A DNA stretch of 63,601 nucleotides, counting the filler, from Octopus bimaculoides (lineage: Eukaryota): assembly GCF_001194135.2 (NCBI RefSeq). It is 4 parts of 4 records of this genome, joined end to end, with 100 filler letters (N's around TTAATTAATTAA, not from the genome) between each part and the next. Parts side by side here need not be neighbours in the genome. Positions count along the whole stretch, not along the records: positions 1 to 26,988 come from NC_068981.1; 3 more parts are not named here. One strand, 5' to 3'. The position numbers and the translations under genes are program-made. Within the stretch, counting starts at the first letter, position 1. The number at the start of each line of letters is the position of its first letter. Below the pieces are notes generated by a model that did not search any database, was not told the DNA's origin, and saw only the letters and a program-made list of their open reading frames with translations. Shown one piece after another: positions 1 to 63,601 of the stretch.

Positions 1-134
1 CATATATCGCATATATATATATACACACACCACCTGTCTTCGTTTTTTGTTTTTTTTCTGAATTCTCCCCCTATATATGTATTTATATATGTATGTACCA
101 ACATACATAATACATACATACATTCATACATATA

Positions 135-1001
135 CAGAGTGTTCCGACTAAATTTAGTTATATTTGTCTTTTGTTTCAGGAAAAGCTTGATGTACTAGTG
201 AACAGTCAACGGAATTCAAGAGCAAAAAATTAAAGTTATAGTTAAGATGTTAGCTGGCATGTAGAACTGGAGTCCCTCTGAATATTGGAAAAGAGGTAAC
301 TATATCATGATTATTCGCACCAAGTAGGAAATGCTGACATTATGAATGCTGCCCAGTGCTTTGTGGACACTGAAAAGGCTGTAAACTTAACATGAACAAC
401 TACAACAGAGACAGAGACTACGAAGTCGTGAAAAGCAGGATGGGACACAGCATGCATTCTAATCGCATCCACACACCACCAACTGGTGAACAGGGATTAG
501 GTTCAGTACCGACGGCTTTGTGAAGCTGGTGGAGGCTGTGGCCAAACCCTGACTGGAAAACGTTGCTGCTAAAGGGACATACATGTGGCATGAGTATTCG
601 TCTACTTGCCATACGTACGGAATAAATCAGAAGCGGTTGTCAGCGAATTTCTGCGACTTCATTAGCCTCAATTTCTGGCCTGCTAATTCCCCCAATTGTA
701 ATCCAATAGATTATTATCTGTGGGGCACATTCGAGAAACATCAAGGCCGAGCTGCTGGTCAAAATCAAGGAGTTGTTTGAAGATCTTTTCAAGGACACAG
801 TGAAGCACGCACCTACCAAGTTCTGGAGCCGTTTTAAGGTCGTGGCGGAAGCTCAGCTCGGCTACTTTGAGTAAACTGTGATATCTTAGCCATAACCTAG
901 TTAATACTGTTTGATTTAAAAAAACAAATACTTTTATATTGGGATAGGATGTCTTTTCTTTTCCTTTTATGCAAACTGTCAAATTTAGCTCAAACACTCT
1001 G
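135..1001 (+). mobile_element. Internally deleted IS630/Tc1/mariner element (maT/rosa-like C-terminus)
   Basis: TIRs CAGAGTGTTccgaCTAAATTT (135) and AAATTTAGctcaAACACTCTG (to 1001), TA on both sides; remnant peptide NFWPANSPNCNPIDYYLWG. Confidence 0.8.
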
Positions 1002-1456
1002 TATACATGTGTTTGTATGCATGTATTTTTGTGTGTATGTATGTGTAACAGAATAGTCTTTTATTGTAAAAGTGGGGATATTTTCAATGGCAAGAGTGTA
1101 TGGAGTGATAAGTCAAATGTTGGAAGTAAACACTTTTAATTATCTCATCGACATTGTTTCAAACATTTTAATAAACATCCTTGAAATATATAAGTACTTC
1201 AACATTTTAAGGATTGACTTCTCACTTTTGGTTTTACTTAGCCAGCTCATCTTACATCATACATATACAGGAGTTGATCAGATAGGATGTATAAGTATAC
1301 GCAGTTATATATATATATGTATATGTAAAAACTACATATATATCTAGAAATAACAAGACAAATGAAATACTTCATGTAAAATACAATGGTTTAACGACAC
1401 GGTAACAAAAATACTTATTTACTTTCGGCTTCATATTCAAATACTGAGTAATATTT

Positions 1457-4058
1457 TTGTGTTTTACTATTCTTTTCAGATTTTTATGTCTTCAAATGCG
1501 TTTTGGCACTTTACTGACAAATTCCATTTTACTTCTTTCTTCTTTTGTAAATCGTTTAATGGTGTTCTCAGTTTATGTATATTTGGAATGTACTGTTGAT
1601 AGTAATTTACTAGGCCAAGAAAAGCTTGTAATGTCGGTATATTCGTTGGAGGAAGCATATTCTTGATTGCGTCTTCTCTCGACGTCTTCCATTCTCATCT
1701 ATGATTTGACCCAGGTATTTGATTTTAGGCAAAAAAAAAAAAAAAAAAAAAAATTCACACTTCTCTTCACCGAGTGTGAAACCATAATCCTTAATTTCTT
1801 TAAAGACACACTTCACGTATTCGATATGCTAATTCTGCGACTCGCTTTTGATTAACACTTCATCAAGGTAAGGAATAGCAAATTGATAGTCTGCCAACAT
1901 CGCGTCCATCACCTGTTGAAATATTGCAGGTGCTACCTTCAGTTCAAAAGGTAGTCTATTGAATTTGTATAGATCCCCGTGCGAGTTGACCGTTAACAGC
2001 TTTGAGCATTTTTATCTACTTTGATTTGTAGATACGCGTCAGATAGATCAAGTTTTGAAAATATTTTCCTCTGTTTAGTTTTGTAAAAGTATTTTCTGGG
2101 GTCTGCAGAGGATAATGGTTCATTTTTAAACAGTCATTTAAACCGGTCGAAAAATCGGCTCACAACCTAATTTTGTTTCATTTTTATTTTTTGTGCATAC
2201 AGTCGGAGCTGCCCATTTCGCGTACTCCACTTTTTCAATGATTCCGTTTTTGTCGATCTGTCCAACTCATCATCCACTTGCTTTATTGCCGCAAAGGCAC
2301 TTTCTTATTAGGTTTGAACACAGGTGTAACGTTATCATCTAATTCAAAACACTCTTCAGTCTATGTGCATAGACCTAGTTTGTCCGAAAGTACTTGCGGA
2401 AACATTTAAAAATATTTTCGCTTTAACTTTTCAGACGAATCATTTTTTAGAAGGACGACCATCTACGTATTTACAATAAAGATTTACGGGGAGATCCCAT
2501 AAATCGAATAATTCTAACCAATCGGTACCAAACAGATCGGTTGCATTTTTAACGACGAAGACTTTTTGGTATGCATGTTTTCCCTCGAAATGTGACATTA
2601 GTCCACATTTCGCCTATGAAATGTAATTTGTCGTCCATCACGCTACTAGCAGATCTCGCTGTCTTTCTCAACATAAGTTTCCCTATTTTATTCCATGTGT
2701 CCATATTTACTCTTGAAACATCACATCCAGTATCCAATTAAAGTTTAATATGTATTCCATTTATTTTTGTGTACGAATTTTCTTATTTTGGAGTCGATTT
2801 TTGTTTCTGCTGAGAGCACTCTAGGATTTTTAACGTTTGATCTTCATAATTTTGTTTTGCAGTCTGAACTCTCGTGACCAATTCTTTTGCAACTGTAACA
2901 TTTTTGATTTTTAAACGGACAATCTTTTCTGACATTTATGCCCCTACACCCATAACATGGATTAGGACGTTGCTCTCTTTTCTGGTTGTATTTTTCCGGT
3001 CGGCATATCAGCATTTTCAAGGCATCCTCTTCTTGAACTTCTTCTACTCCGTGTTTCAAGTTTACCATCCTTTGACATTCTTCTGCCATGGACTGTAAGC
3101 TTAGTTCTTGGCTCGCTTGTTTGAATTTAGAAAGAATTCTTGCCTGAATTTCTGTATCTTCGCTTACTGTAAGGTCTTGTATGAAAATAAGACACTTGAA
3201 CATCTCAGGTGTAAGTACTTTGAATTTAAAACTTTCAAACATCCTACTGACCGTTCCTGCGTCTGTGATAAAATCATCATTCTCTTTTATCGTTATATTC
3301 GAACATTGTATTCGAGTGTTCAATAGTAAAGTTTTATCACCGAATATGTTAGGCAGTAATTCTGTTGTTTCTTTAAAACACATTTCATTGTATTTTTGGG
3401 GCAATATGGAATTACGGTAACGTTCATGCTCTAATGGCGCTAATTTTCGCAATAACAATCTCATTTTTTGTTTGCCCGACCATGATTTGCAATGTTGCTT
3501 AAAAATCTCGTACCTCTGTAGTACGATGCACAAGTGAGACCCTCCTCTGGATTCATTATTCGAGTTCGAAACGCTGTCTGTCGAAAATGAACTTAACTAA
3601 TTTTTGAATTTCTTTGAATATAGCTCTAATAATTGTTGTTGTAGTTGTTGCTGTAATAGTTGTTTCTGCAATTCCCGTGACTGCTCTTGTTGCTTTTGCA
3701 ACTGTGCTATGGAAGCTAATAGGCCTTCCAATATTTGACAAGTTCTATCACGAAGAAATTGTTAAATAACCAATGTGAGCTTCGAAACACTCGTCGCCAG
3801 ATGTTGTGACGTAATTTGTTACGCACTATAAATAACCCGACAACAGTAAAAACAATGTAACGAACTAACAAATCTCTTTACGAACCAACAATTAATATTC
3901 CATGTGACTAACCAATCGACACCTTCCGACTTAGCTGCGAATTAACACCAACTTCACTCGACTCTGAACACTTTGAACACACTCGCATCTTTACTATTTA
4001 TACTTTACTCGGACCACTCTGTCTTTTGCAAGGGGGCGTCGTAACTCTCATCACAGCA
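1457..4058 (-). mobile_element. Degenerate Ty3/gypsy (Mag-like) LTR retrotransposon: 5' LTR, PBS, gag, protease, RT; 3'-truncated before RNase H/integrase
   Basis: gag ORF 2844-3533 with two CCHC-type knuckles (CYGC..., CYSCKRIGHESSDC); protease DTG (2549-2737); RT remnants LDLSDAYLQ, PAIFQQVMD, YLDE, IKYLGQII, FLGLVNYY; frameshifts and stops. Confidence 0.9.
3802..4058 (-). repeat. 5' LTR of the gypsy element, with adjacent primer-binding site at 3790-3799
   Basis: Termini TGTTGTGA...TCACAGCA (imperfect inverted). Minus strand reads ...CACAACA-TC-TGGCGACGAG, complementary to the 3' end of tRNA-Ser(GCU). Homologous to the LTR at 48999-49224. Confidence 0.75.
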
Positions 4059-4183
4059 AAAACCAACACCCCTACGTGTGTTTGTGTTTGAGTGTGTGTG
4101 TGTGTGTGTGTGCGTGTGTGTGTCAGTGAGTGTGTGTATGTGTGTATATATGTGTGTGTTCAGGCACAAAAAAATATATATGT

Positions 4184-4221
<38 letters not shown>

Positions 4222-4254
4222 ACACATGTATGTATGTATGTATATATATTCTAT

Positions 4255-4445
4255 ACCTGTTTCAGTCATTTGACTGCGGCCATGCTGGAGAAGCGCCTTT
4301 AATCGAACAAATCAACTACAGGACTTATTCTTTGCAAGCCTAGTATTTATTCTATCGGTCTCTTTTCCCGAGCTGCTAAGTTACAGGGACGTAAACACAC
4401 CAGCATCGGTTGTCAAGCGATGGTGGGGCGACAAATACAGACACG
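4255..4445 (-). mobile_element. SINE family A, 3' part
   Basis: Matches the 3' half of other copies (GTTTCAGTCATTTGACTGCGGCCATGCTGG...CACCAGCATCGGTTGTCAAGCG). Confidence 0.8.
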
Positions 4446-4849
4446 CGAATGGACACACACACACACACATACGCAGACACACACACATTTATATATATGC
4501 GCATGTATATTGTTGTGTCTAGGGAGGGTCATTATGCGTCTATTTGTTTCAACACACGAATTCACATAAAAATCTTGCAAACCAGATACAAACTATATAT
4601 ATATGTATATATANNNNNNNNNNNNNNNNNNNNNNNNNNNNNNNNNNNNNNNNNNNNNNNNNNNNNNNNNNNNNNNNNNNNNNNNNNNNNNNNNNNNNNN
4701 NNNNNNNNNNNNNNNNNNNNNNNNNNNNNNNNNNNNNNNNNNNNNNNNNNNNNNNNNNNNNNNNNNNNNNNNNNNNNNNNNNNNNNNNNNNNNNNNNNNN
4801 NNNNNNNNNNNNNNNNNNNNNNNNNNNNNNNNNNNNNNNNNNNATATAC

Positions 4850-6218
4850 ACACACAAGCACCCAAAACCACGCTAATGGTTTAGGAGTGAAATTTTATGA
4901 TTTCTCGGTTTTCTGTGAATCGATTTTGATAAATTTTTTCCCAGCTGGTTTGCACACTATGGCAACAACATTGTTATGGTTTCATTATTCTGTGTAACGT
5001 CCTCTCATTTTTATTTCAGATTCTTCAGTTTTAGGGTGAACCACGCAAATAGTGTCTCTCCTCTCTAAGAACAATGGGACGTAGAAAAGGCCTTAACGAT
5101 GCAGAGAAGTCTTTCATCATCAAGGTACGTGCTAAACGCACCTGTCTTCATGTCATTGCGGAAAAGTTAGGTCGTCATGTGAACACGAAGAAACGATTCC
5201 TGAAGGACCCTTCGCCAATGAAGCAACGATCCGATTATGGGACCTCCAAGCCTGTGACACCTAGAGATTTAAGGAATATTGGACAGAAGTTACGTGGGAA
5301 ACCTGGACAAAAAAAGCAAAGCTGTTTTCACCGCCTCTGGACTTCCTCATGTACCGAAAACCTCCAGAAATCACATTTTCAGAACTATGGCTTCCATGCG
5401 ATAACCTCCGAAACTGCCTCCTTTAACAGGAGTTTGAAGCTTCAATGGGTACAAAAGTACATGACGTTAGACATGAGTTGTGTTGTGTTCACTGACGAAA
5501 CCAGGGCGACCTTCGACGCACCTGACGGTTGGGAAAATGGTTGGGTCAATTCTGGAATGAGTGTCACCAACGTTTACGACGTCAACAATAAGGTGGAGGA
5601 GTCACGTTGTGGGATGGTATCATTGGGACAGACTTCTTGGTCCAGTGAGGGTGCCTGAAGGGTTAAAGTGACCGCAGCCGCCTACTGCAATCTCCCGAAG
5701 GAGGTCTTGAGTCCCTGGCTAGATGACGTACTGCTGTCACTTCTAAGAAATCTCGTATTCATGAATGCCAACGATCACCCAAACATTACTAGGAGTCTCA
5801 CAGCATACAAGGTGAAAGGTCGATGGTGTGGCCGCCAGCATCACTGGATCTCAACCCTATCGAAAATCTTTGGCCCATCATTAAACAAGATGTTTTTGCC
5901 GATGGATGCCAATTTATGTCGAAAGATGATTTAAGGGCGACCATCAAAGCTGCAGCAGAGGCAGCCCAACCTGCTACTATTAAGAAATTGACAGATTCCA
6001 TGACTAATAGGGGTTTTCAAGTTATCCGTCGAAATGGCGCTCACGTGGCTAAATAATTCATTATGTCAATAAATGTTATAATATTAATATATGATTTTCT
6101 GTTAAATATATACTTAATATATGCTTAATATGTATCCTCACCCTTTATTTTCTGAACAAAAAAAGAAAAAAAATGTCAAGATAGGCTTTTTTTTATTCAA
6201 AAGCTATTAGCGTAGTTC
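4850..6218 (+). mobile_element. Degenerate Tc1-family transposon (DD34E-type transposase pseudogene 5074-6056)
   Basis: HTH-like N-terminus, VFTDET, WPPASLDLNPIENLW, with frameshifts; imperfect TIR-like match AAACCACGCTAATGGTTT (about 4864) vs reverse complement of AAAGCTATTAGCGTAGTTC (to 6218). Both ends are next to gaps. Confidence 0.85.
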
Positions 6219-6619
6219 NNNNNNNNNNNNNNNNNNNNNNNNNNNNNNNNNNNNNNNNNNNNNNNNNNNNNNNNNNNNNNNNNNNNNNNNNNNNNNNNNN
6301 NNNNNNNNNNNNNNNNNNNNNNNNNNNNNNNNNNNNNNNNNNNNNNNNNNNNNNNNNNNNNNNNNNNNNNNNNNNNNNNNNNNNNNNNNNNNNNNNNNNN
6401 NNNNNNNNNNNNNNNNNNNNNNNNNNNNNNNNNNNNNNNNNNNNNNNNNNNNNNNNNNNNNNNNNNNNNNNNNNNNNNNNNNGTGTGTGTGTGTGTGTGT
6501 GTGTGCGTGCGTGTGCATATATGTAGTTTACAGAGTGCATATTCAAGACAATTGAATGAATAAGGATAATACTACATCTACACAATCTTTTATGTTTACA
6601 GTCAATTATACAGTATGTT

Positions 6620-7690
6620 TAACTTAAACGTGTCCCACATACGTTTGTTTCAAACCACAGCAGTGTGCAAAACCTTGAGTAAAACTGCATAGATTATTAA
6701 CCAGTTGAACAAACTGGATGCAATTGAAAACAACATTGCGAGTTCCTACCCGTACAGCGCTTTTTTCAAGCTGGTATTTTCTATAAATCGGGGATTTTAT
6801 GGAGGTTCCTGATCTTTTTACTTCTCCGTAGATTCGTCTCATCCTAGGTATTCCTAAAATGATATGATCGTGTGCCTTCAGGCGGAGCATCAATGAACTT
6901 GACATTGATATTTTACGCTGTCATACTATGAGTTGGCTTTACCTATCTTCCTATTAGTTGTTTTTATGCTATTCCAAGATTTACTCCTGTATAATGGACA
7001 GATCCCATTCGTGTCATTCTCTATGATGGTCTTGTATTTTTTCATGACTCCTTTGTACAACCCGATCCTGTCTCTTTGGCTGTACCATGAGAGCTGCATG
7101 CAATGGATGAAATGTTGTATGCATTTCTAATTCTGTTGCGTCGCACACGTTTCTCATGCTTATCCGCAGTTAGGATATTGAACTCGATATTATCCAAAAT
7201 TGCTGCGTCCCGATAGACCAAGTATTTGGAGGCCATAGGGTTTGGTCTAGTGGGAATGAAAGATCTGGACCTTGTTATTCCTAGTTTCCAGCCAGAGTTC
7301 AGTGTCTAAAATAGGTGGTCTGTTATTAGGGTACTTACTAGGGAGATCTATTCTTACCTTGATACTCTGATGGATGGCGTTAGCTATTTGCTGGATGCTG
7401 TCCATGGTACTAATTTATAGTTCATAGACACTATTTTGTAGGGGTACTTTTGCTACTCTGTTGATATCATCAACATAATGGAAGTAGATAGTTAAGGTTG
7501 TCGAGCTGTGTTCTAAACGTTCTTAGAGTTTCTTCTCCCAACATGAAGAGGTTAGCGACGTCGCCAGCAATACTGACAACAGTAGCTGCACCCTCTTCTT
7601 GGGCGTATATCTTGTCATTAAACTTAAACGTGTGGCCCTTTAGTGTAACTTTGATACTCACGCCTACCGCATGAGTGACCATTTTTATCA
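6620..7690 (-). mobile_element. Penelope-like element remnant (RT plus GIY-YIG endonuclease)
   Basis: HTFKFNDKIYAQEEGAA...AGDVANLFM, then HYVDDI, IANAIHQSIKV..LPSKYPNNRPPILD, KPMASKYLV; downstream RNVVF..C...CG..TYVG GIY-YIG-like motif; disrupted by frameshifts. Confidence 0.85.
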
Positions 7691-7721
7691 CTTGATCGTA
7701 GTTTCACACACACACACACAC

Positions 7722-7757
<36 letters not shown>

Positions 7758-9149
7758 GCACGCACGCACTCGCACGCACGCACACACACACGTATAATGA
7801 TATATGTGTACGTGTATGTGTATGTATATGTATATGTAAATGTACGTATATATGTATGAGTGTGCGAACATATATATGTGTAAATTCGTACGTTTCTACG
7901 TTCTTCATTGTCTTCGTATTTTCACACGTTTGTATATACAGGTGCACATGTACGTATGTCTGAGTGTATACATGTATGTGTGAACGTAGGCATGTCTATA
8001 TATGTGTGTGTACATACACATACACGCACATACACACATATATACGCATGTATGCGTGTGTGTGCTTGTTTGCGCTAGCCTGCACGCGCGCAGCTGGTGG
8101 GTTGCATGAGACTGTGACTGTGCCGTTCGTTCGAGTGGTTTATTGTACTTATATATGTTGCCGACTGCTATCTCTTTCCACTTCTTCCTTCTCCGTTCAC
8201 AAAGGCGGAGTAAGTCCCAAAGCCCTAACAATACAAATACCAGCCCACTCTGCATGCCCGTCTCCATCTGGCATGTTCCTGTGGTTTGTTCGGTTGATGT
8301 TTCTCTCTAGCTTCTATTTCGTTTACGATTGTCTGACGATATGTTTGCTCTACGTTTGCCCTAGAAGCGTCAAGTGTTTGCATTTAGTGTGACGTCAGGT
8401 GTTGCCGAATACTAAAACATATGTAACAAGTGGAAAATGGAATGCTAAGCTGTGTCCATGTTCTTTTCTCTTAATATTGTTACGCTCTTTGCATTACGTC
8501 ATATACCATCCTCGGATGCGAACAACATGCGTGTACAAGCGCTGGAGTTTAATATATTTAACATTAGAGTCGAAACATGTGTGGTTTAATTGTCGGGTGT
8601 TGTGTTCATCCAATTGTGTGTGGTGTGGGGTAGTGTGTGTGTGTGTGTGCGCACAGTTATATGACAATCAGATTCAATTATGGCTTTGATTCGGTCATCA
8701 TCAACTTCAGTAGGTCGACCAGAACGTTGTCATCTTTGAGTGAAAAATCTCCTGAACGGAATTTTTAAAACCATTTCTGACACGTGCGTTCTGTTAAGCA
8801 ATCAACACTATAAACTTCACATATCTCTTTGTGAGCTTTAACAGCTTTCCTGCCTTTACAGAAATAAAAAAGCAAAATATGGCGAAGATGTTGGTTTTTG
8901 AACTCCATGTTAAAATTGACACTGAACTAACAGCTGTAAACAAAATTACGCGCATTTTGCTACTAAAGTAAGTTAAAAGTAACAGCTATCAAATGTCAAA
9001 AGAAAAAAATCATAACATGGACATAAATCATTTAAAAAATCGTAACTCTATCTGTTTGCGAAAAACGAAATTACTTTCTTACCAACTCAGTATATTAAGT
9101 TCATATGTCACCAAAGTGTCAGCTGCCATAGATTTCTATTAAAATTTGC

Positions 9150-9203
9150 TTAACTAAAATTATCTATATTTCTTTTATTTTAGGCATGAAGATTTCTACA
9201 TAA
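9150..9203 (+). promoter_or_regulatory. Putative 3' splice site (TAG 9181-9183) and 5-codon uORF (ATG 9186 to TAA 9203) just upstream of the TLR start
   Basis: TAACTAA branch-like motif, pyrimidine tract TTTCTTTTATTT, TAG; then ATG AAG ATT TCT ACA TAA, ending 2 nt before the TLR ATG at 9206. Confidence 0.45.
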
Positions 9204-9205
9204 AA

Positions 9206-11456
9206 ATGAAGAGGATATTCATTATTGCTTTTGCTTACTTCATGGAAATGTTTATTAAAGTGACTGCAATTTGTCAAACAAACTGCCCTGATGTTTGCAA
9301 CTGTACTGAGATTAAATTCAACCGGTGTACTGTAATCTGTACAGATCAAAATCTAACTCAATTACCCGATTCTTTTCCAAAGAATACTACGTCAATAGAT
9401 TTAAGTCGAAATCGTATTAAAAGTATTTCAAAGAATAGTTTGAGACATTTGAATTTATTAGAGGTGCTAAAACTTGACGATAATCTCCTTGAATATTTAC
9501 AACCGACCACCTTTCAAGGTTTGTGGTCTTTGAGAGAACTCTCGTTAGAGTACAACCGACTAACTATGACTTATATATCCTTTCCTATAAACCTGTTCCA
9601 AAATTTAACAAGAGTGAAAATTCTGAAATTACGAGGTAACTTATTAAACACATCTACGACCTACATCGATAAAACTATTTCTCATTTAACTTCACTGGAA
9701 CAATTATATATGACAGGTACTAAAAATTCTTATTTTGGAGAGGCATATCTAAAACTGTCAAAGTTAAAGTATGTTAGCTTTGCTACAAAACGGAACAGCT
9801 CAGATATATCTTTTCTCACGGACAATGACTTCAGAAATACACGGCATATTGTCTCTTTGAATCTCAGTTATTCTCAAATAACTTCAATGGACGTAGAAAC
9901 TTTTAGGTATTTAAATAATCTGAGAGTTGTAGATATTTCATATAATAATTTTCACGTTAGATTCATGCATTTCTTCAAAAATTTCCTGTCAAGTTATCAT
10001 CTTGAATATCTTGTTCTCAACAATATCAATGTTAGGAATAACCTTGGAATGCCATTATTTGCGGCGGAAGCATCTTATTTAAAACATACATCGCTGAAAA
10101 GATTTGAGTTTAATTATAACAGACTAGAATATATAGAGCCCAATTTTATTTCTTCCTTACCCAAAACATTGGAATACGCATATTTGAAAAATAATATATT
10201 AACATATGGAAAATATTTGTGTGAAATCAAGACTTTATCCAACATTAAATTAATCGACATTAGTACGACATTATCACATAGAAACCTTCCATTATTTCGT
10301 TATAAATTATTCAATAGGGATATTACTTACAGCTTTACAATCTCCAAAACTCTTAAAACACTCTTACTACAAGGTTGCCACTATCAATTTCCGATACCAC
10401 CATTCCATATAAAACATGCAAATGCGATAAGATTAATTAATGCAACGAATAATTTATTTTGTCCATGGAGTGGCCCAGTTCGAGGCTTAGAACAATTACA
10501 GATTCTGGATTTAAGTCACAACCAATGCAATAATATCAGTAACGAATTCTTCNNNNNNNNNNNNNNNNNNNNNNNNNNNNNNNNNNNNNNNNNNNNNNNN
10601 NNNNNNNNNNNNNNNNNNNNNNNNNNNNNNNNNNNNNNNNNNNNNNNNNNNNNNNNNNNNNNNNNNNNNNNNNNNNNNNNNNNNNNNNNNNNNNNNNNNN
10701 NNNNNNNNNNNNNNNNNNNNNNNNNNNNNNNNNNNNNNNNNNNNNNNNNNNNNNNNNNNNNNNNNNNNNNNNNNNNNNNNNNNNNNNNNNNNNNNNNNNN
10801 NNNNNNNNNNNNNNNNNNNNNNNNNNNNNNNNNNNNNNNNNNNNNNNNNNNNNNNNNNNNNNNNNNNNNNNNNNNNNNNNNNNNNNNNNNNNNNNNNNNN
10901 NNNNNNNNNNNNNNNNNNNNNNNNNNNNNNNNNNNNNNNNNNNNNNNNNNNNNNNNNNNNNNNNNNNNNNNNNNNNNNNNNNNNNNNNNNNNNNNNNNNN
11001 NNNNNNNNNNNNNNNNNNNNNNNNNNNNNNNNNNNNNNNNNNNNNNNNNNNNNNNNNNNGCCGGCTTCCTTTGATTATAACCTATCTTAACCACAGTTGT
11101 TCATCATTTATCGGTATAATTATCACTGTAGCATGTCTTATTGTGCTTCTGGGTTGCTTTTCTTTCGGAGCTCTTGTTTACCATTTTAGATGGAAACTAC
11201 GATATTTGTATTACATGATCCGAGAACGATACGCATATCAGAGAATACAAACTGGAGAATATCTTTATGACGCTTTTGTATCTTATGCAGAAGAAGATCG
11301 AGGTTGTGTTTTTGAATATCTAATTCCAGAACTTGAAGAAAAGGATACGTTTAAACTGAATATCCATCATCGAGATTTTCCCGCAGGTAAACAGATTGCT
11401 GAAAATATATTGTCTGCTATCCAATCCAGTCGAACATGTCTTATTTTACTAAGCAG
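9206..11456 (+). CDS. TLR: Toll-like receptor, coding exon 1 (signal peptide, LRRNT, LRRs, N gap 10553-11059, end of LRRCT, TM helix, N-terminal half of TIR)
   Basis: MKRIFIIAFAYF leader; CPDVCNC...C LRRNT; repeated LxxLxLxxN motifs (LEVLKLDDNLL, LRELSLEYNRL, LQILDLSHNQC). After the gap: hydrophobic FIGIIITVACLIVLLGCFSFGALVY, RWKLRYLYY, TIR box1 YDAFVSY and box2 HHRDFPAG. Ends at donor AG|GTAAAT (11456/11457). Family is recognised, orthologue number is not. Confidence 0.95.
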
Positions 11457-11959
11457 GTAAATGTTCACCGTTTATTAGTATTCTATCAAAATGTATTAAT
11501 TTTAGTTCTAATCTTTTCCCTTTATTTTCTCTTGTGAACAAAGCTTCCTTACGTTTTGATAAATTTTAGCCATCTTTTAAAGAAATTTAAAACGTAAATC
11601 TCTACACAGATTACTTGCAGTGTTTGAATAAATTATTTCTTCTCAAACAGAAGATTTTTTGTAAATTGCGTTTTATATTTTTACCCTTTTATTGGTTCTA
11701 ATATTTTGACTGTGTAGAGACACTGTCAGAAAGGACAGAGAGAGAAATGGGAAGGAAAATAAAGAGAGTTTGGTAGTGAAGAAGGTGGTAACTCAGGTTA
11801 ATTTTGATCAAATATTTGCGAATGGAGTTTGGAAGAGAAACTGAGAGCCAGTCACAATACATAAACAGACATAGACTTAAACGCGCGCACGCGCACACAC
11901 ACTTATGCGCTCTTGCGCTTCATATGGAAGATATAAGTTCCACTAGTGAGAGAAATCTG

Positions 11960-12295
11960 TCTACTCACTCCATTGTGGTCTTGTGATGCCGTCCTTGTTA
12001 ATGCGACGCCTTCTTTTGAGGCTGACGCACTTTCAGAAATATTTAAATCACTGCAATGGTGTGAACGACGGCGACGAAAACAAGGGCGAACTGGTGTGGG
12101 CGGCCTTTACGCAACATGTCTTTCCGCAGCCACTCTTATTGACGGAGCTGCAATCATGGGTCAAACGGAGACCAAGATTGGGTTTTTGGTATCTAGAATG
12201 TTGCCAGGTGCTCACTGCATTGTACCAGCTGGAAAAACTGTTAGCAGAAAAACAACCGAAGATTTCTATAGGGGGCTAGTTGAGGTTATCTCTTA
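11960..12295 (+). mobile_element. L1/Tx1-like LINE ORF2 fragment inside the TLR intron
   Basis: AFTQHVFPQ...TELQSW and TTEDFYRGLVEVI align with TVNFYSGLVEFM of the zinc-knuckle-bearing fragment at 23723-24290. Confidence 0.5.
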
Positions 12296-12831
12296 GTTTG
12301 TCTCTTTGGGACAGCAAGGAATATCAGGAGGGTTCTAAGCACTCGAAAGGCTACCGAAAACTGGTGGATATCTAAGGTTACAGGTAGTAATCCACTACCT
12401 ACATAAATCCTATCAGGAATGAGACCGAACCTGAGTCAAATCAAAATGATAATAATAATTGTGATAATGATTTCTTTTATTTGCCACCAGGGCCCTAAAT
12501 GTGGAGGACAGTATCAAAGGACGAGATACAACATACAAAATACAAAACAGGTGGGGTTTATGTCGATCAAGGGAAGGCACTACAACGTTAAAGGATATAA
12601 CAAAACGATATAGACCAGCCCTGGGCTGGTCTATAATTATTTCCTCTGTAGTTTCTTCTTTAGCTGCAGCTTCGTTCTTTTTATCCCTTACTGCTTGTTT
12701 AATTTGGTCAAGTTTGTTACTGTCTATATAAGGCCTTACTTCAAGGTGTTTCTGTCTTCAGTTTAAGTAGGTTTGTACAGTATTAGATTTATTTGTGGGA
12801 AAATATATGGCATGGTAGAAGGCCGTAAGAA

Positions 12832-13211
12832 CATTATTATTATTATTATTATTATTGTTCAGTAGTTTTATTTTTATAACGTGCTTTCACTTCACTACCG
12901 AGTGCAGCTCTGTGCGCCTTGGGAATGTGCTGTGGTTTGCTGTGGTGCTCTTATGTTTACTGTATTGAAAGTGTTTTGCGTAGGATGTGTGCAGTGCCCA
13001 GTAGTGCAATTTTCTGTATGTTATATATATTTGTAAGTCCTGGTGTTTTTGTTATGTATTTGTCTGAATATTTTTTTTATTATACCTAAGGCACCTACTA
13101 TGATAGGAATTGATTCTGTTTTTAGATTCCACATTCGAGTTATCTCTATTTCCAGGTCTTTGTATTTTGAAAGTTTTTCCATTTCTTTTAGAGAAACGTT
13201 GTCATCTGCTG
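12832..13211 (-). mobile_element. R4/Dong-clade LINE 3' end (restriction-like endonuclease region plus (AAT)n tail)
   Basis: NVSLKEMEKLSKYKDLEIEITRMW...IPIIVGALG; tail at 12832-12856; truncated by a gap. Confidence 0.75.
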
Positions 13212-14274
13212 NNNNNNNNNNNNNNNNNNNNNNNNNNNNNNNNNNNNNNNNNNNNNNNNNNNNNNNNNNNNNNNNNNNNNNNNNNNNNNNNNNNNNNNNN
13301 NNNNNNNNNNNNNNNNNNNNNNNNNNNNNNNNNNNNNNNNNNNNNNNNNNNNNNNNNNNNNNNNNNNNNNNNNNNNNNNNNNNNNNNNNNNNNNNNNNNN
13401 NNNNNNNNNNNNNNNNNNNNNNNNNNNNNNNNNNNNNNNNNNNNNNNNNNNNNNNNNNNNNNNNNNNNNNNNNNNNNNNNNNNNNNNNNNNNNNNNNNNN
13501 NNNNNNNNNNNNNNNNNNNNNNNNNNNNNNNNNNNNNNNNNNNNNNNNNNNNNNNNNNNNNNNNNNNNNNNNNNNNNNNNNNNNNNNNNNNNNNNNNNNN
13601 NNNNNNNNNNNNNNNNNNNNNNNNNNNNNNNNNNNNNNNNNNNNNNNNNNNNNNNNNNNNNNNNNNNNNNNNNNNNNNNNNNNNNNNNNNNNNNNNNNNN
13701 NNNNNNNNNNNNNNNNNNNNNNNNNNNNNNNNNNNNNNNNNNNNNNNNNNNNNNNNNNNNNNNNNNNNNNNNNNNNNNNNNNNNNNNNNNNNNNNNNNNN
13801 NNNNNNNNNNNNNNNNNNNNNNNNNNNNNNNNNNNNNNNNNNNNNNNNNNNNNNNNNNNNNNNNNNNNNNNNNNNNNNNNNNNNNNNNNNNNNNNNNNNN
13901 NNNNNNNNNNNNNNNNNNNNNNNNNNNNNNNNNNNNNNNNNNNNNNNNNNNNNNNNNNNNNNNNNNNNNNNNNNNNNNNNNNNNNNNNNNNNNNNNNNNN
14001 NNNNNNNNNNNNNNNNNNNNNNNNNNNNNNNNNNNNNNNNNNCAGTAAACAAATGTCACCTTATTTTGCTGGCTATGATGGAAAATGTCAACTGTCTACA
14101 GCCAGCAGACTAAGGTGACATTTGTTTACTGGTCATGCTTCAAGAACCCTGCGAAGAATTCTTGCAATGCAGATTTTTGTAGGCGTTCTACTTTCACACT
14201 TGCACTATTATTTCTCAGCCATGTTAGTAGTTGAGTGCTGATACTTCCAAGTGTACCAATTACTNNNNNNNNNN

Positions 14275-14275
<1 letters not shown>

Positions 14276-14320
<45 letters not shown>

Positions 14321-14888
14321 TATGAAAACTCACAGCTTATTTTGCTGGCTATGATGGAAAATGTCAACTGTCTACAGCCAGCAGACTAAGGTGACATTTG
14401 TTTACTGGTCATGCTTCAAGAACCCTGCGAAGAATTCTTGCAATGCAGATTTTTGTAGGCGTTCTACTTTCACACTTGCACTATTATTTCTCAGCCATGT
14501 TAGTAGTTGAGTGCTGATACTTCCAAGTGTACCAATTACTATTGGTATCACGCCTACTCTCTTCATTGACCACAACTTTCGTATTTCCCACTTTAAATCG
14601 TCATAGTTGTTTATTTTTTCTTCTTTCATATTGATCCTGTTATAACCGGAGTATGGTATGTTGATTATCATACATGTTCCCTCTTTTCTATTCACCACAA
14701 CAATGTCCGGTTTACAAATCTTTAGGAATAGCTCCTAATGCACCCATAAGTACTGGGATACATTTTATCTCCACTTTCTATAGTCTCTCTAATTCAATGG
14801 CTAGGTCCTGGTACTTTTCTATTTCTTTTATATCTCTCATTAATTTTTTTCATCCTTTGGGGTTGTAAAGTCAATTATGTGGCACCTT

Positions 14889-14946
<58 letters not shown>

Positions 14947-16500
14947 GAAATCAGGCCTTCTATCGTCTATCACTCTGTCACTCTGAATGTTAAAGTCCCA
15001 CAACATCTTATATTTTCTTACTTTCTAGTATTTTACTAGGTTCATATTCATACCATTTATCAGTATGGTCAAATCCTAGCTTTCTACATAACTCCCAGTG
15101 GATTACTCTCCCTAGGTTGTCATACCTTTTCTTGTATTCCTTCTGTGCCAGCATGCTACATTCACTTACTATATGAGTATCACGTTCCTCTTTTGATTTG
15201 TATAACCTTCATTGGCAATCTACTTGGATTTTGTCTATTTTGGCTTTTATCCAATTAGTCCTTAATGCTTGATATTGTGCAGCTACTAACAAACATTCTC
15301 TTTCCCTCTTCAGCTTTCCCTCTTCTTTACTTTCTGCAACAGTAACCATGTCTCACTACTATTTGCTGCAACTGTTTTTGGAAATATACCAAGCAACACC
15401 TTCTCCTGCCAGTCAGATAATTTCTCTTCTTCTTTCTGGTTTTTAACTTCGTTTGGGTTTTTGGTTTCCTTATGTCTTGCTGTGACTCTTGCAGCTTTTA
15501 GTAAGTTTTCTTCACTGTCATCTACATAGGAGTCTATATCTACTCTAGCTAACTCGACATACTCTTCTACTGGTATTAATCCTCTTCCGCCCTCCTTTCT
15601 TGGTAGGCATAATCTTACTACTCCTGCCCTTAGGTGGAGTCCTCCATTCATATGGAATTCCTTCCTAGTTCTTCTGTCTATCTCTGCTAATTCAGTCTTT
15701 GTCCAATCTACAAAAGCTGCTGAGTAACTAAGTAATGATAATGCCCAAGTATTTGCAACCTTCATTAGATTCAGCTTTGACTTCATTAGCTTCTTCACCC
15801 TTCTAATGTACTCCTTCTCAATTTTCGTTTTCATTTCTGTATTTATTACCCTGTCAGATTCTAATACACTTAGATACTTGTAACTCTGTCCTCCTTCCAA
15901 TGATTTTAATGTCTGGCCATCTGGTAATCGGTTGCCTCCGCTGTTGACTACCTGTCCCCTTCTCATGACTAATATTGCACACGTATCTCTGTTAAATTCC
16001 ATGCCTGTAACTTTGCAGAAGGAATCTGTCTCTTTTCATTCTTCCTAAAATATTCAGATCATCCATGTAGAGCAAATGATTAATTTTTCCGTTATTTCTA
16101 AACTGATACCTGCCTTTGATTTCCTGAGGGTGATCAAACATGACACAAATATTAAAGGGGATAGCAAGTCCCCTTGGAGAATTTCTCTTTGATATTAACT
16201 TTCCCTACGAGTGCGTCACCTGAGTAGAGATCAACTTTCCATTTCTTCTTGCTAAAGCTAATTAATTCTCTTATGTTGTCTGCTATACTGAATATACTCA
16301 AACATTCACTTATCCATGAGTATGAGATCATGTCATAGGCTTTCCTATAATCTATCCATGCTATTATGAGATTATTTTCTAGCTTTTACTTCATGTAGAA
16401 CTGCTTTGTCTGTATATAATAGATCATGCGTTCCTCTAGCCTTCTTCCTGCAACCTTTCTGTTCTGGTTGTAAATTCTGGTTGTCAAGGTGCTCGCACAC
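14276..16500 (-). mobile_element. 5'-truncated R4/Dong-clade LINE (RT, C-terminal domain, RLE, (AAT)n tail) inside the TLR intron
   Basis: DLLSPLIF, HLLYMDD, YKYLSVLES, RLCLPRKEGGRGL, EEKINNYDDLKWEIRKLW...VIPIVIGTLG; tail 14276-14318; multiple disruptions. Confidence 0.85.
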
Positions 16501-16521
16501 TATTTTTCTTCTTCTTCTTAC

Positions 16522-16561
<40 letters not shown>

Positions 16562-16915
16562 GTTAGTCTCTGTCATCGGACGGTATAGCTTAAAGAGGCA
16601 ATCCCAGACTGTTGCCACCACCACATGAACTATAACGAGGGGTTGGAATTTGTGGCGGTCCACGAGGATGCTACCGTATAATGTGAGCTCAGGTGGTAAA
16701 GAACTCATACAATACTATTTTTTCTCTCCTTTAAAGAGAAAGAGATAGAGATCTCTTTCTCTTTCTCCCTCTTTCTCTCCTTCTCTTACCCTCTCGATCT
16801 TTCTTTCTCCCCGCTATGTCTTCACAGTCCCCTCCAGATTTTACCAGCAAATTATGATAATATTTGTTTCGTATTTTAAGTTGTATCATCAATGTATAAT
16901 ATCGTTTAATTTCAG

Positions 16916-17150
16916 GAGCTTTTTGTCAAGTGAGTGGTGTATGTTTGAATATAACATGGCTAAAATGGAATGTATCCACACTGAGAGAGATTTGGTAATT
17001 GTCATAATGCTCGAAGAACTCTCTGTAGACATTCTACCTTTACAATTACAACATCAAATCAAAACACAGAGTTATATATGTTTTCCAACGGAGAACGCGA
17101 CAAGTGATGTTTTCTGGAATAATCTTAAAAAGTCTATACGAGACGGTTAA
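16916..17150 (+). CDS. TLR: Toll-like receptor, coding exon 2 (C-terminal half of TIR)
   Basis: Acceptor TTTAATTTCAG|G at 16915/16916. AG+G restores Arg, giving LLSR|SFLSSEWCMFEYNMA...VIMLEELS...YICFP...FWNNLKKSIRDG*, which contains the FLxSxWC motif and box3 FW. Phase 2 matches the exon 1 donor. Confidence 0.9.
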
Positions 17151-17270
17151 TAACTGTGATCGATTTCAATTATATATCAATTTTAAAACGGTATCACCGT
17201 AAGCACATTTTGTAATTTTCTCATTTGTACATATGTAGCAAGACTTTAATTTTCTGTGCGCGCACACGTG

Positions 17271-17351
<81 letters not shown>

Positions 17352-17729
17352 GAGAGAGAAATTTCTTTATAGAAAATTGCTATTGCGTTCAGTAAATATT
17401 CATTACAACCTTACCTTTAAATTTTATTAACAAAAAAACGTTTCTTTGTATGTACTCGCAGTCATTTGTTTATTTTCAATATCAATATTTTGCTGATCAT
17501 TGTATAATTTGTTGTATGTGCTAATTGCTAGCGATTGCATATTACCAACTTGTTCATTCTTTTCTTTCTATATTTTGAATCGAGGAATCCGTTTTTGCAA
17601 TGTGTTTCCCTCTGCAAACTTGTGACAAATAAAAATTGTATATTTGAAAGCGCCCATTGATTTTTTTTTTATCAGTATATCAGGAATCTTTTACAATCTG
17701 TTGAAATCTCAAACAGAACTATTCATGGT

Positions 17730-18400
17730 ATAATATCACTCTAGATTCTCGAGCAGAATGCTTTACAGACATGCAGGTGAGTCTCTTGATCGCACTTGAA
17801 ATGATTCCTGGTAAAAAATTCGAGCAAACTCTGCTGGTCATCACAAAATTTACACCTGCTGATAAGTTGAAGGCATGTCCCAAAGAAACCTTCATATTGA
17901 GACAAGAAGAAAAACATCATTCTACCAAAATTACAGTGAGCCTTATTACAGATGCCTCAGCAGCCCAAATTGCAAAGATTTTACTTCAAACAGGGGCAAT
18001 GGTCAGTTTCCAGGTGTCAGTGAAAGTAAAGATGTTATAATTCAAAATAATTGTCGATCGGTATACCTAGAAATCGCAAGAAACGCTACTGAAATTTTAC
18101 CCTAGACCTTTGCGGAGTTGCAAAATCCCTAAGTGGTTTGTAAACATGCATTCCTAGTTCCCCAAAGTAACATTATGCAGGGTATTAATAACACTATAAC
18201 TCAATAGAGACTGGGCGAATTCCAGTGATAAAAGTCAAAACACCAAGTGGTCGTATTTTACGATACTGACAGCTATCCAACAGTGTTTGCCGATTCTCTT
18301 CGGTCTGCAACTGTTAGTAAAACTGATCAGGTCGCTGCAAATTTGGATACACCAAAGTTCTTTAAGCAATCGCCTTCATCAGATTGTAAATTACATTGGC
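17730..18400 (+). mobile_element. Highly decayed Helitron PIF1-like helicase fragment
   Basis: FEQTLLVITKFTPADKLKAC and DASAAQIAKILLQTG(NG) resemble the Helitron GDFRQTLPVI..GT.ADE..ACLK and SA..F...LL.IGNG motifs; later WVCKHAFLVP resembles WL.ERAILAP. Confidence 0.55.
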
Positions 18401-18433
18401 ATTACAAACTCTAGACACCCACACGCACGCATG

Positions 18434-18507
<74 letters not shown>

Positions 18508-19039
18508 NNNNNNNNNNNNNNNNNNNNNNNNNNNNNNNNNNNNNNNNNNNNNNNNNNNNNNNNNNNNNNNNNNNNNNNNNNNNNNNNNNNNNNNNNNNNN
18601 NNNNNNNNNNNNNNNNNNNNNNNNNNNNNNNNNNNNNNNNNNNNNNNNNNNNNNNNNNNNNNNNNNNNNNNNNNNNNNNNNNNNNNNNNNNNNNNNNNNN
18701 NNNNNNNNNNNNNNNNNNNNNNNNNNNNNNNNNNNNNNNNNNNNNNNNNNNNNNNNNNNNNNNNNNNNNNNNNNNNNNNNNNNNNNNNNNNNNNNNNNNN
18801 NNNNNNNNNNNNNNNNNNNNNNNNNNNNNNNNNNNNNNNNNNNNNNNNNNNNNATTATTTCAAAATATCTGTATTTTATCAAAAAATATCCAAATTGTAC
18901 TGATAATAGAAATTCGAATTGAAAATCTGTCAATGTTGAAGCACCTCAGGGTAAACAATATTCATAGTGTAACTTTTTGTTGGTGTCGAAATTAATAAAT
19001 TGTTGCTGCTTTCAACTCGCGAGCAAGCAACGAGTTGGC

Positions 19040-20680
19040 CATGGGAAAAGCATGTAGTAGAGAGATCAAGTGCAACTTTGATCCTGAGATTTGTTAATTG
19101 AAATACCAAAACTTAGTTTGACTGGAAACTGAAGCGTCTTAAATTCAAATGTAAGATCAGCAGGTATGACATGAATTTTTGGAATAAAGACATTTTCACC
19201 TTTGTGACTATCTGTTATGATTGTTGCCTGTAGGATAAGGGGTTTCATGGAAGTAACAATTAAGCGAGTTCCATTACACATGTGAGATGGTTCAAGATTC
19301 CCAAGCAACATAACAGGAGCACCCAGTTTTAGTGTCAAGTTATGCTCTGGTATCCCAATGGGTTTTTAAGTGTGTTCAGAAATTCAACAGGGTATTGAAC
19401 AACCTGATCTTGATCAACTGTTATCAATTGATCGAAAAGTCATTTCTGATATATCTGTTAACTTTTGAAGAAGTTCGTGATTGAGTTTATCAATCATTTC
19501 ATTTGTTGGAGCTAGCATAGCTCTTTCACATAGCCAGTTTAAATCAGCGTAATTTACAGATAAATTAGGAAATACTTTATACATAAGATCCCTAAGCGAA
19601 AGTGTCATTTAATCGCATGTAATTTCATGTAGTCGAAGTCTTGAGTTGAGTGCTAATATCTCATTACCAATCTTAAGAAGCTCGTATAATTACCTTGTAG
19701 AAATACTCTGATGTTGCTTGTTAGATGACATTTTTTTCACATGTCTCCAAAGACACGATTTTTTGAATCATGCATTGACCTCAACAGCTTTTGATCTTTT
19801 TGGGATAACTGGCAATGCTTGACGAATATATCCTGCAAGAAAAACTGTTACTAATCCCATGAGCGTGCTATTTTTTTTTTGTCTTGCAGGGTACGGTCGA
19901 GTACCTCTGGAGCACAACGGTGTGACAGTGCACTCATCCCAAACAATGCGGCAAGTTTGTTGGAGATATGTTGCAATTGCAGAGCTTTTAGAAATGTTGC
20001 ACATTTGAGATTCTTTCAAGGTTTAGAGGGAGCTTAAACATAGAATGAGCAGTTCTTCCCTCATCGAAGAAGGTAGCTGTAATACCAGAAGATGCAACAC
20101 TGGAAGATTTTATTTCGTCCCAATTAGGACTGCAGGTGAAAGGGACAAAAAGATCTGGTTTTCCATACATCCTGTGAATGTTGATGGAAGGATTATAACT
20201 TGGCCCATGTTTTGAATATCACCATCTGTCCTCAGAGCATCTTGGGGATGAACATAATTTTTAGCTCTTAATTTTTTTTATTGTTATGAATGTAGAAAAG
20301 ACGCATATTCTCAACTTTAACATAAATATCAACCAGGTATTGCTGAAATAGATCACGATACATGTGTAATTGATTTGATTGTTCTGGTCTCAACATCAGT
20401 GGGTAAGAATAGAAAGTCATTTGATGACACATTTTTGCTTGCAATTGGCTCTCCTGTTGCAGGTTCAATCTGTGGAATATTGAAATGATACCCATCTTGT
20501 CCATTCCACAGAATAAGAGCATCATAAGAGGGATGAGTCTCTGAAACACGTTTAAGATTGTTATCTCGAGCACGAATGAGAATATCAGGATTTTCATGGG
20601 GATCACCTACCATAAAGATGGCTACTTCATTAGCCGTGGGTTCATAAAAAACGGCGTAAAATGTCCTCTACTATAGTTTA
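19040..20680 (-). mobile_element. Internally deleted Helitron RepHel remnant
   Basis: RRFYEPTANEVAIFMVG, YLVDIYVKVE, YGKPDLFVPFTCSPNWDEI (Rep motif 1), GITAT...GRTAHSMFKLPL, IVWDEC, WLCERAMLAPTN, LKLGAPVMLL.NL..CNGTRL, FPVKLSFGISINKSQ. Confidence 0.9.
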
Positions 20681-22680
20681 ATATAGACGTAACGAACGCG
20701 GAAGCACACACACATTCACAGACACATAGACATTCATAGAATTGATAATATTAAAAACAGCAAAACGTACACACATGAAATTAAAGCGAAGCGAAATGTA
20801 ATCAATACAGGTGCAAAACATACTTTCTGTAGCATAGTTATTCTATAAAAATTCTTTTTAGGGAATATTTGAAAAAGAAATATTCCAGCGTCGGAAAGTC
20901 ACCGTTTTAGTAAAAATTAAAGCACAGGAAGTAGACATTTATTTGGAGCATGTACTAAATATAAAATTCAAGATTGAATGTCATGGTGAAGAAAGTCAAA
21001 CTCCAAGAAAATTCAGAAGGCATAATTTAATTTTCATACAGAAATAATTAGTTTACAAATTTTAAATGAACGCTGAACGGAGTGTGTACAAAGGAATATG
21101 TTGCTATTGTGAATGTTAATTAATTTAAAACACTTTCTGAAGGATGTATGTGGCAAGACATAAATTAATTTGACAACACTTACTATATATTTTAACCGTG
21201 TAAGGTTATAGGCTGTAGAATAAATTCTGACTAACGCAATAAAAAAGGTGACACAGCGTTGACTACTCACACTGATAAATCAGTATACAGGAATACTTTA
21301 AAGTCGCTTGGACTGTTAAAAAAGCATTATCTTCAAACTGGTTATAAGGACTGGAATAACATTTCTGTAATTATATTGAAAGAGCTGCTTAGGCTTTCTA
21401 CTTCGCCAAATTTCCGAATTTGTTATAATAACCAGAATAATATTTTTTTTTTAGATACATTTAAGAGTGTTGTGCGTGCTGTCAAATCAGCAACATCTTC
21501 ATGCTGGTTATAACATCCAGAATAATATTTCAGCACGTAAATAGTGATATTCGTTAATGCTGTTTAAACCGCAACTTTCCATGATGAAAAGGAAAATACA
21601 AACACTGGTACTTCAAAATGAACGCTGTCGTTCGTTCAATGTCCAGACCGTGACAAGACTAAACTCTTTCAAAATCAGCGCGTTTCACGGTTGGGTGGTA
21701 CAGTCACATACACTCTCTCTCTCTCTCCCGCTATTCCTCTGTCTTTCAACTTCTATAGAAACTTGTTTTCTCTCTCTGTTTCTTTCTCTTTTCTCTCTAT
21801 TTTTTTCTTATTCTGTGTTTCTCTCGCTCACACATATTCTCGAAAGATTATAGTGTTAAATTTTTGTAACGCAAATATGTAAATAAAAATAAAGTTTAAT
21901 TGGTAACCGAAAGATTACTGAATATTTTGATACCTCATACGTCAAAATTGACATCTCAGTTTTCGAATCCATAGGGAACACACGCACGCCCGCACGCCCG
22001 CCCGCACGCCCGCACGCACACATACACACATATACACAAACTCTCTTTGATATAGGTACGACCCAACCTCGTTTCCAAGGTTATCAGCGCCCCCTTCTTT
22101 CCTGCTTTCCCCCTCTCTTTGTACCGGCCTTCTTTCACCTTCACCTATAGAACATACATACGTATGAAACACCAGNNNNNNNNNNNNNNNNNNNNNNNNN
22201 NNNNNNNNNNNNNNNNNNNNNNNNNNNNNNNNNNNNNNNNNNNNNNNNNNNNNNNNNNNNNNNNNNNNNNNNNNNNNNNNNNNNNNNNNNNNNNNNNNNN
22301 NNNNNNNNNNNNNNNNNNNNNNNNNNNNNNNNNNNNNNNNNNNNNNNNNNNNNNNNNNNNNNNNNNNNNNNNNNNNNNNNNNNNNNNNNNNNNNNNNNNN
22401 NNNNNNNNNNNNNNNNNNNNNNNNNNNNNNNNNNNNNNNNNNNNNNNNNNNNNNNNNNNNNNNNNNNNNNNNNNNNNNNNNNNNNNNNNNNNNNNNNNNN
22501 NNNNNNNNNNNNNNNNNNNNNNNNNNNNNNNNNNNNNNNNNNNNNNNNNNNNNNNNNNNNNNNNNNNNNNNNNNNNNNNNNNNNNNNNNNNNNNNNNNNN
22601 NNNNNNNNNNNNNNNNNNNNNNNNNNNNNNNNNNNNNNNNNNNNNNNNNNNNNNNNNNNNNNNNNNNNNNNNNNNNNNNN

Positions 22681-22722
<42 letters not shown>

Positions 22723-23062
22723 CTCCCTCTCTCTCTCGCTTTTATATATTAAGATGTATTTTTTTGAAGCTTTATTTTTTCCTCTACAACTTTTGCTTAC
22801 CATTTCTGAAATTTGGATAAATTTTACCTGCTTTCAGACAGATGACGATGGAGTGCCAAGTAGAAAAATATGAGCATCTTCGACACCTGCATTGACTATT
22901 TCAATCTTTAGTTTTCATGAACAATATTAATAAATCAGTCAATGATGCATATTATCTTTCCTTGTTCACGACTTTTTGCCAACATTCCACTAGCTTGTCA
23001 GCGCCTGCCTTGACAATAGAAATCACAACTTTTTGTGAGAGTTATATTCTTTTATTCCTTTG

Positions 23063-23400
23063 CACGTTTCAGTCATTTGACTGCGGCCATGCTGGAGCAC
23101 TGCCTTAGATGGTTTTAGTCTGAGAAATGGGTACTAGGACTTATTCTTTGTAAGCCTAGTATTTATTCTGTCGGTCTCTTTTGCCGAATTGCTAAGTTAC
23201 AGGGGGCAAACACAGACACAAAGACACGCACATCGTGTATACACACGATAGGCTTCTTTTAGTTTCCGTCTACCAAATCCACTCACAAGGCTTAGGTCAG
23301 CCCGAACCTATAGTAGAAGACACATGCCCAAGGTGCCACGCAGTGAGACAGAACCCGGAACCACGTGGTTGGGAAACAAACTTCTTACCACACAGCCACG
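23063..23400 (-). mobile_element. SINE family A copy
   Basis: Same head (GGCTGTGTGGTAAG..GGTTCCGGGTTC) and tail as other family A copies. Confidence 0.8.
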
Positions 23401-23424
23401 TAGGTTACCTTTTCCTCGTCTCTT

Positions 23425-23722
23425 GAACTGGTGTTAATTGCTGTCAATTCGAAAGTTTTTCAGTCTCTTATTCGTGATCTCCTTTGTGCGGACGATTCCA
23501 TCTTAGTTGCTCATTCAGCTAAAGATATGTAATTTCTCATGGATTACAGTTCTATTTGGACTCAGCATTAATCTATTGCAATGTTCCAGTCTGCACCACG
23601 AAACCCATATGTGATACCATTTATCTTAGTTGAAAGAACAACATTGAAAAGGGTAGACAAGTTTGTCTACCTGGGCAACACACTCAGCCTTTCACGCTCT
23701 TTGGATGATGAAATATCTTTAA
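23425..23722 (+). mobile_element. RTE-clade LINE RT fragment
   Basis: RDLLCADD and VDKFVYLGNTLS...LDDEISLR motifs. Confidence 0.75.
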
Positions 23723-24290
23723 GGTTGCTTCTCCCTGTTAATGGTGGGAGGTGGCACAATCTTTATAATAGACTCAGCTGATAGCTGTACGCTTCCCATT
23801 GTCGACAACAGTTGTTCAGCGAAGGTTATCAGTCCCGTTAATTCCGTACACTGTACGAAGGCGTGCAGGACAATTTCATTGCCCTGCCCACACCTCGGGC
23901 ATGTCGGTGGGACGGAACGATCGTGCCTCGATAACCTCTCACGAACAGGTAAATCTGATCGATAGCGTAACCAGGCCAGGGATTTCTGGTAATTATCCAA
24001 GGGTTCTTCTAAACAGGTTGGTCAACTGACTTCCATCAACGCCCAGAGTCTCTCCCAGGACAATGTCTGACATAAACTCTACCAGCCCGCTATAGAAATT
24101 CACTGTGTATTGCCCACTCAGGAGAGCAGCTTGAGTGCCTGTCGCCCTGACTAGGTCTACGCTTGATCCATGGACCAATATTCCGTAGGGATGTCAATTG
24201 AGGGAAGAAAAACCTCACGTGCGGTGACCACACCTGCTCACCATCCAAGTAGAGTCAGAGGTGCCTAAGCCTTAGCGCGAACTTGCGCGT
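23723..24290 (-). mobile_element. L1/Tx1-like LINE C-terminal (zf-RVT, CCHC) fragment
   Basis: QKSLAWLRYRSDLPVRERL...CPRCGQGNEIVLHAFVQC. Confidence 0.7.
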
Positions 24291-24768
24291 CCTATTGTTA
24301 TTACTCTGCTAGGAGTGCGGAATAATAATAAATTATATCTTTGTCTTCAGCTTATGTGAATCATTTATGTCTGATAACGGTCGTTTTCCCTTCATCTGGA
24401 ACAAATATAAGATATGTTGCAAGTTTTCGATCTAACTTAAATGAAATATTCTTATCCCTTATTTAAAATCTTGTAGACATCTCTTTAATTGTAAATGTCC
24501 TCTAAAGAAATATGTTCACTCTGTGTAAACCATTTCTGCTTCTGGTGCATGGGGTCACGGTAAGTCCTGCCAATATGTTATATTCGTCGTAAAGTAAAAT
24601 TTCAGTTGCTTCCTTACGGCATACTCGGCATCGCTTTCGTTCTCTCATGTATGGAGTTGCAAATTTTACAATGATTCGCTATAAGATGTAACAGGAATTT
24701 AAATTTTTGTTGTAGCCAGACGTATTCGACCAATCAAGTTAATGGGGCAAGCTAGCATTTTAAAAAAT

Positions 24769-24886
<118 letters not shown>

Positions 24887-25445
24887 ACATACACACACAC
24901 ACACATACACACACATACCAGAATATATATCCATCCGCCCAATGCAATTTTAACCTTAAAGTGCATGTCGAAAAACCCATTTTAAGAACTGCATGTGTAT
25001 TTTTGTTCATGTATTTTAATTGATTGCATCTTTGGGCAGAGAATATCTTGCAGCCAAATGTGACTAGGAAGAGGCATGATGCCATCCCATTTTCTGCAAA
25101 AAGTTCTTGTACTTGGCAGACTTCCATTCAAAAGTTTGATCGCACCCTCTTTATAGACATTTTGGTAGCATACTCTCTGTTTACCTCCCCTTAATTCTGT
25201 TGTAAATTAATTTCCCCCACTTAATACAAACTGCTATCTCGTCCAACGATCTCTCCAATGGTGGATCCCGTCACCTTTTCTATCCAATAATGTTACATAT
25301 AAAACTTACACATCTCTGACAATAAGTATTGATTATGTAATTTGCAATATGTAATCAACAGTCACATGATGATAATGAAAGATGCGTAAGATGGTGTAAC
25401 TAAATATCGGATAATCAACCTCTCGTGTTTTGTTTTCTCCTTATA

Positions 25446-38473: not shown

Positions 38474-39339
38474 AAGACCACCGAAAACACTAAAGAAAAT
38501 TGATTATATTTCAGGTTTTTCATGTCATTTAAATTAATTTGACCGTTCTGCAGATAACTGTGCACTTATTTTCCAAAAATGGATTGCAGGGGGCCGATTT
38601 GTAGGTGTATGGGCTCCTATTTCTAGCAATCCATGTACTGTCTATTTCACTGTAATGTCTATATATCCTTATTAAAAGCAAAACTTGTTTGTTTGTGTCT
38701 ACGTAGACCACCGAAAACACTAAAGAAAATTGATTATATTTCAGGTTTTTCATGTCATTTAAATTAATTTGACCATTCCACAGATAACTGTGCAATTGTT
38801 TTCTGAAAATGGAATGGTGGGTGGGTAGGGTGAGTTAGGGGTGTATTGACTCCTATTTCTGGCTATCCACGCATTGTCTATTTCTCTAATGCTTTTTACG
38901 GAGTGACAAAAACTACTCCACATACCACTCAATCCATCTCTAACTTTCTCTAAGTTTATACATTTATTTCTTTGAAGTTGCCATCAGATCTCTGCTTTCT
39001 CTCTGACTACGTGTCCCTCTCTCTATGTCTCTATCTCACTCACTCTCTCTGGTTGTATATGTTTGTCTCTCTCACTACCTCTACCTCTTTTTCTCTCTAG
39101 AGAAAAAACAAAACAAATGACAAACAGTGAAAGAGGGTTATGGAGAAAAAAACAAGTGAGACGCCAGACCTGCTATCTCTCTGTTTATATGTCTCTCTCT
39201 ATGTCTCTATCTCTCTCACTATCTCCCCCCCCCTCTCTCTCTCTCTCGTTGTACACAGACATGACAGAATTAAATAGACACCCCACAAAACATCGTTTTA
39301 TGTTTATTCTTGTAAAGGCTTATATTTTTTATTAATTGA

Positions 39340-39960
39340 CATTTTTTATGTTTGTTATGTATGTGTGTATGTATGTATGTATGTGTGCATATCTATGTAT
39401 GTGTGTATGTGTGTGTGTATGTATGTATGTACGCATGTATGTGTGCGTATGTGTGTATCTATGTATGTGTGTGTGTATGTATGTACGTATGTATGTGTGT
39501 GTATGTATGCATGTATGTGTGCGTATGTGTGTATCTATGTATGTGTGTGTATGTATGTATGTATGTACGTACGCATGTATGTGTGCGTATGTGTGTATGT
39601 ATGTATGTGTGTGTGTATGTATGTATGTACGTATGTGTGTATGTATGTATGTATGTATGTGTGTATGGATGGATGGATGAATGTATGTGTGTCTATGCAT
39701 TAGCTTACATGTCTAAGTGAATGCTTGAGTGTGTGTATGTAAATGTGTGTATGCATGCATGAGTGTGTGTGTGTGTGTACAGGAGTATGTGTATGTGTGT
39801 GATTGTAAGTTTGTGTATCTGTATATGTGTGTGTGTGTGTATGTGTGTGAGTAAGTATCCCTGAATGTATATGTGCATGTGGAGGGATGCATGTGTGCAT
39901 TTTTGTATTTGTATGTGTATGTGTGTGCACGAGCATGTGTGTGTGTGTGTATGTGTGCGT
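39340..39960. repeat. Compound (GT)n/(GTAT)n low-complexity tract
   Basis: Directly visible. Confidence 0.95.
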
Positions 39961-40189
39961 GCAGATATCTATTATTATTTATCCTCAATTCAGCCATAAC
40001 CCAGGAGACATCTGACCAACGACCTTCCAACCATGACAACCTTGTCTTTCTATCTAATATTTCTTTTTTATCTTCCAAATATCAGTTTGTGGTTGGCAGT
40101 AAATTTGGCTGCTATTTCTAGCAGGTTGAATAATCACATAGAATAATCCATTCCAGAATGTTTAAGCTGAAGGGGATTCCGGTGACAAT

Positions 40190-40680
40190 AGAAGTGGTGG
40201 AGGTGGTGATGCTTGTGATGGTGATGATGATGATGACAGTGGTAGGGGCTGTGTTGGTAGCGGTTGTGGTTCTTGGTGGTAGTGTTGGTGCTGACAATGA
40301 TGAGGGTGGTGGTGGTGACGCTGATGATGGTGCCGATGATGGTAATAATGGTGTGGCTGTGGGGATGGTAGCAGTGGTGGTTGTGTTGGTGGTAGTAATG
40401 GTGATGATGGTGATGATAGTTATGATGATGATGATGGTGGTGATGGTAGTGGTAATGGTTCAGTTGGTGATGATGATGATGGTAGCAGTGGTGGTTGTAG
40501 TTCTGGTGTTGGTGATGAAGGCAGTGGTGTCAGTGGTGGTGATGATGATGGTTGTGGTGGTAGTGGTTGTGTTGGTGATGATGATGATGATGGTAGTAGA
40601 GATGGAGGTGATGGTGGTAACGACAATGACAGTGGTGGTGGTGGTGGTGGTGGTGGTGGTGGTGGTGGTGGTAATGGCCT
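40190..40680. repeat. Degenerate (GGT)n/(GAT)n trinucleotide tract
   Basis: Directly visible; explains the poly-V/M ORF. Confidence 0.9.
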
Positions 40681-40699
40681 GAGTAAATTTTGTTTGATG

Positions 40700-41025
40700 T
40701 TGTTGTTGTTGCTGTTGTTTAACCCCGAGTCAACTCTGATCAAGCAAACCTATGATCAGCCGTGCATTTAACTGCAACAAGGGTCAGGTCACATCCTGCC
40801 AGCTCACATCTTTCCACGGGGTCTTAGAATTAACGCCGCTGGATATGGTGAGATGCCAGAAACAGTTGTTAATGCACATTACCATTTTGCATCCAATGGA
40901 ACATGCTTGCTTCACTTCTTCCAGGTTCTTCATAAGTCTTCTGCATTCAAAGACCACATCTAACTACCATGCAGCATCACAATTCTGACACAAGCATTGT
41001 ACAACTTCCCTTTCATTCTGAAGAA
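40700..41025 (-). mobile_element. RTE LINE 3' end with (AAC)n tail
   Basis: GKLYNACVRIVMLHGS.MWSLNAEDL motif; GTT repeats at 40697-40720. Confidence 0.7.
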
Positions 41026-41157
41026 GAAAACCCTGCAGCTGACGGTGCTAGTAGACCCCTGAATCCTTTCTTAATTTATTATAATGCTGATCCCTATACT
41101 TATGTCACCTAGGTAACAGAAATTACTGACTACTTCTAGTAAGGTATTTGGGTTTTG

Positions 41158-41785
41158 AATCCTTTAGAATTTAAACTGGCCATATCTACCTATTCTACCT
41201 ATTCTATAACCAGATCCAGCCTCTCTTACACCTACCCCATGATGTCATTCTAAAAGAAATATTATCATATCATAGGAGTGGCTGTGTGGTAAGTAGCTTG
41301 CTTACCAACCACATGGTTCCGGGTTCAGTTCCACTGCGTGGCACTTTGGGCAAGTGGCTTCTACTATAGCCTCGGGCCGACCAAAGCCTTGTGAGTGGAT
41401 TTAGTAGATGGAAACTGAAAGAAGCCCGTCGTATATATGTATATATATATATGTATGTGTGTGTGTATATATGTTTGTGTGTCTTTGTTTGTCCTCCCAA
41501 CATCGCTTGTCAACCGATGCTGGTGTGTTTATGTCCCCGTAACTTAGCGGTTCGGCAAAATAGACCGATAGAATAAGTACTAGGCTTAGAAACAATAAGT
41601 CCTGGGGGCCATTTGCTCGACTAAAGGCGGTGCTCTAGCATGGTCACAGTCAAATGACTGAAACAAGTAAAAGAGTAAAAGAGTATATCATTAAAATTTT
41701 AAAGCTATGAGATAGTGCATGATGAATTCAAAATGAGAATGGATGAGAATTACATTCGACAAAGTAATCTGAATGCTAAAGGGTT
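41158..41785. mobile_element. piggyBac-like MITE interrupted by a SINE A insertion
   Basis: Ends CCTTTAGAATT and AATGCTAAAGG are inverted; the two halves align with 36594-36740. Confidence 0.55.
41274..41684 (+). mobile_element. Full-length SINE family A with 7-bp target-site duplication ATATCAT
   Basis: ATATCAT at 41267-41273 and 41685-41691. Confidence 0.9.
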
Positions 41786-41934
41786 GAGAGAGTCTTTAAC
41801 TGGAATGTTCTTTGTGTATTTTCCTCCAAAGTTTACCAAAGTTTACCTTTGTTGTTAGCTTACCTGGGATCCAACTACACCTCGTGTGTGTCCAAAACTT
41901 ACATTGGGTAACAATAGATACAGTTCCTATCTTG

Positions 41935-42279
41935 GTTGTTGGCACTCCGTCGCTTACGACGTCGAGGTTTCCAGTTGATCCGATAAAACGGAACAGCCTG
42001 CTCGGGAAATTAACGTGCAAGTGGTTGAGCACTCCACAGACATGTGTACCCTTAATGCAGTTCTCGGGGATATTCAGTATGACACAATGTTACAAGGCTG
42101 ACCCTTTGAAGTACAGGCACAACAGAAACAGGAAGTAAGAGTGAGAGAAAGTTGTGGTGGAAGAGTACAGCAGGGTTCGCCACCATCCCCTGCCGGAGCC
42201 TCGTGGAGCTTTGGGTGTTTTCGTTCAATAAACACTCACAACGCCCGGTCTGGGTATCGAAACCGCGATCCTATGACCG
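41935..42279 (-). mobile_element. SINE family B, 5'-truncated
   Basis: Reverse complement of family B; lacks the A box. Confidence 0.88.
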
Positions 42280-42667
42280 TAAAATAGTAAAACAAAAAAT
42301 AATGTGTATTTTTGTATAAATAAAGTGGAACTTTATTTATATTTGTGAAGTTTCCTTCTACTTTTTTTAATTGCAAAGTCTTTGATCAGATTCTCAAAAT
42401 TAATCCTATGTAATATGTCTGTATCTATACTTAGAAGAAACAAGGTATCCTGAATAGCTTGGCTCACGTGATAGTGTTATTAACAGGGCTGGATTAAGAC
42501 CCATTGAGGCTCTAAGCTCTTAGAAGATTCTGATGATCCCATCTATATATAATTCAAATATAAACAATATTAAGTTATAAAATAAATTCCTATTTTTCAA
42601 AATGAAGCAAAACTAACAATAAAATGGAAAACAGTGTTTAATTTTGCATACTTCCACTTTATTTCTA

Positions 42668-42895
42668 TTGGGTTGTCCGGAAAGTTCGTACCTATTTATA
42701 GTAGCTTACCTTTTGACTTATTTGCCATGAAACCACCTCAATTCTCGGAAGAGGGTATTTTCAAGTCAAAGGAAAGATGGAGACGCATTGTGCAACAAAA
42801 TGGTTCATATTTGGTTGATTAAAAATGTAATGGCAAGTATTTATTGACCTTTTTATTTCCTCTAAAAATCGGCACGAACTTTCAGGACAACCCAA
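42668..42895 (+). mobile_element. 228-bp mariner-derived MITE
   Basis: TIRs TTGGGTTGTCCGGAAAGTTCGT and ACGAACTTTCAGGACAACCCAA, TA flanks; retains a transposase tail (EEGIFK..ERWRRIVQQNGSYLVD). Confidence 0.85.
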
Positions 42896-43497
42896 TATTT
42901 GAAAATTTTTCTCACACGCTTTTTTTTTTTTAATTGCCAAGTCTTTGATTAGATCCTCAGAATTAATCTTATGTTTAAAATGATTTTTTTTTTGTGTTGT
43001 AAAGCATTTANNNNNNNNNNNNNNNNNNNNNNNNNNNNNNNNNNNNNNNNNNNNNNNNNNNNNNNNNNNNNNNNNNNNNNNNNNNNNNNNNNNNNNNNNN
43101 NNNNNNNNNNNNNNNNNNNNNNNNNNNNNNNNNNNNNNNNNNNNNNNNNNNNNNNNNNNNNNNNNNNNNNNNNNNNNNNNNNNNNNNNNNNNNNNNNNNN
43201 NNNNNNNNNNNNNNNNNNNNNNNNNNNNNNNNNNNNNNNNNNNNNNNNNNNNNNNNNNNNNNNNNNNNNNNNNNNNNNNNNNNNNNNNNNNNNNNNNNNN
43301 NNNNNNNNNNNNNNNNNNNNNNNNNNNNNNNNNNNNNNNNNNNNNNNNNNNNNNNNNNNNNNNNNNNNNNNNNNNNNNNNNNNNNNNNNNNNNNNNNNNN
43401 NNNNNNNNNNNNNNNNNNNNNNNNNNNNNNNNNNNNNNNNNNNNNNNNNNNNNNNNNNNNNNNNNNNNNNNNNNNNNNNNNNNNNNNNNNNNNNNNN

Positions 43498-43705
43498 TGT
43501 GTGTCTGTGTTTGTCCCCCCACCATCACTTGACAACCGATGCTGGTGTGTTACGTCCCCGTAACTTAGCGGTTCGGCAAAAAGGGCCCGATAGAATAAGT
43601 ACTAGGCTTACAAAGTATAAGTCTTGGGGTCGATTTGCTCGACTAAAGGCGGTGCTCCAGCATGGCCGCAGTCAAATGACTGAAACAAGTGAAAGAGTAA
43701 AAGAG
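43498..43705 (+). mobile_element. SINE family A, 3' half (head in gap)
   Basis: Alignment to family A. Confidence 0.85.
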
Positions 43706-44208
43706 TACAAGAGTATGGACATATTAAACGCGCTCCAATTTCAGCCGCGTATATTCAAGAAAAATTATTTTTACGTCAATAAAGCAAGTTTAACATCAAA
43801 TATAGGATCTGGTATGACTTTATGATGATAATGTTTTGGAAGCAAACACATCTCGTATGCTATCAAATACGGTAAACAATCTGAAGCTTAGGGGTTAGCA
43901 ACCTGAGTTGCTATGAAGGCAAATAAACATATGTAAACAACAAATAGAAATGTGTTGCAAGGGAAGTAACTCTAATGTAAATACTTGTGTGAGTTATTTC
44001 CCTTATTTGAAGACCACCTAGCATCCTTCAATCAGTAATAACTAGAAATGTTATTTAGGACGTTCCCGATATGACCATCCTGACTTTCATACTAGCATTG
44101 GTAATATATCTTTTACTAGACTATGAACGTGTTCTCTTATAGGAGCATTGGGTATAAAGTGAGGACGATTTGACTGCTATTTCCCACGAACATGTGATCC
44201 TTATCTGG

Positions 44209-44272
44209 GGGTCCACATGTCCCTTGTGGGTCCACATGTCCCTTGTGGGTCCACATGTCCCTTGTGGGTCCA
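44209..44272. repeat. 19-bp tandem repeat, about 3.4 copies (GGGTCCACATGTCCCTTGT)
   Basis: Units start at 44209, 44228, 44247 and 44266. Confidence 0.95.
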
Positions 44273-44783
44273 GATAAGATTTTGTTGTTAAAATTTATGT
44301 GCAATAAAATTGGTCAAACTTCAACAACACAATACTTTCACAGATTTTTCTTTATACAATTCCTAATAATTTTTAATTGTAATTAATAATATTTAATTAC
44401 AGGACTTTTTAAAGTATGGAATGGGTATGAGGCAAAGTCATCTTTGGCCGGATTTGAACTCACAATCCAAAGAACCAGAGAAATTACTGCCAAATATCTT
44501 GCCCGTGCTCAAACAGATCTACCAACCCAAAACCTTTGAATAAAACAAGGTATCAGCTATATATTGGTGTCAATGGTATTAATCAAGCCCCCACCCAACT
44601 TAAATTTTCTGGCCTTGTACCAAAATTAGAAAGAGTTATTCACTGAGGTCAGCATTTCCTTTCATTCATTTGGGGTCGATAAAATAAGTACCAGTTGGAC
44701 ACTGAGGTTGATGTAATCAGATTATCCTCTCCACCAACATTGATGCCCTTGTGACAAAATTTGAAATTATTATTATTATATGT

Positions 44784-45056
44784 GGAGGCGCAATGGCCCT
44801 GTGGTTAGGGCAGCGGACTCACGGTCATAGGATTGCGGTTTCGATTCCCAGACCGGGCATTGTGAGTGTTTATTGAGCGAAAACACCTAAAAGCTCCACG
44901 AGGCTCCGGCAGGGGATGGTGGCGAACCCTGTTGTACTCTTTCACCACAACTTTCTCTCACTCTTACTTCCTGTTTCTGTTGTGCCTGTAATTCAAAGGG
45001 TCAGCCTTGTCACACTCTGTGTCACGCTGAATATCCCCGAGAACTACGTTAAGGGT
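44784..45056 (+). mobile_element. SINE family B, cut by the spacer
   Basis: A and B boxes and body match family B. Confidence 0.88.
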
Positions 45057-45156
45057 NNNNNNNNNNNNNNNNNNNNNNNNNNNNNNNNNNNNNNNNNNNN
45101 TTAATTAATTAANNNNNNNNNNNNNNNNNNNNNNNNNNNNNNNNNNNNNNNNNNNN
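45057..45156. other. Artificial scaffold spacer
   Basis: 44 N + TTAATTAATTAA (45101-45112) + 44 N. Confidence 0.92.
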
Positions 45157-45197
<41 letters not shown>

Positions 45198-45665
45198 ATA
45201 TATACATATAGGCATGTATGTATGTGTGTGTCGGAGTGTAAAGGTGTATGCATACTCTCTCTCACACATACACACAAAGCCACACACATATGTATGTATG
45301 AATATTTGTGCAATATATCAATGGGTATGAGCATGTATTTGTGCCGCTGTATATAACACACAAACACACACACATATACAGATGTGTGTGTGTGTCTTTG
45401 TGTGTGCAAACATGGAATAAAAGTAGAATAGAATTGTAAATGAAATGAATTAATACCATATCAATAATCATGAGTTATGTCATATGGAGAATAGATTCAC
45501 AAGTTATATACATCTAAATTTGAACACGTACCAAATTATATAAGTTTATATATATACATGCAGATACATTCATATAAAAAAAAGTTCTGCATTTTCTTTT
45601 CCCCTTTTCTCTATCTCCTTCTTTTCCTCTTTTGATTACTTTCTATATATACATACATACATACA

Positions 45666-45705
<40 letters not shown>

Positions 45706-47595
45706 TATATACATATACGCATATATATATATGTATATATGTGTATGTATGTATATATTTGTGTGTGTGTGTGCATGCCTGTGTAATTATGTATATACAT
45801 GCCTTATTGTATATTTGTCAGTTTCCTACATATTGAAGTCTTCATAACAATAGAATTTGATAGAAAACCATTGTTATTAACGATTATGGCGTTGATGCCA
45901 AGAATAAAAGAACCAAACGCTTTAATTTTTTTTTTCTAATATTCTGTTTTGAAATTTCACCAACAGCAATATTATTGAATGGGTGGAATGAAGTGATCGG
46001 ATAAAACAATGTTTTAAGCAGAATGCTATAAATTAACACATACATATTTATCATTTTTTTTTTGTTCATTTCGCTTTATATTCTCGAAAACTCCACTTTA
46101 GATAGCGTTGTTTCTTTTTTTTTTACGTTATATCACAGTTATTTCATATACGAAATTATATCCCTGAAATTAATAATATTAAATATATTGAATACACGCA
46201 CTTGCGCATGCACATACTCACACACTCACACACGCAAACACGCATATACACACATATATGTACGTACATATGGTTGTATATGTATTTATATATTTGAATA
46301 TATACTTATATATATATATATATNNNNNNNNNNNNNNNNNNNNNNNNNNNNNNNNNNNNNNNNNNNNNNNNNNNNNNNNNNNNNNNNNNNNNNNNNNNNN
46401 NNNNNNNNNNNNNNNNNNNNNNNNNNNNNNNNNNNNNNNNNNNNNNNNNNNNNNNNNNNNNNNNNNNNNNNNNNNNNNNNNNNNNNNNNNNNNNNNNNNN
46501 NNNNNNNNNNNNNNNNNNNNNNNNNNNNNNNNNNNNNNNNNNNNNNNNNNNNNNNNNNNNNNNNNNNNNNNNNNNNNNNNNNNNNNNNNNNNNNNNNNNN
46601 NNNNNNNNNNNNNNNNNNNNNNNNNNNNNNNNNNNNNNNNNNNNNNNNNNNNNNNNNNNNNNNNNNNNNNNNNNNNNNNNNNNNNNNNNNNNNNNNNNNN
46701 NNNNNNNNNNNNNNNNNNNNNNNNNNNNNNNNNNNNNNNNNNNNNNNNNATATATATATATATATATATATATATACAAATAGCTAGAGATATAGACAGA
46801 TGAGAACAGGGAGAGAGAGGGGGCGGAGAGAGAGGGGGCGGAGAGAGAGGGCAGAGAGAGACGAGGGAGTAAATAGCCGTTTGGTAAAGAAATATACATC
46901 ACAGCGTCTGAGTTTTGAGTTCGATTCCACGACTCGAATCATTGTAACATATAACTTGTAATTTGTAGCATATCCTTGGATTAACAGATACCATATGAAT
47001 AAAATTTCTTATACGGAATATGTGTGGAATCCTGAAAATTTTGTTTAAGAAAATTTAGTTGAATCAAAAATAATATTGAGTATTTGAATTGATTTGACAA
47101 AGACTTTAACAGTATGTTTCGAAAGAAGAAAAATGTGACGAATCAAATGAAGAGAAGCGTGGGAGGCCTTGTATTCAACGTCAATTCAAACGATGGAAAT
47201 GGAGAGTCTTCCAAAGTTTTCATAGCTGAATCCCACCGTAAAAAAAAATGAAGTGTTGCCGAATTGAATACCCTTGTTTTGTTGCATCAACATAAAACCC
47301 GTGTTGCACGTGGAGGTGTTTTTAACAACAGCGAGAATTTAAGTGATATCCGCTGAACCACTGAAGAATAAAAAGAAAAACACCGCAAATGCTACGCGAA
47401 CAGTCACATGTCTTTAAAAAATGTTGCATCATCATTTAATCGTCAATAATTCGTCGTCTGATTTCGAATATCAAGAAATAGACATGTAGATAATCGAAGA
47501 AATCATACGACCTCTTATCGGATTCCTTTACAATGTTTGCGAGTGAAGGAACTCTAAGATGTTCTGCAGGAGAACAAATAGCGTTGGTTGGCTTG

Positions 47596-49224
47596 TGGCG
47601 ACGAAGATAGAGATTATTCACATAGATGAATTTATTTCACTAGTGAATCGTAAGGCAGCAGTGAGGTGATGGAATTTTGTATTGAAGGTTTTTGTGTTGA
47701 AAAACTGAAGCAGAGATTATCCAATCATCTTTAACGAAGCTCAAATTAAAGAACGAATGGGAATTTCAGGCTGCTGAGTAACAACTACAACAGCAACAGT
47801 TATTGGAGGTATACGCAAAGACGTCCGAAAATGCGGTCAGTTCGATTTTGCCAGACAGCGTATCAAACTCCATAACATCATTCAATAATAACCCAGAGGA
47901 GGATATAACTTTCGCAGCTTACTACAGAAGGTACGAGGAGATTTCTAAGAAAGATTGCAAAACATGGTTGGATGCAGAAAAAAGTAAGTTTATTATTATG
48001 TAAATTAGCTCCGTCTGAGCATGCCGATACGGTAATTCATACTGCCCAAAATGTCTAGTGAAATTTGCTTTCAGGAAACAATCAAATTACGGTCTAACGT
48101 GTTCGGTGATAAAACTTCTCCATTTAACACTCGACTGGAAAGTTGGAATTTAACTAAAAAAGGATGATGACATTATTACGTATGCAGAGACAGTTAACAG
48201 AATGCGTGAAATTTTTTAACTTAAAGAACTTACTCTTGAGATGATTAAGTGCCTCATTTGTGTACATGGCCTTACAGCAAGTGGAGATACAGAAATACGG
48301 GCAAGAATTCTTTCAAAACGTGGACATGTGACCTAAAATTTAACCCTGTAGACTGTTGCAGAAGAGTGTCAGGGGATGGTGACCTTGAAACATGACGTAA
48401 GAAGAACTGAAAGAAAGGATTTCGCAAAAATACAGATATGTAGACCGAGAAAGTACAACCAAAGAAGATTGCTAGGTCTTAATCTATGTTAGTGATGTGG
48501 AGGACAAACATTTCTGGAAAGATTGTCCTTTTAAAAACCATAAATTACGACAGTAAGAGACACTAATCCAATTAAAGTTGAGTGAGACTGAAAAACGAAA
48601 GGAAATGCCAGTGGAAGTCTGCTGTGGCATGTCTGAGGTGTCAGCATAAAATGAGATTGAGCATCATAGATGCAGCAGTAGAAGGAGGAAATAGAGTCTA
48701 CACTTAGAATAATCCTTTCTACAATAGGTATAAGACCTGAAATTTCGCGGATGCGACAAGTCGATTACATCGACTCCAATGTTACGCTGTTACTTAATTT
48801 ATCGACCCCGAATGAATTTGAGGCAAACTTGACCTCGGAAGCATTTGAACTCAGAACATAGCGACGGGCGAAATACTGCTAAGCATCAGGCTTGTAAATG
48901 ATTCAATCAGATCACCACCTTTGTACACTTTGGAAAAAGAAAAAGAAAAAGAAAAGAAATTTCACATCTTAAGGACGTCGAGATCTCAAAAGGAGAGATG
49001 TTATGATGAGATATACGACGCACCTTGTGAAAAATAGACTGGACTGAGTGATGATGAATAGTAGAGGGCGGAGTGAAGTTCGAGTGTTCGGTTGGTTAGT
49101 TCGCTTGGAATATTGTTGGTTCATGAAGAGATGATTGGAATGTCACATTGTTATTACGGCTGCATCGTTATCTTATTTACTGTTACTACACTGGTACTGT
49201 GTATGTAAACCATCCGTCACAATA
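47596..49224 (+). mobile_element. Second Mag-like gypsy derivative: PBS, decayed gag, no pol, polypurine tract, 3' LTR (48999-49224)
   Basis: TGGCGACGAAGAT at 47596; gag EMIKCLICVHGLTASGDTEIRARILSK matches EMFKCLIFIQDLTVSEDTEIQARILSK of the first element; AAAAGGAGAGA then TGTTATGA...TCACAATA, homologous to 3802-4058. Confidence 0.8.
48712..48895 (-). mobile_element. SINE family C, inserted in the gypsy derivative
   Basis: Aligns with 57820-58030 and 55588-55780. Confidence 0.7.
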
Positions 49225-49572
49225 ACGTGGGGCACCACAACATTTGGAAACGGAAGATAAACAGTTCTTTAGGAGAATATTGATATTTTTACCTTTATAA
49301 TGATATGTTATTGAGATGCCGAATACTACTAAGAGCATATGGTGACGATAAGTGGTTAGTAAATGCCTTTGGCTGTACGAGTTATGTAAATTTCGAAATA
49401 TTGGGTAGAACCTATTTGATTTTTACATATCTATTGTTTAGAATTTTTCAAAAATATAATAGCCATTTAATATAAGAGACATTGCATTGCGAAACGTGTT
49501 CTAATATATATATGTGTGGACGTATGTGTGAATATATATATATATACATATAAATATGTATATATATGTAAA

Positions 49573-49613
<41 letters not shown>

Positions 49614-49917
49614 NNNNNNNNNNNNNNNNNNNNNNNNNNNNNNNNNNNNNNNNNNNNNNNNNNNNNNNNNNNNNNNNNNNNNNNNNNNNNNNNNNNNNNN
49701 NNNNNNNNNNNNNNNNNNNNNNNNNNNNNNNNNNNNNNNNNNNNNNNNNNNNNNNNNNNNNNNNNNNNNNNNNNNNNNNNNNNNNNNNNNNNNNNNNNNN
49801 NNNNNNNNNNNNNNNNNNNNNNNNNNNNNNNNNNNNNNNNNNNNNNNNNNNNNNNNNNNNNNNNNNNNNNNNNNNNNNNNNNNNNNNNNNNNNNNNNNNN
49901 NNNNNNNNNNNNNNNNN

Positions 49918-49949
<32 letters not shown>

Positions 49950-52900
49950 CATATATTCATATATATATATGTATATATATGTACATATATACATATATAT
50001 ATATGTATACATACACACACATGTATATAAATATAAAACATTTTATAGTAACGTTTCTGTCTTCAAGCTGGAGAGAAAAGTTTTGATTATATTTACAAAT
50101 TCTCGCGGTAAGTGGAGTTGCTAAATATTAGACGATGAAACTTGACAGACAGGGAACCGAGATTGTTATTAAAGACAAGTAACAGATGTGATTGAAATTG
50201 GAATGACGAAATGAGAAATTCACATAGAGAGACCAATATGATACTAAATACTGTTATGCAAAGAATTTGACGATAAGCATTTGGTTAATGCTGTTGGATG
50301 TGCGACTTACTCACTCTTATGTATGACATATTCAAAATGAAGTCATCAGTTTAAGATGTTTAGAAGACATTGCTGCTGATATTGTAGAAATCACTATTCA
50401 TCTTTGGCGAATATTGCGATTTATAATTATAATTATATATTAGTAAGTGATACACCATAAAGCAGATTTCAATGTCATATAAGCTATACATATCAAAGAG
50501 AAAATAATAGTATACGAAACAGATTTGAGACGCTGAAAATGGAATTTAATGATATTAATGGTAATTCTTATCGAATGTTCTTAATACTGAAGCGAAAATT
50601 CGATTTTCTACTCATACAGGACATTATTTGTAGGATCTGTATAATTCCATGATTTTTCAGTTTGTGTTTTAGTTCGAATTCCTATTTTTCTAAACTGATA
50701 TAGTCGGCAAGCTTTGTAATATACTCATCTGGTTTTAATCCTTTATACCGCAAAAAATAAATTCGATGTTTATTCTAGTAATGATTTTGCATGTCTATTG
50801 AAAATAGAAATGATATTTTCTTCAAGTTTGTTGTTTCAGTGAATTTGACATATCTCAACAAAACATATCTTCAAACTTGACATTGCTCGATAAGAGACAG
50901 ATTGGTATATAAAACTGCTTTCTGCAATTAATCTAATGACATTTTGAGTTAATATATCTCATTGCGGCAGTAAGGTGATCAAAAAAGAATTTGTGATTAT
51001 AAATGATATATATAATTTATAAATCATATAAAACATGTTTATGGTTATAAATCTTTGTTTAGGATTCCCTCCTGTCATTGTTATGTGTTGTTTATGCCGT
51101 TTTGCAACTTTCGGTTCAGTTGAGGTGACTTACATCTTATACCTAACTGGGTCTTTGTACTTCACTTTTTAAGAATGTAAGGAGCAATGTGAAATGGCCT
51201 TCATGATCAAAATGTAACCGGACTCCAGATCGAAACTCCCAATCGCTCGATCCTAATCGTTAGGTCTTTATATATGACCTAGTGGTTAAGATAATAAGAT
51301 ACAAACTATCGTTCCCAATTAATTGTCTTTTTTCTGTAGCTGTTGTTCAGTGGAGAAAGAACAGTGCATTTGCTGTGACTGAAGCATCTCAGGCTGTTGA
51401 GCAGAGTAGAGAAAATAGTTTATGGGCAAAAAGCATGGTATGAGAGTCTGAAACAGAGAAATCTGCAAACGGAATCTACAAACATTCCTTAGTTTTAAAT
51501 CAGGCAGCATATTACGACACAAGAAGTATATGAAGATACCGCCGACAGTCTCCCAAAAAGTTTCGCTCAAAGAATCTCACACTCAGGCTTTTGCTCGAAC
51601 ACTTGACCTTCGCGGCGAATCACCTTGGAATGATTCCTAAAATAAATCTCTTAACTGCCCAGCTAGGTCTGCCTCCATGTCATGTATAACACCTGATAAT
51701 TCAAGTATTTTTACTGGGAGTAGAACGAACGAATATTTATATACTGAATATGTCTTATGTGAAGAGGAGTTCTACTTGTCAGCACTGATATCTCTTTGAA
51801 TAAATATAAACACTATATTTGAAAGAAAAGCATAAATACAAACGTGTTTTCACTCTGATGTTACGTTTATGGGAACTGAACAGCTGTACAAATTTACGCA
51901 AAATCAGTAGTTACCAACTTTTGAAAAACATTGTTTTTGTAATCAATATGCCCCATGACATTTTTGCACAATTCATTATCAATTATTATTCAATTAGACT
52001 TCGTGTCACTCAAGATAATGTTTGCAGGGATTAAATTTCAGTCATGATTAGGCAGAGCTCGTCTTTTCAAATTATCTTGACAACTACTCGCTTAGCCTGA
52101 GAGAAGTGTAAACCTTCACGACAGATTGTCTGTTAACTGATGGCCTCGATTCAGATTTCACCAGAAATATGCTATTGTAACCATATCAAACCTTGGCGAT
52201 GGTCAATGCAAAGAGATTCATGTAATGTAATATATTTACTTAGTAACAATTTCTCGCTCCAACGAATCGGTTTAAGTAGTGGTGATTTTATTCTAACTAG
52301 CAAAACGCTATAAAACTAAATATCCGGCGTAATATTTTGTCTGTTTTCGGGTTATTAAACTCATCTTTAGAGACGAAACACTTCTAACATTTACCGCCTT
52401 ACTCAGCTTCGATCTGCAACACGTTATACAGGTTGTGGTTGAAAAAATAGCTCTCTTATTCTACATGTCCATCGATTTGACGGTAAGGCTGTTAGGCAGA
52501 TGACAACAGTGTTTATATATAATTAATGGTTTCTCAATTCCCATCATGATTTGAACCGGTTTAAGTGGTGAACTGGCTTTTGATACAAGAATTGTGAATC
52601 GGGAATTTCTTCATTGCCCTCTGTACATTAAAAGTAATGTCAAACGTCACAAATCTCCCATAAACGTTAAGAGTGACAACGTATCTACGTATGGTCTGAA
52701 CGTAAAATCTGCTTTAATAGCATCAACCACATTTTCGAAAGATTATTATATCGCAGGAATCGGGAGCTGCTGAAAAGACAGTATAGAAAAAACGTCCGGA
52801 TCGCAAAACAAGGAGAGATAGTGACAGAATAAATATTAGAGCCAGAAATATCAGTTATGTATATTTTCTGAATCAAAAGAAATATGTCTCGTGTTTTTAT

Positions 52901-54163
52901 ATCTGAGTCATACGAGTTATGGTTGGTAATTTTTTTCCAATGAAATCCTATACGTTTCTCAAAAAATGAACTCCATATTGCCTACTACACCATAACTTCA
53001 CTTAAATTTTCACAGTGCTACAACGCTTTTGGTAAAATTTGGACAAGGAAGATAGTAGTGTTCTCGATTTCTCGATTTCTCAGCGAAGAGAAATGGTTTT
53101 AGTTCCATTGATTGAAAATAGGACCGTAGTTCGTTATAATAAAAGCTTACTTGAGTTTGCAGTTTATTTATTTGCAGTGTATACATCAATGGGGATACTC
53201 ATTGCATTTAATGTGCTTTTTTTTAAATGATATTTTTTAAGTTTGAGGAAAATGACAACGACATGTTGACTGATAACTCAATGGCTACATTCTAGCATAG
53301 AGTAACTTTGTTTCTGAGCAGCACGGTAACATTTTAAACATTCAATCCTCCTGAAAATTGCTCCATTAATTAGTTGCATATGATATGGTATCCCCTCTAA
53401 TTAAGAAACATTTTCGTATTCAGTTTAAATTATTACTTTTATGCTCTTTAATTAATTCGTGGTGTGATAGGTGCAAGCATATTACACCAGTTATGAATGA
53501 ATTGTAACTATACCCCGCAGAGAAATCCGATCCTAAAATGATTGGGAATGATGTTAAATAATTATATGTTGAAAAGTTCCCTAATTTAATTAATGTATTA
53601 TCATTAAGATATGTGGATATGAACACATATATGACCAGGGCCTGTATGTATCTTTGAATTTGCGATGTAGTATTTTAAATTCATATCAAGCACCGCAGCC
53701 TGTATAAGATCTTTTCACTTAATAGCAATTACTTCAGCATTAGGAGATTAAGCCTTAAAATCAACAAATCGGAAATATGAAGGCGTTTTCATGATAAAAT
53801 TAAGTGAGTAGTTGCTTTATAGTGTCAGAATCAAAAGTTGCAATTCTGCTGCAGGGGTGATCAACAACGAAATATCTTAGAAAGCAGAAAGTTTTATGAC
53901 CATTTAGAGAGATTCAACTAAATTATTTGAAATACTGTAAGATAAGATCAAGCATATGCAATTTATTTCATATACTGAATGAGTATTAATCTTACAAAGG
54001 CCACAAATTTATACACGTTGAAGATTTGATGGCCTGATAACCATATCGTATCAAATATTTACCCCAGATTTTAGGTAAATAAATCTAGGTTGACAATATC
54101 GCTTCATATTTTTTTATAAACACATTTAATCTCACCTGTTCATAAGCTTCAACGTCTTTCTTT

Positions 54164-54201
<38 letters not shown>

Positions 54202-54269
54202 TCTCTTCCTTTCTCTCTTCCTTTCTCTTTGCTTTTCTTTTTCAGTCTTTTTATTTCTACATATGTAGG

Positions 54270-54430
54270 CGCAGAAGTAACTCCGCGGTAAGAAGGCTGC
54301 TTCCCAGGCACATACTGCCGGGTTCAGTCCCACTGCGTGGCACCACTGCCGATTATTTTCTGCTATGGTTTCTGACTGACCAAGGTCTTGTGAATGGATT
54401 TGGTAGACACAAACAGAAAAAAGCCTGTGA
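54270..54430 (+). mobile_element. SINE family A head, diverged
   Basis: GGGTTCAGTCCCACTGCGTGGCACC and GTGAATGGATTTGGTAGAC motifs. Confidence 0.7.
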
Positions 54431-54457
54431 TTTATCTATCTATCTATCTATCTATCG

Positions 54458-54505
<48 letters not shown>

Positions 54506-54569
54506 GTCTGTCTGTCTCTGTCTGTCTGTCTGTTTTTCTGTCAGTCTGTCTGTGTGTGTATGTATGCAT

Positions 54570-54608
<39 letters not shown>

Positions 54609-54629
54609 TACACATACACACACACATAT

Positions 54630-54790
54630 ATATAGGGAGAATTCACAAAAAACAAAAAGACGAAGACAGGTAGTGTAAAAAACAAACAGATGTATTAGTA
54701 TAACGCTTGGGGAGTAAAAACGTCTTTAACGTTTCGAGCCTACGCTCTTCCACAGAAAGAAACAAGGAGAGAAGAAAAGACTGTGTAGTA
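54630..54790 (-). repeat. Short dispersed repeat, probably Penelope terminal-repeat-derived; its 3' end recurs at 32-72 (+)
   Basis: CCTGTCTTCG..TTTTTG..GAATTCTCCC shared between both loci; contains a hammerhead-like core. Confidence 0.55.
54723..54760 (-). ncRNA. Minimal type-I hammerhead ribozyme-like motif (Penelope-type, core variant CUGUGGA)
   Basis: 5'-UCUUU CUGUGGA A GAGC GUAG GCUC GAAA CG U U AAAGA-3': 5-bp stem I, 4-bp stem II, palindromic ACGU stem III. Confidence 0.5.
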
Positions 54791-55171
54791 GCTAGTGATC
54801 TATCAACACACACACACACACACACACACGTATATATATATATATATANNNNNNNNNNNNNNNNNNNNNNNNNNNNNNNNNNNNNNNNNNNNNNNNNNNN
54901 NNNNNNNNNNNNNNNNNNNNNNNNNNNNNNNNNNNNNNNNNNNNNNNNNNNNNNNNNNNNNNNNNNNNNNNNNNNNNNNNNNNNNNNNNNNNNNNNNNNN
55001 NNNNNNNNNNNNNNNNNNNNNNNNNNNNNNNNNNNNNNNNNNNNNNNNNNNNNNNNNNNNNNNNNNNNNNNNNNNNNNNNNNNNNNNNNNNNNNNNNNNN
55101 NNNNNNNNNNNNNNNNNNNNNNNNNNNNNNNNNNNNNNNNNNNNNNNNNNNNNNNNNNNNNNNNNNNNNNN

Positions 55172-55227
<56 letters not shown>

Positions 55228-55587
55228 CGTGCGTGCACGTGTGTCTGGGTTGATAGAAGGATCGATAGATCGATATGTGTTTATGTGTTTCTATCTCTTT
55301 TCGTCCCCCAACACCGTTTAGCAACTAGTGTCGCCCAAAGGATTGTGAGTAAATTTGACAGAATCAAACTGAATGCAGCCTGCCGTATATATAGAAATCT
55401 GCTCCAGAAGTGCCTACACTCATTTCATAAGGGCTATATGAAGAACAGGCTTTTCAACAGTATGTGTATGCGATTGAAGAGCATGCTCTCAAAACATTCA
55501 ATATTATACACTCAATATTATACACTCAGTATGTGCATGCGAGTGAAGGGCATAGCTCCCTAAACATTCAATATTATACACTCAATA

Positions 55588-55780
55588 AGGCGGCAAGCTA
55601 CCAGAAACGTTAGTACACAGGGCGAAATGCTTAGAGGTATTTCGTCTGTTTTTTCCGTTCTGAGCTCAAATTTTTCTCAGGGTCGAAGAATTAAGTACTA
55701 GTTGCGTACTGGTGTCGAACTAATCGATTGGCCCCTTCCCCAAAAATATCGGGCCATGTGTCTAGAGTAGTAAAGAATAT
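55588..55780 (+). mobile_element. SINE family C (internally deleted)
   Basis: GGCGGCAAGCTACCAGAAACGTTAG head; tail GTCTAGAGTAGTAAAGAAT. Confidence 0.7.
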
Positions 55781-56111
55781 TATACACTCAATATTACATA
55801 GCGGGCATGGGACAACGTAAATATCGATTGATAAAAGGAGAGGATTGTCATAGTTGGAACATTATTTATCATAAACCTGCGCAATCGGTGACAACCCAGG
55901 GTTAAACAAAAACCAGATGATTTTATGTAAAGTGTATAGACATATTTTCATTCATAACATTACGTGTACAGACTGTCCATACAAAAAGTTAAACTGCTGG
56001 CATCTGGTTTTTGTTTATTAGAAGTTCACAAGAAACATTTCACATACAACCACAGCTATATACTCTCACACACATACACACACGTACGCACTCACATATA
56101 TAAGTATGTAC

Positions 56112-56142
<31 letters not shown>

Positions 56143-57055
56143 TATGAAACATGAATGCGCATGTATATCTAAACATTGATCCTGGCTAAATCAGGTGCTT
56201 CACATATGTTATTATGCCACCAATTATCTGTTGATGTATGAGTCTAATGGCAAAAGTGTCTGGCGATTATGAACATTTATCGATGTACTGCTGCAGGGCT
56301 AAATAATTATTTACTCTTTAAAGAATATATACACACGTGTGTATGTATAGATATACAATTCAGATATATAATATATGGAAATATGTGTATATGATATGCA
56401 CACACTCACACACACACATAATTGTATGTGTGTGTATATATATATACATACATATATGTGAATAAGTACACATACACACTAATATGTTAATAGAATCTGG
56501 TGATGAATCACAGGGTTGCTATTCACTTCTGCGCTCTAGATATATTTTAGTTAATTCGAGATTACCTGAATGAGCACAGGTGACGCGAAACTCTGAGTAG
56601 CAAACGAATGAAGAGGCGGACACAACTTAATATCTAAAAAACTATATGTAATCTATCGAAGACACACACACACACACATACACACACACATGCACACACA
56701 CACACACACCCACACATATATATACACACACATATATACAAAGATGGTCATACACAGACACGTATACGATATAAGTAATGAGAAACGTAAACATTTTAGC
56801 ATTTAGTAAAGAGTGTGTATCAATTGAAATTTGTCAACTGACCTAATGGTTGACGATACTCCATGGTTCTCGTGGTGAATTATTAGGAAAGTAGAAATTT
56901 TCTAATTTATTTTCACCGACTAATATACATGTATGTGTGTGTGTGTGTTTCTGTGACTTTTTACCACTGAATTCGCTTCAATATTTCTAACATGTTGCAG
57001 TTTAACGACGTAATCTTCAGACCTTCATTACTGTAGCTATATATAATATAATTTC

Positions 57056-57110
<55 letters not shown>

Positions 57111-57819
57111 ACACCACATACATACACACACACACACACAACCATATATATGTATGTTTCATTCTAGTACAATTCTATAATTTTCCTGAAGCATTTTTTG
57201 ATACACATTAAATATTTAAATATTTATTAAAGCTTAAACAATGCAATTTGAAAAAATCAAATATTCTGGTCGACGGTAAGTACTATTACCTAGTATTTCA
57301 ATATTTCAAAGTCAGCTCTTTTTCTGCAGGAAATCTACAGAAAGAAGGTGCTGATAGGTAACTTCTCTGTAGAGTATCCAGCAATCAACATAATTCCTCC
57401 CTTGGTTTCTGGAGAAAGTCTCTTAGAGTTACGAATATACTTCTCTGTAGATTTCCTGAAGACAGCATCGTTACCCTGAAATATTTGAACATATTTTAGA
57501 TTTTAAAAATATTTAAAACATTTATATTTATATGTGTGGATGTACGGATTATCCAATTGTAACTAGAGCTTCATACACGTGTGCCACGACCGTTCTTAAT
57601 GATCCAGCAAACAATATGTTGAGTATGAAATCCGAGACGCATTGATTAATTACACATTCATAGGGAATGGTGAGTCACGTTGTTGAATACGTGGAAGACA
57701 TTAGCTAGACAAATATAAACAAATCTCTTTAATGTACCTGAAAAACGTAGATTTCACAAATGTTCCTCATTTACAGCAATATTTTTGTCTAATCTTACCG
57801 TACCATAAGTCCAGGATAT

Positions 57820-58030
57820 TCTCTTCTACTCTAGGTACAAGTCCCGAAATTTTGGGTGAGAGGTGGGAGGCAGTCAGTTAGATCGACCACAGTACGCAAC
57901 TGGTACTTAATTTATTGTTCCTAAAAGGATGAAAAGCAAAGTCGACGTCGGCGGAGTTCGAACTCAGAACGTAAAGACAGACGAAACACTGCTATGCATT
58001 TCGCCCTGCGTGCTAACGTTTCTGCCAGGT
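57820..58030 (-). mobile_element. SINE family C
   Basis: Reverse complement of the family C pattern. Confidence 0.75.
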
Positions 58031-58594
58031 CACTGACTTATAAGTCCAGTATAATGTTTTGCCACTATCATGTGGCAAATCTAACACCCACATGCACCTT
58101 TATAATTCAAATACACCCTCTCTGTGGGTGCATGTGTGTGTGTGTGTATGTACATGTATGTACATGTATTCATATATGTGGAAATCTACATCTATGAATA
58201 CAAGCTCCCAAACTTAATGATTTCGGATTCAATCCCACTGTGTGGCACATTGAGTAAGGGTAAGAGTTTCCTACCTTGTGAGTCGATTGGATTGATAGAA
58301 AATGAAAGATGACCATATATCTATATGTATGTATGTATATATGTATGTATGTATGTGTGTTTTTGCTTTTGCGTTTTACTTTCAGCAACGCTTAGTGACT
58401 AGGGTTTGTGTGTTTACATCACTGTAACTTACCGGTTTTTAAATAAAAAAGTAGAATGAATACTAGGCATTAAAAAAATTCTACTCGATTACATCCGGTT
58501 GACTATGATTATTAAAGGCACCAGTCCAGCATCACCACACTGAAATAATTAAAAGATAATACAATATATATGTATGTATGTATATATTTCTGGA

Positions 58595-58735
58595 GCCCCG
58601 CCTTTAACCGAATAATTTGACCCCAGGACTTATTCTTTGTAAGCTTATTACTTATTCTAACCGTCTCATTTGTCGAACCGCTACGTCAAGGGGAAGTAAA
58701 CACACCAACATCGGCAGCCAAGCGATGATGGGGGT
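58595..58735 (-). mobile_element. SINE family A tail fragment, diverged
   Basis: GACCCCAGGACTTATTCTTTGTAAGC motif. Confidence 0.65.
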
Positions 58736-58796
58736 GGGCCCTTCTTTCTCTCTTTTACCACATCCATCTCTCTATCTGTCTGACTATCAATCTATC

Positions 58797-58863
<67 letters not shown>

Positions 58864-59143
58864 TTGCTTATACATCTTCCATTGTCTCCAAAAAACAAAA
58901 AAAAAAACAAAACAAAACAATGTTCTGTTATAAACAAAACCCCCCAAAACACCTGTTTTTTTTAAAATAAATAAGCTAGATCTCTGTATTTTCAGTTATA
59001 TTTGACAAGTTCGAAAGACGAACGAAAGAGCTAATATATGTATAAAATAAATGAAAGAAGTTATTCCAAAATTCTGACGACTTTTATTTCAATATTTACT
59101 TCTGTACATCATATCACACCTAACACTTTTCACATATATACAC

Positions 59144-59177
<34 letters not shown>

Positions 59178-59644
59178 GTGTCTGTGTATGTGTGTGTATG
59201 TATGTATGTATGTATGTATGCATGTATCTGTCGATCTATTTGTATATTTATCGTAGCAATACTTTAGAGCAAATGTGTACTCATGGATTGATAAATCGAA
59301 ATAATTTTCCTAATGCATAATCTGAATACAATCATTGTTATATATCTTTTCCTTCACTAGGTTTCTCTGTGGGAAGCTATTTGCTTTACGTCGCGGGTAC
59401 ATCCACATCCTGCCTTATTGCAATGTAATAACAGGAAGAGTAAATCAACATGATTTTTATTGTTAATATGTCAGCTAATTTGTTATTTCTTTAATAGAGT
59501 TTATCGCTAGCAACGCCAATCTTGTCTGAAATGAGTAAAACCATATGCATTTCGATGCAACATGTCCAATATCTCTCTTTCCTTCTGTACGATAATTAAT
59601 TTTCTATAGAATAGATATTTTAGTTACAATACAAACCAAAATGT

Positions 59645-59701
<57 letters not shown>

Positions 59702-59779
59702 CGTCTGTCTGTCTTTCTGTCGCCCGTCTGCCCGTCTTTCTGTCGCCTGTCTGTCTATATATATATATATATATATATA

Positions 59780-59879
59780 NNNNNNNNNNNNNNNNNNNNN
59801 NNNNNNNNNNNNNNNNNNNNNNNTTAATTAATTAANNNNNNNNNNNNNNNNNNNNNNNNNNNNNNNNNNNNNNNNNNNN
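59780..59879. other. Artificial scaffold spacer
   Basis: 44 N + TTAATTAATTAA (59824-59835) + 44 N. Confidence 0.92.
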
Positions 59880-60989
59880 AGTGGGTGAGAGACACCTCAT
59901 AGTAGCAGGTGTCTGCCGCAAACATGCAGCACTGTGTGGAAATCTAGTGGGGGATGCAGACAGATCTAATCACACCCAGGTGTTTGCATGTCTACACATT
60001 TATTTAGAACGATCAGTGTTACACACATACATACACACACACCCACAGGTGGCTGTTAGAGCAACCAGGAAGCAAAAGTACATTGAGTTCAGAAATACAC
60101 AAACACACGCCCATACATAAACACATACATGCAAATACACACATACATACATACAAACACACACATACATACATTTTTTTCACCAGGAAGAGAAAACAGT
60201 TGTACTGCATTATACCTTAGGCAACTACCTTCTANNNNNNNNNNNNNNNNNNNNNNNNNNNNNNNNNNNNNNNNNNNNNNNNNNNNNNNNNNNNNNNNNN
60301 NNNNNNNNNNNNNNNNNNNNNNNNNNNNNNNNNNNNNNNNNNNNNNNNNNNNNNNNNNNNNNNNNNNNNNNNNNNNNNNNNNNNNNNNNNNNNNNNNNNN
60401 NNNNNNNNNNNNNNNNNNNNNNNNNNNNNNNNNNNNNNNNNNNNNNNNNNNNNNNNNNNNNNNNNNNNNNNNNNNNNNNNNNNNNNNNNNNNNNNNNNNN
60501 NNNNNNNNNNNNNNNNNNNNNNNNNNNNNNNNNNNNNNNNNNNNNNNNNNNNNNNNNNNNNNNNNNNNNNNNNNNNNNNNNNNNNNNNNNNNNNNNNNNN
60601 NNNNNNNNNNNNNNNNNNNNNNNNNNNNNNNNNNNNNNNNNNNNNNNNNNNNNNNNNNNNNNNNNNNNNNNNNNNNNNNNNNNNNNNNNNNNNNNNNNNN
60701 NNNNNNNNNNNNNNNNNNNNNNNNNNNNNNNNNNNNNNNNNNNNNNNNNNNNNNNNNNNNNNNNNNNNNNNNNNNNNNNNNNNNNNNNNNNNNNNNNNNN
60801 NNNNNNNNNNNNNGTACCACTCAGGTGACAACCTTCCAGTCCATGGGTCTGTTTTGAGTAGTCATTGTCGGGAAGGGTTTTACAAGGTCAGAGTGCAAAT
60901 CCTAGCCTTAACCTCTTTTAGTTGCTCCCATCCTTACAACAATGTTTGAGCATTCAGCTTTTTGCTGAAAAACCTGCACAAATGCTATG

Positions 60990-61215
60990 TTTATAGTGAT
61001 CAAATGTCATGTCGCGCATTAGCTCACTCTGTCCATCAAATTAACATTATCTGAATAGGTGCAGTGTACCACGTGTCAGGTGTCAAAGTGACCACAGAGC
61101 AATGAGACGAGGAGTTTTGCTCAAGAACACAACGCGCTACCTGGTCTAGAAATTGAAACCACGAATGAAATTGCAATTGAAACACTAAGCTGTATGCCTA
61201 ACCAGTAAGCCATGT
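60990..61215 (-). mobile_element. Probable tRNA-derived SINE (further family)
   Basis: B-box-like GGTTTCAATTTC followed by GTTGTGTTCTTGAGCAA on the minus strand. Confidence 0.45.
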
Positions 61216-61599
61216 GCCCTCATATATACACACATAGATTTACACGCAAGTATATGCAATTCATATACACAGAAAAACACACATGCATACACACTCACCC
61301 ACATTGGCTAATTCTTTTCTTGCAACAGACAAATCTCATTCTAGACATCTAGAACAATTCTGGGTATGTAGTTTTTATTCATGAGGACTTTCATATATAT
61401 TTCATTCACACAAAACACAATTCTTATGCAGTCATTTCATTAAGAACCTGTTTGCTGTTATCAACATCTCCTTTCAACGACAGATCATGCCACGTGTACA
61501 CACACTTTGCAGTAGAACCTCTTGAAATATAATAAATATGGGTGCAGCCCAATAATTGAACAGAGAAGTTAAAGCAATACAAAATAACAGGAATTTTCT

Positions 61600-62082
61600 G
61601 AGGGTTGATCCCTTGCAGTATCTCGTGAATGGATTGTGGGGCAAGTTGGGGGGCACCATCTTTGACCCTTCAGCAGTTAAAGGGACTATATCTGACCTAC
61701 TAATCCCTGATTGTAATCCCATGGATTACTTACGGTGTGCAGCTGAAAAAGACACCCAACCGTTCTGCCTGCAACAACAGGGCTGAGCTGGTGGCCAAGA
61801 TCAGGCAGGTGTCAAAGATCTTTTCCAGAGATACACTGAGGAATGCTATTCCGGGTTCTGGAGTCATCTTGAGGACATAGTGGAAGCTGAAGATGGCTGC
61901 TTTGGGTAACTTATCTCAATGCTATTCCGGGTTCTGGAGCCATCTTGAGGACATAGTGGAAGCTGAAGATGGCTGCTTTGGGTAAATTATCTCAATGCTA
62001 TTCCGGGTTCTGGAGCCATCTTGAGGACATAGTGGAAGCTGAAGATGGCTGCTTTGGGTAAATTATCTCCCAGCCATAATCT
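61600..62082 (+). mobile_element. 3' part of a maT/rosa-like transposon related to 135-1001
   Basis: AATCCCTGATTGTAATCCCATGGATTAC aligns with AATTCCCCCAATTGTAATCCAATAGATTAT (about 685-712); downstream GAGCTG.TGG.CAA.ATCA.G is also shared. Confidence 0.7.
61842..62069. repeat. 76-bp tandem repeat, 3 near-identical copies
   Basis: Units start at 61842, 61918 and 61994. Confidence 0.95.
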
Positions 62083-62689
62083 NNNNNNNNNNNNNNNNNN
62101 NNNNNNNNNNNNNNNNNNNNNNNNNNNNNNNNNNNNNNNNNNNNNNNNNNNNNNNNNNNNNNNNNNNNNNNNNNNNNNNNNNNNNNNNNNNNNNNNNNNN
62201 NNNNNNNNNNNNNNNNNNNNNNNNNNNNNNNNNNNNNNNNNNNNNNNNNNNNNNNNNNNNNNNNNNNNNNNNNNNNNNNNNNNNNNNNNNNNNNNNNNNN
62301 NNNNNNNNNNNNNNNNNNNNNNNNNNNNNNNNNNNNNNNNNNNNNNNNNNNNNNNNNNNNNNNNNNNNNNNNNNNNNNNNNNNNNNNNNNNNNNNNNNNN
62401 NNNNNNNNNNNNNNNNNNNNNNNNNNNNNNNNNNNNNNNNNNNNNNNNNNNNNNNNNNNNNNNNNNNNNNNNNNNNNNNNNNNNNNNNNNNNNNNNNNNN
62501 NNNNNNNNNNNNNNNNNNNNNNNNNNNNNNNNNNNNNNNNNNNNNNNNNNNNNNNNNNNNNNNNNNNNNNNNNNNNNNNNNNNNNNNNNNNNNNNNNNNN
62601 NNNNNNNNNNNNNNNNNNNNNNNNNNNNNNNNNNNNNNNNNNNNNNNNNNNNNNNNNNNNNNNNNNNNNNNNNNNNNNNNNNNNNNNNN

Positions 62690-62828
62690 GTAACTTAGCG
62701 GTTCGGCAAAAAGAGACCGATAGAATAAGTACTAGGCCTACAAAGAATAAGTCCTGGGATCGATTTGCTCGACTAAAGGCGGTGCTCCAGCATGGCCGCA
62801 GTCAAATGACTGAAACAAGTAAAAAAGA
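62690..62828 (+). mobile_element. SINE family A tail (head in gap)
   Basis: Alignment to family A. Confidence 0.85.
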
Positions 62829-63601
62829 GAGTATATACACAAGCACACTGCTGTCTACATACACGCACACATGCACGTATACTGCTGTCTACATACACAC
62901 ACAGTTGTAATTGTGTGTGTGTGTGTGTGTGTATATATGAGGTTACACTGGATCTCTCGTCCATAAAGGGTTTGGCCTAACGGCGTATCGTCACACCCTA
63001 AACCCGTTGGCATAAGATCTAGTGCTCATTCTCCGGATTTGTTTTCTACAAACGATATATATATGTGTATATATAGAGAGAGAGGTTCATGCTGTTTATA
63101 TACATATATACTATATATATATATAAGCCTATATATGTATACACTTTTTCTTTCACATTGCTTCTACGCGCACTGGCTTCGTTTATTCACGTGTATATAC
63201 ACACATATCTATACATACATACATACACGTACATATAAAATTCTTGTTTCACTCTCTGCTTCGTTACAAACTTACACGCATACACTTCGTTTCACGCTGC
63301 CTATAGATATAATCGCTTCATATATCTGTGTATATATATATATATATATACATATATACACGCACACAGCAATAAATGGACGTTTTCAAACAACGACAAA
63401 GCCATAATTTATAACAACGTACTCTCTGAAAAATTTGAAGTAGAAGGAAACGGATCTTAATACAAAATTCATTGTTTTGGGGGGGTTTATTTTACTATTT
63501 GATATGTGTGTGTGTGTGTTCAGTTATGATAAAATCAATTTTAAATTAGTTTTATGGGTCACTCTATATTTTTGTAAAGTACAAATTTAAACATATCTAT
63601 A

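What the first reader, a model, noticed from the sequence alone, without database searches (positions are those of the whole stretch)
9206..17150. Toll-like receptor whose TIR domain is split by a 5.5-kb retrotransposon-filled intron
Seen: exon 1 ends ...CLILLS-AG|GTAAAT, and 5.46 kb later TTTCAG|G-AGC restores R-SFLSSEWC...FWNNL. The ORF track shows these as unrelated ORFs. The intron holds R4/Dong and Tx1-like LINE pieces. Established: TLR TIR domains are very often encoded within one exon. Inference: without splicing, the frame hits TAA straight after the donor (AGG TAA at 11455-11460), so intron retention would give a receptor with half a TIR, a possible decoy or dominant-negative isoform.
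Basis: partly seen in the sequence, partly recalled or inferred. Interest (0 to 1): 0.7.

Follow-up and report, generated by a model that had tools for sequence, protein, structure and literature searches.

The report
Octopod Toll-like receptor, intron inside TIR
This is an ordinary, apparently intact Toll-like receptor gene of an octopus-like cephalopod whose signalling (TIR) domain is interrupted by one large, transposon-filled intron; related cephalopod TLR genes share that intron, so it is a lineage trait and not a special feature of this locus.

Summary
Exon 1 ends at 11456 (…CLILLS-AG|GTAAAT). Exon 2 starts at 16916 (TTTCAG|G) and runs to the TAA at 17148-17150. The join gives …SRTCLILLSRSFLSSEWCMFEYNMA…FWNNL…, a complete TIR domain (Pfam TIR 64.5 bits; end-to-end match to the human TLR2 TIR with no gap at the join; AlphaFold pLDDT 86.8).

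The intron lies exactly between strand βC and helix αC. A phase-2 GT..AG intron at the same codon occurs in four other cephalopod-type TLR loci:
- Argonauta hians orthologue, 8,994 nt
- Argonauta paralogue, 9,242 nt
- Octopus bimaculoides paralogue, donor only
- an unnamed ENA contig, 2,950 nt

Haliotis and another mollusc homologue are uninterrupted there. Exon 2 is under purifying selection (dN/dS about 0.06 against Argonauta).

The intron holds degenerate antisense LINE copies of the restriction-like-endonuclease type with (TAA)n flanks. This fits R4/Dong. "Tx1-like" was not verified.

The 507-N gap sits inside exon 1 and replaces about 165 codons. The frames across it disagree only because the gap length is an estimate.

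The "decoy isoform" idea has no support here. AGG|TAA follows automatically from a consensus donor in phase 2, and no RNA data were available. Interest is low: a correct annotation and a modest evolutionary note.

The parts
9206..10552 (+). Exon 1, first part. Start codon, signal-peptide-like N-terminus, LRRNT and leucine-rich repeats (449 codons, open).
   Evidence: translation. Pfam LRR_8 95.4 bits, plus LRRNT at 20.0 bits, below its 25.8-bit cut-off. 61% identical to the O. bimaculoides 'toll-like receptor 4, partial' P0014 and 55% to Argonauta P0016. The start aligns with that of P0014/P0015.
10553..11059 (.). Assembly gap inside exon 1. It replaces about 165 codons (last LRRs and the LRR C-terminal cysteine cap). 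The stated length puts the flanks out of frame.
   Evidence: frame 9206 against frame 11062. P0016 residues 403-567 are unmatched. 172 residues lie between the flanking motifs in P0015, P0016 and P0018.
11062..11456 (+). Exon 1, last part. Juxtamembrane region, transmembrane helix, and the TIR N-half (box 1 YDAFVSYAEED, box 2 / BB loop HHRDFPAG, helix alphaB, strand betaC CLILLS). It ends with AG of a split AGG codon.
   Evidence: Pfam TIR 34.3 bits alone. 80% identical to Argonauta P0016. AlphaFold elements.
11457..16915 (+). Phase-2 intron of 5,459 nt (841 of them N). Donor GTAAAT, acceptor tttaatttcag. 37% G+C.
   Evidence: Same position in L001, L005, L002 and L006.
14320..16517 (-). Degenerate antisense non-LTR retrotransposon (LINE) ORF2 with frameshifts, stops and an internal (CTA)19. 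It carries RT motifs (AWIDYRKAYD, QGDLLSPL, YMDD), then a CCHC-like motif, and RRPDFVVV / KPDIVVV restriction-like-endonuclease motifs.
   Evidence: Six-frame reading. Pfam RVT_1 36.9 bits. The endonuclease type and clade are inferred from motifs and flanks.
16518..16565 (.). (TTA)16 microsatellite at the 5' side of the antisense LINE.
14275..14319 (.). (ATT)15 microsatellite, which reads (AAT)n on the LINE strand, at the 3' end of the antisense LINE.
13024..13211 (-). C-terminal tail of a second antisense LINE of the same type (...KYKDLEIEITRMWNLKTESIPIIVGALG...). It runs into the 13212-14042 gap.
   Evidence: It resembles the tail at 14405-14734.
16916..17150 (+). Exon 2. G completes the AGG codon, followed by the TIR C-half (alphaC SFLSSEWCMFEYNMAKME, betaD, alphaD, betaE, and box 3 FW in alphaE) and the stop TAA at 17148-17150.
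   Evidence: 71% identical to Argonauta exon 2. The acceptor context is conserved with L001 from 25 nt upstream. dN/dS 0.06. It is the only C-half TIR match in the window.

Best explanation
The region 9206-17150 is a two-coding-exon gene for a single-cysteine-cluster (vertebrate-type) Toll-like receptor of an octopod-like cephalopod. Exon 1 encodes the signal peptide, LRR ectodomain, transmembrane helix and the first half of the TIR domain. Part of exon 1 is lost in an assembly gap. A 5.46-kb phase-2 intron follows. Exon 2 encodes the second half of the TIR.

The intron is an old, constitutively spliced feature of this cephalopod TLR clade. It sits at the betaC/alphaC boundary of the TIR. Homologous Haliotis and other mollusc genes lack it and have an AG|R proto-splice sequence at that site. 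In each lineage the intron has independently grown by insertion of transposable elements. Here these are antisense, decayed, restriction-like-endonuclease LINEs sitting in (TAA)n microsatellites.

Shown: the splice signals, the complete TIR after joining, conservation of the position, and purifying selection on exon 2. Inferred: that the gene is expressed and spliced this way in vivo, that the missing codons are in the gap, and that the intron was gained in the cephalopod lineage and not lost elsewhere.
For: - Splice signals and restored frame are read directly.
- Pfam TIR is 64.5 bits for the spliced product against 34.3 and nothing for the halves.
- phmmer gives an end-to-end match to the human TLR2 TIR 1FYW, 89.9 bits, with no indel at the join.
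- The AlphaFold2 model has pLDDT 86.8 and a full five-strand TIR. The junction residue R132 lies between betaC (123-130) and alphaC (132-154). Foldseek top hits are the human TLR1/TLR2/TLR10/TLR6 TIR domains, TM 0.77-0.84 on the target.
- The Argonauta hians model P0016 (778 aa) is contiguous across the same junction. Its gene has exon 1 at 3001-5096 and exon 2 from 14091.
- The same AG|GT donor codon occurs in L001, L005, L002 and L006, and matching acceptors in L001, L005 and L002 restore complete TIRs.
- Haliotis rufescens L004 and ENA contig L003 are uninterrupted across the site.
- dN/dS against Argonauta is 0.10 for exon 1b and 0.06 for exon 2.
- The intron carries RVT_1 on the minus strand and microsatellite flanks.
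Against: - No transcript evidence for this locus could be consulted. No protein identical to the window's product was found in the public protein collection.
- About 165 codons of the ectodomain are unread, so intactness of the whole gene is unproven. At the stated gap length the frames disagree.
- dS is saturated, so the dN/dS values are rough.
- The polarity of the intron change (gain or loss) rests on two directly tested intronless outgroup loci. The many contiguous ORFs add to this but were not inspected.
- The organism behind L002 is unknown.
Confidence: 0.88

Rival explanations
1. The intron is used for regulation. Intron retention or intronic polyadenylation gives a membrane receptor that ends at ...LILLSR, with only betaA-betaC of the TIR. 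This product acts as a decoy or dominant-negative.
For: - An in-frame stop follows the donor directly (AGG TAA). The same holds in L001, L005 and L006.
- AATAAA hexamers lie at 11627 and 11758 in the intron.
- There is a real precedent. Teleost TLR9 genes retain an intron inside the TIR and make TLR9B, a truncated-TIR negative regulator (PMC4425437).
Against: - TAA or TGA straight after a phase-2 donor is what the GTRAGT consensus gives by itself. L002 has GTATGT, lacks the immediate stop and reads on for 14 codons.
- AATAAA is expected by chance in 37% G+C sequence.
- In the model, three of five strands without alphaC-alphaE are unlikely to fold. This is an inference.
- The truncated public models P0018 and P0017 are gene-caller products, not transcripts.
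- No RNA data were available.
Confidence: 0.08
2. The gene is a dead copy. A once continuous TIR exon was broken by transposon insertion, and the 'intron' is only an insertion scar.
For: The interval is largely LINE-derived. The gene has an unread gap. No identical protein is on record.
Against: - The boundaries are exact GT..AG with a polypyrimidine tract and no target-site duplication.
- The same boundary occurs in four other loci with unrelated intron content and lengths of 2.9-9.2 kb.
- All readable coding sequence is open.
- Exon 2 has dN/dS about 0.06.
Confidence: 0.03
3. A nearer or alternative TIR-completing exon is hidden in the 13212-14042 gap, so 16916 is not the only partner of the 11456 donor.
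For: 831 bases are unread. This cannot be excluded by sequence.
Against: - The two known exons already give a complete TIR with no missing residues against intronless homologues and the TLR2 TIR.
- Exon 2 and its acceptor are orthologous to the Argonauta exon 2.
- Both gap flanks are LINE 3' parts: 13024-13211 on one side, and 14057-14264, a 99.5% copy of 14333-14540, on the other. This is what a repeat-caused gap looks like.
Confidence: 0.02

Closest known systems
Argonauta hians hypothetical protein Ahia01_000026600 (P0016, 778 aa; locus L001)
   Same: Likely orthologue. 80% identical over the transmembrane helix and TIR N-half, 71% over exon 2, and 55% over the ectodomain. Same two-exon layout, same phase-2 AG|GTAAAT donor and TTTCAG|G acceptor.
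   Different: The intron is 8,994 nt and shares no detectable sequence with the window's intron. The public model starts downstream of the conserved N-terminus.
Octopod paralogue group: O. bimaculoides 'toll-like receptor 4, partial' / A0A0L8HND6 (P0014, P0015), O. vulgaris 'toll-like receptor 4' (P0001), Argonauta Ahia01_000022700 (P0018)
   Same: Same architecture and same intron position. A stretch of the ectodomain (10148-10552) is 88.6% identical in DNA to the O. bimaculoides copy.
   Different: Only 63-69% identical in the TIR, so this is a different paralogue. Most public models are truncated or mis-joined at this intron.
Gastropod and bivalve 'toll-like receptor 4'-named TLRs (Haliotis, Mytilus, Saccostrea; P0002-P0012)
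   Same: Same transmembrane-proximal RWKLRYLYY motif and TIR, 37-44% identical. Same receptor class.
   Different: No intron at the betaC/alphaC site in the two loci inspected, Haliotis rufescens L004 and ENA contig L003. The codons there read TCA AGG AAT and TCT AGA AAC.
Teleost TLR9 with an intron in the TIR and the intron-retention isoform TLR9B (PMC4425437)
   Same: A TLR gene whose TIR is interrupted by an intron. Reading into the intron gives a TIR-truncated receptor.
   Different: In the fish gene the intron lies further C-terminal (TLR9B loses alphaD, betaE, alphaE and part of the DD loop), and the isoform and its negative effect were shown experimentally. Here the position is betaC/alphaC and nothing has been shown.
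Human TLR2 / TLR1 / TLR6 / TLR10 TIR domains (1FYW, 7NUX, 4OM7, 2J67)
   Same: Same fold, with boxes 1-3. 30-36% identity over 140-148 columns.
   Different: From my own knowledge, not tested here: these vertebrate genes encode the TIR in one exon.
Restriction-like-endonuclease LINEs (R2/R4/Dong group)
   Same: The intronic element has RT followed by CCHC-like and (R/K)PD-VVV motifs, and (TAA)n on both sides. RLE LINEs typically target repeats such as microsatellites (PMC4640811). From my own knowledge, Dong elements target TAA repeats.
   Different: No clade-level phylogeny or repeat library was available. The copy is 5'-truncated, frameshifted and interrupted.

Membership tests
Toll-like receptor (single-cysteine-cluster / vertebrate-type) | N-terminal leucine-rich-repeat ectodomain with an LRRNT cap | tested here: met
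   Pfam LRR_8 95.4 bits, LRR_4 and LRR_1. LRRNT scores 20.0 bits, below its 25.8 cut-off, but the CQTNCPDVCNC motif is present.
Toll-like receptor (single-cysteine-cluster / vertebrate-type) | A single LRR C-terminal cysteine cluster before the membrane | not testable with these tools
   This part falls in the 10553-11059 gap. The orthologue P0016 has it (…NTLKCGCHQSSFLKWL…C…).
Toll-like receptor (single-cysteine-cluster / vertebrate-type) | One transmembrane helix between ectodomain and TIR | tested here: met
   Hydrophobic stretch FIGIIITVACLIVLLGCFSFGALVY. It lies within the long helix at residues 2-41 of the model.
Toll-like receptor (single-cysteine-cluster / vertebrate-type) | Complete cytoplasmic TIR domain with boxes 1, 2 and 3 | tested here: met
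   Met only after splicing. Pfam TIR 64.5 bits; TLR2 TIR match 89.9 bits end to end; complete five-strand fold at pLDDT 86.8; Foldseek TLR1/TLR2 TIR.
Toll-like receptor (single-cysteine-cluster / vertebrate-type) | Ligand-dependent signalling through TIR adaptors | not testable with these tools
   Needs experiments.
Spliceosomal intron (as opposed to an insertion scar) | GT..AG boundaries, polypyrimidine tract, frame restored, position conserved in relatives | tested here: met
Spliceosomal intron (as opposed to an insertion scar) | Junction observed in RNA | not testable with these tools
   No RNA data for this organism. The only indirect support is that the public Argonauta and O. vulgaris models are spliced at the same site.
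R4/Dong clade LINE | Reverse transcriptase followed by a C-terminal restriction-like endonuclease | tested here: inconclusive
   RVT_1 36.9 bits. The endonuclease was recognised only by eye from the RRPDFVVV / KPDIVVV and CCHC-like motifs. No profile hit.
R4/Dong clade LINE | Insertion in (TAA)n microsatellites | tested here: met
   (TTA)16 at 16518-16565 and (ATT)15 at 14275-14319 flank the element.
R4/Dong clade LINE | Placement within the clade by RT phylogeny | not tested
   No reference set of LINE clades was available.
Tx1-like LINE | Recognisable Tx1-type ORF2 or endonuclease sequence in the intron | tested here: not met
   The remaining intron ORFs (11937-12293, 12416-12757 and others) have no Pfam hit. 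Nothing points to Tx1.

The most novel reading that the evidence does not exclude
The betaC/alphaC intron is a cephalopod-specific gain in one TLR clade. It has been kept for a very long time because alternative 3'-end formation within it (intronic polyadenylation or retention) yields TIR-truncated, membrane-anchored receptors that dampen signalling. This would be an invertebrate parallel to teleost TLR9B.
Probability: 0.08. Interest if true: 0.45.

Novelty: new member of a known kind. Interest (0 to 1): 0.2.

Why it matters
There are two modest points.

The first is practical. This intron breaks automated gene models. Of the public models for this cephalopod TLR clade, one stops at the donor (P0018), one reads through it (P0017), one is mis-joined (P0015), and others are partial (P0014, P0001). 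Counts of "complete" and "TIR-less" TLRs in cephalopod genomes are therefore likely to be distorted. Knowing the AG|GT…AG junction after …LLS allows them to be repaired.

The second is evolutionary. It is a clean case of a lineage-restricted intron inside a domain that is otherwise encoded on one exon in related mollusc genes. The intron sits at a secondary-structure boundary and at a proto-splice AG|R sequence, and it has been inflated independently by transposons to 3-9 kb.

Neither point changes how TLRs are understood.

Tried and rejected
- Exact-sequence look-ups of P0001, of the exon-2 ORF and of the intronic RT ORF found no record. The source species of the window could not be named and no transcript contigs were recovered.
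- The profile search with cephalopod TIR sequences returned only gastropod and bivalve relatives plus P0018, and no squid or cuttlefish proteins. The age of the intron within cephalopods and the identity of the L002 organism stay open.
- Literature searches for statements on introns within TLR TIR domains in molluscs or cephalopods found nothing specific. Only the teleost TLR9 precedent was useful.
- Pfam on the other intron ORFs and on the LINE C-terminal pieces gave no hits, so "Tx1-like" could not be supported.
- The "dead gene split by a transposon" reading was rejected because of conserved GT..AG boundaries and purifying selection.
- A "hidden exon in the gap" is unlikely because the alignment is gapless.
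- The immediate stop codon was rejected as evidence for a decoy because the donor consensus produces it.
Full report
**Observation**

Exon 1 ends …TGT CTT ATT TTA CTA AGC AG|GTAAAT, with the last exon base at 11456. Without splicing the frame reads AGG TAA (11455-11460). The acceptor is …cgtttaatttcag|GAGC TTT TTG TCA AGT GAG TGG TGT, with the first exon base at 16916, and the frame closes at TAA 17148-17150. Joining 11062-11456 to 16916-17150 gives an open 209-codon frame: …SRTCLILLSRSFLSSEWCMFEYNMAKME…DVFWNNLKKSIRDG*. In the mechanical ORF list the two halves are separate ORFs, 11071-11460 and 16854-17150.

**Assembly gaps**

The window has N runs at 10553-11059, 13212-14042 and 14265-14274.

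- The first gap lies inside exon 1. The open frame before it (from the ATG at 9206, 449 codons) and the open frame after it (from 11062) are offset by one base if the gap is taken as 507 N.
- Homology resolves this as far as it can be resolved. Argonauta P0016 residues 1-402 match 9353-10552 and residues 568-699 match 11062-11457, each as a single alignment.
- Three octopod homologues have 172 residues between the motifs that flank the gap, and seven of these are present after the gap. About 165 codons (about 493 bases) are therefore missing, close to the 507-base estimate.
- The orthologous loci have no intron in this stretch. Continuity of exon 1 is likely but unproven.
- The other two gaps are intronic.

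**Is the join real?**

Four kinds of evidence agree.

- *Domain completeness.* Pfam TIR scores 34.3 bits on the first half, nothing on the second, and 64.5 bits on the spliced product. The spliced TIR matches the human TLR2 TIR (1FYW) end to end at 89.9 bits, with no indel at the join: rtclillsr|sflssewcmfe against hktvfvlse|nfvksewckye.
- *Structure.* An AlphaFold2 model built on 15 sequences has mean pLDDT 86.8 and the full βA-αA-βB-αB-βC-αC-βD-αD-βE-αE order. The junction residue R132 lies between βC (123-130) and αC (132-154). Foldseek returns the human TLR1, TLR2, TLR10 and TLR6 TIR domains first (TM 0.77-0.84 on the target).
- *Comparative gene structure.* Four other loci were fetched.
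  - The Argonauta hians model P0016 (778 aa) is contiguous across the junction (…CLILLSRNFLASEWC…). Its gene has exon 1 at 3001-5096, an 8,994-nt intron (GTAAAT…TTTCAG) and exon 2 from 14091.
  - A second Argonauta gene (P0018, locus L005) has a 9,242-nt intron at the same codon (GTGAGT…TTTTTACAG).
  - An ENA contig (P0017, locus L002) has a 2,950-nt intron (GTATGT…TTTGCAG). In both L005 and L002, splicing restores a full TIR ending in the FW box.
  - The O. bimaculoides paralogue (L006) has the same AG|GTAAGT donor.
  - The window's acceptor region is alignable with that of Argonauta from 25 nt upstream of the exon. The rest of the intron shares nothing with it.
- *Selection.* Against Argonauta, dN/dS is 0.10 for the exon 1 part after the gap and 0.06 for exon 2. 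dS is saturated, so these values are rough.

Only one C-half TIR match exists in the window.

**Distribution of the intron**

The related Haliotis rufescens locus L004 is colinear with P0016 over one 804-residue alignment that runs through the TIR. The ENA contig L003 encodes the transmembrane helix and TIR in one uninterrupted ORF. At the homologous site they read TCA AGG AAT and TCT AGA AAC, that is AG|R, a proto-splice-like sequence.

Many further bivalve and gastropod relatives were recovered as ORFs covering over 90% of the transmembrane-TIR query, but I did not inspect their loci.

The simplest reading is an intron gained in the lineage leading to these cephalopod TLRs. This is inferred, and loss elsewhere is not excluded. 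The organism behind L002 is unknown. Its protein is 47-49% identical to the octopod sequences and 36-37% to the gastropod and bivalve ones.

**What fills the intron**

- On the minus strand, from about 16517 down to 14405, runs a frameshifted LINE ORF2. RT motifs AWIDYRKAYD, QGDLLSPL and YMDD are visible, and the stitched pieces score RVT_1 at 36.9 bits.
- Downstream of the RT come a CCHC-like motif, then RRPDFVVV (interrupted by a (CTA)19 array), and then KPDIVVVNRK…IPIVIGTLG to a stop at 14405.
- These (R/K)PD-VVV motifs are what I recognise from memory as the PD-(D/E)xK restriction-like endonuclease of R2/R4/Dong-type LINEs. No profile confirmed this.
- The element is bracketed by (TTA)16 at 16518-16565 and (ATT)15 at 14275-14319. 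RLE LINEs typically integrate into repeats such as microsatellites (PMC4640811). From my own knowledge, Dong elements target TAA repeats.
- A second tail of the same kind at 13024-13211 (minus strand) runs into the 831-N gap.
- 14057-14264 is a 99.5% copy of 14333-14540 across the 10-N gap. Both flanks of the large gap are therefore LINE 3' parts, as expected for a repeat-caused gap.
- Nothing supported "Tx1-like". The other intron ORFs have no Pfam hit.
- All recognisable LINE pieces are antisense to the gene.

**The decoy idea**

- The stop directly after the donor is real but carries no weight. In phase 2, a consensus GTAA or GTGA donor always reads AGG TAA or AGG TGA. Four of the five loci have it. 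The one with GTATGT does not and reads on for 14 codons, which is why P0017 ends …LLSRYVYYLYSISVVGYS.
- Two AATAAA hexamers lie 170 and 300 nt into the intron. These are unremarkable at 37% G+C.
- A product ending at βC would lack αC, βD, αD, βE and αE, and I would not expect it to fold. This is an inference.
- A true precedent exists. Teleost TLR9 genes with an intron in the TIR make an intron-retention isoform, TLR9B, which still binds MyD88 but fails to recruit IRAK4 and TRAF6 and inhibits signalling (PMC4425437).
- The idea is legitimate but untested here, and it would not be a new principle.

**Comparison and verdict**

This is a member of the mollusc TLR group that NCBI names "toll-like receptor 4". 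The likely orthologue is Argonauta Ahia01_000026600. A sister paralogue group is represented by P0014, P0015, P0001 and P0018.

The public Argonauta and O. vulgaris models already splice across this intron, so the gene structure is implicit in existing annotation, although I found no paper that comments on it. The useful by-product is that this intron explains several broken public models.

I rate it a new member of a known kind, with low interest.

Noticed in passing
window 14057-14264 and 14333-14540: Two 208-bp stretches are 99.5% identical in direct orientation, either side of the 10-N gap and an (ATT)15 array. This is either a local assembly duplication or two nested LINE 3' ends.
   Followed up: partly
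window 9183-9205: A possible acceptor (ttttag|G) lies 22 nt upstream of the TLR start codon. A 5-codon upstream ORF (ATG AAG ATT TCT ACA TAA, 9186-9203) ends 3 nt before the ATG. This suggests a separate 5'-UTR exon and a uORF.
   Followed up: no
window 2844-3533 (-), 5074-5658 (+), 19066-19338 (-), 25519-25950 (-): Other transposon relics surround the gene: a gag-like ORF (DUF7083 plus zinc knuckle), a Tc3-type transposase HTH, a Pif1 2B-domain fragment (Helitron-like) and a mariner-type DDE transposase piece. There are also many (CA)n/(GA)n arrays and further N gaps.
   Followed up: partly
P0018 (L005), P0017 (L002), P0015, P0014 (L006), P0001: Public models of this cephalopod TLR clade are mostly broken. 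P0018 stops at the donor (AGG TGA). P0017 reads through it. P0015 skips the transmembrane helix and the TIR N-half and joins …GR|YFVESKWC. P0001 lacks everything before the TIR. P0014 ends at a 10-N assembly gap, not at the intron.
   Followed up: partly
L006 20425-20670 (minus strand): In the O. bimaculoides chromosome assembly, the C-half TIR exon next to the paralogue lies on the opposite strand. It sits on a 1.2-kb piece between two N gaps and carries an in-frame TAG (…VPHR*LPLP…). Either the scaffold piece is flipped or this is a decayed copy.
   Followed up: partly
window 10148-10552 vs L006 10949-11353: This part of the ectodomain is 88.6% identical in DNA to the O. bimaculoides paralogue, but only 76% identical to the Argonauta orthologue. 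Elsewhere the window is closer to Argonauta. This could reflect gene conversion between paralogues.
   Followed up: no
L004 (Haliotis rufescens) 675-3020: P0016 aligns over 804 residues in one frame, yet the public model P0002 covers only the last 342 codons. The Haliotis 'short TLR4' models may be truncated annotations of full-length receptors.
   Followed up: no
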